From NCBI GenBank assembly GCA_025336685.1, contig GCA_025336685.1_4717.1: DNA of 64,000 nucleotides. One strand, written 5' to 3'. The notes under the pieces are model-generated. The model did no database searches. It saw nothing but the letters and a program-made list of their open reading frames with translations, and was not told where the DNA came from. Source of the stretch: Escherichia coli (GTDB taxonomy: Bacteria; Pseudomonadota; Gammaproteobacteria; Enterobacterales; Enterobacteriaceae). The position numbers and the translations under genes were made by a program. Positions 1 to 64,000 of this stretch are shown piece after piece. Position 1 is the stretch's first letter; each line of letters starts with the position of its first letter.

Positions 1-273
1 GTATAAACGTGATTGAGCAATGATCTTTATCCATTGTTGCGGATCGTGTAAATTCACATTTTCAAAACGGGGTGGGGTATTATCTCCGTCGAGTCGGATA
101 TACCCTAAGAGCAATCCCTCATGGTGTCCTCGACGTATTTCGATATGTGGTTTGAGGAAGGTATGATTGTCTGGTGGATACCAGCTTACGGTGTAATAAT
201 GGTTTCCTGAAACAACGATTTCGTGAACGGTTTTTGTTTCATCGTCAATAATCGCGTTTACGCAGGGAATCAT
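1..273 (-). CDS. hypothetical protein, partial (start in window, continues past left edge)
   Basis: Open frame on minus strand from ATG at 273-271 to position 1 with no stop (91 codons, hand-translated MIPCVNAIIDDETK...); ATG overlaps the stop of the upstream gene (TAATG). Confidence 0.4.
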   Translation of the reverse strand, partial: MIPCVNAIIDDETKTVHEIVVSGNHYYTVSWYPPDNHTFLKPHIEIRRGHHEGLLLGYIRLDGDNTPPRFENVNLHDPQQWIKIIAQSRLY

Positions 274-872
274 TAATTTTTGAAGCATGGGACATAAACC
301 TCCATCAACATCGCATAAAGCGCACCAAGCCCATGCAGGACTCGGTCAGGTGCAAAGGTTGGTGTGTAACATACTTGTTCGGTTGGTGCTTGTTGACGTA
401 AGTCTAACGGGTCTCCGTTGATAAGCATCTGCAGGAGATCAACATCATCTTGCAATGTATCCTCATCGATGTATGCATCAACAAAAAGCAATCGGTGTAA
501 CTGTTCCGGTTTAATTGAGATACCTACAACCATGCAGTTGTTGTAGGTGGCGTTGTCCAGAAAGAAGTGAATGACACCCGCTTGTGGATCGCCGTTGTAA
601 TGCAGCCATCGCGTAAAGCCAGCCGACATCATCCACAGCGGATTGTGTTGTAGCGCACTGACGACGCGGGTCTCGAATTCCAAACCGAACTTCTGGAAGA
701 TTGCGCCCATCTGGAAACGATCTTCATCGAGACGGTAACGGAATATACAAGCATCCGATCCCGTTGAGTTGTCGTACACCGAAAGATACCCACGATGGAT
801 TTCCACGGTAACATTGTTGTCGTCAAGCGTGGCGCTCGCAACACCGTTAGAAAAGGTTGGAACAAAGCTCAT
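273..872 (-). CDS. hypothetical protein (199 aa)
   Basis: ORF track; 4-nt overlap with upstream ORF 869..1420 suggests translational coupling in an operon. Confidence 0.5.
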   Translation of the reverse strand: MSFVPTFSNGVASATLDDNNVTVEIHRGYLSVYDNSTGSDACIFRYRLDEDRFQMGAIFQKFGLEFETRVVSALQHNPLWMMSAGFTRWLHYNGDPQAGVIHFFLDNATYNNCMVVGISIKPEQLHRLLFVDAYIDEDTLQDDVDLLQMLINGDPLDLRQQAPTEQVCYTPTFAPDRVLHGLGALYAMLMEVYVPCFKN

Positions 873-1420
873 CTTGTAATCCTTAATTTACCTGAATGAA
901 TTATCGTTGATGGGTCTACGACGCGACCGTATTTCGCATTGCGTAATACACGATGCCCGAAGAAGTCCGCGGTTTCCAAAACAACCGTGTAACAACCCAG
1001 CTGATGTTGGTGTCCCCAAAACCGTTCAATGGGGATCCAGCATGGCGTCATGCCTTTGTGTCGCCAATCCGTAACACAGCCGAATTCAGCAAACTGTTCA
1101 GTAAACCACTCGTCAATATCGGTATCCGTAAAGAGAAACACGTGGTTTTTAACCAGATAAGCGAACCCTGGATAAAAAAGCTGAGGGTCATCCGGGTCAC
1201 GAAGGTAAACACGAAGTTTGTCTAGCGTACCCTCGATAACGATCGTATCGGGTAATCCCGGCGGTGTGAACCGAAGTTGGAAGTTATCCTCGTTTGCCGA
1301 GGCGTTAACCAAATACCCCAATTGAAGGGGTCGATGCAATTCGAAAAGGTTAAACGTTAATGCATATTCGATATACTCTAATCCTATATTCATGTCTGAC
1401 CTATGTGGTATGGACGGCAT
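869..1420 (-). CDS. hypothetical protein (183 aa)
   Basis: ORF track; first gene of a minus-strand run, divergent from 1526..2770. Confidence 0.5.
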   Translation of the reverse strand: MPSIPHRSDMNIGLEYIEYALTFNLFELHRPLQLGYLVNASANEDNFQLRFTPPGLPDTIVIEGTLDKLRVYLRDPDDPQLFYPGFAYLVKNHVFLFTDTDIDEWFTEQFAEFGCVTDWRHKGMTPCWIPIERFWGHQHQLGCYTVVLETADFFGHRVLRNAKYGRVVDPSTIIHSGKLRITR

Positions 1421-1525
1421 TGCATTGCCTTCCGCGAGTGTAATCAGGAAGGTAATGTAGGTTTATTTTAATCTCCATTTCGCGATGATATGACAGTCTT
1501 TATTACGTTTACCATCTGAGGGAGC

Positions 1526-2770
1526 ATGCTCATGTCTTCTATTTTACAGGTGTTTAATGCGCATGCGGAAGGCATTGACATCGACGAGTATTTTGTTAAT
1601 CAGGTTATCCGTTACGCGACACGCTTCCGCACGCAAGACCAAGAACACATGCGTTTTTTCGGTGGGGTTCTGTTAGGTGTGCAGAAAATCCGATTCACAA
1701 CAAGACATAACGATATGTGGTTTTCCGACGTCTTGATGATGGATGAAGAAAGCTTACGACGCGATTTGAGTAAACTGCCCTTTTACAATACGCAGACCAA
1801 CCGTGTTGCCTCAAACGCATTTAACCTAAGTTGCTGTTGGTTGCTTTATGCGATTTTCCATAGCAAACAAATCAAAAAAGAAAAGGTTCGTGAGGCCGGG
1901 ATGCTTGCTGCAATGCAAGTCCTTCATTATAAATTCATTTGCGGTCTGGTAGCACGACGTTATCCTTATAACGCTGATCCGGCTATCGCTATTAAGGCGT
2001 ACGATGAGTTAACGCTCAAATCAGGTATCAAACGCATGAATAGCTGGAATGAGTACATTGACGAACGCTGTAATGCCATCATTGCGCGTAATAGCACACA
2101 TTTCAGTCGCTGGTCAACCCTGGAACCAGATAGTGTCGCCGAACGTTTTGTACGTGATGTGAATACCGGAATCCGTAAAGTTATCAACCGTATCACCGAT
2201 ACGTACTACGCGATGTACGAAGAAGGTAAGAAGATAGGCACGTCCTCTCAAACCGTAGAATTAGACGATGGTCTTGCTGTTCGCGATATTAAACGCAATG
2301 AAACCACTTACCGTCAATATCTGTTCGAAATCGCTTATGACCGGACAAGTTTCGTTAAACGCGAACTCATGGTCGTCATCCTCGACGTGCATCATACTAC
2401 CAATCTCCTATCCCTTGAGCGAGCGTTAAGCTATATCAGCGCTAACGTAGAGCGGCCAACAAAAGACGGAAAGCAGGTCTCTCAGATGTTGAGGCTTGTA
2501 ATGGAACATGCTATCGAGTATATCATCTTGAATAAGGTTGATATGCGCGATCTTACGTTCTTATTCTACATGCGTAACGTGTATACGTCTAACCGCACTA
2601 GCAACCCGAAACTGTTAGAGCTGCGTAAACTCGGCTCTGAAGTCATTAAGAAAGCAACCAACGCGAGAAACGACGCTGAAGCTGCAGCGACACGCACAGG
2701 TGTCTTTCTGTATATCCTGCTTCGGGTGTTTAGCCGCAACTATTACGTTCGTCGCGCGATGTCTCGCTAA
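1526..2770 (+). CDS. hypothetical protein (414 aa)
   Basis: Long ORF on plus strand flanked by minus-strand genes; followed by hairpin at 2923..2951. Confidence 0.55.
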   Translation: MLMSSILQVFNAHAEGIDIDEYFVNQVIRYATRFRTQDQEHMRFFGGVLLGVQKIRFTTRHNDMWFSDVLMMDEESLRRDLSKLPFYNTQTNRVASNAFNLSCCWLLYAIFHSKQIKKEKVREAGMLAAMQVLHYKFICGLVARRYPYNADPAIAIKAYDELTLKSGIKRMNSWNEYIDERCNAIIARNSTHFSRWSTLEPDSVAERFVRDVNTGIRKVINRITDTYYAMYEEGKKIGTSSQTVELDDGLAVRDIKRNETTYRQYLFEIAYDRTSFVKRELMVVILDVHHTTNLLSLERALSYISANVERPTKDGKQVSQMLRLVMEHAIEYIILNKVDMRDLTFLFYMRNVYTSNRTSNPKLLELRKLGSEVIKKATNARNDAEAAATRTGVFLYILLRVFSRNYYVRRAMSR

Positions 2771-2922
2771 CAATGTAACAGTAAAACTTTACTGATGTTG
2801 GTTATTATTTGAAGCATAGGGCTTCACCCAGGAGTACCATCCCTGTAAGTCGTTTGTCCTCTCCTGGTTAACTGTCGTTCTCTCACAGTGCTCGACAGAC
2901 CAAAAATGCTCAAGCCTCATAG

Positions 2923-2951
2923 CCTCCTCTGGGAATGGAACCCAGAGGAGG
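2923..2951. terminator. GC-rich hairpin (CCTCCTCTGGG / CCCAGAGGAGG, 11-bp stem, 7-nt loop)
   Basis: Perfect inverted repeat read directly; lies between convergent genes 1526..2770 (+) and 2964..3284 (-). No strong U-run, so terminator function is tentative. Confidence 0.4.
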
Positions 2952-2963
2952 ACTATGTTTGCT

Positions 2964-3284
2964 TTAAAATTCAATGCGACCCTTAGTTGTAAACAATACA
3001 CCTCTTTGCCAACAGAAAAGATCCTCCGATTGAGCGCAAACACGAATACCCGCATCGAATAGATGTTTTGTTCTGGCGCTTAAACAATCTGGATCTTCTA
3101 CATACAACAGAAGACGTTGGCATTTATTTTGAATGCGTTCGACAAGGATGTTCTTATCGCTTAAAATAAAATGCGCGTTATCTGTTAAGTTGTCGTCGGT
3201 TTCCAGCTGCCCGACAAGTTTGATTAAAATACGTAATTGCTCAAGTGTGTCATGATCAAATGAATCGCCCATGGCGTACCTCAA
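2964..3284 (-). CDS. small hypothetical protein (about 100 aa; start may be the second Met)
   Basis: ORF track; immediately downstream of the terminase gene on the same strand and followed by the 2923..2951 hairpin. Confidence 0.35.
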   Translation of the reverse strand: MRYAMGDSFDHDTLEQLRILIKLVGQLETDDNLTDNAHFILSDKNILVERIQNKCQRLLLYVEDPDCLSARTKHLFDAGIRVCAQSEDLFCWQRGVLFTTKGRIEF

Positions 3285-3331
3285 CGTTATACGTCGTTAG
3301 TATTATAATACGTTATAGTCTCCCTGCCGGT

Positions 3332-5584
3332 TTAACGGGGAGTCTGCGGACTACTCTTAGAAACCTCCGGTCGGTATTGGCCCATCGTCATCCACGCGTT
3401 ACGAGAAATATTCCGTTCGTTCGAAGAGCGACTTATTTGACGATACGTATTCGCTCGTTCCTCCCTTGCTTTCGTAATCATCGCGTCGATAGAGACAGAC
3501 GCTGAATCCTCCCCGCGTATTTTTCCTTTATAGGTAAGAAGCTCCGCCTCCAACCGATCCAAGATAAGGCCATTGGTTTCGGTCTTAAGCAGCTCATAGA
3601 TTTCAGCAACGCGTTGACGTAGCTTCGCCTGCTGTTGGTTAAGATAAGCTTCATACGGATCTATTTCACCCGTCACAGATGCCGGTAAACGACTCATGAC
3701 TTTAAGCGGATCGATACCGTAATGAATCTGTTTCTTAGCACGCTTGATGAACCACATCGCTAACATCCATGCGAACGTCATGTCATCGTGCATTCCATCC
3801 TGGTGGTCGACACGCCCATCTTTGATAACCAATCCGAGAATCTCGGAACACAGCATCTTATCGCGTAACTGCCCGCGGGTTTCTACGATACCTTCCATCA
3901 AGATGTCGGAGTACAACTCCATGCGTTTGCGTGCATCCGTCGTGAAGCCCAAGTGTCGTTTACGCTGAGCGTACCAACTTTCATCACGCATGCTCAACGG
4001 CAGTTTCAGGTCTTCGAACATTGCTGGATTATCAGCATGTCTGTCCACAATCGTGTTGTATACACGTTTGAATACGTCGATGCCTGCTTGCCGCAAGAAC
4101 TCTTCAATTGCGTCTAACAACATGATTGCACTGCTCTTACGTTCGGGAATCAACGTAACGTTCTTATAGCGCATCATGAAGTTGGCCATCCAACGAGCAA
4201 AAGAAAGCAGACTCAGTTTATTAAAACGTCCTGTCGCAACAACTTCTGCTGTTTCCACATCCACCATCACCAAACCGATCGCGTCACGACCTATCGCGTC
4301 ACTGGTATCTAAACCAGCAACCACCTTGTTGTTCTGCATGTATGTCTCGATTTGACCTCGAGGTATATACCAGTTAATGCAGTAGCCTTCAGGTGAGATC
4401 TCGATATGGTCGATTTCACGTTGTCCTGCCATGATCATCTCAACCATCTCAGCGGTTAACGGGCTTTCTGCTGAACCGTTGGTCCAAATGTTCATGTAGT
4501 CACGGTCTTTCTGAAGCTTATCACCTTCCGTTTCGTTCATGGTTTTTGCTAACCATTCGTCACTGAATCCTAATTGAGCATGGTTCCATTGTGCCCCGAT
4601 CCTGACGGTCGCCTTGCTAAGTTCACACGGTACGTTGTTCAATACCGTCTGATGCAGATGCTTTTCGTTACGGCAGTCAAAGAAACTTTCAGAAAACGGT
4701 GCGGAACGCATGAAAACTTCATAAGCCCATTTACCCTCGCGTTTATCCAATTCACCTGCTGTTGTCGTATAGATGATACTTGTCAGGTCGCCGTTGCTTA
4801 ATGCTTCATCGCGTGCTGCACCCATCGCACCGATACCGGCAGGGACAATGATTTCGATGTATTTCGTAAACGCGGTTTCGTCGCTATGGAATATCGGGGT
4901 TGTTAGACCACGACCGATGTTTGTTGCTTGTTTCTTATCCGAACGTGGAATCTTTACCGATAACTTGTTCTTGAAACGTGTGTAGGTTACGTTCTCTTTG
5001 TTCGATGAATCACGGCTATCCAGCGTCCAGAGATACGCAGGCAGTAGATCACGTATACTACGCACGTCTTCTACTGTTTTCGTACGGGCATCACCGTCTT
5101 TTGTTAACTGAATAACCTCGGTGTTTCGACTACGAACATAGGTTAGATAGCAGAACAATCCTAACATGGTCATGGATTTACCCGTCTGACGTATCTGTAT
5201 CTGATACCAGTTCGTTCGGGTAAATATCCCCCAAAGCATCGGAATGTTACCGCGGTTAGCACGGAACGAGATCTTGTTATCACCCGCCTTAGCCGGAACC
5301 CGCATCACTTCACGGAAGAAGTACCATGGGTTAAGGTAACACTCCGCACTGATCATCTGAATCTGTTCTGACGTCAAATTCGGTGCGTGGGGATCAACAC
5401 CGATTAATCTTGGGTTTAATAGCGCCATGAAAAACGCAGAGTTTCGGACACCGAATTCACGACGATACAAGATCGCTAAATCACGCCAACTTGTGTTTGT
5501 TGTTTCCCAGTGTGGAACAGCTTGAGGAAAATAATCCCAATCTTCCTCAAACAAGATGATTTTCTTCGGATCGACAATCGACAT
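3332..5584 (-). CDS. terL: terminase large subunit (ATPase plus nuclease)
   Basis: 750 aa; Walker A-like IRQTGKS near N-terminus as in T4 gp17-type terminases; C-terminal acidic nuclease-like segment (DHQDGMHDDMTFAWMLAMW); GGAGGAG Shine-Dalgarno 6 nt before ATG. Confidence 0.85.
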   Translation of the reverse strand: MSIVDPKKIILFEEDWDYFPQAVPHWETTNTSWRDLAILYRREFGVRNSAFFMALLNPRLIGVDPHAPNLTSEQIQMISAECYLNPWYFFREVMRVPAKAGDNKISFRANRGNIPMLWGIFTRTNWYQIQIRQTGKSMTMLGLFCYLTYVRSRNTEVIQLTKDGDARTKTVEDVRSIRDLLPAYLWTLDSRDSSNKENVTYTRFKNKLSVKIPRSDKKQATNIGRGLTTPIFHSDETAFTKYIEIIVPAGIGAMGAARDEALSNGDLTSIIYTTTAGELDKREGKWAYEVFMRSAPFSESFFDCRNEKHLHQTVLNNVPCELSKATVRIGAQWNHAQLGFSDEWLAKTMNETEGDKLQKDRDYMNIWTNGSAESPLTAEMVEMIMAGQREIDHIEISPEGYCINWYIPRGQIETYMQNNKVVAGLDTSDAIGRDAIGLVMVDVETAEVVATGRFNKLSLLSFARWMANFMMRYKNVTLIPERKSSAIMLLDAIEEFLRQAGIDVFKRVYNTIVDRHADNPAMFEDLKLPLSMRDESWYAQRKRHLGFTTDARKRMELYSDILMEGIVETRGQLRDKMLCSEILGLVIKDGRVDHQDGMHDDMTFAWMLAMWFIKRAKKQIHYGIDPLKVMSRLPASVTGEIDPYEAYLNQQQAKLRQRVAEIYELLKTETNGLILDRLEAELLTYKGKIRGEDSASVSIDAMITKAREERANTYRQISRSSNERNISRNAWMTMGQYRPEVSKSSPQTPR

Positions 5585-5596
5585 ATAAACTCCTCC

Positions 5597-5623
5597 GATG
5601 GAGGGTGCCGAGCACCCTCCATC
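5597..5623 (-). promoter_or_regulatory. stable hairpin (11-bp stem GATGGAGGGTG / CACCCTCCATC) abutting the terminase RBS
   Basis: Perfect inverted repeat; on the minus-strand transcript it sits directly 5' of the GGAGGAG SD of terL, between the 579 aa gene and terL. Confidence 0.4.
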
Positions 5624-5634
5624 GTTGTATTACC

Positions 5635-7374
5635 TTATGCGACTTTACTAATAACGACTGCGGTGATACCAAGATGTAGGTCAACGCCATTCTGTACTTT
5701 AATCCAGCGGATATACAGGTTAGCGTTATCCTGTCCCGTACCACCTGGGACGTTATTGTTCTTATTCCATTGTGAGATTTCGAAACGTTTCTGCACGTTA
5801 GGACCAACCATGATTTCAAAATGGGTCGGTTCTGGCGCTTTCGATTCCGTCTTCTCAAGATAGAGCGGATGTGTCGCGTAGTAAAGCTGGTTCAACCATT
5901 CACCCAGATCTGAGTGTTTGTTCGTCAAGTCAACATACGCGTTACCAGCAACATCGTAAGTAAACAACGCTTTCGTGTTACGGCCATACACGTCCGTTGT
6001 CGTCGGCGTTGTTTGCGAACTAAATGTTACTGTCCAGTAATCACCGGATGTTGCCGAACCTGCTTGCAGTAACGTCATTCGAATAGTCTGCGTATGACGT
6101 ACGCGTTTGTAAACGGTAGGATCGACTTCATCTAACCAGATATTGTACGCAAATTCCTGGGGTTGTCCGTATTTCTTCGGATTAAACTCAGGACTGTTCA
6201 GTGCCAATTGTACTTTATCGGTTACGTTGTAGTATCGCTCACGGTCAACGTTGTACAACCAGAATACCAGCTCATATCCCACTGCATCAGATACCCATTG
6301 CGGATAGCAGAACAGTTTAACACTGTATGCCCCTTTCGCTTCTTTAGAAACAACTGTATAAGGGACACTAATATGTTTCACTGCACCAGGTAACGCGTAG
6401 GATGTGTCCTCATCGTCGTCCAGGTAGTAGTGTAACGCCAGCGGATGTTTGCTGTTGATGACCTGGGACGTGAAGACGTTAAGACCATCCAATACAACCT
6501 TGTTACCAGTAACCGGCCAATGTTTAATGGAGCCGTCACTGTAAGTGACTTCAGCCTGAAGGTCAACGGAGTCCAGGTTGACGTTGATCGGCAACTCAAG
6601 CAGTTTGGTATCGCTGCTGCTCAGCCACGTTGACTTCAGTCGTACCCCGTCTTCCAGAATATATTTAATACCCTGGTCTGGAGTGCGTACGTAGTCAGTG
6701 ATACGAACGATCATGCGCTTCATGGATAACGGCTGCGGACCGTCACCATAACCCACTACCATCACCTGCTCAAAATCTTCGACGGGTTTAATGCAGTAAC
6801 CTTCGCGGGGTGCCCAGATGGCTTTATTCGTTCCGTCTTTGTAAGCGATAAGCTGACACGGAATGAAGTCACTGATCTTATTTCCGCTGTTGTCATACAT
6901 TGCACTGATGATTTCGCCTTTGGCGCTAATATCAGAACCACGGAACACCGCGATACGTCGAATATCCGAACCATGTAGATGGAAACGACGATCGATATTC
7001 ATCGTAGCTGGGATCGTGTTCGTATTAATCAATACACGCCATGTGTCGTACGACCACGTCGGATCGATACCTTCAAAGGTTGTCGTCCCATCGCCCTGAC
7101 CGTCGAACGGAGCAGATAGCTGACCGATAAGTTTAAGGGTACTTAGCTTCGTACGATCATCTACAGCGATAACACGGTATACCGCATTCGTATCCCAGTC
7201 TTCAACCTTATCATCCACGTTGGGAACATAAAGTTTCCAGTCTTCTTCAACGCCATTATAGATCTCTTTATACGCATAGGTGGTATAGCGTCTGTCGAGA
7301 TCCTGAATAGCGAGTTTATCCGGATGCTGTTGTGCGTAAAGCACCGGATTGGTAATTTCTCTTCCCATTATCAC
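5635..7374 (-). CDS. hypothetical protein, putative virion structural protein (579 aa)
   Basis: Long ORF in the same operon as terminase and an 864 aa ORF (4-nt overlap with the upstream gene); no recognised catalytic motif. Confidence 0.5.
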   Translation of the reverse strand: MIMGREITNPVLYAQQHPDKLAIQDLDRRYTTYAYKEIYNGVEEDWKLYVPNVDDKVEDWDTNAVYRVIAVDDRTKLSTLKLIGQLSAPFDGQGDGTTTFEGIDPTWSYDTWRVLINTNTIPATMNIDRRFHLHGSDIRRIAVFRGSDISAKGEIISAMYDNSGNKISDFIPCQLIAYKDGTNKAIWAPREGYCIKPVEDFEQVMVVGYGDGPQPLSMKRMIVRITDYVRTPDQGIKYILEDGVRLKSTWLSSSDTKLLELPINVNLDSVDLQAEVTYSDGSIKHWPVTGNKVVLDGLNVFTSQVINSKHPLALHYYLDDDEDTSYALPGAVKHISVPYTVVSKEAKGAYSVKLFCYPQWVSDAVGYELVFWLYNVDRERYYNVTDKVQLALNSPEFNPKKYGQPQEFAYNIWLDEVDPTVYKRVRHTQTIRMTLLQAGSATSGDYWTVTFSSQTTPTTTDVYGRNTKALFTYDVAGNAYVDLTNKHSDLGEWLNQLYYATHPLYLEKTESKAPEPTHFEIMVGPNVQKRFEISQWNKNNNVPGGTGQDNANLYIRWIKVQNGVDLHLGITAVVISKVA

Positions 7375-9965
7375 TCACCTTTGATTGTGTAAAACTTCGT
7401 GAAGTCCACGCGATCTTTCAAGAACTCACGACTGACACGTTCTAAGAATCGCAGTTGTTTAACCGTAACTTCGAGCGGTGTCCAACTGTCGTGTGGATGA
7501 ATAGAAACCATCCGCCAATCGTATTTACGTAACGCAGGATCATAGTCATAGAACCATTTATACGGCTCCATGAAATCCATCAGTTTAACGTCCTGCATAT
7601 CAGGATCGGGATCGATAACACCGTTGATGAGATCGTACGTTACAGCCATCAGCGTTGGACTGATAAGCTGGTATTTGTTTTCAATCGTTACCGGCGTATC
7701 ATACTTCACACGAGGGAAATACAAGGACATATAGTCTTCAACGCGTTTATCGGTTTCAAGACTTTTGTCGCGTAGATAATACGTGTCTGTGTTCACGAGA
7801 CCGCGGATAGGGGCAATAACACGGTAAATCGCATAAGGCACCCCGTCGTTGACTTTGATGTCGGTCGGGTATTGCGTGTCCTCTGCGGTAACCACTTCGC
7901 TACGATCGTAAATACGTCCACCAACCACAACACGAACAACATGGTCATCACGAACATTAAACACGTCGTCGTAAGAAAGCTGACCGTGCATCGTCCAACC
8001 AGTATCGTAAACAGCTTCACCGGTTAAGTCCGCGCGCGGAAAACCGGTGCATCTCACGGTAACCGTGTGTGTGTTCCCTTCACTGAAATAACGTTTCGCG
8101 TTGATCATGATCGTTGGCCATTTTACGATATAATCAATATCGCGCACCAAGCTGTAGCTTTTGGTTGCTCGCTCGTCACCTAACCACACTTCGATTTGAC
8201 CAGGTTCGAACGGCAGCGGGTATTCAACATCGATACCCGTGGTAACATCCAACCATACGGTGTGGTTACGATGTTGTATTGTGGTCTTATACGCTAAGAA
8301 GTAGGTGTCGAACAACACTAAACCGGTTTGCTTTCTTCCATCCAACGACCATTTTATTACCCCGTTCTCTTCCGTTACCACAGAAGCATCGTCGGTAACA
8401 TCCTTCCATGTGTTCGCAACAGGTTGTCCGTTACGAAGGTTTACGCTATAGCAACGGTAACTCGCCCATTCACGGATTGGGACGTCGGCAACACCCATCA
8501 CGTAATCGAGCGTTCTTCCACCAACACCCGATCGACCCTCAACATAGGACGTGGTTTCATATTGCGGATAAAAAAGTCGACCTGCGGGATGTTGCGTGAT
8601 ACCCAATAACAGACCGTTACTGTCGTACTCGAAGAACGTCGCGTTTGCACGCAATCCCCATGGTACTTCAGCCGCGGGTGTGCCCATTTTGTCAGTAACA
8701 CGTTGGGGGCTGTCTGCAACCAGTTTCGCCATCGCGTTATACCCGTAAGCAGAGGTCACCATGTCGATCGTGATATTGCTTTCCTTATTACGCATGATAC
8801 GCGTATAGTCACTGGCTTCAAGCGTACGTGCAAAGAACTCAGGTATATTGGCGTTCTGTTCCAACATCGCACCGACGATAACGTCGTCTGGAAGTTTATA
8901 CAATTCGTGGATGCGGTTATGTTCAAAGGTTAAATACGTTTTCAAACCGCTATCACGGACAACCACTTCCAGGGTTAAATCACGAAGCGAATCCGCACCA
9001 TCAATTCGTTCAACGAAATAGCTGACGTAATCAACAGGAATCCCATAATCACGATGTGTGAGCATGCGGATACTGTTTTCCTGGTTGGTGTGGTAATAAC
9101 GTCCTTTTCCGTTAGGGCCTTTCACGTAGATATCAACGTCATCACGATATTGGATTTTAGTATCCACTTCATCTTTCGGTGGGTGAATAAGATACTTCAC
9201 TTTTTTATCCAGATCGCTGTTGTACGTTTTAAGATCTTCTACACGGAAGCTATATCGATGTACAACCGTACCGTCATAGACGACTTGAATGCTATCACCG
9301 ATCTTAAAACTTGACGGTGGGATATCATCAACCGCTTCACCGTTGATGCTGCAATGCGTCCAACCGATTCCGGTTTCCTGGATCTTTTTACGCCATGCGT
9401 ATAGCTGACGTTGCCACTGCAGAACCTGTGTTGAACTGGTTACAATCCCCCCAAGGACATGCACTTCGCGTCCCGTCGGTTTCGTGTATGATGGATAACC
9501 TTCCGCGAAGTCAGCATTGAGATAGGTGCGCCAGTAATAATCACCAACGCCAAGGTCAGCGATATTCGGTTGGTCTAGCACACAGACCAACATCGTTTCG
9601 TTTTCCAGATTACCTGTCCATGTCAATGTCAGCGGGAATTCTTTACCGTCCTCAGTATAGATGTTGTAATATGAACCCTTCACTTCGCAGAACTTGCTGA
9701 GTTCTCGCCACCACAACCGCCCAGCCCCGACATTAAAATCCTCACCCATATGTCGTCCGATAACAAACACATGGAACGTATTCGTGTCGTCAGGAAGATT
9801 GAATGTACGATGCCAAGCTGTAAAGTTTTTTACGGCACCGGTCTTTCCGGTAATACGACGCATCTTGATACGATGCTGGTTGTCCATTAATGGACGACAG
9901 TTCACATTCAGCGCAGCATGATTTATCAAGTATTGCGCTGTAGGATTAGAAGCGTTCAACACCAC
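7371..9965 (-). CDS. hypothetical protein, putative virion structural protein (864 aa)
   Basis: Long uninterrupted ORF; overlaps neighbours by 4 and 20 nt; position between sheath region and terminase. Confidence 0.5.
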   Translation of the reverse strand: MVLNASNPTAQYLINHAALNVNCRPLMDNQHRIKMRRITGKTGAVKNFTAWHRTFNLPDDTNTFHVFVIGRHMGEDFNVGAGRLWWRELSKFCEVKGSYYNIYTEDGKEFPLTLTWTGNLENETMLVCVLDQPNIADLGVGDYYWRTYLNADFAEGYPSYTKPTGREVHVLGGIVTSSTQVLQWQRQLYAWRKKIQETGIGWTHCSINGEAVDDIPPSSFKIGDSIQVVYDGTVVHRYSFRVEDLKTYNSDLDKKVKYLIHPPKDEVDTKIQYRDDVDIYVKGPNGKGRYYHTNQENSIRMLTHRDYGIPVDYVSYFVERIDGADSLRDLTLEVVVRDSGLKTYLTFEHNRIHELYKLPDDVIVGAMLEQNANIPEFFARTLEASDYTRIMRNKESNITIDMVTSAYGYNAMAKLVADSPQRVTDKMGTPAAEVPWGLRANATFFEYDSNGLLLGITQHPAGRLFYPQYETTSYVEGRSGVGGRTLDYVMGVADVPIREWASYRCYSVNLRNGQPVANTWKDVTDDASVVTEENGVIKWSLDGRKQTGLVLFDTYFLAYKTTIQHRNHTVWLDVTTGIDVEYPLPFEPGQIEVWLGDERATKSYSLVRDIDYIVKWPTIMINAKRYFSEGNTHTVTVRCTGFPRADLTGEAVYDTGWTMHGQLSYDDVFNVRDDHVVRVVVGGRIYDRSEVVTAEDTQYPTDIKVNDGVPYAIYRVIAPIRGLVNTDTYYLRDKSLETDKRVEDYMSLYFPRVKYDTPVTIENKYQLISPTLMAVTYDLINGVIDPDPDMQDVKLMDFMEPYKWFYDYDPALRKYDWRMVSIHPHDSWTPLEVTVKQLRFLERVSREFLKDRVDFTKFYTIKGE

Positions 9966-10893
9966 GGCATGCCTCCAGGAGGTATTTCATGTTGGCTTGG
10001 AAATCATTGACGTCACGCGCCATACGACGCTGATCCGCCATGAGACGAGCCAACACGGTATCACGGTAACCACGATCGTGGTCAGCAGCAGAGCATAAAA
10101 GAATAAATGTTGGCGGATGCTCTAAAGCAATCCCAGCAACTTCTTTACTATAACCCCCAACCCAGCTGTAAGCGGTGATTTCAAATAACAACGCTTGGGT
10201 TAACGTGTTCAAACGGGGACTAATATTACTTTCTTTTAATGCTGTTACGAAAGCTGCCATGTTAGGGATATAACCCAGGTTTTCGGTTGCGATACCGATG
10301 CTCGCAAAATCGTAACGAAGCGTTGTCTGGATGGTGCGCACCATAGTTAGTCTTTCATTATTTGTAAGGCTATCTTTAAACAAGCAAAGATAATACCATG
10401 CGGTTATGATGGCAACATCGCGACGTTGCTGAAGATCCAGCCCTAAACGTTGTGTGATTTGTCCGCTAATCCAATCACAAAAGACACGCATCGGGATAGG
10501 GCCAAGACGTTCAAAAGGACGTGTGCCCAAGGATTCCCATCCTACCTGAAGATACGCACGTGATTGAAGAAAGTTATATTCACGTTCGTTAACAACGGTA
10601 GTACGCGATCCTGGGCGTGAGGTGTCTGTTGGGGTGCGTGCGTAAGCGCGCTGGTCGACAACAACGCGTCGTCCATCCATCACCGTTTTAATGACCAACG
10701 GATGGCCAAAAGAAGGGATATCGTCCAGCGTATTTTTGTTGCCGATAACTTCGAGAACGGGGGTGTTTACAGCACTTTCTTCACCTGGTGCACTTAACAA
10801 TCCGCCGACGTAAGCAATTTCGACAGCGGTTCGGATACGGTCAACGCCTTTCAGTTTTGTTCCAACAGTTGTGTCGTAAGGAGAGATGAACAT
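9946..10893 (-). CDS. hypothetical protein (315 aa)
   Basis: ORF track; first gene of the minus-strand structural operon, divergent from the sheath gene. Confidence 0.5.
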   Translation of the reverse strand: MFISPYDTTVGTKLKGVDRIRTAVEIAYVGGLLSAPGEESAVNTPVLEVIGNKNTLDDIPSFGHPLVIKTVMDGRRVVVDQRAYARTPTDTSRPGSRTTVVNEREYNFLQSRAYLQVGWESLGTRPFERLGPIPMRVFCDWISGQITQRLGLDLQQRRDVAIITAWYYLCLFKDSLTNNERLTMVRTIQTTLRYDFASIGIATENLGYIPNMAAFVTALKESNISPRLNTLTQALLFEITAYSWVGGYSKEVAGIALEHPPTFILLCSAADHDRGYRDTVLARLMADQRRMARDVNDFQANMKYLLEACRGVERF

Positions 10894-10974
10894 ATGTAAT
10901 TCCTTTATTACGGCATATAAGAAAACGGGTTAAGCACACAGATTTACGCATAATTGTAATTTTTTACGTTATGC

Positions 10975-11010
10975 CTATGACATTGTGTCACGTGTGCAAT
11001 TATGTCATAC
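10975..11010 (+). promoter_or_regulatory. inverted repeat TATGACAT-N18-ATGTCATA with central CACGTG, 27 nt upstream of sheath ATG
   Basis: Read directly in the divergent intergenic region 10894..11036. Confidence 0.3.
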
Positions 11011-11036
11011 AATTTCCTTAAATTAAGGAGAGTTCC

Positions 11037-13109
11037 ATGAGGCTTAAGAATAGCACGCCTCGCGCGATTTTTACGGGCTTTAAAGAGGGTCTTACCACGG
11101 ATCCGGTTACAGCCCCAGAGATCACGCCCATTCACCTCCCGTATGTATTCATTCAGGGTGGTCGTGGTAAAGAGGACACCTTGCTGTTAACAGGGGACGC
11201 CCTGTCTACAGTTTACGGTGAAGATATGCTGAACTACCGTAGTAAGTACGCTTCTCCAGCAACACTGATTGCTCGCCAAGCTGCTTCTACGGGTAGCGCG
11301 ATCTTCACAAAACGTTTGGTTGCGCCGGATGCAACGGCAGCACGCCTCCGTATCGGTGTTGAAGTGGTCGCCGATAAACTGGTCGTTTACCAGCGTAATG
11401 CTGACGGGTCTTTCAAAAAGGACACCGCCGGTAACAAAATCCCCGACGGCGATAAAACCGTTGATGGGTTGAAACTGCGTTGGGTTGTTAACCACGACAA
11501 AGATGCTGAAACGCCGAATGTTTTCGGTAAAGATGAAGTGGTTATCGGCCAACTGACGGCAACTGACGGTACCCAGAGTAACTACTATCCTATTCTGGAT
11601 GGGTTAGTAAGCTGGCGTGGTGCTGACGGGGATAACATCGGCGTGCGTTTGGAAGCACCGACCGCGCTGAGCAGTAACCCTACCCGTACCGATATTATCG
11701 AACGCATCGGTGCTTTCCTGTACCGCATCCAGTTCGTGGAACGCAAGTCTTCACGTACTGCGCCGACAGTCATTCGTACAATCAGCGGTATGGAACAAGA
11801 AACCTTCGCACTGCAGGAAGGTGTTATCCAACCTGATGATGAAACCGATCTGTCCTTCGGTAAAGTGGTCGTTGACGCCTACGAGTATAATGAGACGGGT
11901 AACACCCCGATCTTTGCTCCGATGGATCAGATGCATCTTTATCAGAAGAACATCGACGAAATCGTCAAGAAGCTGTACGAATCTGAAAGCAAAGCTAACA
12001 ACGATCTGTTAACCGACGTCGAATTCGTCGAAGGCCAGATGAACATCTTCACTGGTGTTGATTACAACGGTATTCCGTATCAAACCATCGAAGTTCTCGA
12101 TGCGGATCAGGGCGGCGCTATCTTCGATGGTACCAGCACCTTCTACGCAATCGATGGTAGTGATGGCGACGTAAGCTGGGATACCTTCGATGCGTTAGCG
12201 AAGCAGCAGTTCGAATCGTTCGGCAACATGGGTGAAGACCTGGAAGACATGGCTTTCTATCCGTTCTCTATTGTGTACGACATTGGTTACAAAGTCGACA
12301 CGAAGAAAGCGATGGCGAATGTCTTGTCTCTGCGTCCTGACGTCATGATCATTGCATCAACCCACACCTGGAAGGGCGTGGAGCTGAACGTCGACGAAGA
12401 AAGCTCCATGGGTGCAATGCTGCGTAACTACTACCGTCTGCATCCAGAAAGCGTGCTTTACAATACCCCAGCCTGTCGTGCTGCTGTGTTCATGCAATAT
12501 GGCGAAAGCATCGAAGCGCCAAGCCTGGGTAAAGTTCCGCTAACGCTGGAAGTTGCTAATAAACTTGCAACGTACATGGGTGCTTCAGATGGTGTTATCC
12601 GCGGTACCCGCATCGATAACAACCCTGGTAACGTTGTCACAACGATGCGTAAAATCAACAAGACGTATCGTAACGCAACGGTCCGCGATCGTGATTGGGA
12701 AAACGGCTTGAACTATGTTCAGACCTACAACCGTAATTCCAACTTCTTCCCGGCTTGGGGCACGATCTACAATAACGACCGTTCGGTATGGCGTTCGTTG
12801 ATCAACGTGATCATCGGCTGCGATCTGACCCGTGTGTGTTATCGTCTCTGGGCAGAAACCACCGGTACTACAGGAATGGATGAAGCGCTGTTCCTGAAGC
12901 TGATGGGTGAACGCTTCCTGGAATACACCACGGGTCGTTACAACGATCACGTGACCGTTAAAGGACGTTTCTACCTGGATAAAGAAGACGGTTACAACGG
13001 CTTCAGCTATCACGGCGATATTAGCCTTATCGGCGATCCGGGTATGACCGTGGGTACGTTTACCATCACCGGGCTGCGTCGTAACACCGAAGCAGCAGAA
13101 GCGGCGTAA
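11037..13109 (+). CDS. putative contractile tail sheath protein
   Basis: 690 aa, close to the ~695 aa sheath of phiKZ-type phages (from memory); followed 15 nt later by a ~300 aa ORF and a strong terminator; AAGGAGAG SD. No sequence alignment was possible. Confidence 0.55.
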   Translation: MRLKNSTPRAIFTGFKEGLTTDPVTAPEITPIHLPYVFIQGGRGKEDTLLLTGDALSTVYGEDMLNYRSKYASPATLIARQAASTGSAIFTKRLVAPDATAARLRIGVEVVADKLVVYQRNADGSFKKDTAGNKIPDGDKTVDGLKLRWVVNHDKDAETPNVFGKDEVVIGQLTATDGTQSNYYPILDGLVSWRGADGDNIGVRLEAPTALSSNPTRTDIIERIGAFLYRIQFVERKSSRTAPTVIRTISGMEQETFALQEGVIQPDDETDLSFGKVVVDAYEYNETGNTPIFAPMDQMHLYQKNIDEIVKKLYESESKANNDLLTDVEFVEGQMNIFTGVDYNGIPYQTIEVLDADQGGAIFDGTSTFYAIDGSDGDVSWDTFDALAKQQFESFGNMGEDLEDMAFYPFSIVYDIGYKVDTKKAMANVLSLRPDVMIIASTHTWKGVELNVDEESSMGAMLRNYYRLHPESVLYNTPACRAAVFMQYGESIEAPSLGKVPLTLEVANKLATYMGASDGVIRGTRIDNNPGNVVTTMRKINKTYRNATVRDRDWENGLNYVQTYNRNSNFFPAWGTIYNNDRSVWRSLINVIIGCDLTRVCYRLWAETTGTTGMDEALFLKLMGERFLEYTTGRYNDHVTVKGRFYLDKEDGYNGFSYHGDISLIGDPGMTVGTFTITGLRRNTEAAEAA

Positions 13110-13124
13110 TGAGAGGAGTCCATA

Positions 13125-14015
13125 ATGCGTCCTGATAATACCCTACTCGGTGAACAGGGTGTTGGTGCTCTTAGCAACGCGGCTATGGTCGATATTCGTG
13201 CAGGTGCCCAAAACGGGTACATCAGCAATATCGGTACGTACGTTGCTAACGCCAACTACATTCCGAACCAAATGTTCTGTCTCCTGCTGGAGGCACCACG
13301 TGGTTTCAACTATCTACCTAACCCGGATGTACAGATTGGTTATCTGAAGGCGCTGGTAGAAGAGGTTGCGCATTCGATTACCGGTCTGCAACGCGGATTG
13401 GAAGTTGAATTCGTTAGCGTCCCGGTTTCTGGTTCCGGTGAAATCCAGGAAGAAGTCTCTGACGTTAAACGTCCTCGCTCTAACCCGACTTTCGGGATCT
13501 ATGAGAAAGAAGGTCGTTCCGTTAGTTACTTCCTGGAACAATGGATCACGTATCTGTTGATGGATCCGGATGCCAAATATCCGATGTTGTCGTCTATCGT
13601 ATCCACCGGTGGTCCAACCGACCTGCTGGCGGATTATCGTAGCGCAACAATGCTGTTCGTTGAGCCAGACCGTCAACACAAGAAAGTGGTTAACGCCTGG
13701 CTGTGCACGAACATGATGCCTCACGGTACCGGTGACTGGACATCACGTCGTAACAAGAACGATGCGCCAAACGTGGTAGAATTGAGCATTCAGTTCACTG
13801 CGTTAACACAGACCAACTACGGCGTGCGTGCTTTTGCACAACGTCTGCTGGATAAGATGAACCTGCTTAAAGTGAACCCGGATTTCCGTCCGGCTTATCT
13901 GAGCGACATCGATCCTGCTGTGGCAGCGCAGAAGGTTGGCTACACCTTCGACTTTGATAACAGCGATACCTTTGAGGTACCGAACGCTTATCAAAACGTA
14001 ACACCTCGCGTGTAA
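13125..14015 (+). CDS. putative tail tube protein
   Basis: 296 aa ORF immediately downstream of the putative sheath; GAGAGGAG SD 7 nt upstream; strong terminator after the stop. Confidence 0.45.
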   Translation: MRPDNTLLGEQGVGALSNAAMVDIRAGAQNGYISNIGTYVANANYIPNQMFCLLLEAPRGFNYLPNPDVQIGYLKALVEEVAHSITGLQRGLEVEFVSVPVSGSGEIQEEVSDVKRPRSNPTFGIYEKEGRSVSYFLEQWITYLLMDPDAKYPMLSSIVSTGGPTDLLADYRSATMLFVEPDRQHKKVVNAWLCTNMMPHGTGDWTSRRNKNDAPNVVELSIQFTALTQTNYGVRAFAQRLLDKMNLLKVNPDFRPAYLSDIDPAVAAQKVGYTFDFDNSDTFEVPNAYQNVTPRV

Positions 14016-14040
14016 CGTAAAAAAAAAGCATATTAACCTC

Positions 14041-14090
14041 CCTTCCTTCCCCGGCCTTGATGGCTAGGGAAGGAAGGTTTATGGTTTATT
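14041..14090. terminator. bidirectional intrinsic terminator (stem CCTTCCTTCCC / GGGAAGGAAGG, loop CGGCCTTGATGGCTA, then TTTATGGTTTATTT; A9 run on the other side)
   Basis: Read directly; sits between convergent genes 13125..14015 (+) and 14090..14629 (-). Confidence 0.75.
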
Positions 14091-14629
14091 TACTGTTTGT
14101 TCTTAGCTTCGCGAATGAAAATAACGTCAGGATATTCTTGAGATTCAATGAATTCAGGATTACGATAACGACGAATATGACGCATCGCCGTACAGGCAAG
14201 TTTGTAAAGATGTTCCTCCTCACGTTGCGTTAATAACATCAGCTGTGTGTCTGGAATCACGAATGGAAGTCTTTCATTCACATATTCCCGGAGGTCATCG
14301 AGATCATCATGATGAATACCCTCTGAGAGTTTATATAACGCTTCCAGCAGTTCTAATCCGCCAAACTGGTAACTTCCTATTGTCGTCTTAAACAATGCGC
14401 CAGAACGCGTGGTGGATGCTCTATCGGCAACATCGTACTGTTCCAACACATATCCGTAGACCATGCTACGTCGATCCAGTGTATCTGTAACGAGATTACG
14501 CCATCGTTCCAGTCTTTTGAGCGCCTTGTCGATAGAGTAAACGATCATGCCGTGCTCATCTAACTCTTCTGCGATACCCATTAGTTCGGTGTTGTTCGGT
14601 TTTGCTGCGCCGATAAGAAAAACACTCAT
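14090..14629 (-). CDS. hypothetical protein (179 aa)
   Basis: ORF track; 1-nt overlap with upstream DUF488-like gene. Confidence 0.5.
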   Translation of the reverse strand: MSVFLIGAAKPNNTELMGIAEELDEHGMIVYSIDKALKRLERWRNLVTDTLDRRSMVYGYVLEQYDVADRASTTRSGALFKTTIGSYQFGGLELLEALYKLSEGIHHDDLDDLREYVNERLPFVIPDTQLMLLTQREEEHLYKLACTAMRHIRRYRNPEFIESQEYPDVIFIREAKNKQ

Positions 14630-15090
14630 TACTCAAACTCCTTATTCCAAAACTCGATTAACGAATCGAGCTGTTCCTTACTGGTTATCTCACCTCCCTT
14701 AACAAAATGAAATCGTTCTTGAATCGCGATCTTTTCAAGGATATCGGTAAGCAAATGACGATGACAGAAATTTCCTGCAGGACAATAACACCCTAACACC
14801 ATAACCGGATGGGAGAATAAAGACAACCATTCCGATGTATGATCAACAAAGCTTTTACGCATGAGTGCGTAGTAGCCTGCGGTATATTCATCCTCGGTTA
14901 ACGTTTTTGATTTGATTCCTGTAACAAGTTCCCATGAAGGTGCGTAGAGCGGGTTACCTGTTTTCACCGTTGTGTCCAGTAGGAACGCCCGTGTGTCTGA
15001 AAGCCAACGATATTTAGCTAATTGAAGGGTGTATAAAAACATAGCACTAACCCCCAAAGGATAAAAATAAAACCTTAACATAACCACCAC
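14629..15090 (-). CDS. DUF488-like protein
   Basis: 153 aa; C-terminal motif VMVLGCYCPAGNFCHRHLLTDIL matches the remembered LLCxC...CHR..L signature of DUF488; upstream APSWEL resembles the family's APS.eL segment. Recalled from memory, not searched. Confidence 0.5.
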   Translation of the reverse strand: MVVMLRFYFYPLGVSAMFLYTLQLAKYRWLSDTRAFLLDTTVKTGNPLYAPSWELVTGIKSKTLTEDEYTAGYYALMRKSFVDHTSEWLSLFSHPVMVLGCYCPAGNFCHRHLLTDILEKIAIQERFHFVKGGEITSKEQLDSLIEFWNKEFE

Positions 15091-15147
15091 CGCAACCCCA
15101 TTACAGGGCTACGGTGGGGTCATACAGAGAGACGTGTTATGTTACAA

Positions 15148-15627
15148 TCAGTCTTTCAACAGCTCGGCTGCATACGCACTGATGTTGTCGCGAATATGCT
15201 TAACCTGAGTTGTCGGGAAAGATTTCTTATACGCGGTGGTCAGACGTCCGTAAACCTGTTTCTTCTCGTTAGAGCCGAAACCAACTTCAGCGCTACGTTG
15301 AACTGTTGCAGACACAACGTCTTTGCCCAGCGGCAGCGTCACAGAAACAACGTCAACCTGCTTGTTATCCGCCATGAACTGCGCGCCAACACGGCCAACC
15401 GCCAGACCGTGAGCCAGACCGATATCGGTGGTCAGTTTCTGTGCTTTTTCCAGGATTTCTTTTTCTTCCGGCGTTACCAGAGTACCCAGGAAATCACTGC
15501 CCAGCTTCTGGCTACCTGATTCGTCCAGTTTGAGGCCAGCGGCGATTTTATCAGAAAGGGCCTGAACTTCCGGACGTACGTTAGAAGTGGTTTCAGTTGC
15601 TACGGTGGTTTCTACAGCTTCAGACAT
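15148..15627 (-). CDS. hypothetical protein (159 aa)
   Basis: ORF track; preceded by CTATATTAC promoter-like motif at 15751..15759. Confidence 0.5.
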   Translation of the reverse strand: MSEAVETTVATETTSNVRPEVQALSDKIAAGLKLDESGSQKLGSDFLGTLVTPEEKEILEKAQKLTTDIGLAHGLAVGRVGAQFMADNKQVDVVSVTLPLGKDVVSATVQRSAEVGFGSNEKKQVYGRLTTAYKKSFPTTQVKHIRDNISAYAAELLKD

Positions 15628-15750
15628 GTTAATACTCCAATTAGTTTTTTCGATCGATCAAAAGGATAAAATCAGAAGATTCTTTCTTCATAGGGAAAAC
15701 ACAAGTCGGTTAAGGTTTACTTCTTAAACTCCTTGCGTTCTATCAGTTAG

Positions 15751-15759
15751 GTAATATAG
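15751..15759 (-). promoter_or_regulatory. promoter-like motif GGNCTATATTACC (copy 1)
   Basis: Exact 9-mer CTATATTAC on minus strand with GG two bases upstream, about 125 nt upstream of the 15627 start; same motif recurs at 23736, 40045 and 53165. Confidence 0.35.
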
Positions 15760-15762
15760 ACC

Positions 15763-16560
15763 TCAACTTTTTTCCAATAATGCCGCAACGTTCCGCGCGA
15801 AACGAATAACTTTGTAATTGCGGGTTTGTTTGACATCTTCTCCATCACTATCATCTTCGGACGGATCTTCCCACATGAAGTCTTGTTCGTCCGCTTTCTG
15901 TAAGTAGTGGTATAACTGCACCATGCTGCGTGCGGTTGGAGAGATAGCGCGAAGTTCGTCTAAATCTTCATCGGTAAGCAGAACATGCGGTGAACGCAGT
16001 GGTTCCATTGCCGTATTACACAGCAGACGAATAAGCAGATCGACACACGGAATAACGGAACTTGGTGAGGCGATTTCTGGGTGTAGTGTATAACCCCAGT
16101 ACACGCTGTTAAAATAGGCCAATACCGCAGGTAGTGAAGGATGTTCCATCACACGACCAATTTGCTGTCTTACAATAGATGCACGATCGTTCAGTACATC
16201 GAGAGTAATTTGTTGCGGTTCCATAACAGCGAGTGACATACCGTACGCATCGGCTACGCCAAGGATTTCATGAAGAGCCGAACGCTCTTCTTCTGCGGAT
16301 GTTGTCCCGATCGCTTTACGTCCAGCAAGTTCGATTAGCATCGGTGAAACAGTTTCTTTAACCTCGTTTAAAGAAGCCTGGTAAGCATGTTTGTGAAGGT
16401 ACAGTGTCCACGCTAATGCGCGCTCAGCTGCATGAAGCAGATCGACATAAGACTGTTCTTGATAGCATGGTCCGTACACGCTCACCGCAAGCTTGGTGGC
16501 TTTCTCGGAAGCTTGCATAATAGCATCAGGTGATTTAGGCATATCGCGTTCTTCTTGCAT
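15763..16560 (-). CDS. hypothetical protein (265 aa)
   Basis: ORF track. Confidence 0.5.
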   Translation of the reverse strand: MQEERDMPKSPDAIMQASEKATKLAVSVYGPCYQEQSYVDLLHAAERALAWTLYLHKHAYQASLNEVKETVSPMLIELAGRKAIGTTSAEEERSALHEILGVADAYGMSLAVMEPQQITLDVLNDRASIVRQQIGRVMEHPSLPAVLAYFNSVYWGYTLHPEIASPSSVIPCVDLLIRLLCNTAMEPLRSPHVLLTDEDLDELRAISPTARSMVQLYHYLQKADEQDFMWEDPSEDDSDGEDVKQTRNYKVIRFARNVAALLEKS

Positions 16561-16662
16561 CTTTTAAATTCCTACTTAACAATAAAGTTTATATACGGCG
16601 TATGTATCCGTAGAATAATGAGTTCTGGTAAGATCTTACATCAAAATGACGGCATAAAAAGT

Positions 16663-16690
16663 ACCTCCTTACCCATGTGGGTAAGGAGGT
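16663..16690 (-). terminator. hairpin terminator (ACCTCCTTACC / GGTAAGGAGGT) followed on minus strand by T5
   Basis: Read directly; downstream of the minus-strand gene 16842..17651, inside a 280-nt non-coding gap. Confidence 0.55.
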
Positions 16691-16841
16691 TCGTCCATCA
16701 CGACGGAAGGACGTTATGTGACGCGGTGTCCATAACGGCCCTGGTAGCAGGCATTAAAAAGATAACAAAAGGATGTAAGTTGAGCTAAACCACCTAAATA
16801 CGGTAACGATTACTTCCGTACACAATATAACGTAACATCTT

Positions 16842-17651
16842 TTACCACTGATTAAAGCTGCCCGCTTTAACGATGTCACAACGCAGATGGTTACATAACT
16901 GATCCAGGAAGACAACCGGACTGTCACCGGACAACATGGCCAGTGCGTGCTGACCGCCAGAACGAACAACCAGATCATCAACCATTGGCGCAGTAATCGG
17001 GAGATCGTACGCGTCCATGATTGCTTTGGCTTCCTGTTCTACGTCTTTCTGAAACCCTTCCATCGTCGGAGAGTCATATTTGGTTGCAAACTCGATCCCA
17101 GGCAAGTTAACGTAATCGTAAGTCATCACGCGGGTCATAACGCGACGGCGCTCACGTTGCCAGATCTGAGGATCGGTTAACGCACGAACCGAAAAACACA
17201 CGTTCACCAGAGGCGTTTCAAAATCCTTACGTAACGCATCACCGTACGGACCACAAGGAATAACGTCCCCCATCACCATCACGACAGGACGACCACGACG
17301 ATCGCGTCCTGCTTCTTCCAACCAAATCTTAGAAAAGCAATGACTCACTTTGGTTTCTTCGATTCGTAACGCTCGCTGTAAAAAGCTGGTGGCATCCTGA
17401 CCGATCTCTGGTTTAGGGTGACCGTATTCACCTTTCAGCGAACGATTGCGTGCGTTTGTTTGCAGTAAGCTGTTTTCCAGGAACAACGGTTTCGAACGCT
17501 CAAGTTCGTAATATTCTTCGGTATTGTTAAAACAGTTAAACCCACCGATAACACAGGTGTAGGCACCGTCAGCGTTAGGACGGATAATACCTTTTTTATT
17601 CACACCGAGATAACTGGTGCAAACAAGATTACTAATTGGTGGTTGCATCAT
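16842..17651 (-). CDS. hypothetical protein (269 aa)
   Basis: ORF track. Confidence 0.5.
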   Translation of the reverse strand: MMQPPISNLVCTSYLGVNKKGIIRPNADGAYTCVIGGFNCFNNTEEYYELERSKPLFLENSLLQTNARNRSLKGEYGHPKPEIGQDATSFLQRALRIEETKVSHCFSKIWLEEAGRDRRGRPVVMVMGDVIPCGPYGDALRKDFETPLVNVCFSVRALTDPQIWQRERRRVMTRVMTYDYVNLPGIEFATKYDSPTMEGFQKDVEQEAKAIMDAYDLPITAPMVDDLVVRSGGQHALAMLSGDSPVVFLDQLCNHLRCDIVKAGSFNQW

Positions 17652-17729
17652 AACCCCTTTATAAGCAACTGAATGAAAAACGTTACCTTCCCGCTTTTTA
17701 TATCAAGAAGGCGACACGTAAGCGTTATA

Positions 17730-18461
17730 TCACCATTCATACGATCCGGCGCACTGATGTCCCAACAGCACCAATGCGTCGTCTTTGGCGGCCAGGTATT
17801 TTTCTAACGTTATCCGTGAAACAGACACATTGGAGAAATCCATCACACCTAAGCGATGATCGTAATGGTTAATTTGCATCCGGTAATAACCTTTCTTTAC
17901 CACCAAAAACTCACCCTGACGCAACCATAACGGAACGTTGTCCACCTCCGCATGGATATAAAACACCGGACATTCTGTCGTAACGGAGTTTTCCTTCCCA
18001 TCACTATCCGTGATCTTCCCTTTGGGAACAGCCGCGATAAAACATTCTCCGATACGTTCGGTTTGATACCCGTTGGGATAGCGTGGATCGTGAAATAGCC
18101 AATGCTCATCGCTGATATCAACATCGGATAACAGCGTACGATGTGGACGTAAGGCGATGTCAAACGGAACACGATAGATAATGTACCCGCCTAACCAATG
18201 CGCTAAGTGACCACCGGAATAATACTGCTTGATTGCGGTACTGTAACCGTATACACAACCCATCAAACTGCTGGATACACAGATCCTTGGAAACGATCCA
18301 TCCTCCATACGCAAGGTACGTTGAGGAATACGCGGCATCATCGTTTTCAGTTCGGTATCGGTGCTAATATGCAATAAACCGAAAGGAAGCGTTTTACTCG
18401 GGACCCACGCGCAACGTTCCATAATCGCTCTTGGGACAATAGTCTCGATAGACGATAACAT
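17730..18461 (-). CDS. hypothetical protein (243 aa)
   Basis: ORF track. Confidence 0.5.
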   Translation of the reverse strand: MLSSIETIVPRAIMERCAWVPSKTLPFGLLHISTDTELKTMMPRIPQRTLRMEDGSFPRICVSSSLMGCVYGYSTAIKQYYSGGHLAHWLGGYIIYRVPFDIALRPHRTLLSDVDISDEHWLFHDPRYPNGYQTERIGECFIAAVPKGKITDSDGKENSVTTECPVFYIHAEVDNVPLWLRQGEFLVVKKGYYRMQINHYDHRLGVMDFSNVSVSRITLEKYLAAKDDALVLLGHQCAGSYEW

Positions 18462-18462
18462 A

Positions 18463-19173
18463 TCACCCCCTCAGAATCGCTTCTGTTTCGCTGATCGTAT
18501 CCGCAGGATAAACCAAACTACTGTCGATTGCGTTATTCACGTAACCACCCATTAAGTTGGTGATGGTGTTTGTACCACTATCGATAATGTTTCGTAATCC
18601 GATGTCGATGGCTTTTAAGGTGCTGCGTTCCTCATCCGAAAGTAAACGCCACGCTCGACGACGATCGTTGGGGTCACGTGTGGTGATAGAAGCCAGAACA
18701 GAATAGATGCTGCTGTCTGCGTTCAGTTTAACACCCGCCAATTTCGCTGACGTGTAGAGCAGCTGATATTTTTCTTTTTCGGTATACCACCATGGCACTT
18801 TACCGAGCGTATAGATCTCGTTATACATCAGCCATGGGAAAGAGTTTCGCATCACGACATCGGTTGACACCAACACCGTGTCGCCGGGAAGAAATACAAA
18901 TTCGTAAAACGGCTGACCATCCATGGTAATCTCACGGATGTCAGATGGGTCGATATGGAGCTGAGTCAATGCGTGGCTGACACCATACTGACCATCGGGA
19001 AGAATAATCGGGCAGCACGCACAAACCCGGTTCTCACTCCCGATGATAGATAAACCCAATCCCTCGTAACGGACGGGCGTCAGAATCGAACACCCGCCAC
19101 GAGTAACAACAGATTTATCTTCTTGTATGTCCCAGTCCGCAAGCACCGCAGCACCGTTGCGGACAAGCGCCAT
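18463..19173 (-). CDS. hypothetical protein (236 aa)
   Basis: ORF track; tightly packed with neighbours. Confidence 0.5.
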   Translation of the reverse strand: MALVRNGAAVLADWDIQEDKSVVTRGGCSILTPVRYEGLGLSIIGSENRVCACCPIILPDGQYGVSHALTQLHIDPSDIREITMDGQPFYEFVFLPGDTVLVSTDVVMRNSFPWLMYNEIYTLGKVPWWYTEKEKYQLLYTSAKLAGVKLNADSSIYSVLASITTRDPNDRRRAWRLLSDEERSTLKAIDIGLRNIIDSGTNTITNLMGGYVNNAIDSSLVYPADTISETEAILRG

Positions 19174-20697
19174 TTACACCTCGCTAATCTGGATAACGTA
19201 AAGCTGTTGGGCCACGTAATCGGTGGTCAGATGCATTGTTGCGATGGTCGCAGCTTCGAATACCGTGAGTTCAGGACGTTCACGCATAATCAAATCGATC
19301 TCGTCGATGAGACGGTTAACGCCTTGAGCGTCTTCATGATGCATGGTTTTCACGTACAGTGTGCGGAAATACTGCTGGAAGTTAGCTACGTCGGTATCGG
19401 TAAGAGTAGCAACTTCACCACGCACAATTTCCATAACCTTCTTACGGGTATCTTCATCGAGGTCCACCGTAATCAGGTCAGCAAATACACCCTGCAATGC
19501 CAACGCGTATGCACGTAAGCGGTTTGCGGCTTGCTGGCTGGCTTTCATGTTGATGTAGTTACGGTAATGCTGCATGAAGCCAGCACCGTTAGCCAACAGT
19601 TCGTCTTTACTGATGAGTTCGCGTTCTAACAGGACGGCTGCGGTTAGTGCTTCCGGTGAACCGCCTTCTTGCAGATAACCCATGTAGACATCCGCATTAA
19701 CGAAAATCGTCATCGTTGATGCGTCTTCAGCACGTTGAATCTGAGAAGCTGATGGTGCAGAAAGAATCAGCTCACCACGCTCCATACGCAGGATACGATC
19801 ACGACCGACGCGTGCCATCCCATTGATCGCCGCAGCACGAGCTTGTTGCATTTTAGCGCGGTAGTTTTCAAGCATCATGTCGTTGCCGTCCTGGATATCT
19901 TCCAGCAGGTTAACGGCCCACATGTAGCAGAGGAATGCAGGAGTTGCCGCAGCGCGCGAACCATGGAATGCAACGTTGTCGCTATCCGGATACGTAATCA
20001 GATAAGCGGTGGTGTTCGAAGAAGGAGCGGAGCCACGGAAGAAATAGTTGTAGATGTCTTCCAGTGCCTGATCGCTCATCCCTTCCGTCGCTTGCTGCAC
20101 AAAACGATCCAGGTTTTCATTACCAGTATACAGCAACGTACGCAGCTTATCACCGGTGATAAACGCAAGCTTTTCGGTTGGGGTGAAATCGTTATTAATC
20201 GAAATCAAGCCGTTGAGATCGTAATCGCCAACTAAGGCCTGGTACTCTTCGGAGTTATAAAACTCAGGATAGTAACTCAGACTTACCGTCGGGATCAGTT
20301 TCGGGGCCAGGATGATCGAATCGATACGTTTTTCCAGTTCCGGGTACAGCGCACGGCATTTCGGCAGGATGGTATTACGTGCCAACTCTTTGGCATACAC
20401 CACTTTTTCCACCACGTCTTGAACTGCGGTCTGTAAAACTTCATCGTGGATATAAACCTCGCGTTCGCTGGCAGGTGCTACAGCGCCATCTTCGGTTTCA
20501 TCAAGTGTTTCAGCAACAACCATACGTTCAGCACTAAGCTGCACCAACGCATCCGCATCTTCCGGCGGCTGGTTCCAATGCATGGTTTCACAAACCGCGG
20601 CTAACGGGGTACCTGGAATGGCTGCGACGATTTGGTTACGTTTGATAAACCCTTCGACAATGGGCTCAACGGCATAAACGGTTTTATTGGTGATCAT
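19174..20697 (-). CDS. hypothetical protein (507 aa)
   Basis: ORF track; abuts 18463..19173 and overlaps 20697..20930 by 1 nt. Confidence 0.55.
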   Translation of the reverse strand: MITNKTVYAVEPIVEGFIKRNQIVAAIPGTPLAAVCETMHWNQPPEDADALVQLSAERMVVAETLDETEDGAVAPASEREVYIHDEVLQTAVQDVVEKVVYAKELARNTILPKCRALYPELEKRIDSIILAPKLIPTVSLSYYPEFYNSEEYQALVGDYDLNGLISINNDFTPTEKLAFITGDKLRTLLYTGNENLDRFVQQATEGMSDQALEDIYNYFFRGSAPSSNTTAYLITYPDSDNVAFHGSRAAATPAFLCYMWAVNLLEDIQDGNDMMLENYRAKMQQARAAAINGMARVGRDRILRMERGELILSAPSASQIQRAEDASTMTIFVNADVYMGYLQEGGSPEALTAAVLLERELISKDELLANGAGFMQHYRNYINMKASQQAANRLRAYALALQGVFADLITVDLDEDTRKKVMEIVRGEVATLTDTDVANFQQYFRTLYVKTMHHEDAQGVNRLIDEIDLIMRERPELTVFEAATIATMHLTTDYVAQQLYVIQISEV

Positions 20698-20930
20698 TAC
20701 TGCGCTCCCTCCAACGCATTACTACCTACGGGTTCTTTGGTTTCCAGACGGCTGTTTAAGCGTGCAGCAACCGCATCTTCCAATCCCAACGGCATAACCT
20801 TTTTGTTCACGTCAGGATCGGCGGCATCATTACCAACGGTTTGACGTACGACCTCAGCAACCAACGTTACCGCGTTCGTCAGCGCAACAAAGCTCGCTGC
20901 CCGAGCCGTGTTAAGTTGTTCTTGGTTCAT
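20697..20930 (-). CDS. small hypothetical protein (77 aa)
   Basis: ORF track; first ORF after the 20963..20980 palindrome; short, so tentative. Confidence 0.3.
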   Translation of the reverse strand: MNQEQLNTARAASFVALTNAVTLVAEVVRQTVGNDAADPDVNKKVMPLGLEDAVAARLNSRLETKEPVGSNALEGAQ

Positions 20931-20962
20931 TCACTTTTCCTTTTAATGTCAGAGCATCGCAT

Positions 20963-20980
20963 TCTTGACGTACGTCAAGA
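20963..20980. promoter_or_regulatory. 18-bp perfect palindrome TCTTGACGTACGTCAAGA
   Basis: Read directly; about 35 nt upstream of the 20930 start. Confidence 0.3.
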
Positions 20981-21005
20981 AGGTACTGCGTTCAGCGAAA
21001 TAAAC

Positions 21006-21040
21006 GAGCAGGGGCATGAAGCCCCCTGCTCTTATTTAGC
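21006..21040 (-). terminator. hairpin terminator (GAGCAGGGGC ... GCCCCCTGCTC) with T-rich tail on minus strand
   Basis: Read directly; immediately downstream of the minus-strand gene 21032..22255. Confidence 0.5.
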
Positions 21041-22255
21041 GTCGTTAAAGTAAATATCAACAGCTCGTTCCGTTGCGTAGAGGAGACCAAGATTCACAGT
21101 CCCAACCACTTCCGGTGAACCGATGATACGGTTAGCGATACTGGTGCCACTGAAGATAGCATCAAGGGTGTGCCCGTCTTCGGTTTTGTTCACACCATGA
21201 CCCACGGAAGAGACAACGGATTTCGCTTGTGCTGCGAAGGTACCCTTATCACCCATCCCCGCACCAAGGTCGTAACGCATGAAAATACGGATGGCGATCT
21301 GGTTCTCGCCTAACGGATTACCGTCTATTCTCACGTTACTGTTGTTGATACGCCCCGTCGTTGCTTCATTGAGTTTCAGTTCCTTGACGCGTTTAGCTCG
21401 CGCTTTATCTGCGTCACCGACGAGCGCCGCCATGGTTTCACTCATATCCTCAATCTGAGCGCGGTACAGCACATCGATCTGTACAACTTCACCATGAACG
21501 TCAGCACGTGGGTTATACTGACTCATACGACGTAATGCTTCAACGGCTTCCTGACTCTCATCACTCAGATCAGTTGCGATCGGTTCTTCCAGTGTTGCAA
21601 GAATAGTTCGAGGTTCAACATGATCGCCGATTTTTACGAGACCACGAATGTTGAGATGGGCGTCAACAATGAGCGTGCGGCTCTTAATCGATGGTGTTAC
21701 GAGACGATCGGCAAGATTGTCGAAGATATACGAACTGTCCTCGTGAGTCTCTGGAATATCCAGAATACCGACAAGAGACAGAACACCTGCGCGCCAAACA
21801 ACCTGACCTGGGTTCCACCAGTCGCGTTTAAAATAAAGACGATGGAAAACTACCACATCTTGATCCTTAACGCGATCCCCAACTTTATAATCGGTAATGA
21901 GGTCATGCGGATAATACTTACCTGGTCCTTTCCCGATTATCGTACCGAGTTGGAAAACCTCTTCTCCTAACTCTGGATCATCGTATTGTATCGTAAGCGC
22001 AGTTTTGGTGACCTTCTTCACAACACCATCGCCTTGGGCGGCAGCTGCGAAGAGTTTACCAACGCGATGCGCGATAACGGTCTCGCCACCAGTACGCCAT
22101 GGTTGTACATCGTAACCTTCAGCAGCAATCATGCGGTTGTGTTGGATGCCTATAAATACGAGACGCTTTGGCGGAATCCAGCAAAATACATTTACTGTGC
22201 GTCCGGATTGTTCAGATAAGGTCGTTAATCTTATCCCGGAGGCGATGATAGGCAC
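21032..22255 (-). CDS. putative RNA polymerase beta-like subunit fragment (middle segment)
   Basis: 407 aa; GDKGTFAAQAKSVV resembles beta GDKxAGRHGNKGV and a following G-T-x-x-D-x-I segment resembles beta PVDIVLNPLGVPSRMNIGQ (weak, by eye); GTG start preceded by GGGAGG SD. Confidence 0.3.
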   Translation of the reverse strand: MPIIASGIRLTTLSEQSGRTVNVFCWIPPKRLVFIGIQHNRMIAAEGYDVQPWRTGGETVIAHRVGKLFAAAAQGDGVVKKVTKTALTIQYDDPELGEEVFQLGTIIGKGPGKYYPHDLITDYKVGDRVKDQDVVVFHRLYFKRDWWNPGQVVWRAGVLSLVGILDIPETHEDSSYIFDNLADRLVTPSIKSRTLIVDAHLNIRGLVKIGDHVEPRTILATLEEPIATDLSDESQEAVEALRRMSQYNPRADVHGEVVQIDVLYRAQIEDMSETMAALVGDADKARAKRVKELKLNEATTGRINNSNVRIDGNPLGENQIAIRIFMRYDLGAGMGDKGTFAAQAKSVVSSVGHGVNKTEDGHTLDAIFSGTSIANRIIGSPEVVGTVNLGLLYATERAVDIYFNDAK

Positions 22256-22483
22256 ACCGCCTCCCGCTTACGCTCTCACGTAAGAGCAGACTATATCACA
22301 TCTCGTCTTAGGCTTGTTTTCACAAGTCAAACGGTGCTTCTTCAGCACCTCAACGAGAGTTCACTTCTTCCCAGCGCATCCAGCGCCATTCTCTTATCCA
22401 AGGAGAATGCCTCACTCGAGGGGTACAGGGGGATGAATCCCTTAGTCGTTGAACCGTCACCCTAGAACGTTTCACAACGATCC
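22256..22483 (-). ncRNA. structured non-coding region between HNH gene and beta-like fragment (possible group I intron 3' portion)
   Basis: 228 nt with stops in all frames of interest; on the minus-strand transcript at least four short hairpins (GGUGCU-GAAGAA-GCACC, CUUGU-GAAAA-ACAAG, CUUACG-UGAGAG-CGUAAG, CAUUCUC-N-GAGAAUG); catalytic-core elements not identified. Confidence 0.2.
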
Positions 22484-23695
22484 TTAGGCGATTGGCTGCG
22501 GATTACCCTTGGCCTGCGGACCACGAACTTTTGTCGCGGTCAACTCTTCATTTTTAAAGCCTGCTTTACGAGCAATACGTCTCGCTTCTCGCACGTCTAA
22601 CGTTTCCGTTTCCGCTTTGGCTGAAGGCAGCATTGGGCGTCCTCGCAATTCAATGAATCTCGTCCATACGTCACCGTATAAACGGACCCGCTCTTTGTAA
22701 ACAGAATAGTAAATATAACGTTTTCCGTCAGGGAATTTAGTCATCCCATCGGACTTCAAACGGTAATTGAGTAACGTAGTAGATATACCCATTTCTTCGG
22801 CGCAATCAACGGCTGAAAGGTACAATAGCGGTACATCATTTTCAGGAATGACGACAATAGCACGTTTGTTGGTTGTCTTCTCCAACTCCAGGATACTATC
22901 TTCGACTTCCCGCCACGGCGTCTCATCAGTAACCCATTTAACTTGATAACAGCCATTAACGACAGGTTGGTTCTTGTCGTTAACGTACATCGACGCAGTG
23001 GGTAACTTAACACCAATGTGATTAGCGAATTCAGTCAATGATTCGAAAAGATGAATCTCTTTTGTTATCGTTGACCTTGCAATCACGCCCTTACTCCCCG
23101 TATCCGTCAACGTTGCTAACTCGTATTTGGTAGGAATACGCCACGGTTCATCGCCGTAATCTTTGCGGTACTGCTTACGTTCAGGAAACGCTCGCTGTTT
23201 ACCTCTATAGACACGATGATGAATGAAGTCGATATTCACACCAAGATCGCGTGCCGCTTCCGTCATGGATGGATATCTAGTTACAACACCGGTGTCAACA
23301 TCACGAACCTGAATAGGTTTACCGTAAGCAGCAATAGAACGTTTACGCATGTTCATAATGCGGGCATGCTGATTGTTCTCTTTCTGTGTAACCCATTCAA
23401 GATTGTCATTCTCTGTGTTACCGTCGGGATCAAGGTAGTTATTAAGTCTGTTGCCGTCCTTGTGGTTCACATGGAGCAAATGCGCATCATCGATGTTACG
23501 GAACGTTAACATTAGAAGTCTATGCATGGAACGGTAAACCAATGTTCCATCGTGACCTCGAAACGAATAACGATAATACCCAGCAATGATGATGGGCAAA
23601 TATTCAAACTTCGATTCCTTGTTACGCAATGTTCCATCTATGGATATCTCCAGGAACGGGAATTCCGGTACGGTCTTAAATACCTTCTCACTCAT
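22484..23695 (-). CDS. HNH homing endonuclease with NUMOD/IENR-like DNA-binding repeats
   Basis: 403 aa; HNH motif HHVNHKDGNRLNNYLDPDGNTENDNLEWVTQKENNQHA; three helix-turn-helix-like repeats (YPSMTEAARDLGVN, FESLTEFANHIGVK, YLSAVDCAEEMGIS); AGAGGA SD; own promoter-like motif upstream. Confidence 0.85.
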   Translation of the reverse strand: MSEKVFKTVPEFPFLEISIDGTLRNKESKFEYLPIIIAGYYRYSFRGHDGTLVYRSMHRLLMLTFRNIDDAHLLHVNHKDGNRLNNYLDPDGNTENDNLEWVTQKENNQHARIMNMRKRSIAAYGKPIQVRDVDTGVVTRYPSMTEAARDLGVNIDFIHHRVYRGKQRAFPERKQYRKDYGDEPWRIPTKYELATLTDTGSKGVIARSTITKEIHLFESLTEFANHIGVKLPTASMYVNDKNQPVVNGCYQVKWVTDETPWREVEDSILELEKTTNKRAIVVIPENDVPLLYLSAVDCAEEMGISTTLLNYRLKSDGMTKFPDGKRYIYYSVYKERVRLYGDVWTRFIELRGRPMLPSAKAETETLDVREARRIARKAGFKNEELTATKVRGPQAKGNPQPIA

Positions 23696-23735
23696 TGACT
23701 ATATTCCTCTTGTGCAGTGATATTAACTACACTTT

Positions 23736-23744
23736 CGTAATATA
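23736..23744 (-). promoter_or_regulatory. promoter-like motif GGNCTATATTACC (copy 2)
   Basis: Exact CTATATTAC on minus strand about 40 nt upstream of the HNH ATG, in the 75-nt gap after the 1069 aa ORF. Confidence 0.35.
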
Positions 23745-23770
23745 GCCTTAATTCTGTTTACATTGAAGCC

Positions 23771-26700
23771 TTAATCATCTCTATCAGCAGCAGGTACTGC
23801 AAGTGCTGATGTACTCATTATTGACGAGCTACCATCCGTTTTCTCGTCGTAGGGTTTCGTTTCACCGTATACAGACACAATGTTTGCGTTAGGTGCGAGG
23901 TAAGCAGAAATACCTACATCCCCACTATCCTTCGTACCTTCGGATACAACACCAATGTCCGACTTGTCGTATTCACGATCGCGTGCGCGTCGAAGCGATG
24001 TCTTTGAACGCCCCCCGATACCGGTCATCGTTGCTTCTTCACCCTGCTTGATATCCAGCATCGGGTTGGTTTCATCGATCACGATGGAAGCGCTGTCGTC
24101 GAGAATTTGGTTCCAGACACTCACTGGACTGATTGAGATTTTCTGGCGGTTTCCTTGACTGCTGTTCTCGTTTTGACGAATAGCGCTAACCAGGTCCTTA
24201 TACACCAGTTCGGCGAACTTATCGTACGTTTTAAAACGTTGGTAGTTCACATCGTTCGTGTTAGGTGCCCAGTCATCCAGAAGCAGTTCAACAGCACGCA
24301 GTAACAACATGGCGAAATCGGTAGGTTCTCCCATGTTCTGTAGCAACGTACGGCTCACCGGATCGATGAAAAGACGCTCCATGAGTTCAAGTTCGCGTAA
24401 ATGGCGAACCTTAAGTCCAGCACCATCGACAACGTTAAAATAGATATCTCGATTGTCAAAAGCACCGCGAGCGTAACCGATGTAGTTACGGTACTCGTTG
24501 AACCCACCCAACAGCAACGTCGTCATGCGATCGTCTTTACTGAAGATCAAACTTTCGTCGTCAAAGCTCACCGCGAATTCATCGGGTGCTAGACCCATAC
24601 GAGAGCCGCGAGGTACCGTACGATAGTTCGCTTTAAGGTGTTCTAATAACGGGGTAAGCCCACCCAGATAACTTAGAACAACACCGACCGGAATACGTAC
24701 ACCCATGAATTCAAGATCGGCGGCTTCGATCGGCATCTTAGCCGCATTGATACCGAAGAAATCAGGGAACGTCCCTACAGGTGTTGGTGTTTGTCCTGAC
24801 TGACAGATATAGAGCTGATTGCGTTCATCGATTGCTAAGAATTCACCCAACGTGTTACGTGCAAACGTCAGGAGCCCTTCGGCTAACTGTTCGTTGAACC
24901 GATCTTCCCCAATGAACTCCGGCAATGTCTTTATATCGAGACGTATATCCCAATCAGCGAATTGGATTTGGGTATAGTTGCGTGCAAGCACTGCGAAGTA
25001 ATACGGGACTTTGACAGCCGGATCAAAGACGTTACCGCGTTTTAACGTGGTTAAGGGTGAGGACTTATCGTAATACATCGCCGTAAGTTGACGTGTTAGC
25101 CAACGACCCGCATTATTAACGACGCGCTCTGAACGTTTAACAAACACCTTACCGTAGGCGGTACTCAATGCAACTTCGGATGACGATACCTTTCTAATAG
25201 GTTTATCGACGCGTTGTTTACGCATCCGGTACTTGATGCCGTTAACGACATAAATGCCGTCCTTACGAACCTTCGGTAACATCACCGGGAACGTGGTCGG
25301 GACACCGCCTACGGGGGCCAGTTTAATCGTGATGACTTGATAATCCCCCATCACGTCAACAACATCTTCGACTTTATATCCCGTGACTGGGTAACCTGCC
25401 TGCTGTACCGCAACAACAGCAGCTGCGATGTCCTTTTGCATTACGTGTTCGACGTAATGTTTATCCCACACCGCAAGCGTCGATTTACATAAGCTCTTAT
25501 CGACGATAACGTCCGCTTCCGGCATAACCTTTGCGGGAGCTAATTTCGCGGCTTTTGGTTTAACTTCAACATACTCAGCAAGTGTTAATCCAGAACCGTC
25601 GGGTGCTTCGATTTCATGGATGGCGTCAGCGTTACGCATCGCTGCTTTATATTGGACGCCACTTAACTGCCCCGCATCCGCCAGATCGCCCGCGCGTACC
25701 AACACCGCATCCGATAACGACTGAATATACTCACCGTGTGTTTTTGGTAACGTTGTCGCGTCAAAGACATCAACCTTTTCTTCTTCGGTATCGTCAGTAA
25801 CGACTTCGAAGAGATCGTCGGTAATGTCCTGATCTTCATCAGGTTGGAAATCCGGTTGTACTTCTACCCCGGGTACTTCACGGACATCTTCGAACGTGCG
25901 TTCTACAACGGCGTTCCATGCATCAGCGTCATCGTCTTCATCCGACCCACCGACCAACTCCGCTTCTAACTCATCGGGGTCAAGAACAGTGGCCAGATCC
26001 TCACCGTTAGGAAGCACGACGTCACGATCGTCGTACTCCGCATCCGGGTTGTCGGTAAGAATATCTCGCTCTTGACGAAGAACCTGTTCCTCTTCTTGTT
26101 TCTGTTCTTCTTCATTCGCGCTCTGCGACCACAAACGTGTTACCGCCATCATCCAACGACGTTGGAAGGTTTCAAGTGTCGTTTTGTCGAGTTCTTCCCC
26201 TTCCTTTACAAGCCCGGTACGCCATTCCTCCAGCAGGCCGAGATTCAACGTAAAGAAGTACACACCGTCTGTAAATACAACGTTAAGCTTATCCAGCGTG
26301 GCCCTGTCTAACGAAGCCATCGTGCTGTTCTCACGATCGGTTCCCAACCAGCGGAAGAAGTCAAAGAACGACAGCTCCTCCGGTGTGGCGAAATTCATGA
26401 GGTTGTTACGGGTCGGTGCCTGTTGTGTGGTACGCATCAACGAAATCTTCGGCAATGTTGACGGTAAACGGAACAACAAAAAGTGTTGACGATCGCTTTG
26501 TTGTGCGATTTCGTTGGCTTTCGACCAAATTGTTTTACGTACGTTGAACCATTCATCATACCAACGGGTGAGCGTTGGACGATAGATGTACATGTGGTTA
26601 AGATGCGCGTAGTTAGCAACGATCTGAGCGTTGATGTTTTTCTCCACCGTACTTAGATCGGTAACCAAACGAAAACGACGATGCGATGCACGATAATCCA

Positions 26701-26980
26701 ATTTCGCTCGTGGAAGTTGGAATCGTTGATCGCGTCGAGGTGCGCCTTGTTTGGTTGCGAGATCATCAGCAAACGAAATCCATAGTTGAGCATTTTCTTT
26801 ACTCAGCATGTATTCGTTTTCTGGAGGACCTATCAATGAAGGATCCGTTGCGGTGTAATGATAGACAGCATAACGCGGCAGCTGCAATAGCTGCACTAAA
26901 CGTAATCTTGGTGATAGTAGCTCTTGGTAGCGTCTGACACCGAACTGTCGGTAGTAATCAAGGTATTTAAGTTTTGCCAT
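23771..26980 (-). CDS. putative RNA polymerase beta-like subunit, N-terminal fragment
   Basis: 1069 aa; by-eye matches to bacterial beta: [17 protein letters not shown] vs [33 protein letters not shown] vs [34 protein letters not shown] vs YGFLETPYRKVTDG near the C-terminus. Confidence 0.45.
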   Translation of the reverse strand: [1069 protein letters not shown]

Positions 26981-26983
26981 GGG

Positions 26984-28630
26984 TTAGGCTCCACGAGGTC
27001 CCGTTAAGTTGCGTAATAGGAACGCAACCGTATCGTAACCAATATCAATGTTGAATTTATTTTTACCACTTACCCAGAAAGCTCGCTTCTTGTGCGAGTT
27101 GGTAATTTCGTCAATGGCTTCCATGGAATAAAGAACGTTAACCGAGACCGTATCACCATCAAAGTCCCCGCCAAGTCCGGCGAGGTATGGGGCAGGGACA
27201 ATAGTCGTTTCTACGAACGAAGCATTAGGTAACCAGTCAGGGTATTCCCATGCGATAAATCGTTCATCCGTTATTGGTTCCCAGTTACTATCCAGTTCGG
27301 TTTTCGGTTTTGCGGCGACGGTTGTACGCGCATAACAGGTTAACGGGATAACGGATTGCATACCCGATACCGGATAACGTGTTACCATTGCAGCCAGGTT
27401 ATTCCAGTACTTATATCCGGCGATGTACACTAATTCGGTATACGTGATGGGGTGAACATCCGCACCAGGTTTATTCAACATTTCTGGGGGTAATTCACTC
27501 ATACCACGGAACAGTCGAAACGAATCATTGTTCACATAGACGAGGCAAAGATAACGTCCATTAACCATGATAGGTTCGTTACGCACGCCTGGATCGCTTA
27601 AGGTGTTCAATAAACGTTCTATTCCGTCCCATGTCGTAAAGTCATCGATGGTGTCTGGATCAAGCGTGACGCGTTCACGTTCCATCGTTTCGGTATCGAT
27701 AAGTTCAACTTCTGTAACATCACGGACAAATATTTCCTGCAAAATCCCCGTACGTAACGCATGTTGCGTCACGGGTAGGGCGGCTTTGCTCATCTGGTAT
27801 AACCCTAACTGAACTGCAGTACAGGAAGGCTGGTTGGGCGATCCTAGTACCTCCGTTGTGGGGTTAATTGCCGAAATAACGTTACGGGTTGAGTTCCAAA
27901 CACGACGTGAGCCGAACTTCCCTTGAAAGATCCCTTTCTTACCTTGGAACATATCCAACAACAAAGCGTAGATATCGTTAAATGTTCTCTGTAAGCTCCA
28001 GCGTTGGCCGTCGTAAACGGGATCGGAATAATCTTTTAATCCATCGGGGACGGTGTTAGAAATTGCAAGGAAACGACGATACAACTCCGTGATTTCTTGC
28101 TCGCTTTCATACCCGCCTTCTTTTACTTCTATTTCACGTAAGCCCGCAGGTAAAACCAGTAAGTGACGGGTCATCGCTTTGAACATGTTCTCTTCGACAA
28201 CTTTAATTCGTAGCTCTCGTTGAGCTGAACCCGTTGAAACGAACTTGATATCCGCGACGTGTTGTGCAAAGAACCCGTACCCTGTCTGTCCTGTTAACGC
28301 ATCAGACGCAACGAAATCGCGTTGTTCAGGATCCCACCGAGCGTACGCCTTCCCCGACATGATATCACCATAGAGGTGTTTTAATCGAATGAGGCGGTCG
28401 TAAATGACAGGATGCAGGATTTCAACTTTGCATTCAATCACCGCAAATCGACGGTCTCGATCTTCACTACCTGCACTACCAAAGATGGTGTAAGAATAGA
28501 AACCATCATCGTGGAAATTACCGGTGCTTGGGTCACGAATGCTCATGCTCGTGATCTTGGGGAGAAAACGTAACTGTTGTTTATCGAGGTGTAAAATACT
28601 AATATTAAACGGCTCTCTGACTTTAGCCAT
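26984..28630 (-). CDS. RNA polymerase beta'-like subunit, N-terminal fragment
   Basis: Catalytic motif GDFDGDTVSVNV (beta' NADFDGDQMAVHV) near C-terminus; QGKFGSRRVWNSTRNVISAINP resembles beta' GKRVDYSGRSVIVVGP; ORF track starts at 28672 but ATG at 28630 has an AGAGGAG SD. Confidence 0.65.
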   Translation of the reverse strand: MAKVREPFNISILHLDKQQLRFLPKITSMSIRDPSTGNFHDDGFYSYTIFGSAGSEDRDRRFAVIECKVEILHPVIYDRLIRLKHLYGDIMSGKAYARWDPEQRDFVASDALTGQTGYGFFAQHVADIKFVSTGSAQRELRIKVVEENMFKAMTRHLLVLPAGLREIEVKEGGYESEQEITELYRRFLAISNTVPDGLKDYSDPVYDGQRWSLQRTFNDIYALLLDMFQGKKGIFQGKFGSRRVWNSTRNVISAINPTTEVLGSPNQPSCTAVQLGLYQMSKAALPVTQHALRTGILQEIFVRDVTEVELIDTETMERERVTLDPDTIDDFTTWDGIERLLNTLSDPGVRNEPIMVNGRYLCLVYVNNDSFRLFRGMSELPPEMLNKPGADVHPITYTELVYIAGYKYWNNLAAMVTRYPVSGMQSVIPLTCYARTTVAAKPKTELDSNWEPITDERFIAWEYPDWLPNASFVETTIVPAPYLAGLGGDFDGDTVSVNVLYSMEAIDEITNSHKKRAFWVSGKNKFNIDIGYDTVAFLLRNLTGPRGA

Positions 28631-28782
28631 GGAGACACTCCTCTTTACCACCACCGGCTGCGGCGGTATCATCTGAACACACGAGAGACGTAATGGGTGA
28701 TGGCGTCACCCATCGCTTCCTTGCTTGAGGCGAGGAAGTTATTAGGTTACGTACCTGCCTGATTTTATCAGGTGGGCGATGT

Positions 28783-31479
28783 GTGAAGTTACGCTTCAAC
28801 ATTATCAATGCCGAAGGTAAACTTCGTGCATCACGTTCCAACGTAACATGGGAACGTATCGAACTGGAGGTATACATGGTAGATAAAACCCGTGTTGAGG
28901 GTGATGATAATTGGGATAACTGGGATGATGACTTCTCCCTGGATCTCGATTTTAACGAACCCAAAGACGATCGTAAACCGATAACACGCTTTGCGGTAGG
29001 AGCGGTTAAAGGTGCCGCTGAGGATCTTACTTCCTACGAAAGAATGAAGGAGATCGCCAGAAACGCATTGCCTAAGGGCTATAGCGACGGTATGGATCTT
29101 ATCGATTCCGCCGTCGGATCCACGAAGGAACTATACAATGAAGCCGTTCGTGATGTTCTTCCTAAGGTCCAAAGCTCAAAACGGTTAGCTGCACAACTGA
29201 CCAAGAAATACCGTGCGAGCATGCCCGATTTCTCGAAGAAAATTCTTGAGCAATGGGAGCGAGAAGCCAAGGAAGAAGACGAACGTAAACAAGCTGAAGA
29301 AACCCTTCGTCAACGCATGGCGAGCGCGGGGGACGATGAGGTCGCCCGCAAGGTTGCCGAGGCGTTAGGTGAATCAGCAAACCAAAGCGCGGATCAGTTT
29401 GCCGAGCAGCAAGCAAAAGAAAGTATCCGTGACGATATCGCTGACAAACGGTACGCTGTAACCAACAAACAAATGAGTGCGATGCAAGAAGGCGTCGCCA
29501 AGATGGTTGGTTTCAACAATGAATTCGCTGCGCGCTACATGCGTAAAAGCCTGGAACTGAAATATCGTTCCTTAGCGATTCAACGCGCAAGTTTCGATCA
29601 GCATAAAAAGTTAGCCGAAGTCTATATCGGTTTATTACAAAACATCCAGAAGAATACGGCTTTACCTGATGCGGCTAAAGCAAAAATGTCGGAAGAATTC
29701 CGCCGTAGCGCGTACCAACGTTTCTTTGGTAATGCGTTAGATGCGATGAGTTCTTTCGAGAACCGTTTCTTTGCCGATGTTAAGAAAAACCTTGCCACCA
29801 ACGCATTAGGTGCTTTAAAAGGCGTCGTGTCTGGCGCAAACGATGCGTTATACGGTTTAAACGAAGCACGTGACTCGATGTCCATGATGGATGGGATGGG
29901 GTCAGAAGGCGATATTAAGGAAATGCAAGGAAAGATGTTGGGTCAGTTCATTGGCTCAACTGTCGCACCATGGATGGCTAATAAAGGCAGGATGGCGTTA
30001 CGCGATTTAGCAAAACGTCACCCCAATGCTAAATTCGCTAGCGCGTTAAAAGCCGTGGATCAAGGTGGTGAAGCAGCCGCTTACACAACGCGCAATATCG
30101 GTAAACTGCTCCAGGAAGATATTCGTAAGAACGAATTCAATCTTAGCGATCCGTTTTACAAGCAATTGTTACGCGGCGCAGGGCGTTGGGCGTTCAACAT
30201 GGACAGCGGACGTAACTTCCGCGTGATGAACGACTCCGCTGAAACATTGGCTGAGCAAACGTCTTTCGACGGTTTAACCTACCGCAGCATCAACGAGGTT
30301 ATTCCCGGCTTTCTTGCGCGCATTCTGAAAAGCAGTGAGGGTATCCGCACTGGAAACAGCGATCCTGACTACGAGGTCTATGACGGCATCAGCGGGCAAT
30401 TCGTGTCTCAGCGCACGCGTGAACAAAGCGTCAACGACACGCTGTTTAACAAACGTTCGTTTGGTTATTACGCAAGCCGTTTCAATGAGGTTATCTCGGT
30501 CATCGATCCCGATAAACAATTATCGGAAAAAGCCAGAAAGGCGCTGGCTAAGCAGTTGGCACGAGATAGCGACGCAAATATCGCATTCGACCCGGCCCGT
30601 TTTACGGATGAAAGCAACTTCGATCGTAGTATTGACCGCGACGCTATTAAGGAACTTTCCACGTACTTTCGTGATCGTTACGGTATTCGTGACGATATCA
30701 ACGATAAGGGCGAACGTCATCAGGTCGTTGGAAACCGCGGGCAATATTACACGGAACGTAACCGAGCCGATCTTCGTTACGGAAATCTGAAATCTTTACA
30801 ACCGGATATCCAGCGTAACCTTAACCTGCTGAAACGTACTGGTGACGTCCAATATCTGGAACGGATTGGGATTGTAACGAGAAATAGCGACGGAAGCTAC
30901 TCGGTTAATCACGATCGGTATTTCTCTGAAATTGATCAATACATCGACCGACCGGAGTACGCCGAACGTAATGATGTTAATACGCGATTAACCGCTCAGG
31001 AAACAAGAGCGCTGGCGCTGGGTTATCGTGACGCAAAACCATCAGTTGATGACGTGCAAAATGCGGGTCTGCCGAACATCGATCGTAAGGCTGTTGGAAC
31101 AGTAACCGTTGATGAAAACATCGGCTACGATAAATGGTGGAACGACACGGGTGTTATCACCACATCGCTTGAAGAACAGAATCGAGCGTGGCAAGAGCTT
31201 TATCTCGAGGCCTTGTCTGAAGCATCCGAACAACGTGTTGAAATGCTTGCGTTACTGAAAGCCATTTCTGAGAAAGACTGGTCTAATAACGTTTCACTGG
31301 ATGGCGAAGATGTACCTGAAGGTACGGCACCCATTTCATTTATCGATCGTGCCAAACAAAAACTCGGCGCACGCAACCTCTTTAAAGGCGGTCGTAATCT
31401 CCTCTGGAAAGGAATTAAAAATACCGCACGGTTGGGTGTTAAAGGTGCACGCTGGGAGTGCAGAACACACACTAGGTAG
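28783..31479 (+). CDS. large virion/tail-associated protein, helical, 898 aa (possible N-terminal part of a giant tail protein)
   Basis: Long ORF beginning at GTG (first in-frame ATG at 28876); same strand as, and 347 nt upstream of, the lysozyme-domain protein. Confidence 0.45.
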   Translation: MKLRFNIINAEGKLRASRSNVTWERIELEVYMVDKTRVEGDDNWDNWDDDFSLDLDFNEPKDDRKPITRFAVGAVKGAAEDLTSYERMKEIARNALPKGYSDGMDLIDSAVGSTKELYNEAVRDVLPKVQSSKRLAAQLTKKYRASMPDFSKKILEQWEREAKEEDERKQAEETLRQRMASAGDDEVARKVAEALGESANQSADQFAEQQAKESIRDDIADKRYAVTNKQMSAMQEGVAKMVGFNNEFAARYMRKSLELKYRSLAIQRASFDQHKKLAEVYIGLLQNIQKNTALPDAAKAKMSEEFRRSAYQRFFGNALDAMSSFENRFFADVKKNLATNALGALKGVVSGANDALYGLNEARDSMSMMDGMGSEGDIKEMQGKMLGQFIGSTVAPWMANKGRMALRDLAKRHPNAKFASALKAVDQGGEAAAYTTRNIGKLLQEDIRKNEFNLSDPFYKQLLRGAGRWAFNMDSGRNFRVMNDSAETLAEQTSFDGLTYRSINEVIPGFLARILKSSEGIRTGNSDPDYEVYDGISGQFVSQRTREQSVNDTLFNKRSFGYYASRFNEVISVIDPDKQLSEKARKALAKQLARDSDANIAFDPARFTDESNFDRSIDRDAIKELSTYFRDRYGIRDDINDKGERHQVVGNRGQYYTERNRADLRYGNLKSLQPDIQRNLNLLKRTGDVQYLERIGIVTRNSDGSYSVNHDRYFSEIDQYIDRPEYAERNDVNTRLTAQETRALALGYRDAKPSVDDVQNAGLPNIDRKAVGTVTVDENIGYDKWWNDTGVITTSLEEQNRAWQELYLEALSEASEQRVEMLALLKAISEKDWSNNVSLDGEDVPEGTAPISFIDRAKQKLGARNLFKGGRNLLWKGIKNTARLGVKGARWECRTHTR

Positions 31480-31826
31480 TTTGGTAAATTCCGGTCGACG
31501 CATTATCAACTTCAACCGATTCGTGTTCGGCGCATTATCCAAGGTTGATCAAGTTCCGTTTGACATTTATGTTAAAAGTCAATACGCATACTGGCTGCCA
31601 AACTTCGTCGGTTATACTTCGACGAAGCGACAGGAAAAACCATAAAACGAATGAAGGATATCAAAGGCCCACTCGTTGATGCTGATGGAAACATCGTAAT
31701 CAGCAGCAACGAGGATATCGAGAAAAGGGTTGGTCACTCGCGCCGGTCGTGCCTTTGAAATTCAGGACTTAAAGCGTGGGCACATGAAGGTCTTAATGGA
31801 ATCACGACAGTCTTATTCTGCCACGG

Positions 31827-34800
31827 ATGTTAAAACGCGGTGCGGTTGAGATCTACAAACAGCTCGACAAAACGCCCGACGTTTACGTCAAGGGAGAATC
31901 AACACCTCGTCTATTATCCATGGTGTTAGCGGCAGGTGGGTATTTCCGTCGCTCCGACGGACAAACCGTCAAAAATCTTGAAGACATCGATGGTGATGTT
32001 GTTGATGCACAAGGTAACGTCGTACTTACGCTTGCCGACATGCAGAAAGGACTCGTCGATAAATACGGTAAAGCGATTCGTCGTTTAAAAGAAAAGCTCA
32101 TCAACTTCGGTGTAAAAGCTTTTACGTTACCGTTAACCTTACTACGCAAGACAAAGGACATCCTTAAAACCCTTCCAGGTAAAACCGTTAACGGCCTACG
32201 ACGGATGGGATTAAATTTCCAATCACCTGACGCATTATTGGTGGGAACAACGTCGAGCATGGTAGATCGTCTCGATGCTATTTACCAGCTCCTTGACCAA
32301 CGTATGCCTGGTGGTGATAGGGATTATCGCGATTGGAATGGAGATGGCGTTCGAGAAGGATCGTTGGAAGACCTGAAACGTAAGCGTGCAGCCAAGGAAA
32401 ACGGTAAGGATGACACTGGCAAAGATTCTAATAAAGGAGAAGAAAAGGAGAAGAAACGAGGATTACTCGGAAGCCTTTTCGATATGCTTGGCGACACCGC
32501 ATTAGGTAAACGCCTCATGGCGAGTCCGCTTGGAAAAATTCTAGGTGGTCTTGGAGCGGTGTTAAGCGGCGGTGCATCGTTAACCGGGTTGTTAGGCAAA
32601 GGCCTCATTAGTGGAACCGGCGCGCTGGTCAAGGGGGGACTAAGTGCGGCAGGATGGTTAGGACGTGGTGCGTTAATGGCGGGCGGGGCTGCATTGAACG
32701 CTGTTGGTGGGTTATCGGGATTAGGTGCATTCCTCATCTCACCTGTTGGGCTTGCTATTGCTGGCGGTGCATTGGCTGCTTATGCAGGATGGAAGATCTA
32801 TCAGCATTTCGCTGAGAAGCCTGACCCGATGCAGAAGCTCCGTCTTATTGCATACGGTGCAAAAGGGGACGATAAAGACTTCAATAAGAAGCTGCTTGCG
32901 ACAGAAACATACCTCACCGACCATGTGGTTATGACTGGGGATACCATCGGATTCGATCCGAAAGCGGATTCTGAAAAGATTCTCGAAATCTGGGAATTGT
33001 CCCTGGAAGATTCCGACCGAATGAACGAATGGAAACGCTGGTATCTGCATCGTTTTATTCCTGTTTTCGCTCGTGCGTACAAACTCTGGAAAGAGCATAT
33101 GCCGGACGAGAAGAAATACATGGAAATGGATAAATATCCGAACGGTGAGAACAAGGTGAAATGGTCGGAAGCGTTTATCTGGCCTTCCGATAGTCCTGAC
33201 GGTCCGTATTACGTCGAAGCTAACCCGTTGGGTTCTTCTGGTGCGACGCGTTATATTGCTGGTCAAGACGTCAAAACCTTGATGCTGAAACAACTCGAAG
33301 CCATCAAGAAAGAGTACCAGAATCAGATCAAACAATACTCTCATGATGAGGCTATTGCTGATTGGTCACGGATGTCTGACACACAACGTAAATCCGTTGC
33401 GCCTAACGCATTACGTGGTCAGAAAGCGTCGTTACGTTTTAACGATAAGCGTTACAACAGTGCTGGCGCTAAAGGACGACAGAAGCTTGACGCAACCGCT
33501 GTTATTGAAAGCGTAGACCGTCGTGGTAGGAAATGGGTTGCTGGCGGATACATCGACGAACTCACCAGTCTCCGTGTTCGCGCGTACGGTATTAAGGTTC
33601 CGTTGTTAAGTCAGATAAAAGTGCTGATGGAACTCGAAGACGCTGTAGAACCTGGCGTAGTCGCTGAAGGTAAAGGGGTTAAATACGGTGGCGATCTTGT
33701 CGCGCTCTACAAGAAATTCGCGACGAAGTTCGGAAGAGACGTTAACAGCAAGCAGGATCAGGATATCTGGTTTGCTTGGATGAACAACCGTTTCCTACCC
33801 GTCTTTTTAACCTATTACCAACACGTTAGCGACATGGGTGGTCAAGGACTTCTGTCCGACATGGTACAGAACCTGAAAGACAGCCAACGTTGGGAAATCG
33901 GTGAAGCACTTGTCGCAACGCAATACCGTGATGAGAAAGGTGCACTCCAGCCTGTATGGTCCTGGAATAGTTGTGGTTTCTCCGGTACTGAAGCTAACAC
34001 CACCAGCAGTTCAACAAAGAGCCAACTCGATCTGTTAAAAGAATATGCGGATAAAGAGAAGGTTCGTGAGAAGAACGCGGAAGCATCGCAAGAGGACACC
34101 GATAAATTATCGAAGATCCAAGAGCTGATGATGAAGCAGGCTGGGTACGAGAAGAAAGACGGTGTCTGGCAGAAGAAATCACGCATTACCGGTGGGATGA
34201 GTAACGCCGAAGCGAATTACAACCCCAATGGGAATAGGGTAGGTGCAAGCAGCTTTACTGCTTCGGCTACTTCCAGTGCTGGGTTGGGGTCAACCGGCGA
34301 TCTTACCGGATTGCCTAACATGGGCTTACAGAAACCTGCAACGGGACCAGGTCCTGAAGCTGGACGTCGTGCGCTTGTTAAATCCGCTGTGAAACGCGGT
34401 ATTACCGATCCAATGGAAATGGCGATGTTCCTTGCAAACATCGAACATGAATCGGGGAACTACAGTCACGTACGTGAGGGGAACTATAAGACACCAGAGC
34501 GTCTTAAACAGGTCTTCCCTTACAAATTCCGTGATGTGCAGGATGCCGCACAGACGATCAGCATGGGACCAGAAGCGGTATTCGAACGCGTGTATGGTAA
34601 TCGTAAAGACTTAGGGAACACGCAGAAAGGAGACGGGGCGAAGTATTTAGGACGCGGCTTCATTCAGGTTACCGGTAAAGCTAACTACGCTCGTCTGTCC
34701 AAGACCTTGAATAAGGATCTTGTCAGCGATCCGACATACCTGGAAACGCCGGAAGGTGCGGCGGAAGGTAGTGTCGCGTGGTGGCTCAACCGAGGTAACG

Positions 34801-35534
34801 TATTACGCGATCCCGCAAAACGGGGTGACGTACGCCAAGTTCGTTATCTGGTTAACGGTGGTTATAACGGATTACGTGACGTTGAACAGCGCTCTGCTTA
34901 TTGGATTCAGGCGGCTAAGAACGGCACCCTGAAGAAAATGATGGACGAGTTATCGGGGTCAACATCAGACGATCAAGCTGAAGGACCGACCACCGCCGAA
35001 CAGGTGAAGAATGAAGCGGCCCAAGAGGCGAACGGAACACCGACGGTAAGCAACGATCCGCAAGCCCCGGCATCTTCTACCACCCCTGAAGCTAAACCGT
35101 CTGCGGCTGCCGGTACGGCTCCAGCACCCGGAGAAGCATCACCAACGCCTGTAAGTTTCGAGACAGCAAAAGCTACGGCAGGACAACCGACATCAACTCC
35201 GGCACTTAGCGATTTGCCGTCAAACCCTGGTGCAAATCGAGGGATATCGGTTCCGAATACGCCTGCACAGGTCGCGCAGTCTGCGACACAAACATCGGCT
35301 GCGAGTGAGAACTTCTACGGTAGCGCAGGTGAAATTCTCCGACAGCAGCTGACCACGCAGCAGAACATCGAGAAGAACACCGGTAGAACGAATGAACTTA
35401 TTTCGGAATTAATCCAAGCCGTTAAGGGTTCTTCTATCGGTAAGGGTTCTGCAAGTCCTTCTCAACAACAGGCGATGTCGCTACCTAATCGTCCGCAAGG
35501 AATCTCTCCAACACGGACAAGGTACGCGCAGTAG
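31827..35534 (+). CDS. tape-measure-like virion protein with GH19-type lysozyme domain
   Basis: 1235 aa; Gly-rich hydrophobic repeats (GGLGAVLSGGASLTGLLGKGL..., about 32520..32760); lysozyme/chitinase-19-like motifs NIEHESGNYS and YLGRGFIQVTGKANY (about 34380..34920); Ala/Pro/Ser/Thr-rich C-terminal tail. Confidence 0.65.
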   Translation: MLKRGAVEIYKQLDKTPDVYVKGESTPRLLSMVLAAGGYFRRSDGQTVKNLEDIDGDVVDAQGNVVLTLADMQKGLVDKYGKAIRRLKEKLINFGVKAFTLPLTLLRKTKDILKTLPGKTVNGLRRMGLNFQSPDALLVGTTSSMVDRLDAIYQLLDQRMPGGDRDYRDWNGDGVREGSLEDLKRKRAAKENGKDDTGKDSNKGEEKEKKRGLLGSLFDMLGDTALGKRLMASPLGKILGGLGAVLSGGASLTGLLGKGLISGTGALVKGGLSAAGWLGRGALMAGGAALNAVGGLSGLGAFLISPVGLAIAGGALAAYAGWKIYQHFAEKPDPMQKLRLIAYGAKGDDKDFNKKLLATETYLTDHVVMTGDTIGFDPKADSEKILEIWELSLEDSDRMNEWKRWYLHRFIPVFARAYKLWKEHMPDEKKYMEMDKYPNGENKVKWSEAFIWPSDSPDGPYYVEANPLGSSGATRYIAGQDVKTLMLKQLEAIKKEYQNQIKQYSHDEAIADWSRMSDTQRKSVAPNALRGQKASLRFNDKRYNSAGAKGRQKLDATAVIESVDRRGRKWVAGGYIDELTSLRVRAYGIKVPLLSQIKVLMELEDAVEPGVVAEGKGVKYGGDLVALYKKFATKFGRDVNSKQDQDIWFAWMNNRFLPVFLTYYQHVSDMGGQGLLSDMVQNLKDSQRWEIGEALVATQYRDEKGALQPVWSWNSCGFSGTEANTTSSSTKSQLDLLKEYADKEKVREKNAEASQEDTDKLSKIQELMMKQAGYEKKDGVWQKKSRITGGMSNAEANYNPNGNRVGASSFTASATSSAGLGSTGDLTGLPNMGLQKPATGPGPEAGRRALVKSAVKRGITDPMEMAMFLANIEHESGNYSHVREGNYKTPERLKQVFPYKFRDVQDAAQTISMGPEAVFERVYGNRKDLGNTQKGDGAKYLGRGFIQVTGKANYARLSKTLNKDLVSDPTYLETPEGAAEGSVAWWLNRGNVLRDPAKRGDVRQVRYLVNGGYNGLRDVEQRSAYWIQAAKNGTLKKMMDELSGSTSDDQAEGPTTAEQVKNEAAQEANGTPTVSNDPQAPASSTTPEAKPSAAAGTAPAPGEASPTPVSFETAKATAGQPTSTPALSDLPSNPGANRGISVPNTPAQVAQSATQTSAASENFYGSAGEILRQQLTTQQNIEKNTGRTNELISELIQAVKGSSIGKGSASPSQQQAMSLPNRPQGISPTRTRYAQ

Positions 35535-35545
35535 TCATTAGTTAA

Positions 35546-35575
35546 GGGCGGGAGATTCCCGCCCTCTTCTTGAGG
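35546..35575 (+). terminator. intrinsic terminator (GGGCGGGA / TCCCGCCC hairpin then TCTTCTTG)
   Basis: Read directly, 12 nt after the stop of 31827..35534. Confidence 0.55.
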
Positions 35576-35583
35576 AATGTTAC

Positions 35584-36141
35584 ATGGGTATTCTTGTTCA
35601 AAACGCCCTAATCACCAAACAGGCGTTTTTATTACCTGGCGATAGCAGCACGCTGAGTGCCGACATGATTAAAGCGAGACATACACCGTATTCCTACGAT
35701 AACGTCGATGATACCACCTTAGGCGGGAACTGGGTGCTTAACCCACCACCGCAATATACGAAATTTGCCGACATCAAAGAACGGCGACGTGCGGTTATGC
35801 CGGGATCAACGGGCATGGGCCGAGGCTATAGTGAAAGCATTAACAGCTTTAAAGAAGTCGTTACGTTACGATTCGGTAAACCTCGCTTTACAGGCGCAAG
35901 TATCTTCTTTACCGATTTCTACGATGCGGATGTTGCCGTAACGGTTAAAACCGGTCGCGATCCCGGTATTCTTTATTACGCAGCCAAAGCGTATACCACC
36001 GTTCTTTCTTACCTCACGCCTCTACCTTACCTGTATATGGTTGACGTATCGGTCGATATTTCCCGGGTAAGCCTACCAGTCAATATTACTATCAAGTACC
36101 AACCATGCACGTGTATTGGGCGTCTTTCCAGACGCTGGTAA
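35584..36141 (+). CDS. hypothetical protein (185 aa)
   Basis: ORF track; overlaps the next ORF by 37 nt in a different frame. Confidence 0.4.
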   Translation: MGILVQNALITKQAFLLPGDSSTLSADMIKARHTPYSYDNVDDTTLGGNWVLNPPPQYTKFADIKERRRAVMPGSTGMGRGYSESINSFKEVVTLRFGKPRFTGASIFFTDFYDADVAVTVKTGRDPGILYYAAKAYTTVLSYLTPLPYLYMVDVSVDISRVSLPVNITIKYQPCTCIGRLSRRW

Positions 36142-37724
36142 ACCAAACAGCGATAAACATGGGTCTTATCGCCGGTGCTGGTAAAGATAAAGGCTATGTG
36201 GAAGAAGGGGGTACCGTACTCCACCAATATTCAATCGGTGGCCAGAACGTTGAAGAATTCATCAACTACGCCTCTAAGACGCTACCGGGGATTTATAAGA
36301 AAGGTGGTGGGATCGATATCTACCAGATTGCAACACGTCGTCAGCGTATACAAAACGCATGGGTACGTCGTATTCAATCCATGATGGAAAACGATTACTC
36401 GTCTTACGAGGAGTTCTGGAACGATCTTGATAAACGACTTGATAGCGGAGCATTTCCATCGGATGTAACCGGTCGTACGTTAACGCAGTATCTCGCCGAC
36501 ACACAGAAGTCTGCTGTTTACAGTGCGACAGCTGGTGATAATAAACAAACGATGGACGACCTTTTATTCGGAAGGGCCTCATACACCAACAAGGATGCTG
36601 ATGCCAACTTCAAAGTCTCGGCGGCTACCTCCGACGGTGGTACGTCAACACAGAGTCAGGGTACAACAGCCAATGTCGGTAATTCGACATCAGGGACAAC
36701 GCAGGCTGCAACAGCAGCATCGACGGCTGGAGGTGCGAACGTACAGAGCAAAGGGATCGGTCAAACAAATGCGGCCGAGGAAGCTACGTTTCTTGATCTG
36801 ATGGATGCTGAACTGGCTGACGGTGCTCAGTTTATCAGTTTTCGAGTCGATTCTGTCACCAGCGTAACCGAAACGTTTTCAAACAGCGCTTCAGAAAGTT
36901 CAATCGCACAGACGATGAATAGCCGCGCGCAAGCGAACATCGAACGTCGTTTCACCCTCTCCGGTGGTAATACAGGTTGGGCTGTACTAGACGAAGCCAT
37001 CAAAGCCGGTTCCGATCTCGTCAATGGTGCTATTTCCGGGATGGGTCTGGATGGTATTTTTGGTGCCTTCATGGGTTCCGGATTCGCTGACATTCCGAAA
37101 TTCTATTCTGGGTCGTCAGTAAGTCTACCGCGTGCCGATCTGATGATGGAATTGCGTTCCTGGAGTGGGGACCGCTGGTCGATCTTTACGAACCTCATGG
37201 TACCTCTTTTAGCTATCCTCGCAGGTGGCTTACCTCAGGCTACCGGTAAATCGTCCTACGGGATGCCGTTCATGTGTGAGTGTTATATTCCAGGTAAAGT
37301 CCAGATTAAAATGGGTCTTATCGATAACATCACTGTGACGCGTCATGTTGGAAACGTACCATCGACACGCGAACGATTACCGTTGGGCATCGATGTCAGC
37401 TTCAGCGTTTATGACCTATCGTCCATCGTCGCAATGCCGATCACAACGACAGCTGCATCGATCGCAAAATTAGATCCTCGCGGCTTCTTAAGTGATCTTC
37501 TTGCTGATGATACTCCGCTCAACAACTATCTTGCTGTATTATCGGCATTGACACTTACGGAACAAGTTTACATGATTCCTGATTTAAGTCGTCGCATGCA
37601 TAAAACCATGGCCGATATCGATAGTTTCTGGAGCAAAGGTAATTTTGCTAGCTGGTTGTCTGACACCATGCCAGGCAGGATAGCATCAGGGCTGTTATGG
37701 AAACGTACAGAACGACCGTTCTGA
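36105..37724 (+). CDS. hypothetical protein, putative virion protein (539 aa; start may be a downstream Met)
   Basis: ORF track; Ser/Thr/Gly-rich central region; last gene of the plus-strand tail module, followed by hairpin 37741..37772. Confidence 0.5.
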   Translation: MHVYWASFQTLVNQTAINMGLIAGAGKDKGYVEEGGTVLHQYSIGGQNVEEFINYASKTLPGIYKKGGGIDIYQIATRRQRIQNAWVRRIQSMMENDYSSYEEFWNDLDKRLDSGAFPSDVTGRTLTQYLADTQKSAVYSATAGDNKQTMDDLLFGRASYTNKDADANFKVSAATSDGGTSTQSQGTTANVGNSTSGTTQAATAASTAGGANVQSKGIGQTNAAEEATFLDLMDAELADGAQFISFRVDSVTSVTETFSNSASESSIAQTMNSRAQANIERRFTLSGGNTGWAVLDEAIKAGSDLVNGAISGMGLDGIFGAFMGSGFADIPKFYSGSSVSLPRADLMMELRSWSGDRWSIFTNLMVPLLAILAGGLPQATGKSSYGMPFMCECYIPGKVQIKMGLIDNITVTRHVGNVPSTRERLPLGIDVSFSVYDLSSIVAMPITTTAASIAKLDPRGFLSDLLADDTPLNNYLAVLSALTLTEQVYMIPDLSRRMHKTMADIDSFWSKGNFASWLSDTMPGRIASGLLWKRTERPF

Positions 37725-37740
37725 TATTCACTGCATAAAC

Positions 37741-37772
37741 CCCTCTCCCTTCCCTGATGGGTTGGGAGAGGG
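37741..37772. terminator. hairpin (CCCTCTCCC / GGGAGAGGG, loop TTCCCTGATGGGTT) between convergent genes
   Basis: Read directly; paralogous to the hairpin at 50601..50633. Confidence 0.5.
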
Positions 37773-37778
37773 AATATG

Positions 37779-38846
37779 TTAACCTAATGTCACCGTAGGT
37801 AAATCAGGATAAAGTTTCTTCAAGCCTGCCATCGTGGTGGTAGTTGTATAATTCTTACCCATCACAGCAAGAGATGCATATTTCTTACTGCGGGAGAAAA
37901 GGGAATAAAACCCACTGGATGTTTCCATCCACATCGTGAGGAGTTCTGCGTCGTTACCGTGATAGTTCGTTTTACCCCATCCAGGTTTAAACGCATCGGC
38001 AAAATCAATTAAACGCGATGCTTCGGCGTCGTATTCTTTAAGGGTAATGTACGATGGGATACGGTAGTTACGAAACAACAACGTAATGAGTTCAGGGACA
38101 ACGCTACGAGCGCGTTCAGCCGTAATGAGTTCGGTGATAACGGCAGCCGTACGGAAATCGCCGTTGAGGCCAACGCTGCTTAACGATTCCGCTAAAGTGG
38201 TTGCCATCGCCACTTTATCCTCCGCTGACCCAGAGTCATACAGACTACGTACATCGATATAGTTGCCTGCTAATGCGGCTTGACGAATCAACGACGTGAC
38301 AACCGTCCGGTTCGTCTTATAGTCGTTGTAGCTGAATTCGGTTCGCGTTTTCCCTTGATCGTCGAGATACCGATCGACAATCGTTGATAGTTTATAATAC
38401 TCATCGCCCGACATCAGACTATCGAGGAGCTTAACGTTTCCATCTTTATCGATAAGCTTCCCTAACGCACCATTGGATTGTTGGTTAATGGTGCTGTAAA
38501 TCTGATCTTTTACTTGCGATAGGATGTTATCAGTCGACGATATATTCAGACCAGTAACATCTTTGATCTTATTCATCAACGCGTTTTCATTCAGGGAGAT
38601 TTTGCCTCCGCTGATATCGATGAAAGAATTAAGATCGCTTATGGAAATCAGGTTTCCTGTTAACGCCGATAATGTACTATTGATACTGTTCGTAATACTG
38701 CTACGAAAACTGGTTAACGCATCCGCGGCCGAAACAGCGGTACCGCTAACCGCTTTAAGGAGCGTGTCGCGCCCTGTCGAAAAATCGCTGGTGATGGTTT
38801 TGATCTTGGACGTATCTATACTCGGCAGTTTGTCGTAAAGACTCAT
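37779..38846 (-). CDS. hypothetical protein (about 355 aa)
   Basis: ORF track gives 38897 as start, but that extension runs through the 38886..38911 hairpin; ATG at 38846 has an AGGAGG SD 5 nt upstream. Confidence 0.5.
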   Translation of the reverse strand: MSLYDKLPSIDTSKIKTITSDFSTGRDTLLKAVSGTAVSAADALTSFRSSITNSINSTLSALTGNLISISDLNSFIDISGGKISLNENALMNKIKDVTGLNISSTDNILSQVKDQIYSTINQQSNGALGKLIDKDGNVKLLDSLMSGDEYYKLSTIVDRYLDDQGKTRTEFSYNDYKTNRTVVTSLIRQAALAGNYIDVRSLYDSGSAEDKVAMATTLAESLSSVGLNGDFRTAAVITELITAERARSVVPELITLLFRNYRIPSYITLKEYDAEASRLIDFADAFKPGWGKTNYHGNDAELLTMWMETSSGFYSLFSRSKKYASLAVMGKNYTTTTTMAGLKKLYPDLPTVTLG

Positions 38847-38885
38847 CACGTCCTCCTGAAAAAGAAAAAAGAAATACGGCATAAA

Positions 38886-38911
38886 GCCTACCCACACAAT
38901 GGTGGGTAGGC
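38886..38911 (-). terminator. hairpin (GCCTACCCAC / GTGGGTAGGC) followed on minus strand by a T-rich run
   Basis: Read directly; downstream of minus gene 38929..39486. Confidence 0.5.
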
Positions 38912-38928
38912 TAAGATCAACATCGATG

Positions 38929-39486
38929 TTAAACTTCTTCGTTTTCTGAACCTAATGATTCAGCATCTGGATCGTCAACAGGAATTGTTGCGTCAAAATA
39001 CCGTTTCGTATGCGTGGTCGTATATCCTACACTATCTGTGATGGAAATCGTAAACGTGACTTCTCTCGCACGGATTAAGCGTAGTTTATTCATGAAGTTA
39101 CGGAACGGCATCGATCCCCGATTCAACTCCTTAATGACGTTTCCTCGAATACTGGAAATGTCTTTATTCGTTTTATCAGGATGTCGTTTCTTCACATCAC
39201 GCATATGTCGGGTAATATACGAATTGAGCTGATTTGCGCCGATCCCTCTCTCCGTATAAATCTGCAACAGGAACTCCGTAAGGAAATCCTGTCTACCCGT
39301 AGGCGTCCAGAAATTGTTACCGTGATTGTAGTTAGTCGCTCGTCCTCGATTACTTTGAGGATTTTCATCATCGTTTTCGTCACAACGCTTAAGCGGATTA
39401 ATGCGTGCTCGGAAAGAGACTTCATTATATTTATTTGTCATAATACACCAGTGTACTGACTGAGTGCGAAGGTTAGGAGTTCGCAA
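38929..39486 (-). CDS. hypothetical protein (185 aa)
   Basis: ORF track. Confidence 0.45.
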   Translation of the reverse strand: MRTPNLRTQSVHWCIMTNKYNEVSFRARINPLKRCDENDDENPQSNRGRATNYNHGNNFWTPTGRQDFLTEFLLQIYTERGIGANQLNSYITRHMRDVKKRHPDKTNKDISSIRGNVIKELNRGSMPFRNFMNKLRLIRAREVTFTISITDSVGYTTTHTKRYFDATIPVDDPDAESLGSENEEV

Positions 39487-39953
39487 CAGTCTCTCGCTAG
39501 TTTCCTTGTTTTGCGTAATCCATAAGCCGCATCCAAATCGTCACGTTCTGCCAGCGCGTCTAACCACGTCGCAAGTATGCGTCCATACTCGATAACGTCA
39601 CGCATGAGAACGTCGAACTGGATAACACGACCATCGGCATCAGCAAGCCAACGATTGAATGTGATTTGTGGTGCTAGTATTGCATATGTTCTCTCCTCTA
39701 ATGCTATTATGTTTATGTTGCCTTCGTTATCGAACGCTTGATGCCAACGGCGAAGGTCAAGCATCAACGACTCAGCGTCCATATACCACAACGGTAAATA
39801 CGTTTTACGTGCAACGCGTATATCGTAGATGTTGTGAACCCAGGACGTTGTTTTATAAAGCAACAAGAGTTCGTTTAACCGTTGCCTATCATCTTGAAAC
39901 GTCTTCCTTTTATAACGTTGGAATGCACGCCTCAAGAAAAAGCGATGTAACAT
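39438..39953 (-). CDS. hypothetical protein (171 aa)
   Basis: ORF track; CTATATTAC motif about 90 nt upstream. Confidence 0.45.
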   Translation of the reverse strand: MLHRFFLRRAFQRYKRKTFQDDRQRLNELLLLYKTTSWVHNIYDIRVARKTYLPLWYMDAESLMLDLRRWHQAFDNEGNINIIALEERTYAILAPQITFNRWLADADGRVIQFDVLMRDVIEYGRILATWLDALAERDDLDAAYGLRKTRKLARDCCELLTFALSQYTGVL

Positions 39954-40044
39954 GGCATCACCTATGTATCATTCTTGCAGGCATCAATGAAACCATCACA
40001 AGAAGGTAACGTTATACGTCGCCTCCATGACAGTCATCATGAAG

Positions 40045-40053
40045 GTAATATAG
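40045..40053 (-). promoter_or_regulatory. promoter-like motif GGNCTATATTACC (copy 3)
   Basis: Exact CTATATTAC on minus strand upstream of the 39953 start. Confidence 0.3.
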
Positions 40054-40086
40054 TCCTGTTATTTTTTTCAATACGGAGAATGTAAA

Positions 40087-40716
40087 ATGAGCGAATACGG
40101 TGTTGTCCCCGTAGATGATGAACCGCAAGAGGCACCCGATAAATTCGAGGTCCGTCTTGACGAAACCCGTAATATCCGTCAACGATTTATTCAACGTCTT
40201 GAAATGCTGTTAGATAGCGAATTCAAAGATTTTGAGCGTAACCCCGGTGTAGATAATAAAGCCATTGTTGACGTCGAAAACGTCGACCGAATAGGTAAGC
40301 TGTTGTTGAAATCGTTGGGTGATAACGATAAAGTCGACTTAACGTTGAAACGTATCAGCGCCGACCAGGCTATGAACGACAGCGCATTGAAAACAGCACA
40401 GGCCCTAACCGAAACCATGCTGCGCCGCTTAGGTCAGATAGATGAACATCCTCTCGCAGCAGGGGCTGTTTACGATGGCGAAGTCGTGAAGTCAGTTACG
40501 CCTGAAGAACGCGATCGTCGACTTGGTTTTGCATCGTTGGAAGAGTTTAATAGCAAGGAGTTTTCACCAGGCGTTCTCATCCAGGGACGTGTCGAAGAAA
40601 CCAGTGATGCTTTCTACGCTAGAATGGCTCAACTGACGGAGTCGGTTCGTGAGGAGGTGTCTCAGAAGATGGCTGCAGATCATCAGTCTTCGGAGGCGTC
40701 ACACGAGGAGGAATAA
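40087..40716 (+). CDS. acidic hypothetical protein (209 aa)
   Basis: Lone plus-strand ORF in a minus-strand block; very Asp/Glu-rich; 3' end overlaps the convergent 40619..41407 ORF by about 100 nt. Confidence 0.45.
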   Translation: MSEYGVVPVDDEPQEAPDKFEVRLDETRNIRQRFIQRLEMLLDSEFKDFERNPGVDNKAIVDVENVDRIGKLLLKSLGDNDKVDLTLKRISADQAMNDSALKTAQALTETMLRRLGQIDEHPLAAGAVYDGEVVKSVTPEERDRRLGFASLEEFNSKEFSPGVLIQGRVEETSDAFYARMAQLTESVREEVSQKMAADHQSSEASHEEE

Positions 40717-41407
40717 AATAACTGAACCATTTTATCCCAAAGAACCGCATGAACATCACGGGTGCGTTAGAAAGTTCGATTGCTTCGTAAAGTTTGTCAT
40801 AAGCCAGATCGGAATCAGGGATGGTTTCGCTGATTCGTCTGGCGACAACCAACACGTTACAAATCGGATTATCTTCTAACAACATCTGATTGGGGAGGTG
40901 CCAGCGTTTGAAATCGTAAAAGAACATCGCGTTATACGTCTTACGGATTTCTGATGGATGCAGTGTGGCCGGATGACGGTAAATAATCTCGACGCTATCT
41001 TGCGCACCGAGGTATTGCTGAATACCTTCTTTTAACGCGGTCGCTGCATCTCCCACAAATTCAAACGGGTACGTATTCACGTGAACCGAAAAATCCGGCG
41101 TAGCAATCCCCGTTAAGCGGTCTTTCATGTAATCCGCGACCACATAACACAGCCGCCACATCAACTCCGTCGGGATGCATTTATCGAGAATGGTTTCGTC
41201 GATATTTGCCATCGCGTCCTTAAACTCTTCGTAAGTATAAGTAACGCCCGCCTGCTTCTCCGGCTCCAGGTTATAGGGTCGGTAATGCCATTTCTTCCCC
41301 CACTTTCTGATAGCCTCCGGATCCAACGTTGTTGCTACCGCCATTTCGATATCAAGCAGTGCTTCGAGTTCTACGTACACCGTCACCAATGCTACACTTC
41401 CAGTCAT
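40619..41407 (-). CDS. hypothetical protein (262 aa)
   Basis: ORF track; Pro/Thr-rich C-terminal tail lies in the overlap with 40087..40716. Confidence 0.45.
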   Translation of the reverse strand: MTGSVALVTVYVELEALLDIEMAVATTLDPEAIRKWGKKWHYRPYNLEPEKQAGVTYTYEEFKDAMANIDETILDKCIPTELMWRLCYVVADYMKDRLTGIATPDFSVHVNTYPFEFVGDAATALKEGIQQYLGAQDSVEIIYRHPATLHPSEIRKTYNAMFFYDFKRWHLPNQMLLEDNPICNVLVVARRISETIPDSDLAYDKLYEAIELSNAPVMFMRFFGIKWFSYFIPPRVTPPKTDDLQPSSETPPHEPTPSVEPF

Positions 41408-41409
41408 TG

Positions 41410-42111
41410 TTACTCTCCAGCTTCACCGGTTAACATCTGCATATCGGGAGACGTTTTAATTTTCTTCTCGTACTCTTTTGTTTGTTTGAATACCAATTCA
41501 CCGATTTCTTCCAATTCTTCAACGGTGACGGTATGCAAATAAAGCAGCGGAATAATCCAGGTATTCGCACGAAGCATGTCCTGAATATCGTCAACGGTGG
41601 GTAACTCCGTAAAGAACTGTTCGTCTACCGCAAATAAATCCCGTGCGATACCATCCACCAGTTTATGATCGCTTTCATGGATCCATGCAAAACTTTCAGC
41701 AAGATGGTCAACAAGCATACTGATGTCATCGTCCGTTGAGAACACCGTACGACGAACGTGTGTTGTGAGGTCCATCGTAAAACCCATTAACGAAGGGGTT
41801 TCTTCAGAACGGAGTTCACGCCAAAGACGAAGCATGTTTTCGGGGATAAACAAATCATGGATGAACGTTACGCTGAATTTCGTAATCCAATCACGAATTG
41901 TCGCACCTCTGGAATACTGTTGCGGTGGAGAATACAAATACACCCAACGTTTCGTAAACGCGATAACTTCCTTTCGCATCGCCGCATCTAAAACAAGCAC
42001 GTAACGATCGGAAGCAAGCTCTTCTAACAAAAGCTCGAACGATGTATCGCTCTCTGGGGAGAACGATCGTTTTATTTCTGCGATACGTCGTGATAGCCGA
42101 CTACGTAACAT
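41410..42111 (-). CDS. hypothetical protein (233 aa)
   Basis: ORF track. Confidence 0.5.
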   Translation of the reverse strand: MLRSRLSRRIAEIKRSFSPESDTSFELLLEELASDRYVLVLDAAMRKEVIAFTKRWVYLYSPPQQYSRGATIRDWITKFSVTFIHDLFIPENMLRLWRELRSEETPSLMGFTMDLTTHVRRTVFSTDDDISMLVDHLAESFAWIHESDHKLVDGIARDLFAVDEQFFTELPTVDDIQDMLRANTWIIPLLYLHTVTVEELEEIGELVFKQTKEYEKKIKTSPDMQMLTGEAGE

Positions 42112-42113
42112 AA

Positions 42114-42788
42114 TTAGCCCTCATCAAGGTTATTCTGGAGATGCATTGCGGTGAGAATAACACCAACTGCCGAAACCGATTTTGCCTTGCTGTCTTCGGG
42201 TAGCTGTTCCAAGCTTACGGTACCTGTTTCTAACAGCATGCGGTTCATCGCGTTGAACTTCTTATCGTCGCCACCACGAGCCTGCATTAACTCTCGGTTC
42301 ACGTTCGGCATCGATCGTCCTAACGTCGCTTGCATTTCCGGCTGACTCCAAGTGGAACCTTTACTATCACCCGTCGGCTGATTGGTGAGCTGGTCCTTGG
42401 TGTTGTTGTTTTTCGGAATCGATATTTTAGCACTCAACGTTTCGGCTTGTCGGCGGTTTGGAATCAGGTACAATCTGGTTGGACGATCACGAAGCACCAA
42501 TTGTCCTGTTTTCTGATCGGTGAGATAAACGCGTTGGAAGAAAGGGAAACCGTATTTCTTGCCGACTTCCAGTGCGCGTTTTATCGTCACCTCGTTTTTG
42601 TTCATATTGGGTACCCAGATGGGTAGAATCTCTTTCTTATCCCGACATAAACGCATATACGCATCAAACGTCTCATCATCGATTTCAGCAAAACGTTTTT
42701 TGTAAATAGCGTAGGTCGGACTCGATCCCCCCACCAGGTCTTTGATATACCCAAGAATGAATTTTTCTGCTGCAGCGCGGTTGGACAT
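42114..42788 (-). CDS. hypothetical protein (224 aa)
   Basis: ORF track. Confidence 0.5.
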   Translation of the reverse strand: MSNRAAAEKFILGYIKDLVGGSSPTYAIYKKRFAEIDDETFDAYMRLCRDKKEILPIWVPNMNKNEVTIKRALEVGKKYGFPFFQRVYLTDQKTGQLVLRDRPTRLYLIPNRRQAETLSAKISIPKNNNTKDQLTNQPTGDSKGSTWSQPEMQATLGRSMPNVNRELMQARGGDDKKFNAMNRMLLETGTVSLEQLPEDSKAKSVSAVGVILTAMHLQNNLDEG

Positions 42789-42797
42789 AAACGTCTC

Positions 42798-43139
42798 CTA
42801 TTGTCGTGTCTGTTGCGGAAATACCCGAAACACCTGGACGATGATGTTCTTGTCCTCGCGATTGGCGATGTCGATCATGTGTTTTGTTCCAGGACTTTTG
42901 AAATCCCAGAACGCAACTAGATGCGTAATGACATCGCCCATCCACTCGTTGCGTCTGAATCCAGCACCTTTACGATAAGGGCCATCCCAATCGGCAGGAA
43001 ACGTAGTGTATTTAAACCCGTAATCCTTCGCATAGCGGCGCACATGCAAATCAGCACCTGAACGCGCACCGCCAGCAATGAGATGAACTTTGTCGTGAGG
43101 GAGGTTATGTAACATCTGGTTCATACGCTTTTCGAACAA
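42798..43139 (-). CDS. DUF2493 (SLOG-superfamily)-like protein
   Basis: 113 aa; HLIAGGARSGADL...FPADWDGPYRKGAGFRRNEWM...LVAFWD matches the remembered DUF2493 pattern GGAxGAD...FPADW...AGPxRN...AF. From memory. Confidence 0.45.
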   Translation of the reverse strand: MFEKRMNQMLHNLPHDKVHLIAGGARSGADLHVRRYAKDYGFKYTTFPADWDGPYRKGAGFRRNEWMGDVITHLVAFWDFKSPGTKHMIDIANREDKNIIVQVFRVFPQQTRQ

Positions 43140-43192
43140 GGGATAATCATCCCAGTAGCGTGATCCTGATACCCCTACACGATAGGGTTCGC

Positions 43193-43513
43193 TTATCTTC
43201 CACCGCGCAATGACTTTACGTTGCGTGCAATAAAGGGTGCAACGTAATCACGGAAATTATGGATCCATCCTTTAATGGGTTGATTGTCTAGTAAGCACTC
43301 TCGCACCGAGAACGTACTTACTTCTAGTACACCGAACTGCAATCGCCAATAACGATTGATTTCGGCTTGGGCGTGTTCTAAAGTCATGTACTCAGGAACA
43401 CGAGCCAGCAGATCGTGTTTAAATTGCTCGGCAATCGCTGGCTGATGCGATGCAATTGTCTGTGCGATAACATCAACCAGTTCGTGCGCGTGCTTGATAG
43501 CAGGTGCGGTCAT
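43193..43513 (-). CDS. hypothetical protein (106 aa)
   Basis: ORF track. Confidence 0.4.
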   Translation of the reverse strand: MTAPAIKHAHELVDVIAQTIASHQPAIAEQFKHDLLARVPEYMTLEHAQAEINRYWRLQFGVLEVSTFSVRECLLDNQPIKGWIHNFRDYVAPFIARNVKSLRGGR

Positions 43514-43525
43514 TTATTCAGCCTT

Positions 43526-45016
43526 TTATTTTTTGCTTGGACGATTTAATGCAGGTACCGGGTTCTTTGGTTGCTTTGTCTTTTCATCCATCCAGTACGG
43601 GAAGTACTCACCGGTACGCATACGCAATAAGTCCATTGTGGACAAGAACGGTAGCGGGTTAGGATCATCCAGATATGTCCAGTAACCGCGTGTGTTTAAC
43701 AACACATCCCAATCGAATCCTTTTGCTTTAAGATCGTCGTACAGTTCCTGCGGGGTGCAATACAATTGCGGATTTTCGTAAACCTCTTGACGCCAGAGAT
43801 TATGCATCTGACATAGCTCCGACGTAATTTCCAGAGCACGCTGTAAATACTCATCTTCTTCGCAGAGGGAACGAATGGTTGTGCGCTGTAACGCAACATC
43901 CGGATAAATATCCAAATACACCGTTGAAGCACCATCAGCTGACTTACCACCTGATGCATGCATACCCCAACCACGCATCCAATCTTTATCACGTAGGTAG
44001 TGGTATTCTGTTAATGATGGTTTAACCCCCTCGCTCTGACTAACCACAATCGGGAACGGTAAGCCGGTGGGTCCGTTTTTAGCACGCATGTTGAAGACTT
44101 GGATCATCTGTAGATCGGTATCACCGATAAGGTTATCACCAGGTCCACGCGGATAAAGAACGCGTTTATCGGTGTTCTGAAGAATCGTCAGTTTATCGAT
44201 TTTCCAGAGGTTATTCGTATAAAACGTGAAGCGTTCCGGGACGTTCTTAAACTTCTCATCGCCCTTAAACCCTTTCAGTTTTCGTACCGGCTGCTGTCCT
44301 GGCATACCACCAACGTTTACACCGTCACCGAGGTGGGCGGTCATGGTAATGTAGATACCAGCTGACGCTGTGAGTACCGGCATCTGTGATAGAATCTGGC
44401 TTTTCGCTGCTGCCGAACGCATCGCTTCAGCATTCAGTTTTGCACCACCTGCGGTTTCTTTATCAAACAGTGCGTCAACGGCATCGATTGGTAATCCAGA
44501 GAAACTGTCGATGAGTACGACGGTCGGTAACCACCAGGTATAGTTCTCACCATGTTTATTAATGAACGGAACAGCTTTGCGTTGGGATTTATCTTTGACC
44601 TTGTCGTCACGGAATTTCTTAATCGCATCAAACCAAATGTTACCACTCATCTGAACAGCATCGGTGATAAACACACGTTCTTCTTCGAAAAGATCGACAC
44701 CCGCGATATTAGACATGTTCATCGCAAGCGTTAAGATACGTGTTGTCGTTAACGACATTTCTGTATCGTAAACGCTACTATTGCTGTTCGCGTAACGATC
44801 AATAACACGTAACAAGCGAAACATTATGAACGTGGTTTTGTTCATGTTGCCGCGAGCGCCTGCGCCCTCAACAAGCATCATACCGCCGTTACAAATGCTT
44901 TCACCGTGTTTACCGACATAGTACCGACCACCAGATGTGGGAATATCCATTAAGCAACCAATGTTGAGATTAAAACGCATCTCTTCACCGGGAGAAAGGT
45001 ACTTATTAAGATTCAT
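43526..45016 (-). CDS. RecA-fold ATPase (RecA/UvsX- or DnaB-like) with non-canonical P-loop
   Basis: 496 aa; P-loop-like VEGAGARGNMNKTTF (NK instead of GK); Walker B-like VVLIDSFSGLPIDAVDAL; ETAGGAKLNAEAMRSAAAKSQIL resembles the RecA segment GDSHMGLAARMMSQAMRKL. Confidence 0.4.
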   Translation of the reverse strand: MNLNKYLSPGEEMRFNLNIGCLMDIPTSGGRYYVGKHGESICNGGMMLVEGAGARGNMNKTTFIMFRLLRVIDRYANSNSSVYDTEMSLTTTRILTLAMNMSNIAGVDLFEEERVFITDAVQMSGNIWFDAIKKFRDDKVKDKSQRKAVPFINKHGENYTWWLPTVVLIDSFSGLPIDAVDALFDKETAGGAKLNAEAMRSAAAKSQILSQMPVLTASAGIYITMTAHLGDGVNVGGMPGQQPVRKLKGFKGDEKFKNVPERFTFYTNNLWKIDKLTILQNTDKRVLYPRGPGDNLIGDTDLQMIQVFNMRAKNGPTGLPFPIVVSQSEGVKPSLTEYHYLRDKDWMRGWGMHASGGKSADGASTVYLDIYPDVALQRTTIRSLCEEDEYLQRALEITSELCQMHNLWRQEVYENPQLYCTPQELYDDLKAKGFDWDVLLNTRGYWTYLDDPNPLPFLSTMDLLRMRTGEYFPYWMDEKTKQPKNPVPALNRPSKK

Positions 45017-45114
45017 TGGGTAAAAACTCCTTCGATTCTTCGACTAATTCTTAGTGTTCAGAGAATAACTATTTTTAGTTAAGACTGACAACCACTATTT
45101 CCACGAGGACCATC

Positions 45115-45957
45115 ATGCATAAATTTACCATTCCTGAAGACCCGATTACACTGCAGACCCTTTGGGATTCTCATCGTGCTCTATCAATGGAAGGCTTTGC
45201 GCAAGACTTCGCTTCACTTACCGCAGTAACGAATCTTCGTAGTATGTTTACTAACGGTAAGAAGTTCGTTACCGATTGGCTTAAAAAACGTGATGTGACG
45301 GTTTATCCTAAAGTCTTCGATGACCTCGATACCATCTTTAGCAACAACGCATACAGCGATCTCATTGGGTATCGTGCTTTTATTCCGAATGGTTTAAATG
45401 CACCGATGTCAGATTATGTTGTTGCTCTAACCCAGAGCCTGGATAGCGTAATTGGCACCATCCTACCCGATTTAGATAAATTGACCGTAACGTGCGCTAA
45501 AGCCGTCAATGACGTCAACTTCCGTCGTAGTAGTGGTATGGCTCAAACGCTACCTAAAAACGACCCAGAGAACGTTTTAGAGACGTTACGTGCGATGTTC
45601 AAACGTGGGACGGTAACACAGACCACTGTAGGTCGTGCATATAAGAACGAAGACGATATCCGTCAGATCGGAAAAGATCTGGATGCTTCCCGCATCCGTG
45701 CGCTCGACGTTAATCCTAAAGACGTGAAGAAAGCAATCGAACGTTTCATGGAAGTGGCTGACCGCTTAACCGAAATCCTGGTTCAAGACTACAATGAGGG
45801 TGCGGTGAGCAACGCGATGATTCGCGATATTAGTGACGCTATCTACCAAACAGCCAAGCAGGCTGAACTGTATGCGTTTCTCGTGAACGCTTTGGCTGAG
45901 GCGATCATTGCATATAACGACACTTGGGACGCTGTTAAAAAGAACGCGAAAAAATAA
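45115..45957 (+). CDS. hypothetical protein (280 aa)
   Basis: Lone plus-strand ORF between minus-strand genes; hairpin terminator immediately downstream. Confidence 0.5.
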   Translation: MHKFTIPEDPITLQTLWDSHRALSMEGFAQDFASLTAVTNLRSMFTNGKKFVTDWLKKRDVTVYPKVFDDLDTIFSNNAYSDLIGYRAFIPNGLNAPMSDYVVALTQSLDSVIGTILPDLDKLTVTCAKAVNDVNFRRSSGMAQTLPKNDPENVLETLRAMFKRGTVTQTTVGRAYKNEDDIRQIGKDLDASRIRALDVNPKDVKKAIERFMEVADRLTEILVQDYNEGAVSNAMIRDISDAIYQTAKQAELYAFLVNALAEAIIAYNDTWDAVKKNAKK

Positions 45958-45964
45958 CATAATA

Positions 45965-46016
45965 ACCCACCCTACTACCCCGTTAAGGGCGGTAGGGTGG
46001 GATAAGGTTTATTTGC
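45965..46016. terminator. bidirectional terminator (CCCACCCTAC / GTAGGGTGGG then ATAAGGTTTATTT)
   Basis: Read directly, between convergent genes. Confidence 0.55.
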
Positions 46017-46440
46017 CGTATAGTTGTACCACTCGTTGTGTCGTAGGAACGCAGACTCTTACCAGAAGCTTTTTAATCTCCTGACGAATCGTTGTTTTAT
46101 CATCATAATAAAGCCATGGTGGAACGCGCTGCATTATGCACTGCACCGCTTCATCGTAGTTTGTCGTCCCATTAAGTAACGTCTCACTATCCAGATCTTT
46201 CCATGCAGTAATACCAAGCCGCGCAGCAAACATCAACGCCGAAACCGACTCAGCTATCTCCAATCGCTCATTCATATCCGCAAGACCTTTTAGCATGACG
46301 TAATTATCGTCATGTTGGTGCAAGGTACCAAACAAACTTCCGAAGAGAAGTATACGTTTAGCTTTTGCGGTTAAGAAGAACGATAGGAGAGCGTGTTTCA
46401 ACGGTTGTTTCTCACGTTCTACCTGTTCGACCATCACCAT
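46009..46440 (-). CDS. hypothetical protein (143 aa)
   Basis: ORF track. Confidence 0.45.
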   Translation of the reverse strand: MVMVEQVEREKQPLKHALLSFFLTAKAKRILLFGSLFGTLHQHDDNYVMLKGLADMNERLEIAESVSALMFAARLGITAWKDLDSETLLNGTTNYDEAVQCIMQRVPPWLYYDDKTTIRQEIKKLLVRVCVPTTQRVVQLYGK

Positions 46441-46537
46441 TGATTACTCCAACACATAACGTGGGTTACTGTATATGTTAGCCCATATACCAACGTCGTC
46501 TCCCGACTCAATAATCACAGCGAAACGAAACGCAACA

Positions 46538-47980
46538 TCAGACTCGCGATATGTTACCGCGTACGCTTTCGTTTCCGGCGATGCTAAATAGCTCAAGTTC
46601 AGACGTTGAGGCAGGTCTAACCCTACGACATGGTACAAGACGTAACACCCTGCTTATCGGGGTCAGTCTGTAATTCACGTCCACCTTCAAGCTTTTCGTA
46701 ACCTGCGTAATCGCACTATGCACTTTGGTAACCGTTTTACCTTTCTTATCCTTTTCTGTTTCGAAAAGAACGTCGGTAATTTCGGTTACGACCAGACGCG
46801 GTGTGGATTCGCGGTTAGCGTCAAGCCATTCATCCAGTAACGTCTTTAAGAAGTTCAAGGAATCAATCGCACGCCAAGCAAGGTTAGGCGGATTGCATGC
46901 TTCCATTAAAATGGCTGTGTTCGATCCACCTAGCGGAAGATGCACGCTCTTACCGAGGCCTGTCGGACGCATCGTAAGATCGCACTCACCCTCAAGAATA
47001 TCGCGATGATGTTGACGATGATGAAGGTTATCCGTGTATGCGATATACACTGACTCCGTTGTCCCATGCTCTAATACCCGAGATGCATGCGTACGCATAA
47101 TCTCAATAGCATCATCCGGCTTGCTTAAATAGATAACACTGTACGCGCTATCGCTAATCCTTTTCCCTAACTCAAGACGTCCCTTGTTGTCTTTATCGGT
47201 GTTACCACCGAAATAGATGTAGCGACCATCTTTCGCACGCTCTTGCTGCTGATTGGTGGTAAAGTAGCAGCGCGAGAACGTAAAGAACGGACTTATTTCC
47301 GGTTCGGGACTCCAATACCCCTTAGCCGGAAGTTCGCGACGTATTTGGGTTCTTACAGCCCAGTCCTGGTTTTGTGATAGATATGTTCCACGCGTTGCCA
47401 ACATATCCGCACGTTCGTTACCAACATTGCCCTCATGTCCAGGAACGTAACGCAGCGAAATATCGATAGCGTCGCGCTTCGCATCCCTTATCGCACTATC
47501 GAGTTTCCGCCACCGTTCCGCATTCATTAACGGTTTATTGTCGGATTTAACCCAGTTGTTCTCTCGCCAGTTAGCAAGATGGTTGGTGGCACCTACAACA
47601 ACATATTGGCTGTCCGACAACAGCTGGATCCGTTTTGCCCCCTTTGCTTTTCCAAGTTCAATCGCACGTATTGCAGCATCCAACTCAGCCTGATTGTTCG
47701 TTACGTTGAAACCCAAAGCCTCTAACTCATCCACGTATTCCTTGGGTTCGACCAGCACAGCGTCTTTAGGAAAGTTGAGTTTAGGGTCAACATAACCGTA
47801 TTGTGTTGGTTTGGGCTTTCCACTTTTTGAAGGTTCCAAGGTGCCTTTTATTTCTTTCACCATATCGTAGGTGTAGCCATGCACGCCATAGCCACCATAC
47901 CCACTCGATGTTGGACGGGATCCTCCATCACAGTAGAAAACGGCACCAAGCTCAGTATTTCCTGCCATTGTAAACCTCAT
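46538..47980 (-). CDS. RNase H domain protein with about 290 aa C-terminal extension
   Basis: N-terminal residues match the RNase HI catalytic layout: YCDGGS (Asp), NNQAELDAAIRA (Glu), LSDSQYVV (Asp), NWRENNW, PGHEGNVGNERAD (His/Asp). Confidence 0.8.
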   Translation of the reverse strand: MRFTMAGNTELGAVFYCDGGSRPTSSGYGGYGVHGYTYDMVKEIKGTLEPSKSGKPKPTQYGYVDPKLNFPKDAVLVEPKEYVDELEALGFNVTNNQAELDAAIRAIELGKAKGAKRIQLLSDSQYVVVGATNHLANWRENNWVKSDNKPLMNAERWRKLDSAIRDAKRDAIDISLRYVPGHEGNVGNERADMLATRGTYLSQNQDWAVRTQIRRELPAKGYWSPEPEISPFFTFSRCYFTTNQQQERAKDGRYIYFGGNTDKDNKGRLELGKRISDSAYSVIYLSKPDDAIEIMRTHASRVLEHGTTESVYIAYTDNLHHRQHHRDILEGECDLTMRPTGLGKSVHLPLGGSNTAILMEACNPPNLAWRAIDSLNFLKTLLDEWLDANRESTPRLVVTEITDVLFETEKDKKGKTVTKVHSAITQVTKSLKVDVNYRLTPISRVLRLVPCRRVRPASTSELELFSIAGNESVRGNISRV

Positions 47981-48018
47981 TAATCATTGTCCGTATGATA
48001 GCCCAAAGTTGTACGGTA

Positions 48019-48570
48019 TTACCGATTACCGTCAGTTGACGTTGGTTGATTGCGATCGATTTTCATTGACCGTAATTTTCCACCATTAGTTACACACTGA
48101 TTGCGCTGTTCGACGGAGGCCAGACTGTTACAGACATAATAAGTATCGATAAAACGCTCAACGCGTTCTTGAAACTTCCTCCTGGCAACTTGCTCTTTTT
48201 CAAAAGTTTGTAACGCGCGATCGACCTCACCTTGGAGAATCCGGTTCTGTTCAACCATACTGTCGATTAAACGGCCTCGCACTTCGTTCGATGTGTAGAG
48301 TTGATGAATCAGTTCTCGGTTGGTGTCTCGCGCATAGCGCAATGTTGTATTTTCCTGACGTAAACTATTCGCCTCAGCCATCAAGGTAAAGATTTTTTCG
48401 CCAGCAAATAACGTCACGATACCCAGCACGATGAAAAAACCCGTAATCAAGAATATCGAGGACTGTCGAGCTCCATCTCGACGATAGCGTGTGGGTGGTC
48501 GCTTACTTCGCCGAAACAACTCGCGAAGAAAAGGGAAAAGCCAGGGCAACGCCTTGAGTGTAGTAAACAT
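48019..48570 (-). CDS. membrane protein with N-terminal TM helix and coiled-coil region
   Basis: ORF track extends to 48861, overlapping plus ORF 48589..49965; internal Met at 48570 gives a protein with TM segment IFLITGFFIVLGIVTLFAG then heptad-like helical sequence. Confidence 0.4.
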   Translation of the reverse strand: MFTTLKALPWLFPFLRELFRRSKRPPTRYRRDGARQSSIFLITGFFIVLGIVTLFAGEKIFTLMAEANSLRQENTTLRYARDTNRELIHQLYTSNEVRGRLIDSMVEQNRILQGEVDRALQTFEKEQVARRKFQERVERFIDTYYVCNSLASVEQRNQCVTNGGKLRSMKIDRNQPTSTDGNR

Positions 48571-48588
48571 GCGTGTGTCCTTGATAGT

Positions 48589-49965
48589 ATGAAATTTCCA
48601 ATACAACTTAACCGAGGACGTCGAATGATTAGTATTTTTGGTTTTTATACGTACAAAGGGTACGCTAATAACCACCCAAAAACCACGGCGAAATTCGGTG
48701 AGTTCAGCCAGCATAGTGCTACGTTCAGTCGCGAGATCGGCATCTATACCAACACGGCGTACGCACGTACGACCCTGCTGGTATTGAATGCAGAAAACGA
48801 AGCTGGTGAAGCACAAACGCTGGATGACAACACCGCAAATCAGATTCTTCAGGTTGGTCAATGGTTGCTGGAAAAAGCCTCATCGGGCGAAATCCAGGAT
48901 GACAGAGACCAGGTTATCAGCTACCTAAAAGACGACTTCACAACGTATTTGGATTCTATCGACATCCCGACACCCACCACCGATGGGAAAGTCTATCTAC
49001 CGGCGTGGATCAGTTTCAAGATAACCGCCACGGGTGATGTTGTCAAGATATGGCTGTCTGATAGCGTATTCCAAAGTCAATATCCAAAATACGAATATGA
49101 AGTCGTTCCTCCTGTTCCTAAGGATCAGTTAGACACCTTCTTCGAAGATCTGGCAACGTTGAAGAAACTGGTTGACAGTCGAAGCAGCGAGAAACTGACC
49201 GAAGAAATCAACGAGGTGCGCGACCAATTCCCAGACACACAATTGTGGACGAAAACCTATAAAGCGTACGATTACACCGACGATTCGAAGTACATTGATA
49301 CCGATTGGACGGTGATTATCTACGGTGCAGCAGGTAACAATATTGATAATATCAAGGAGTTCCTGCAAAACTGGATTCTTAGCAATAGTACGCATGGACG
49401 CCCAGACTGGGAAATCGTTCTGCCTGATCTTTTTATTCCGACAGAACACATCTTCATCCCAATCTGGAACCGCCACAGCGCTCCGGAGATGACCAATCAG
49501 GCACGTATTTATAGCCCCATCTTCGATGATTCGTTGATGGATACCTACCTGAAAAACTTTGCTGATGGTTACGGTGAAACCGCCGAAGTCCGTAAATCGC
49601 TTCAAGCGGTGCCGACGCTGTGGCGTTCGATCGGTTTCTTAAGTGTTGGTAACTCACGTAACCGTGATGGTAAACTTAAGTTCTACGATCGTTGGCCGCA
49701 ATACGCACTCATCAGCACAACCAGCATCGATATTAACCGTATCGACGACGCGACACGTGAATTCATCACGTTCACTTACGAGATGCTGAAACTGGCGGAA
49801 TCGCTCACTGAAGACGACCCGGTACCGTTGGGTTATAGTCGTGTTACGCGTGGTAGCAATAACTTCTTAGCGAAAAGCCACAACGATGTTCAGTATCTCT
49901 TCTTAACAAAAGAAGCGTTCCTGAAGAAAATGCCGGATGAAGCCGACACACCTGTTGGAGGTTGA
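48589..49965 (+). CDS. hypothetical protein (458 aa)
   Basis: ORF track; 4-nt ATGA overlap with downstream 49962..50594. Confidence 0.55.
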   Translation: MKFPIQLNRGRRMISIFGFYTYKGYANNHPKTTAKFGEFSQHSATFSREIGIYTNTAYARTTLLVLNAENEAGEAQTLDDNTANQILQVGQWLLEKASSGEIQDDRDQVISYLKDDFTTYLDSIDIPTPTTDGKVYLPAWISFKITATGDVVKIWLSDSVFQSQYPKYEYEVVPPVPKDQLDTFFEDLATLKKLVDSRSSEKLTEEINEVRDQFPDTQLWTKTYKAYDYTDDSKYIDTDWTVIIYGAAGNNIDNIKEFLQNWILSNSTHGRPDWEIVLPDLFIPTEHIFIPIWNRHSAPEMTNQARIYSPIFDDSLMDTYLKNFADGYGETAEVRKSLQAVPTLWRSIGFLSVGNSRNRDGKLKFYDRWPQYALISTTSIDINRIDDATREFITFTYEMLKLAESLTEDDPVPLGYSRVTRGSNNFLAKSHNDVQYLFLTKEAFLKKMPDEADTPVGG

Positions 49966-50594
49966 TTATGGCTGTAACACGCATGACGCCAAGTCCCGGT
50001 GCGGTCGGGGTATTCACAGTATCCGCGCCGTTCACCGTTGGTGCGTCAACGCTTTATACCGTCACAGCGTTGCGTAGATTCAGTGAAGTTATTGGTAGCG
50101 GAATCGATCTATTTAAGGAACTGTACGAACCGTTATCGATAGACAAATCCACATTCGATGCGCATCTCGAAGCGAATGCTTATCTCGTTACGCTGCAACC
50201 GGATTACGGTGCGCCCGTACTGGTACCTGATACGTATATCACGTCGTACCCAAAGAACGATTCGTTGCGGTATCGTCGCATTATTCTGGGTATCGATTTC
50301 GGGCCTCTTCCTCCAGGTCTTGACCTTTCGTATTTAACAACGATATTGAAAGGTAAGGCCAGTGATATTCTTGGTGTCGAACCTGAAGTTAAAATAATGG
50401 AAATCACTCTCGATGATACCGTTACTCAGGAACAACATCAGATAAACGAAGCCCGTCGTCAGGCTGCGATAAAAGAGCGAGATACCATTTACGCGCGCTG
50501 TGAAACGCAAGAGAAGCAGATAACAGCTTTACTTGCAACCCAAAAGCAACTTATCAAATTGCTTCAGGACGCCGGAATCAATCCAACACCTTAA
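49962..50594 (+). CDS. hypothetical protein (210 aa)
   Basis: ORF track; followed by hairpin terminator. Confidence 0.5.
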   Translation: MIMAVTRMTPSPGAVGVFTVSAPFTVGASTLYTVTALRRFSEVIGSGIDLFKELYEPLSIDKSTFDAHLEANAYLVTLQPDYGAPVLVPDTYITSYPKNDSLRYRRIILGIDFGPLPPGLDLSYLTTILKGKASDILGVEPEVKIMEITLDDTVTQEQHQINEARRQAAIKERDTIYARCETQEKQITALLATQKQLIKLLQDAGINPTP

Positions 50595-50600
50595 CATATT

Positions 50601-50640
50601 CCCTCCTCCTTCCCATGTTGGGTTGGAGGAGGGTTATGCC
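50601..50640 (+). terminator. hairpin (CCCTCCTCC / GGAGGAGGG, loop TTCCCATGTTGGGTT) after plus gene
   Basis: Read directly; paralog of 37741..37772. Confidence 0.5.
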
Positions 50641-50647
50641 GTCAAGC

Positions 50648-50695
50648 AAAAAAAAAAAAAATGATAGCCACGGACCCTCCAATGAAGGAGGGTCG
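50648..50695 (-). terminator. intrinsic terminator for minus strand (hairpin GACCCTCC / GGAGGGTC followed by T14)
   Basis: A14 run at 50648..50661 on plus strand is a T14 on the minus strand directly 3' of the hairpin, downstream of gene 50707..51411. Confidence 0.7.
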
Positions 50696-50706
50696 TGACC
50701 GTCAGT

Positions 50707-51411
50707 TTAGGATGTAGATAATCTCGCGTACTTCTGGCGAACATGGTTCTTACGGCGAACTTCGTCATCCTCGTCACGCCATTCGAGGTAAGCAACGAAT
50801 CGACGTAACTGTGCTGCTGTCATCGTTGACGATCGGTCTTCTACATCTAGAACGACGTAACGAACGCCACCAACATCATCGCAATCAACGTAATTGAATA
50901 CCATAAGGCCATCACCGTATTCAACGACGGTAACTTCGAACCGTTTCTCGAACAAATAAAACAGTTCCGATTCGATGATCATCGGAATGACGCATATTTC
51001 AGCACGATCGAGGATTTCCATCATCACCCGTAACGCGCGAGGAGTATGGCGAGCGAACTGGCCGTTAAAACGTTGTCTCATTGCTTGTTCCACGCCATCT
51101 GTTTTTGTTCCAAACCAAGGACGTATTACAGATTTCGGTGGTGTAAGACGAAAGCGATATGCTTGTATAAACAACAGAATATCAGCGACGTTAGGAAATT
51201 CTTCCTGGTCTTCGTATATCTTGCGGATAATATCCGGAATCGTAACCATCAAGTATTTCTTATCGCCTCCCACTTTCTCGAGATTAGCAATATGTCCTTC
51301 TACTACCGGCTGGTAAACGAAATTATACCAATGACGGTATCTTGCAGCACGCTGGTAATTCGGGATAAAATTAAGAACAACATTCACTGCACGTTTTAAC
51401 GGGTTCATCAA
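50707..51411 (-). CDS. hypothetical protein (234 aa)
   Basis: ORF track. Confidence 0.5.
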   Translation of the reverse strand: MMNPLKRAVNVVLNFIPNYQRAARYRHWYNFVYQPVVEGHIANLEKVGGDKKYLMVTIPDIIRKIYEDQEEFPNVADILLFIQAYRFRLTPPKSVIRPWFGTKTDGVEQAMRQRFNGQFARHTPRALRVMMEILDRAEICVIPMIIESELFYLFEKRFEVTVVEYGDGLMVFNYVDCDDVGGVRYVVLDVEDRSSTMTAAQLRRFVAYLEWRDEDDEVRRKNHVRQKYARLSTS

Positions 51412-51422
51412 AAGGTTCCTTC

Positions 51423-51857
51423 TTATGTTCTAATATGCACATCGTCAATCCCCTCGGTAATCCAGCCGATGGGAAGGACAATCGTTGTTATCGTGTTATG
51501 GGTGTAGGGATTAAGAAAATGGAAATAGTAATTTTTGTTAGACTGTTCAATGCGTAGCTCGAGCTGCGCATCTTCAGGTAACCGTAACCAAGCACCGTAC
51601 AGCTCATTAAACTTACGCTGAATTTTACCCGGGTTCATTGGAACCCTACGACCACGGTGGCGTAGCTGACGTAATGATTCAATCAAACACTCAGAGATAC
51701 CCATTACCGTTCCGTTATCGCTTGCATCAATAACGATGAACTCATGTGACCCGCGACCATGATAGAATCCAGCAACAAGCGCAACGGCGACAACGACAAC
51801 CGTACCGATACCTACGTACCAATAGTAAACGTCCATAACAGCCTCACTTATGCCCAA
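51423..51857 (-). CDS. membrane protein, N-terminal TM helix (144 aa)
   Basis: Hydrophobic segment VGIGTVVVVAVALVAGF near N-terminus. Confidence 0.45.
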   Translation of the reverse strand: MGISEAVMDVYYWYVGIGTVVVVAVALVAGFYHGRGSHEFIVIDASDNGTVMGISECLIESLRQLRHRGRRVPMNPGKIQRKFNELYGAWLRLPEDAQLELRIEQSNKNYYFHFLNPYTHNTITTIVLPIGWITEGIDDVHIRT

Positions 51858-52423
51858 TAGTCGGCGAGCGGTTTCACCTTATTAATGGGTAACTGTACTT
51901 TACCGATGTTCTCTACATCCGCATCAGCGTAGAGAACGATTTTATCGTCGTCTCTTTCCCAACGTATAATAAATCGACCAGGAAGAAGATTACCCTGTTC
52001 AAGAGATGCTGTAACCTGTTGTGTTAAAACAGACAACCAAGCAGGCATCAGTGTTGCAATATCTAAGTCATTTGACCACTCAGCACGTTGCTCCACTGGA
52101 CGCAACATACGTTGGACGGTGCGTTGAACTGTTGCGGTGATATAGCCTTTATCTTCGTCACTGATTGGATCCGGACGAGACACGAAACGTTCAGCAGGCT
52201 TACGGGAAATATGTTCATGTAGTTTGATGAGTGGTGTTGTCATAGTACTCGCTCCATCAGAATGTAATTGGGTAACCCGCAGGGTTGTCTGCATGTTATT
52301 CAGAAGCGCAAAAGCGCCATAAACAACAACGATACCAAGTACAGCCAAAACAGAAATCATTAACGTGTATTGCATTGTCATCTTCCCCTCATACGCATCT
52401 TGAAGATTAGTTAAAAACAACAA
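51848..52423 (-). CDS. membrane protein, N-terminal signal-anchor-like TM helix (191 aa)
   Basis: Hydrophobic segment LMISVLAVLGIVVVYGAFALL; overlaps downstream gene by 10 nt. Confidence 0.45.
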   Translation of the reverse strand: MLFLTNLQDAYEGKMTMQYTLMISVLAVLGIVVVYGAFALLNNMQTTLRVTQLHSDGASTMTTPLIKLHEHISRKPAERFVSRPDPISDEDKGYITATVQRTVQRMLRPVEQRAEWSNDLDIATLMPAWLSVLTQQVTASLEQGNLLPGRFIIRWERDDDKIVLYADADVENIGKVQLPINKVKPLADYWA

Positions 52424-52476
52424 AAGAAAAAACGATATAAAGCAAGGTCCTCTGATATCAGAGGACCTTGGATCAA

Positions 52477-53133
52477 TTAGCTTGCAGCATCTTCATTTGT
52501 ATCAGGTTTGCTTCCCCCTAACAAACCGTCAAACAGACCTGTATGTTTCAGGTAGAAGATAGCGATAGCGCCCATCGCTGCTGCGCTCGTCGCCGTTAAC
52601 GCAACCCCAGCACGATACTGCCATTTACGGTCAGGCTTTTGATCAAGCGCCATACGACGCATGTATTCAGCCTCTGCTTCATTCCGATGAATTTCGGATT
52701 CGGCCAGACGGGCTAAGGTATCGCGGTCAAGGTTATCATAACGTACGTTCATGGAAGTTTCCTCTTGTTTGGAAGTTGATTGCTTAGTGGATTCTTGGTC
52801 AACAGTCGTTTCAGTTGGTTCAAACGGCTGGTTGTTCATTTTCTGATCTTTATTGGTCATGATAGACTCCTTCGATTTTTGAGACGAAATTGATTTAAAC
52901 CATCGTGGATGGCGGTATTCGGTTTTACATGTACAGTTAAGTTTCTCGTGCATGAAAGCGTAAAAACGTTTTGCACCTACACGTAAGGCTTTCAGCATTA
53001 TCCATCCACGAGCACTCAAACGGTGTAGCTGTTGCGGTATGTCGAGTTTCCTAGCCAAGCGAAAGTATCTCTCAATCACTTCGATAGGAAACCATTGTTG
53101 TTCCGCATCGGTGAGACTGAAAGTCTTATCCAT
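52477..53133 (-). CDS. protein with C-terminal TM helix (about 218 aa)
   Basis: ORF track start 53160 is GTG; first ATG at 53133 (MDKTFS...); C-terminal hydrophobic segment AGVALTATSAAAMGAIAIFYL. Confidence 0.45.
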   Translation of the reverse strand: MDKTFSLTDAEQQWFPIEVIERYFRLARKLDIPQQLHRLSARGWIMLKALRVGAKRFYAFMHEKLNCTCKTEYRHPRWFKSISSQKSKESIMTNKDQKMNNQPFEPTETTVDQESTKQSTSKQEETSMNVRYDNLDRDTLARLAESEIHRNEAEAEYMRRMALDQKPDRKWQYRAGVALTATSAAAMGAIAIFYLKHTGLFDGLLGGSKPDTNEDAAS

Positions 53134-53164
53134 GATTGAAATCTCGCTGGCTTGCTTCACCTAG

Positions 53165-53173
53165 GTAATATAG
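53165..53173 (-). promoter_or_regulatory. promoter-like motif GGNCTATATTACC (copy 4)
   Basis: Exact CTATATTAC on minus strand about 35 nt upstream of the 53133 ATG, in a divergent intergenic region. Confidence 0.3.
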
Positions 53174-53282
53174 CCGTGAAAAAAGTTGGATTAAGTTAAA
53201 TACCGCAACCTAACTAATTTTATAGGCCTACAGCCTAAACCAATCATCTTCGAAATCATCATCTACGAAACAGGAACCTATC

Positions 53283-54104
53283 ATGGAAAAAGTATTTGTT
53301 TGTAAGCTGTTTACTAACGGCAATAGCCAACCAATGTATCTGACCGATCCGGTTCTGGGTAATCGGAACAGTACTGTATTCAAAGAAGCTATCGAATACG
53401 CTAAAAATAAAGCCGTGAGAACACTGACGTCCGATGACTGTATCAATGGTATCACGTGGGCAGAGTTATTAGGTGATGCTGTTAGACACTTCGTTCGGGA
53501 TGCAAGAAAACAGGAAATCAGCCTCACGACCATTGTCGTGCGCGAAAACGCAGAAATTTTATCAAACGTTTTAGTTGATTTTAATGACGTTTACGTGTTT
53601 AATCCAGAGAACACTTTTGAACAATACCTTGCCGCCCTGAACAAACAGCTCGGTAAAGATGTTCATCCCGAATTCGCCAAGTTAACGTATCAAGTACTTT
53701 TTGACGACGTCGATCCGAATACGAAGATCAGCACCCGCTTAAACTGCCAGATAAAGAAATACGGATCGGTTCTTGCTACAGCGACACCTACCATCGATGG
53801 CGGTTATGATATCGAATTGGATTCTCCATTAAAAGAACAAGAACCTACTGGGGTTCGGGCAATACATCATACCCTCGTCGTTAAATCCGATGGTTGTGAT
53901 GAACATTACGCTATGACAAACGATGAAAATAATCACCGTTTAAGTCAAGCGATCGGTGTTCTACGTTATACCGAACCAACCACTGTAGACGATTATACTT
54001 CGACAACAACGCACACCACGTGTTTCATTTTCATTTATCCAAATGAAAGTGTGTACATTACTGACTGCTACGGCAACACGGTAGATAGCTTACGTCGTTA
54101 TTAA
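53283..54104 (+). CDS. hypothetical protein (273 aa)
   Basis: ORF track; followed by a textbook terminator. Confidence 0.5.
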   Translation: MEKVFVCKLFTNGNSQPMYLTDPVLGNRNSTVFKEAIEYAKNKAVRTLTSDDCINGITWAELLGDAVRHFVRDARKQEISLTTIVVRENAEILSNVLVDFNDVYVFNPENTFEQYLAALNKQLGKDVHPEFAKLTYQVLFDDVDPNTKISTRLNCQIKKYGSVLATATPTIDGGYDIELDSPLKEQEPTGVRAIHHTLVVKSDGCDEHYAMTNDENNHRLSQAIGVLRYTEPTTVDDYTSTTTHTTCFIFIYPNESVYITDCYGNTVDSLRRY

Positions 54105-54110
54105 TCATGG

Positions 54111-54140
54111 AGCCTGTCCTTCGGGGCAGGCTTTTATGCT
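54111..54140 (+). terminator. rho-independent terminator (9-bp stem, UUCG tetraloop, then TTTTATGCTGTT)
   Basis: AGCCTGTCC-TTCG-GGGCAGGCT followed by a T-run, 7 nt after the stop codon. Confidence 0.8.
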
Positions 54141-54206
54141 GTTAAATATCAGGAATAAGAATTAACAAAATAGGAAAATGGTGTGAATATAACACAAAGG
54201 AGGGAG

Positions 54207-54329
54207 ATGATTATGTTACTCATTCTAATGGAGAGAGCATTGCTGGCGGGTATATGCGCATTCTCTGTTAAACACGCTGTTGCTATCATGACTGAAGAAA
54301 GGCGTAATACGCATAATGTATTACGCTGA
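54207..54329 (+). CDS. small hydrophobic ORF (40 aa), candidate small membrane peptide
   Basis: AGGAGG 3 nt before ATG at 54207 (in-frame ATG also at 54213); MIMLLILMERALLAGICAFSV...; 9-bp inverted repeat GCGTAATAC/GTATTACGC at its 3' end. Short, so tentative. Confidence 0.25.
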   Translation: MIMLLILMERALLAGICAFSVKHAVAIMTEERRNTHNVLR

Positions 54330-54334
54330 AAACA

Positions 54335-54748
54335 ATGTCTGCATTAGTGTATGACGAGAAATCGTCGAGGCCCCCGTCTTCACGAGGGCCAACACCTATG
54401 CGCGACTATTTACCATCTACGAAACAAAGGGTTATAAACATGAGCAATTTGAATGTTGAATTTACTTCAACAACGCCCGTCATGAATGGCGTTGGTACTG
54501 AAACTAAGATCGTATTAGAACCCATCCCGGGGTTACGTGATCTCGGTGATTTTTACCAACTGATGCCACGTATACGTAACGCCTTAAACAGTATCGATCT
54601 TGATTCTGATAAAGATTTCCAACACGATACAGAAAATACCGATCATGTGTTGCTACCATCAGGGATCGGAAAATTCACCTACACGCAAACATTGAAAGCC
54701 TCCGATGGTGAAATCCGTCGTTTTATTGTTGAAGTAGAAAGCGCATAA
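54335..54748 (+). CDS. hypothetical protein (137 aa)
   Basis: ORF track; followed by hairpin 54753..54784. Confidence 0.45.
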   Translation: MSALVYDEKSSRPPSSRGPTPMRDYLPSTKQRVINMSNLNVEFTSTTPVMNGVGTETKIVLEPIPGLRDLGDFYQLMPRIRNALNSIDLDSDKDFQHDTENTDHVLLPSGIGKFTYTQTLKASDGEIRRFIVEVESA

Positions 54749-54752
54749 AAAC

Positions 54753-54784
54753 CATCCTCCCAACCCGTAAGGGAAGGGAGGATG
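54753..54784. terminator. hairpin (CATCCTCCC ... GGGAGGATG with inner CCC-GTAA-GGG) between convergent genes
   Basis: Read directly; T5 on the minus-strand side. Confidence 0.5.
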
Positions 54785-54801
54785 AAATATGCCGTTATAT
54801 G

Positions 54802-55443
54802 TTATTCAACAAATCCCGCGTTCAACAAATTGTCGTAAACACGATTAGCGACATCAACAGGAGAATGTGTGTTACTGGTGTCTATACACAACGTTTTCGC
54901 GTCGCCGAGATAGTCCATAAAATCCATGTAACGATAACGTCGTTTATTGAATGTCGCTTCATCGATGTTATCAAACATCTGATGTTTAGCGTGTCGAACA
55001 CGGAATCGCCTTAAATACGTAGGATAGTCAATATCCAGATAAACGTAGTAAGACGGCATGATAATCGACGGTAGGTTCGGCAACAACGCATCAAACAGCT
55101 TAACGTTGGCATCATTAACCTGATAAACGTACGTCGAAGCAATCGAACGATCGCTAAGCACAGTCTTCCCTTCGTTAAGGGCTGGATGAATCACCTTATT
55201 GAAGAGATGATTACGTTGCGACATCATCGCCAACAGTTCAGTTTCTGGATCGAATCTGTTCGTTGGCGTCTGATCTTCCAGGATAAGTTTACGAATCGCT
55301 TCTCCGTAGAGTGTACCACCGGGTTCACGTACGACGCAGACGTTGTTTAAACGACTGTGTAAAGACGAGATAACCGAACTCTTTCCTGAATAATCCAGAC
55401 CTTCAATAACGATATATTTATTACGAGACATTCCCCGCTCCAA
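54802..55443 (-). CDS. tmk: thymidylate kinase (dTMP kinase)
   Basis: P-loop KYIVIEGLDYSGKSS, REPGGT motif and DRSIAST segment, collinear with bacterial Tmk; likely start is the internal Met (MSRNKY). Confidence 0.85.
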   Translation of the reverse strand: MERGMSRNKYIVIEGLDYSGKSSVISSLHSRLNNVCVVREPGGTLYGEAIRKLILEDQTPTNRFDPETELLAMMSQRNHLFNKVIHPALNEGKTVLSDRSIASTYVYQVNDANVKLFDALLPNLPSIIMPSYYVYLDIDYPTYLRRFRVRHAKHQMFDNIDEATFNKRRYRYMDFMDYLGDAKTLCIDTSNTHSPVDVANRVYDNLLNAGFVE

Positions 55444-55447
55444 TTAA

Positions 55448-56629
55448 CTATTTCGTTTTCGCCGTCAACGGTTGCGATACCGTAATCTCGACACGATTCT
55501 CATCGGTACGTTTAACGATGATAAGGCTGCGTTCATCACCGAATGGTGCTGCTACCTCGGAAGCCTCTTTAAGATTTTCAAGAATCTCACCGAAAGCTTC
55601 AAATACCGCAAAACCAGAGCTAACATCAATTCTTACTAAATGTACACACACATCGTTTACGGTAACGGTGTCATCCGTCTTGAACCCGCAACAGGAGGGT
55701 AGACAGAACTGACCGTCAGCGCAATTAGCTAGGCATGCCTCGCCACCGAACATTTCTATTAACGTCACCGGTTTAAATGTTTTCTCTGGGAAAGCGCTAT
55801 TAAGGGTATCGTTTCCATTCACGAACCAGATCGTTACTTTATCTTCAGAATACACCAGCCGGTACGGTTGGGTTGCGGACGCTTGCGCTTTATGCTGGTT
55901 AAATAACTTTGATTTTGTCGCAATCACAGCACGACCTTCGGCGTCGAAGTACAGAACTTCATACCCAACACATCCGATAAACACACGACGGTTATTAAGT
56001 TCCGGAATTCTGACTAATAATGCTTCACCGTTGTATCCGGTAGGAACAATACCACGTAGGATGATAGATTCATTGTTCAATACCGAGTTGTCTGCAGTGA
56101 TACTTCGCATTACCGCTGGCGTCACTATTTTATCTGCGGTAGGTTCAGGTTGCTCAGCAATGCGGTCAAAAGGTTCGATGGATACCATGGGAACGAAGTA
56201 TTCAACTATATACTTGTTTTCAGCACCAACGTCCATGACGGTGATCTGCAAACGCGTAGCATCCGAATTCAATGCTTGTCTCACACGTTCCGCATTAGGA
56301 GTATCGCGGTCAATATGAATCAAGGCTTTTACCACACCGTCGTCTTCCAACCATCCTGTTAAAACGCGACCGACGATATCATTCACGTCACGAATCGGGA
56401 AGCACACTTCAGCGCCATCGAGCACCGCTACGATTTTACTGCTAATGACGGGCACCTTACCGTCGTTAAGATGTGCCAACAGACCGGTTAATGCATCTTC
56501 ACTAACCGGATATTTTGTCGTCGTACTGACCACCGGTATGATAAAACGATCTTCGCCGTATTTCTCTGCACCACAGATAACCGGGACTTGAGGACATTGA
56601 TCAACTAGGCCCCATTCAACAGTAATCAT
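55448..56629 (-). CDS. hypothetical protein (393 aa), Cys-rich C-terminal region
   Basis: ORF track; sits between RuvC-like and tmk genes. Confidence 0.5.
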   Translation of the reverse strand: MITVEWGLVDQCPQVPVICGAEKYGEDRFIIPVVSTTTKYPVSEDALTGLLAHLNDGKVPVISSKIVAVLDGAEVCFPIRDVNDIVGRVLTGWLEDDGVVKALIHIDRDTPNAERVRQALNSDATRLQITVMDVGAENKYIVEYFVPMVSIEPFDRIAEQPEPTADKIVTPAVMRSITADNSVLNNESIILRGIVPTGYNGEALLVRIPELNNRRVFIGCVGYEVLYFDAEGRAVIATKSKLFNQHKAQASATQPYRLVYSEDKVTIWFVNGNDTLNSAFPEKTFKPVTLIEMFGGEACLANCADGQFCLPSCCGFKTDDTVTVNDVCVHLVRIDVSSGFAVFEAFGEILENLKEASEVAAPFGDERSLIIVKRTDENRVEITVSQPLTAKTK

Positions 56630-56661
56630 AACGTTTTCCTTCTTGGGTTTTGTACATGTTG

Positions 56662-57303
56662 CTAACGGCGTTTTGTACCGACCTTCCCATTTCGATGGTC
56701 ATCAAGAATACGCCATTCTTCGAACAGGAGTTCAGCTGCGAAATAACCTACGGCGATGCTGTCTATCGCATGCTCATCAAGATTCGCTAACACAACACCG
56801 TTTCTGGGTGTGATGTTCATGAGGTTCAACACTTTCTGGCGAACATCGTCCTTACCGACACGTGACGTCATGATCCCAACGGCGCGTTTTGCGCTTCGGT
56901 TATCAACCCCTAAGAAAGACACCGTAGGGTCAAAATCGATAACCGTTGTCTGAATCGCTGAAAACAGCTCGCTGAGCGCCATACCGCTTTGCTTGAAACG
57001 ACCGATAAACGGTGTTTCACAAGCGACCGCCTGCGGTTGGTACTCTTGCAATAACGACGTCAGCGAACGACGGTGTTCTTGGATACGTGCGGCACGGTTA
57101 CCGTATCCAAGAGCAATATCACCATCAGGATCATATCGGCGTGAGGCGTGCCATGTCCCCGCATAAAGCAGTTCAATATCTTCGACACGCACGTCCAAAC
57201 GCAGTAACGACGCACCGAGTGTATCGGTGCCGGGGTCGATTGCCAGAATATCGTAAGCGTATTCTGGTGGGATCATGGTGTTACAACAGCCTCTACCGAC
57301 CAC
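56662..57303 (-). CDS. RuvC-like Holliday junction resolvase
   Basis: ILAIDPGTDTLG (RuvC ILGIDPGSRVTG), ACETPF (AIEQVF), KRAVGIMTSRVGKDDVRQKV (KQTVVGIGSAEKSQVQHMV), DEHAIDSIAVG (DAADALAIA); probable start at the second Met. Confidence 0.7.
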   Translation of the reverse strand: MVGRGCCNTMIPPEYAYDILAIDPGTDTLGASLLRLDVRVEDIELLYAGTWHASRRYDPDGDIALGYGNRAARIQEHRRSLTSLLQEYQPQAVACETPFIGRFKQSGMALSELFSAIQTTVIDFDPTVSFLGVDNRSAKRAVGIMTSRVGKDDVRQKVLNLMNITPRNGVVLANLDEHAIDSIAVGYFAAELLFEEWRILDDHRNGKVGTKRR

Positions 57304-58088
57304 GGGAAGGTTTTCGCAATAACGCCTTCCAGGAAGCGTTCAACTTCGGCTTGCTCATACACCGAAAGCTTTTCAAACGGCGTTTGGTCCTCGGTTAAAC
57401 CCACCGCATGAATGGGACCCAGATCTTTAACCAGGGTAACTTCACCTTTAACGCCTTCACGTTTAACGATAACCGCGTGGTCATTAACCTTAGGATCATA
57501 CAACACACGCATCATGGTTACCGCGTCATCCGGCTCATAACCGAAATCGATCGCAACGCGAGCACTCGTCCCTTCTTCATCCAAGAGCTTGCTCAACGCT
57601 TTACAGCGGTCTTCAATCCAATCCAACGCAACCACGGTTTCTTGGCGTAGCTGAACCTCAACCTCTTTTCCTTGTTCATCGATACGTTTCACGGTAACAA
57701 AATCACGCAATAAGCGGTCAGGAAGAAGGGAAGCGATAAGTTCAACGTTGGGTTCGGGTTTATCGTTTTCCAGGATGATGGTCGCTTGTGCGTCCAGATG
57801 TTCTTTAAAACGGATGTAACGTGTTAATCGCAGAACTTCATCCTGGGATTTTGCGTCTTCGGGAATAATCTCCGTCATGACGTTATAAATCTTTTCAGCG
57901 AACGTTGGAATTACGGTGATTGTAATTCGTGCTGGTGTACCACGCTCCTGGTACTCATCGGCTAACTTCTTTGCCATCCCGTTAAAGTAGGTCTGGAGAA
58001 ACGGTTGTTGGGTTAAAAACATTTTTTCCAGATCGGAATAGCGATGCTTGCGCGCGTGGCCTAGCTTCTTCATGGGCTTTTTCATCAA
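57273..58088 (-). CDS. hypothetical protein (271 aa)
   Basis: ORF track; between SbcC-like and RuvC-like genes, overlapping the latter by about 30 nt. Confidence 0.5.
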   Translation of the reverse strand: MMKKPMKKLGHARKHRYSDLEKMFLTQQPFLQTYFNGMAKKLADEYQERGTPARITITVIPTFAEKIYNVMTEIIPEDAKSQDEVLRLTRYIRFKEHLDAQATIILENDKPEPNVELIASLLPDRLLRDFVTVKRIDEQGKEVEVQLRQETVVALDWIEDRCKALSKLLDEEGTSARVAIDFGYEPDDAVTMMRVLYDPKVNDHAVIVKREGVKGEVTLVKDLGPIHAVGLTEDQTPFEKLSVYEQAEVERFLEGVIAKTFPWSVEAVVTP

Positions 58089-58106
58089 CAGAAATCCTTA
58101 TTTATC

Positions 58107-60626
58107 TTAAATAATCGTGACATGTTCGTTATACGTTTCAGGGAGAATGATGTTCGTTTTGTCGAGAACCATACACTCGGCTTTACGGAATGATGCGTGA
58201 TTGATAACATAGTGGCTGATGAACCACACTTGGCTTACACGGTGACCATCGACCAAACGACGAACAAAATCCATGGCATTAGATTGGTGCTGCGGATCAA
58301 ATGTTGATGCGAATTCATCCAGCATCAAGGGATAATCCGTAAACCCTTTGTAATGCATCATCGCGATGATAAACGCGATATTGATAATTTCCTTTTGCCC
58401 CTTACTCCCATAAACAATATCTTTTCGCGGTGTCGGATACTTCTCGGTTAGCAGCGGGAAACGATAATTCAATCCTTGCGCATCGATAGCACAAGGGAGT
58501 ATCTGAAGTTGGTATTCCCAAATACTCGCAATGATACCGTTCATGTATTCGACGAACGCGTTGATTGGACCAGCAATTGTTTCAGCAATCAGGCCGTTAG
58601 ATGGACTTAACTCATCCAGAACAAGTTGTGTGTAACTGAGTTGTTCTTCCACCTCTTTTTGCGTTGTTTCCAGCTGAGCCAAAAGCTGTTGGTCGGTTTT
58701 AGCTTCCTGTAACTGCTGTTCGACATGACTTATTCGTCGAACCGTATCAGACATCGCAGCGCGTAATGATTTCGTGTAGAGGTGTTGCAGATACTCCAAC
58801 CACAGTTGTGTTAACGCTTTATCGCTACTATCAGAACGCACCTGGTCTTCCATAATCGCCGTAATGGTTTCCAATCTACCTTCCGTTGCTGTGATGGCTT
58901 GGGTCAATCGTTCAACGGTCGTTAGCAACTCCGTCCTGTTCTTATAAAGCAGTTCTCGGCGTTGCTGTAATGGTTCAACATCAACAGCTTGTACACGTTC
59001 GAGCATGCCTTGAAGATGCTTCCGTTCTTGTTCGGCTTGGGTGTAACGCGCAAGCTTCTCAAATGCGAGCAGCCAATCATTAATGATTCCAATACTGCGA
59101 AACCCTAATCCGTTTTTACGTCCTTCTTCCAGCAGATTGTCCCACATGGGTTTAATGGCGTAATAATCTTTCGTCCAACGTGTTAACTGACGATGCTGCT
59201 CCATCCAAAGCGTATAACGCTGAACCTTCTCACTCAGCTCAGCTAACGATTTCTCTTGTTCTTCAACCCAAGCACGGCCCTTCTGAATACGTTGTTCGAT
59301 GCTTGCTTTGCTGGTCTTTTCTGTCTCACCAACATGAAAGCGATAATTGCATTTTGGGCAGCTGGTCTGGGGTTGATGGTTAAGGTGGTCAAGATGCGCT
59401 TCCAAGTCAGCTAACGCATGTTTCGCGTTACGCAAACGCATTCGTGCCGCCTCTTCCTCCTTGATGTAAGCTTCAGCATCGTAAACATGATAGGTGTTGT
59501 CGGTATCAATCCATTCTTGCAATAGTTCCGTTAACGGAGCCTGAACTTGCGTGAGCTGTTGTAAACAAACCGCGGCGTCCAGATTCATCGTTAAAAGCTC
59601 ACCTGGATGATCATGCTGGAGTTGTTCGTCCAAACGGGCAAGGCGGGCTTTAATCTGATCGATATCGCCTTCTCCAGACTGTTTCAACTGGTCAAGGATA
59701 TTATCGATACCCAACAGCTCGTCAACCTGACTTTCGAGTTTCGCATTCGCATTCGCGAGTTGCTCTCTTAGTTCAGCCAGATTCCGCTGTTCTTGTTGCG
59801 ATGTTCCTCCTTGGTAACGAACAACTGCACGAAGAAGCTCGCGATTAAAATGATGGGCACGTTGTGTGGATTCCAGAAGCTGTCGTTGATCGACATCGCT
59901 ATCGAATAACGGCAATCCCATCATCGCTTCGAGCGCTGAGCGTTGCTGCTTTAACTCTGCTTCCAATCCCTGGTGGTCGGTTCCAGTGTATTTCGCTTCA
60001 ATTCGCTGTGACGTTTCAACCAACTTATTCAATGTATGCTCATTCACCGCTTTCAGTGAACGTACTTGTTGCTTAACCACCTGAAACAACTCAAGCGCAT
60101 AATCGACGTTAACCGGACATATCTGTGTTAATCGTTCGCGTCGTTTCATCGGTCCCATTTCGGTGAACTGGTAAGCTGTTTCGTAACCTAACAACAAACG
60201 AATGGTGTCGTCATTAAGTTCGAAATGTTCTTCGATCAGTTTCCACTGGGCTGGTTGTGTACCACCACCGTTCAGGTTCTCGCTGTCGTTAACGTAGAAC
60301 TCGTGCTTAAACCCTTTTTCTAAACGACTGATAAGACGGTATTGCTTATTACGGTGTTCGCAGCGGTACTCGTAATACCCATCTTTATCAAAATCGGCGC
60401 GCTCGGGAACGGTTGGATACAGCAAAGGCAGTAGACTACTCTTACCCGAACCGTTACTACCTAAAATGAGTTGTACGGGATTATCTGGCCGGATGACCAG
60501 CTCCCGAATCATCCCGGTATCAAAACGATTGAATCCACGTAAGTGGAGATAGGTGCATCGCATGCTATGATAATCCTTCTTCGATACCTTCTGAACCCGT
60601 GGTTCAGAATGCGAAGCTGAAGCCAT
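58107..60626 (-). CDS. SbcC/Rad50-like SMC-family ATPase
   Basis: 839 aa; N-terminal Walker A LILGSNGSGKSS; long Gln/Glu/Leu-rich coiled-coil; central CPKC zinc-hook-like motif; C-terminal Walker B PLMLDEF and following ISHY. Confidence 0.7.
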   Translation of the reverse strand: MASASHSEPRVQKVSKKDYHSMRCTYLHLRGFNRFDTGMIRELVIRPDNPVQLILGSNGSGKSSLLPLLYPTVPERADFDKDGYYEYRCEHRNKQYRLISRLEKGFKHEFYVNDSENLNGGGTQPAQWKLIEEHFELNDDTIRLLLGYETAYQFTEMGPMKRRERLTQICPVNVDYALELFQVVKQQVRSLKAVNEHTLNKLVETSQRIEAKYTGTDHQGLEAELKQQRSALEAMMGLPLFDSDVDQRQLLESTQRAHHFNRELLRAVVRYQGGTSQQEQRNLAELREQLANANAKLESQVDELLGIDNILDQLKQSGEGDIDQIKARLARLDEQLQHDHPGELLTMNLDAAVCLQQLTQVQAPLTELLQEWIDTDNTYHVYDAEAYIKEEEAARMRLRNAKHALADLEAHLDHLNHQPQTSCPKCNYRFHVGETEKTSKASIEQRIQKGRAWVEEQEKSLAELSEKVQRYTLWMEQHRQLTRWTKDYYAIKPMWDNLLEEGRKNGLGFRSIGIINDWLLAFEKLARYTQAEQERKHLQGMLERVQAVDVEPLQQRRELLYKNRTELLTTVERLTQAITATEGRLETITAIMEDQVRSDSSDKALTQLWLEYLQHLYTKSLRAAMSDTVRRISHVEQQLQEAKTDQQLLAQLETTQKEVEEQLSYTQLVLDELSPSNGLIAETIAGPINAFVEYMNGIIASIWEYQLQILPCAIDAQGLNYRFPLLTEKYPTPRKDIVYGSKGQKEIINIAFIIAMMHYKGFTDYPLMLDEFASTFDPQHQSNAMDFVRRLVDGHRVSQVWFISHYVINHASFRKAECMVLDKTNIILPETYNEHVTII

Positions 60627-60677
60627 ACTTCAGCGTTATTTTCTATATCGTTATTTAAATCAGTAGGAGATTACAGC

Positions 60678-61766
60678 ATGAGCGATCTGGCAACAGACAA
60701 TCGCACAAAAGGGAGTCAGTTAGCTCCAGACAGCAACGTAAGCGTTTTCCGTATCTTTGCCTTGGGTACCGTTGCTGCCGACTTTTCCAATAAAAGTCTG
60801 GAGGAAGATCCTAACCAGGCGCTGGAGGTCTTTCTTGACGAGATGATGTCAGGTGCTGACGGGAAAGTTGAAGCGGCGGGAAGCGTGAAAGAAGTTAGTG
60901 CAACAGACGCTCAAGGGAACAGCTATACGGCAAAAGCGGCAACAACAACCAGCGTGCAGTGTTACTGGTTACCCTTTGGTAGTAATCGGATGACAGCGCC
61001 TAACTTGAGGAAAGGTCAGCGTGTGGTGGTCTGGCGTACTGCCGATGAAGAACAACTCTATTGGCAGCCCAAAGGAGGGGATAGTGAGCTGATGACCATG
61101 GAATCGGTTATCCTCACCGTCAGTGCACGTCCTAGCGCTAAGAAGGACCGTAAATCGATTTCAACGGAAGACTGCTATTACCTAATGGTTGATACCTTTC
61201 TTAAGAAAGCGGTTATCGGTACAAGCGCACAGCTTGGTGAAGTTACCCAAGTCTACATGGAACTTAATCTGGACGAGGGTTACTTACAGGTTGCGGACAG
61301 CGTCCATCAAAACCTACTATTGCTCCATTTTGTCGAGCATATGCTGCGATACCAAAACCAGGACGACAGCATTATCGACGTAACAAAAAAGAACATCACA
61401 TTCCAATGCGAGGATACGCTCAAAGCAATCGCTAAGAACGATATCCGAATGAAAGCAAAAAATATTTATACGGAATGTGAGAACTTTGAACGTACCAGCA
61501 AAACAGAAAGCGTTACGAGTCAGAATGTTTCTTTGAAATGCGATCGCTACACCGCGCAAGTATCAGGACAAACCATATTCAAATGTCCGAATACGGTATT
61601 CACCGGAGCCGTGAGTTTCACTGGTGAAGACGGAAACACGATGACATTGAACGGTAACTTCATACACGTCGCGGGATCTTGGCGTTCACCAAGCGGAACA
61701 AACGTATACACTCACGACCACGGTGGCGTTAAATCCGGTAGTAGTAGAACCGACCCGTTTCAATAA
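60678..61766 (+). CDS. hypothetical protein (362 aa)
   Basis: Lone plus-strand ORF followed by a strong bidirectional terminator. Confidence 0.5.
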   Translation: MSDLATDNRTKGSQLAPDSNVSVFRIFALGTVAADFSNKSLEEDPNQALEVFLDEMMSGADGKVEAAGSVKEVSATDAQGNSYTAKAATTTSVQCYWLPFGSNRMTAPNLRKGQRVVVWRTADEEQLYWQPKGGDSELMTMESVILTVSARPSAKKDRKSISTEDCYYLMVDTFLKKAVIGTSAQLGEVTQVYMELNLDEGYLQVADSVHQNLLLLHFVEHMLRYQNQDDSIIDVTKKNITFQCEDTLKAIAKNDIRMKAKNIYTECENFERTSKTESVTSQNVSLKCDRYTAQVSGQTIFKCPNTVFTGAVSFTGEDGNTMTLNGNFIHVAGSWRSPSGTNVYTHDHGGVKSGSSRTDPFQ

Positions 61767-61789
61767 AACAAAAAAGAAATACAACATAG

Positions 61790-61841
61790 CCTCCTTCCCC
61801 GGCCTTGGTGGCTAGGGAAGGAGGATTATAGTTTATTTATT
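61790..61841. terminator. bidirectional intrinsic terminator (CCTCCTTCCC / GGGAAGGAGG, loop CGGCCTTGGTGGCTA, then ATTATAGTTTATTTATT)
   Basis: Read directly; near-duplicate of the 14041..14090 element, including the loop and T-rich tail. Confidence 0.75.
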
Positions 61842-62277
61842 AACGCACTGCGTTCTGGATGATTTCTTTTCCGATCTTAACCAAAGCAGGTATCTGCACA
61901 GCGGTTGCGCCTCGATGACGAAACGCGGTCGTTAACGCGGTATCGATACTCACAGCACGTCCGTGGAGACGATCGAAGTAGACTTGCGTGATTGCAGCGG
62001 CGTAATCCTTTCGCTGTTTCTTGGTTTGGTTTAACAGCGCCGCACTATGACTAACGATGAAGTAAGCGATTAAGAAGAACGCCGCCGACCGCGAACCGGG
62101 TAGAAAACCTTGTCGCTTAGGAAGCATCTCACAATCGCGAACAGTATTATCATTCGCGAGCTCATCCATGTCAACACAGCATAATTTTGCATAGGTGTGG
62201 AGATAGTGGGTAAAAGCTGAATTTAACATGTTTCTTTCCTCGATTACAATGAGTTCAATGTATAGCTTAAACGTCAC
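61840..62277 (-). CDS. hypothetical protein (145 aa)
   Basis: ORF track. Confidence 0.45.
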   Translation of the reverse strand: MTFKLYIELIVIEERNMLNSAFTHYLHTYAKLCCVDMDELANDNTVRDCEMLPKRQGFLPGSRSAAFFLIAYFIVSHSAALLNQTKKQRKDYAAAITQVYFDRLHGRAVSIDTALTTAFRHRGATAVQIPALVKIGKEIIQNAVR

Positions 62278-62335
62278 AGAACGACGTGTAGCGGTTTGTT
62301 TTAATTTCTAAGGGGTTTCCTTATCTAAGATTGAA

Positions 62336-62698
62336 TTAAAGCGTTCTGAAGAGTTCTGTAGCGTTCTCGTCACGTAGACAGGCTTCGTTCAACAATTCAG
62401 CTAACAGCTTCGACCGAACTTCAACAAATGTCCTGAGGCGATGCTCCCATTCTAAACGGATGGTGTAAGTATTATCCAGGTTTTTGTAATCAACGACAGA
62501 TACCGAGCAGCGGGGTTCACGTTTGTTCACAGCACCCCAAACATCTTGAATGATCGCCTTACCTTTCTCAGTACATGTAAACGTTATAACGTAATGATTG
62601 TTCGATGCTTCAACACGAACATCAATAAATTCGTTTTGTAATGTCGAGACCTTGGTTAGACGCTCAATCGCGAGCGATAACCCAACACGTTGTTGCAT
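62336..62698 (-). CDS. small hypothetical protein, paralog family member 1 (120 aa)
   Basis: Shares motif VITFTCTEKGKAIIQDVW with the two upstream ORFs. Confidence 0.5.
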   Translation of the reverse strand: MQQRVGLSLAIERLTKVSTLQNEFIDVRVEASNNHYVITFTCTEKGKAIIQDVWGAVNKREPRCSVSVVDYKNLDNTYTIRLEWEHRLRTFVEVRSKLLAELLNEACLRDENATELFRTL

Positions 62699-62699
62699 A

Positions 62700-63125
62700 T
62701 CAAATCCCCTCTTTCAGAATCTCATTAAGGCTGTCAGTAATCCAGTCGAACTTCGTCTTAATCATGGCTGGGTTCAATCCGTATACTTCCCACACAAGCT
62801 GCGGTTTATGTGTTCCATCGTCCAAACAAAGCACATCGATTGAGAGCATCATACCGCCCGTCAATTTCATGTTCTCACAACTACGAAGATATGCGGATTC
62901 TAGCATTACTTTCCCTAACGCGGTGCAAGCAAACGTTAACCGGGAAGAATACAGGTACGATGAAGTTTTACAGTAGGTTGCTGATATCGGTTGAATATGT
63001 TTGCGGAGTTTGGCGTCTTCACGTAAGAGCAGTAACGTGCGATGTAAACGCGTATGCTCGGTAACCGATGGGCTATATTCACCGATACGCTCTTCGGCGA
63101 CTGATTCAGGCCATTTAATTTCCAT
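62700..63125 (-). CDS. small hypothetical protein, paralog family member 2 (141 aa)
   Basis: Motif RLTFACTALGKVMLESAYLRS; 1-nt gap to neighbours. Confidence 0.5.
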   Translation of the reverse strand: MEIKWPESVAEERIGEYSPSVTEHTRLHRTLLLLREDAKLRKHIQPISATYCKTSSYLYSSRLTFACTALGKVMLESAYLRSCENMKLTGGMMLSIDVLCLDDGTHKPQLVWEVYGLNPAMIKTKFDWITDSLNEILKEGI

Positions 63126-63126
63126 G

Positions 63127-63543
63127 TTATCTTCCTCGATTTTCTAGTTGAGACACAATACCATCAGCAACGTAATGCAACTGGACATTAAAATCCAACG
63201 ACGATACTGCGGAAATTGACCAGCAGGCATTTGAAGCCCAATACAACCCACCTACACCCAAAGAGACTTCCCACGTTAACTTCGTTATGACGTCTCTAGC
63301 TCGCTGTTCACTATATCGAAACGCGTTTTCCAACAATGTTTTTCCCGTTTGTGAACATAAAAAGCAAAGTTTCACATCTGTGCCGGTCTTTTCAAAATCA
63401 AACAATCGAAAATGGTCAACCAAAGAGGGGGTGGAGGCTAGGCATTGCAATGCGTCTTCCAATGCAAGATGGTCTAGCGTTTCTAAGTTTTTGCATGGCT
63501 GCTTTGGTGCGAGTGCGATTGATTTGTGGAATACAACATTCAT
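63127..63543 (-). CDS. small hypothetical protein, paralog family member 3 (138 aa)
   Basis: Motif KLCFLCSQTGKTLLENAFRYS. Confidence 0.5.
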   Translation of the reverse strand: MNVVFHKSIALAPKQPCKNLETLDHLALEDALQCLASTPSLVDHFRLFDFEKTGTDVKLCFLCSQTGKTLLENAFRYSEQRARDVITKLTWEVSLGVGGLYWASNACWSISAVSSLDFNVQLHYVADGIVSQLENRGR

Positions 63544-63567
63544 GATTAGTTCCTCGTAGTGTTAAGT

Positions 63568-63585
63568 GGGGACAGATGTGTCCCC
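63568..63585 (-). promoter_or_regulatory. intercistronic hairpin GGGGACA-GATG-TGTCCCC
   Basis: Perfect 7-bp inverted repeat between minus genes 63592..63978 and 63127..63543, just 5' of the downstream SD. Confidence 0.35.
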
Positions 63586-63591
63586 GGATAG

Positions 63592-63978
63592 TTAGATTAC
63601 ATCCCAAGCCGTGTTAGGTATGGGTTGATTACGATCGATGTAATACATCACGCTTTCTTTAAGCTTGGTTAACGCGTCAGCAACGATGTTCTCCACGGTT
63701 ATCACCTTTTCCATGTTGCCCATTGTATCCTGCCATGTAAACCAATCATTGATGTTATCGATGTATAGGGACTCATCGTCATCCGTCATGACCTGTATAT
63801 TTTCACGGCGATCGCGGGTTGTATACAACGGTGTTTGTACATTCGTTCTAACACGCGTCCAAAGCTTCTCTAGAAAGTTCGACGGTTGATTATTCGTAGC
63901 GATAATAAGCTCACTACGTACTGAATGTTCTCCTCGCTTTTCAATAGCAAATAAACCATCGTAAGTGATGTTCATCAA
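63592..63978 (-). CDS. hypothetical protein (128 aa)
   Basis: ORF track; TTG at 63978 or ATG at 63975 as start. Confidence 0.45.
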   Translation of the reverse strand: MMNITYDGLFAIEKRGEHSVRSELIIATNNQPSNFLEKLWTRVRTNVQTPLYTTRDRRENIQVMTDDDESLYIDNINDWFTWQDTMGNMEKVITVENIVADALTKLKESVMYYIDRNQPIPNTAWDVI

Positions 63979-64000
63979 TTTACGGAGGTCATCGTTGCTG

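Follow-up and report, generated by a model that had tools for sequence, protein, structure and literature searches.

Three small adjacent genes, here called A, B and C, which lie near the end of the window (the whole 64,000-nucleotide stretch of DNA that was analysed), are real duplicates, very distant and ancient, that arose in tandem from a single small gene confined to Goslar-like chimalliviruses. The genome carrying them is that of a Goslar-like nucleus-forming jumbo phage (chimallivirus), and their products probably act as early host-interaction proteins. The initial annotation had placed three adjacent ORFs of 120-141 aa at 62336-63543, and exactly there ORFs of 120, 141 and 138 aa were found, to which the follow-up added the strand (minus). 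The array and its surroundings comprise the following features:

60678-61766, opposite strand, convergent to the array: baseplate tail-spike gene, homologue of Goslar gp13
61840-62229, minus strand: gp14-like gene, 129 aa, basic product (pI 9.5), last gene of the co-directional cluster
62336-62698, minus strand: gene A, 120 aa ORF, orthologue of Goslar gp15, transcribed last of the three paralogues
62558-62581, minus strand: motif in A, F40-T-C-T-E-K-G-K47, reverse complement TTT ACA TGT ACT GAG AAA GGT AAG
62700-63125, minus strand: gene B, 141 aa ORF, orthologue of Goslar gp16
62910-62933, minus strand: motif in B, F65-A-C-T-A-L-G-K72, reverse complement TTT GCT TGC ACC GCG TTA GGG AAA
63127-63543, minus strand: gene C, 138 aa ORF, orthologue of Goslar gp17, accessory copy
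63340-63363, minus strand: motif in C, F61-L-C-S-Q-T-G-K68, reverse complement TTT TTA TGT TCA CAA ACG GGA AAA
63568-63585, minus strand: GC-rich stem-loop in the D-C intergenic spacer, 7 bp stem, 4 nt loop, -12.7 kcal/mol
63592-64000, minus strand: gene D, orthologue of Goslar gp18, next upstream of C, its translation running into the window end

The junctions between the three genes are tight (TAA-C-ATG and TGA-T-ATG), a Shine-Dalgarno-like GAGG precedes every one of their starts, and the proteins have pI values of 6.7, 6.4 and 6.05 (A, B and C, respectively) with net charges of -0.3 to -2.2 at pH 7. Gene D, when complete, encodes 156 aa in the related phage L004. The gp14-like gene on the other side is conserved (95% identity to both Goslar and L004, dN/dS 0.10, also annotated as 129 aa in Goslar) and shows no paralogy to A, B or C.

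A common origin of the three genes had been proposed on the basis of a short shared block, quoted in the initial annotation as VITFTCTEKGKAII, RLTFACTALGKVML and KLCFLCSQTGKTLL; all of these were located in A, B and C, the sole deviation from the consensus being an M in B at a position given as L or I. The strict pattern F.C[TS]..GK has three matches in the six-frame ORFs of the window, confined to these genes, where about 0.003 would be expected from the composition of the window proteome, and the similarity of the proteins exceeds chance in Smith-Waterman comparisons, each pair scoring above 2988-2995 of 3000 shuffles (p 0.0015-0.0035). Raw pairwise BLASTP among the three proteins gave E-values of 6e-4 to 6e-3; when all 62 proteins of the window were compared with one another by BLASTP, their hits were individually unremarkable (E 0.09-0.8) and formed a closed triangle of adjacent genes in which the same block is aligned. 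Alignment of orthologue-group profiles with hhalign joined B to C with 91% probability (E 1e-6) over 109 columns with the motifs aligned, A to B with 61% probability (E 8e-5), and A to C with 34% probability (E 4e-4). Local duplication followed by diversification, as originally suggested, is therefore backed by profile-profile paralogy, by the topology common to the A and B models, by variable copy number and by mosaic evolution that is fast relative to the flanks.

It may be argued that these are unrelated small genes sharing, by chance, a beta-strand-to-helix motif, or that they are drifting, functionless ORFs. The raw BLASTP matches are indeed short and weak, the E-values obtained within the window proteome resemble those of many chance pairs, the profile support for A with C is modest, and in the exhaustive HMM search described below the string F-x-C-T spuriously matched Ig-like repeat proteins. 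Coincidence would, however, have to explain the length and probability of the B-C alignment, a model of A made without B or C sequences that nevertheless arrives at the topology and motif position of the B model, and the excess of the strict motif in adjacent genes only, while decay is contradicted by ORF lengths kept across dozens of alleles, by dN/dS values below 1 and by the detection of gp16 and gp17 peptides. We regard this explanation as extremely improbable and already largely refuted.

Membership of the family was not extended to D, which resembles the three proteins in register when inspected by eye but gave no significant hhalign match to the A/B/C profile (E 0.15-0.31) and was not accepted as a fourth paralogue. 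A 145-aa gene situated beside D in L004, L010 and L012 was considered as a possible "D2", a label that was dropped because the gene has no BLASTP similarity to D.

AlphaFold2 models predict that A and B form a compact two-layer alpha/beta domain in the order alpha1, beta1-beta2, alpha2, beta3-beta4, alpha3. The model of A, obtained from A-type sequences only (pLDDT 92, pTM 0.84), has the DSSP assignment H2-23, E24-32, E35-42, H44-60, E65-72, E78-85 and H89-119, and that of B (pLDDT 90.4, pTM 0.85) has H19-41, E44-55, E58-67, H69-84, E91-100, E106-116 and H119-139. Both models, coming from separate alignments, are therefore alpha-beta-beta-alpha-beta-beta-alpha with the motif at the beta2/alpha2 junction, and they have structural neighbours in common in BFVD. 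Given the full-length profile alignment of C to B, the same fold would be expected for C.

In these models the shared block is a structural hinge made of the end of strand beta2 together with the N-cap and first turn of helix alpha2. The last part of the strand carries the motif Phe and Cys at alternate positions, Thr/Ser directly precedes the helix (N-cap position) in both models and Gly lies within its first turn; Phe and Cys would point into the core and Thr/Ser would be a true helix cap. The motif is the most conserved stretch within the variable middle of B and yet is not invariant across the family, reading FTCTKKGV in Goslar gp15 and FVFSQTGK in Goslar gp17, with K, V, M or L at the "K" position among A-type orthologues. 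Because the Cys (C to F) and the Lys (K to V/M/L) are replaced in close orthologues, we consider the motif structural; the block is neither a catalytic nor a nucleotide-binding site, and A, B and C are without any conserved catalytic residue.

The family is an orphan of restricted distribution. A search by tblastn against 50,697 phage genomes returned Goslar itself as the sole match, and the family profile, run exhaustively with HMMER against 1.84 billion cluster representatives, recovered about eight true members, all Goslar-like, from phages of E. coli, Salmonella and Shigella. Two long HMMER hits were rejected as repeat-summed false positives, one being an Ig-like repeat protein containing FSFTCTKAASG (P0038) and the other a tandem USP protease artefact (P0039). 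Goslar-like phages occur in many clinical and food isolate assemblies. Searches of Pfam, PHROGs, NCBIfam, PADLOC and PDB sequences with A, B and C gave nothing significant, the weak match of A to a PHROG baseplate wedge family (E 0.0065) being non-significant as well. Identity to Goslar is 80.8% for A (Goslar_00015), 94% for B (Goslar_00016), 50.7% for C (Goslar_00017) and 40% for D (gp18); the L004 allele of B is 53% identical with dS saturated, and that of C 92%. In the literature, where Goslar gp15-17 and gp290 were looked for, no mention of these proteins was found, the Table S4 rows of the 2026 Goslar virion preprint discussed below excepted, and neither was a statement of paralogy or function for gp15-17.

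Comparison with related phages showed the array to be a mosaic hypervariable island within a 95-99% conserved backbone. The flanking genes have 95-99% identity and dN/dS of 0.01-0.11, against 40-94% identity for genes A-D, in which dN is 10-100 times that of the flanks and dS is saturated in divergent pairs; D is as hypervariable as the three paralogues. Across the array genes dN/dS is 0.09-0.37 (0.25-0.37 for A), always below 1; no demonstrable positive selection was found in the array, and the diversification looks like allele replacement combined with relaxed constraint. Recombination breakpoints are sharp and fall at gene boundaries or inside genes, and alleles reassort freely, B1 being found with C1 or C2, and C1 with B1 or B2. 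B is present in every relative examined, and its alleles fall into three classes that are conserved at both termini and hypervariable between them. Variability is concentrated in the beta strands and loops, with the N-terminus and helices alpha1 and alpha3 conserved. C is missing from L005 and L010/L011, and in L012 it is fused in frame to D (a natural D::C fusion). All named records of B allele 3 come from Shigella flexneri, a weak host-allele association resting on a handful of named records.

This pattern of variation may also be read as the outcome of competition between phages, with A, B and C acting as compartment-specificity factors that bind phage partners (nuclear shell, import machinery, EPI vesicle or replication proteins) and with diversification driven by co-infecting Goslar-like relatives that exclude or discriminate against each other. 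The variation is found between very close phages whose backbones are 95-99% identical, and recombination moves alleles between them, for which they must co-infect frequently; the conserved alpha1, alpha3 and N-terminus would suit a constant phage partner, and at the fold level the neighbours come from other nucleus-forming phages, are uncharacterised and are likewise tandemly duplicated. That A, B and C alleles reassort freely nevertheless speaks against tight mutual co-evolution, no similarity was found to any family or structure searched (the named chimallivirus nuclear, import and incompatibility factors lying outside the direct comparison), and the idea is reached purely by reasoning; we think it distinctly unlikely.

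Evidence concerning the expression of the array comes from upstream of the cluster. For an early promoter we looked for an AT-rich PhiKZ-type TATATTAC core with an upstream TTTCA, heading a transcription unit. In L002, TTTCACG[GA]CTATATTAC precedes the cluster's first gene by approximately 140 bp, and L004 carries the same motif farther upstream of an expanded set of gp21-like paralogues. The motif is situated 2-4 kb upstream of the array, with GC hairpins in between, and could be read only in relatives because in this phage the sequence in question would fall past the window end. It fits the consensus published for PhiKZ, 201phi2-1 and N1M2 (PMC7058600), and motifs of this class are assigned to early vRNAP-dependent genes, which mostly encode hypothetical proteins (PMC11512511). 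Expression of the array may begin early, from a counterpart of the motif that relatives carry upstream of the cluster. Between 61800 and 64000, a sigma-70 and terminator scan detected no terminator-like site, and sigma-70-like matches there were no more numerous than expected from shuffles. The D-C hairpin has no U-tract and is not significantly more stable than shuffles (z -1.4); a hairpin is present at this site in every relative, the stem sequence differing each time, and it may be a processing, stability or attenuation element.

B- and C-type proteins are made, as peptides of gp16 and gp17 have been observed in Goslar. Peptides of gp16, gp17 and gp18 are listed in Table S4 of a virion LC-MS/MS study (bioRxiv 10.64898/2026.04.21.720040), in which gp17 from CsCl-purified virions is represented by 4 peptides (34.7% coverage, about 19 copies, estimate 12-29), gp16 is at trace level (2 peptides, about 0.6 copies per virion), gp18 is present at about 4 copies per virion and gp15 was not found. 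The same table reports about 170 copies of PhuZ and trace amounts of nvRNAP subunits (bioRxiv 10.64898/2026.04.21.720040), and cytoplasmic carry-over into the virion sample must therefore have been substantial. Goslar gp15, gp16 and gp17 belong neither to the 28-protein cryo-EM virion model nor to the high-copy unmodelled proteins, and gp18 is absent from the model as well.

These data have a bearing on the possibility that A, B and C are carried by the virion in low copy number or injected, i.e., serve as minor structural, assembly or ejected components such as baseplate or tail accessories or cargo entering the EPI vesicle with the DNA, in which case their variability would reflect host-range adaptation at the cell envelope or in the first moments of infection. 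Besides the detection of gp17 and gp18 in purified virions, such a role would agree with the baseplate tail-spike gene adjoining the array, with the abundant Goslar virion proteins gp22 and gp23 being encoded a few kb away, with paralogue expansion being typical of Goslar virion families (e.g., PF12699 and DUF7941), and with the sub-threshold baseplate wedge match of A. On the other hand, gp16 is at the level of the nvRNAP contaminant and gp15 is missing, the orthologues are outside both the cryo-EM model and the high-copy unmodelled set, carry-over is heavy as judged from PhuZ, the tail-spike gene is convergent, being encoded by the opposite strand, and the motif found upstream belongs to the early promoter class, unlike the late class that precedes structural genes. 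In view of the low-copy detection of gp17 a virion-associated role is conceivable, but we consider it unlikely on the whole.

The explanation that we prefer, and to which we would give somewhat less than an even chance in its full form, is that A, B and C are non-enzymatic, early-expressed modules that bind host factors and are under arms-race selection. They would be protein-binding modules devoid of enzymatic activity, transcribed early in infection as one polycistronic message from a vRNAP (early-type) promoter upstream of the gp21-like gene, with coupled translation. Their site of action would be the host cytoplasm rather than the EPI vesicle or the phage nucleus, and their likeliest targets would be host immunity components or sensors that differ among strains of E. 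coli, Salmonella and Shigella. Helices alpha1 and alpha3, being conserved, would maintain the fold and possibly contact a common partner, and the variable beta-sheet region and loops may form the target-binding surface; selection and recombination would swap whole alleles between co-circulating phages, and copy number would change from one phage to another. The early timing, the cytoplasmic site, the binding (non-catalytic) mechanism and the anti-defence or host-takeover role are inferred. Several points weigh against this explanation: the promoter motif is distant and was read in relatives, dN/dS stays below 1, the host-allele association has few records behind it, and 12-29 copies of gp17 per virion are unexpected for a purely cytoplasmic early protein, although carry-over in that sample was substantial.

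The initial annotation had considered such an array typical of host-interaction or anti-defence loci, which is plausible on circumstantial grounds (hypervariability, an early-type promoter in relatives, the lack of a catalytic residue and the weak host-allele association), but homology to known defence or anti-defence proteins did not emerge, as no profile match to known anti-phage defence or anti-defence families was significant in PADLOC, Pfam, PHROGs or NCBIfam. An acidic DNA-mimic anti-restriction protein of the Ocr/ArdA type was rejected on charge (pI 6.05-6.7, net -0.3 to -2.2). Identity with JADA was likewise rejected, since Avs5 is triggered by an essential, conserved protein (Pa36 gp316, similar to phiKZ_124) outside the A/B/C family.

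Nucleus-forming jumbo phages shield their DNA from restriction and CRISPR, and the conflict with the host is therefore shifted to early proteins exposed in the cytoplasm. Hosts do sense such early proteins, as exemplified by the sensing of JADA by Avs5 (PMC12931631). An array that is hypervariable, recombining and variable in copy number within an otherwise near-invariant Goslar-type genome is therefore a good candidate for a site of this conflict in E. coli, Salmonella and Shigella. If A, B and C prove to be host-specific inhibitors, they would be relevant to the range of hosts that therapeutic jumbo phages can infect, and the anti-defence repertoire would gain a new orphan fold family; if they turn out to be dispensable or minor constituents of the virion, the array is an ordinary lineage-specific gene expansion.

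Among known proteins, the best BFVD neighbours of the B model belong to the family of PhiPA3 gp356, PhiKZ gp290 and Erwinia RAY gp314 (E 2.6e-5 to 1e-4, TM 0.5-0.6), whose members are uncharacterised, similar in size to A, B and C, and come from other nucleus-forming jumbo phages. Foldseek matches of B include F8SJN1 (E 2.6e-5, TM 0.58), B3FJY3 (TM 0.61) and proteins of Erwinia phages Simmy50, Stratton and Kwan (E 3.5e-5 to 9e-5), and several proteins of this family also match the A model. An equivalent strand/N-cap/xxG/helix element is present (PhiPA3 LVCDQSGLEKLM compared with FLCSQTGKTLLE) and tandem duplication occurs here too, in Erwinia phage AH06; in contrast, W[SC]CE[SG]HP, found before the central strand in 4/4 aligned members, is absent from A, B and C. 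A sequence-profile link was not significant by hhalign (E 0.69, 0.064 and 0.42), the four-sequence cross-genus profile with which homology to PhiPA3 gp356 was tried reaching only E 0.064, confined to the motif, and a word-index search with PhiPA3 gp356 returned the query alone. Homology to this family is not established. A bolder proposal would make A, B and C the Goslar branch of a chimallivirus-wide fold family, together with PhiPA3 gp356, PhiKZ gp290 and RAY gp314, of early cytoplasmic effectors that neutralise or decoy host protein-sensing immunity. Such immunity can still act on a nucleus-forming phage through early proteins lying exposed in the cytoplasm, and every paralogue or allele would be tuned to a different host sensor. 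We regard this as improbable; were it true, the array would be a map of the host defences that still matter to DNA-shielded phages.

At the level of topology, the beta-beta-alpha-beta-beta-alpha arrangement of the DCoH-like fold (PCD/DCoH and the RNA polymerase alpha/Rpb11/Rpb3 dimerisation domains) is matched, but neither sequence homology nor family-specific functional residues were found in A, B and C; Pcc1/KH-like domains stand beside the DCoH-like two-layer sandwiches as close known folds. The PF12699 inner-body, DUF7941 and gp21-like proteins of Goslar are also clustered or tandem chimallivirus-restricted paralogues of variable copy number, but they are larger than A, B and C and unrelated to them in sequence, and those of PF12699 and DUF7941 are abundant virion components, whereas A, B and C are outside the virion model. 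Direct orthologues are provided by Goslar gp15, gp16 and gp17 (Goslar_00015-00017; QBO63808-QBO63810; annotated as "hypothetical protein"), which have the same order and orientation and the same neighbours (tail spike gp13, gp14 and gp18), and from which the array described here differs in that C is only 51% identical to gp17, with 81% identity of A to gp15 and 94% of B to gp16.

From 61.8 to 64.0 kb the window shares 91.7% DNA identity with the start of Escherichia phage vB_EcoM_Goslar (MK327938, 11.2-12.5 kb), a nucleus-forming jumbo phage of the Chimalliviridae, and the three adjacent genes A, B and C correspond to Goslar_00015, 00016 and 00017 (gp15-gp17), all annotated as 'hypothetical protein'. 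The positions of these ORFs in the initial annotation were borne out, all three genes lying on the minus strand, and the sequence blocks it quoted proved exact.

Genes and elements at the array
60678-61766, plus strand, tail spike gene, Goslar gp13 orthologue, 362 aa, convergent with the array
61840-62229, minus strand, gp14-like gene, 129 aa, basic, conserved
62336-62698, minus strand, gene A, 120 aa
62700-63125, minus strand, gene B, 141 aa
63127-63543, minus strand, gene C, 138 aa
63568-63585, GC-rich stem-loop in the D-C intergenic spacer, 7-bp stem (GGGGACA-GATG-TGTCCCC on the plus strand)
63592-64000, minus strand, gene D, gp18-like, upstream of C, continuing past the window end

The spacers within A/B/C are one base each (TAA-C-ATG, TGA-T-ATG) and a GAGG-type ribosome-binding site precedes each gene, which points to a single message with coupled translation. 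The gp14-like protein (pI 9.5, 95% conserved, no family match) closes the variable gene cluster; its mechanical ORF call is 61840-62277 on the minus strand (GTG start, 145 aa), and the Goslar annotation of its orthologue uses an internal ATG (window 62229) giving 129 aa. Goslar gp13 is modelled in three copies as the baseplate tail spike (10.64898/2026.04.21.720040), its GenBank label being merely hypothetical or putative structural protein.

Searching every six-frame ORF of the window gives three matches to the strict pattern F.C[TS]..GK, confined to A, B and C, against about 0.003 expected by composition. Compared pair by pair, the raw sequences resemble each other weakly (BLASTP E 6e-4 to 6e-3; Smith-Waterman scores equalled by 5-12 of 3000 shuffles), and when all proteins of the window are searched against one another these matches do not rise above many chance pairs, so the significance of the shared block, on which the proposed paralogy hinged, needed a stronger test. 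Profiles were built by orthologue group from sequences in Goslar, three IMG/VR contigs (L002-L004) and a 5.8-billion-protein collection, whose 35 matches are all Goslar-like. Their comparison with hhalign supports the relationship, most strongly for B-C (91% probability, E 1e-6, 109 columns, nearly full length), followed by A-B (61%, E 8e-5) and A-C (34%, E 4e-4); that the resemblance is due to chance, or the genes are junk, is extremely improbable. The family alignment of 28 sequences is coherent throughout, with the motif Phe, Cys and Gly and a Trp in strand beta4 invariant; Goslar gp17 has Phe where the motif has Cys, and in A-type proteins the 'K' position is K, V, M or L.

Structure prediction, which had been named as a check, gave confident AlphaFold2 models for B from the family alignment (pLDDT 90.4, pTM 0.85; H19-41, E44-55, E58-67, H69-84, E91-100, E106-116, H119-139) and, as a separate test using A-type sequences only, for A (pLDDT 92.0, pTM 0.84; H2-23, E24-32, E35-42, H44-60, E65-72, E78-85, H89-119). 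Both models have identical topology and place the motif at the same point, spanning the last residues of beta2, the Thr and the first turn of alpha2, with the Thr directly preceding alpha2 in the N-cap position. In these models the block is a structural hinge, neither an active site nor a P-loop; its position agrees with the Cys and K replacements tolerated in close orthologues.

Only about 8 true representatives came out of an exhaustive HMMER search covering 1.84 billion cluster representatives, two long repeat proteins being dismissed as false positives. The members derive from metagenomes and from contigs of 236-245 kb in assemblies of E. coli, Salmonella and Shigella; by these searches the family is thus an orphan of the Goslar lineage. 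Goslar-like phage contigs of this size occur in many isolate assemblies of E. coli, Salmonella and Shigella. Among the B allele clusters (P0020, P0002, P0007), records of the Goslar-type allele (allele 1) are from E. coli and a number of Salmonella serovars, and all named records of allele 3 from Shigella flexneri, a weak hint that alleles are linked to host.

Comparison of the window, Goslar and L004 shows flanking genes (the 213-aa gene at 56662-57303, the 271-aa protein, SbcC-like, tail spike and gp14) at 95-99% identity with dN/dS 0.01-0.11, whereas A stands at 79-81% with dN/dS 0.25-0.37. B of the window is 94% identical to Goslar and 53% to L004, C is 51% identical to Goslar and 92% to L004, and D, hypervariable to the same degree, has 40% amino acid identity to Goslar; in the divergent pairs dS is saturated. 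DNA identity in sliding windows breaks sharply at the C/B boundary, inside A and inside B, which marks replacement of alleles by recombination, and allele types reassort freely. The variable positions of A and B cluster in the four strands plus the alpha2-beta3 loop; helix alpha1 is conserved, as are the motif and alpha3 in its C-terminal half.

Copy number varies too. The order D-C-B-A is found in the window, Goslar and the relative L007; L004 has an additional 145-aa gene, C is absent from the relatives L005 and L010/L011, and A and B are present in every composition variant examined. L012 (E. coli assembly GCA_047444535.1, contig JBLGDT010000081.1) carries an in-frame D::C fusion that arose naturally by a deletion (1405-1740, P0033, 111 aa): the N-terminal ~42 residues of D are joined to the C-terminal ~69 of C, upstream of intact B and A. 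This suggests that at least this phage can do without intact D and C. By eye, D and C share a central strand-helix and a C-terminal W-(16 aa)-VAD-x-L-x-x-LKE in register; D against the A/B/C profiles was not significant (E 0.15-0.31). Taken with the profile comparisons and common predicted fold, the variable copy number and mosaic alleles uphold the local duplication and diversification first proposed. Goslar gp21-like proteins (260-297 aa) occur as one to three tandem paralogues per phage, the two L004 copies sharing 35% identity (E 3e-51), so the whole putative early cluster is a hot spot for paralogue expansion.

gp21-like paralogues in the upstream part of the cluster, beyond the window end
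L004, 6452-8316
L010, 6-2734
L007, 735-2707

In L002 the motif TTTCACG[GA]CTATATTAC lies about 140 bp upstream of the first gene of the co-directional gp21-to-gp14 cluster, and in L004 further upstream of the expanded gp21-like set. It agrees with the consensus promoter listed for PhiKZ, 201phi2-1, OBP and N1M2 (PMC7058600), a class assigned to the early genes that the injected virion RNA polymerase transcribes (PMC11512511). The window holds five TATATTAC cores, all on the minus strand and three directly upstream of genes.

Promoter-type motifs in the window, all minus strand
53165-53181, exact copy of the extended PhiKZ-type early-promoter motif TTTCACGGCTATATTAC, directly upstream of a 227-aa gene (52477-53160, minus strand)
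15751-15758, TATATTAC core
23737-23744, TATATTAC core
39212-39219, TATATTAC core
40045-40052, TATATTAC core

Since the promoter evidence comes from relatives, the equivalent region of this phage lying beyond the window, and GC hairpins intervene between the genes, early expression of the array is something we infer. The D-C stem-loop and the other intergenic GC hairpins carry no U-tract. A hairpin also occupies this D-C spot in Goslar, L004 and L005, each time with a different stem sequence, which suggests that the RNA has a conserved structural element here, for processing, stability or attenuation.

That A, B and C are low-copy virion or injected proteins is unlikely. Goslar gp17 is represented by 4 peptides at about 12-29 copies per virion, gp18 by about 4 and gp16 by about 0.6 copies, gp15 being missing (Table S4, 10.64898/2026.04.21.720040), so gp16-gp18 are made; since that table also has about 170 copies of PhuZ and traces of nvRNAP subunits, low-copy detection falls short of establishing a role in the virion. 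All of gp15-gp17 are absent from the 28-protein Goslar virion model and from the abundant unmodelled proteins.

Our tentative preference, short of an even chance, is that A, B and C are lineage-specific, non-enzymatic binding modules of a host-interaction or anti-defence locus. Tandem duplication would have given rise to this family of small proteins, probably expressed early and acting in the host cytoplasm, and recombination with relaxed or diversifying selection would reshape the variable beta-sheet region and loops, the signature of such a locus. Of the initial host-interaction or anti-defence proposal, the hypervariable mosaic signature speaks in favour, and the defence and anti-defence models searched gave no match; a role as DNA mimics is ruled out by near-neutral charge. 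A role as competition or specificity factors between co-infecting Goslar-like phages may also be considered, though we regard this as decidedly improbable; the remaining probability lies with functions outside those considered. The three genes had been deposited as hypothetical proteins; new here are their paralogy with a common predicted fold, the structural nature of the motif, and the recognition of the array as a mosaic, hypervariable island whose copy number varies within a genome that is rigid elsewhere. Large phages are well known for lineage-specific expansions of small accessory genes.

Among predicted viral structures, the B model best matched uncharacterised jumbo phage proteins, mostly from nucleus-forming phages: PhiPA3 gp356 (E 2.6e-5, TM 0.58) and proteins of 201phi2-1, of the Erwinia phages Simmy50, Stratton and Kwan, of VP4B, and also of RaK2. 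Several of these targets were matched more weakly by A. The annotation of PhiPA3 gp356 notes similarity to PhiKZ gp290, and BLAST gives weak relatives of it in RAY-like Erwinia phages, where the gene too is duplicated in tandem.

Members of the PhiPA3 gp356 family
PhiPA3 gp356, L006 17374-17868
RAY gp314, L013 2968-3465
Erwinia phage AH06 genes 330 and 331, L014 979-1980, tandem duplicates (45% identity, E 1e-19)

Profile-profile comparison of A/B/C with this family was not significant (E 0.064-0.69), and the predicted resemblance, at the level of fold, is a lead only. The W[SC]CE[SG]HP motif of this cross-genus chimallivirus family could be a metal or redox site. Like A, B and C, the family has an equivalent strand, N-cap, xxG, helix element and tandemly duplicated relatives (Erwinia phage AH06); unlike them, it carries the conserved W[SC]CE[SG]HP motif. 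Should the fold link to PhiPA3 gp356 and PhiKZ gp290 and an anti-sensor function prove true, the array would be of greater interest.
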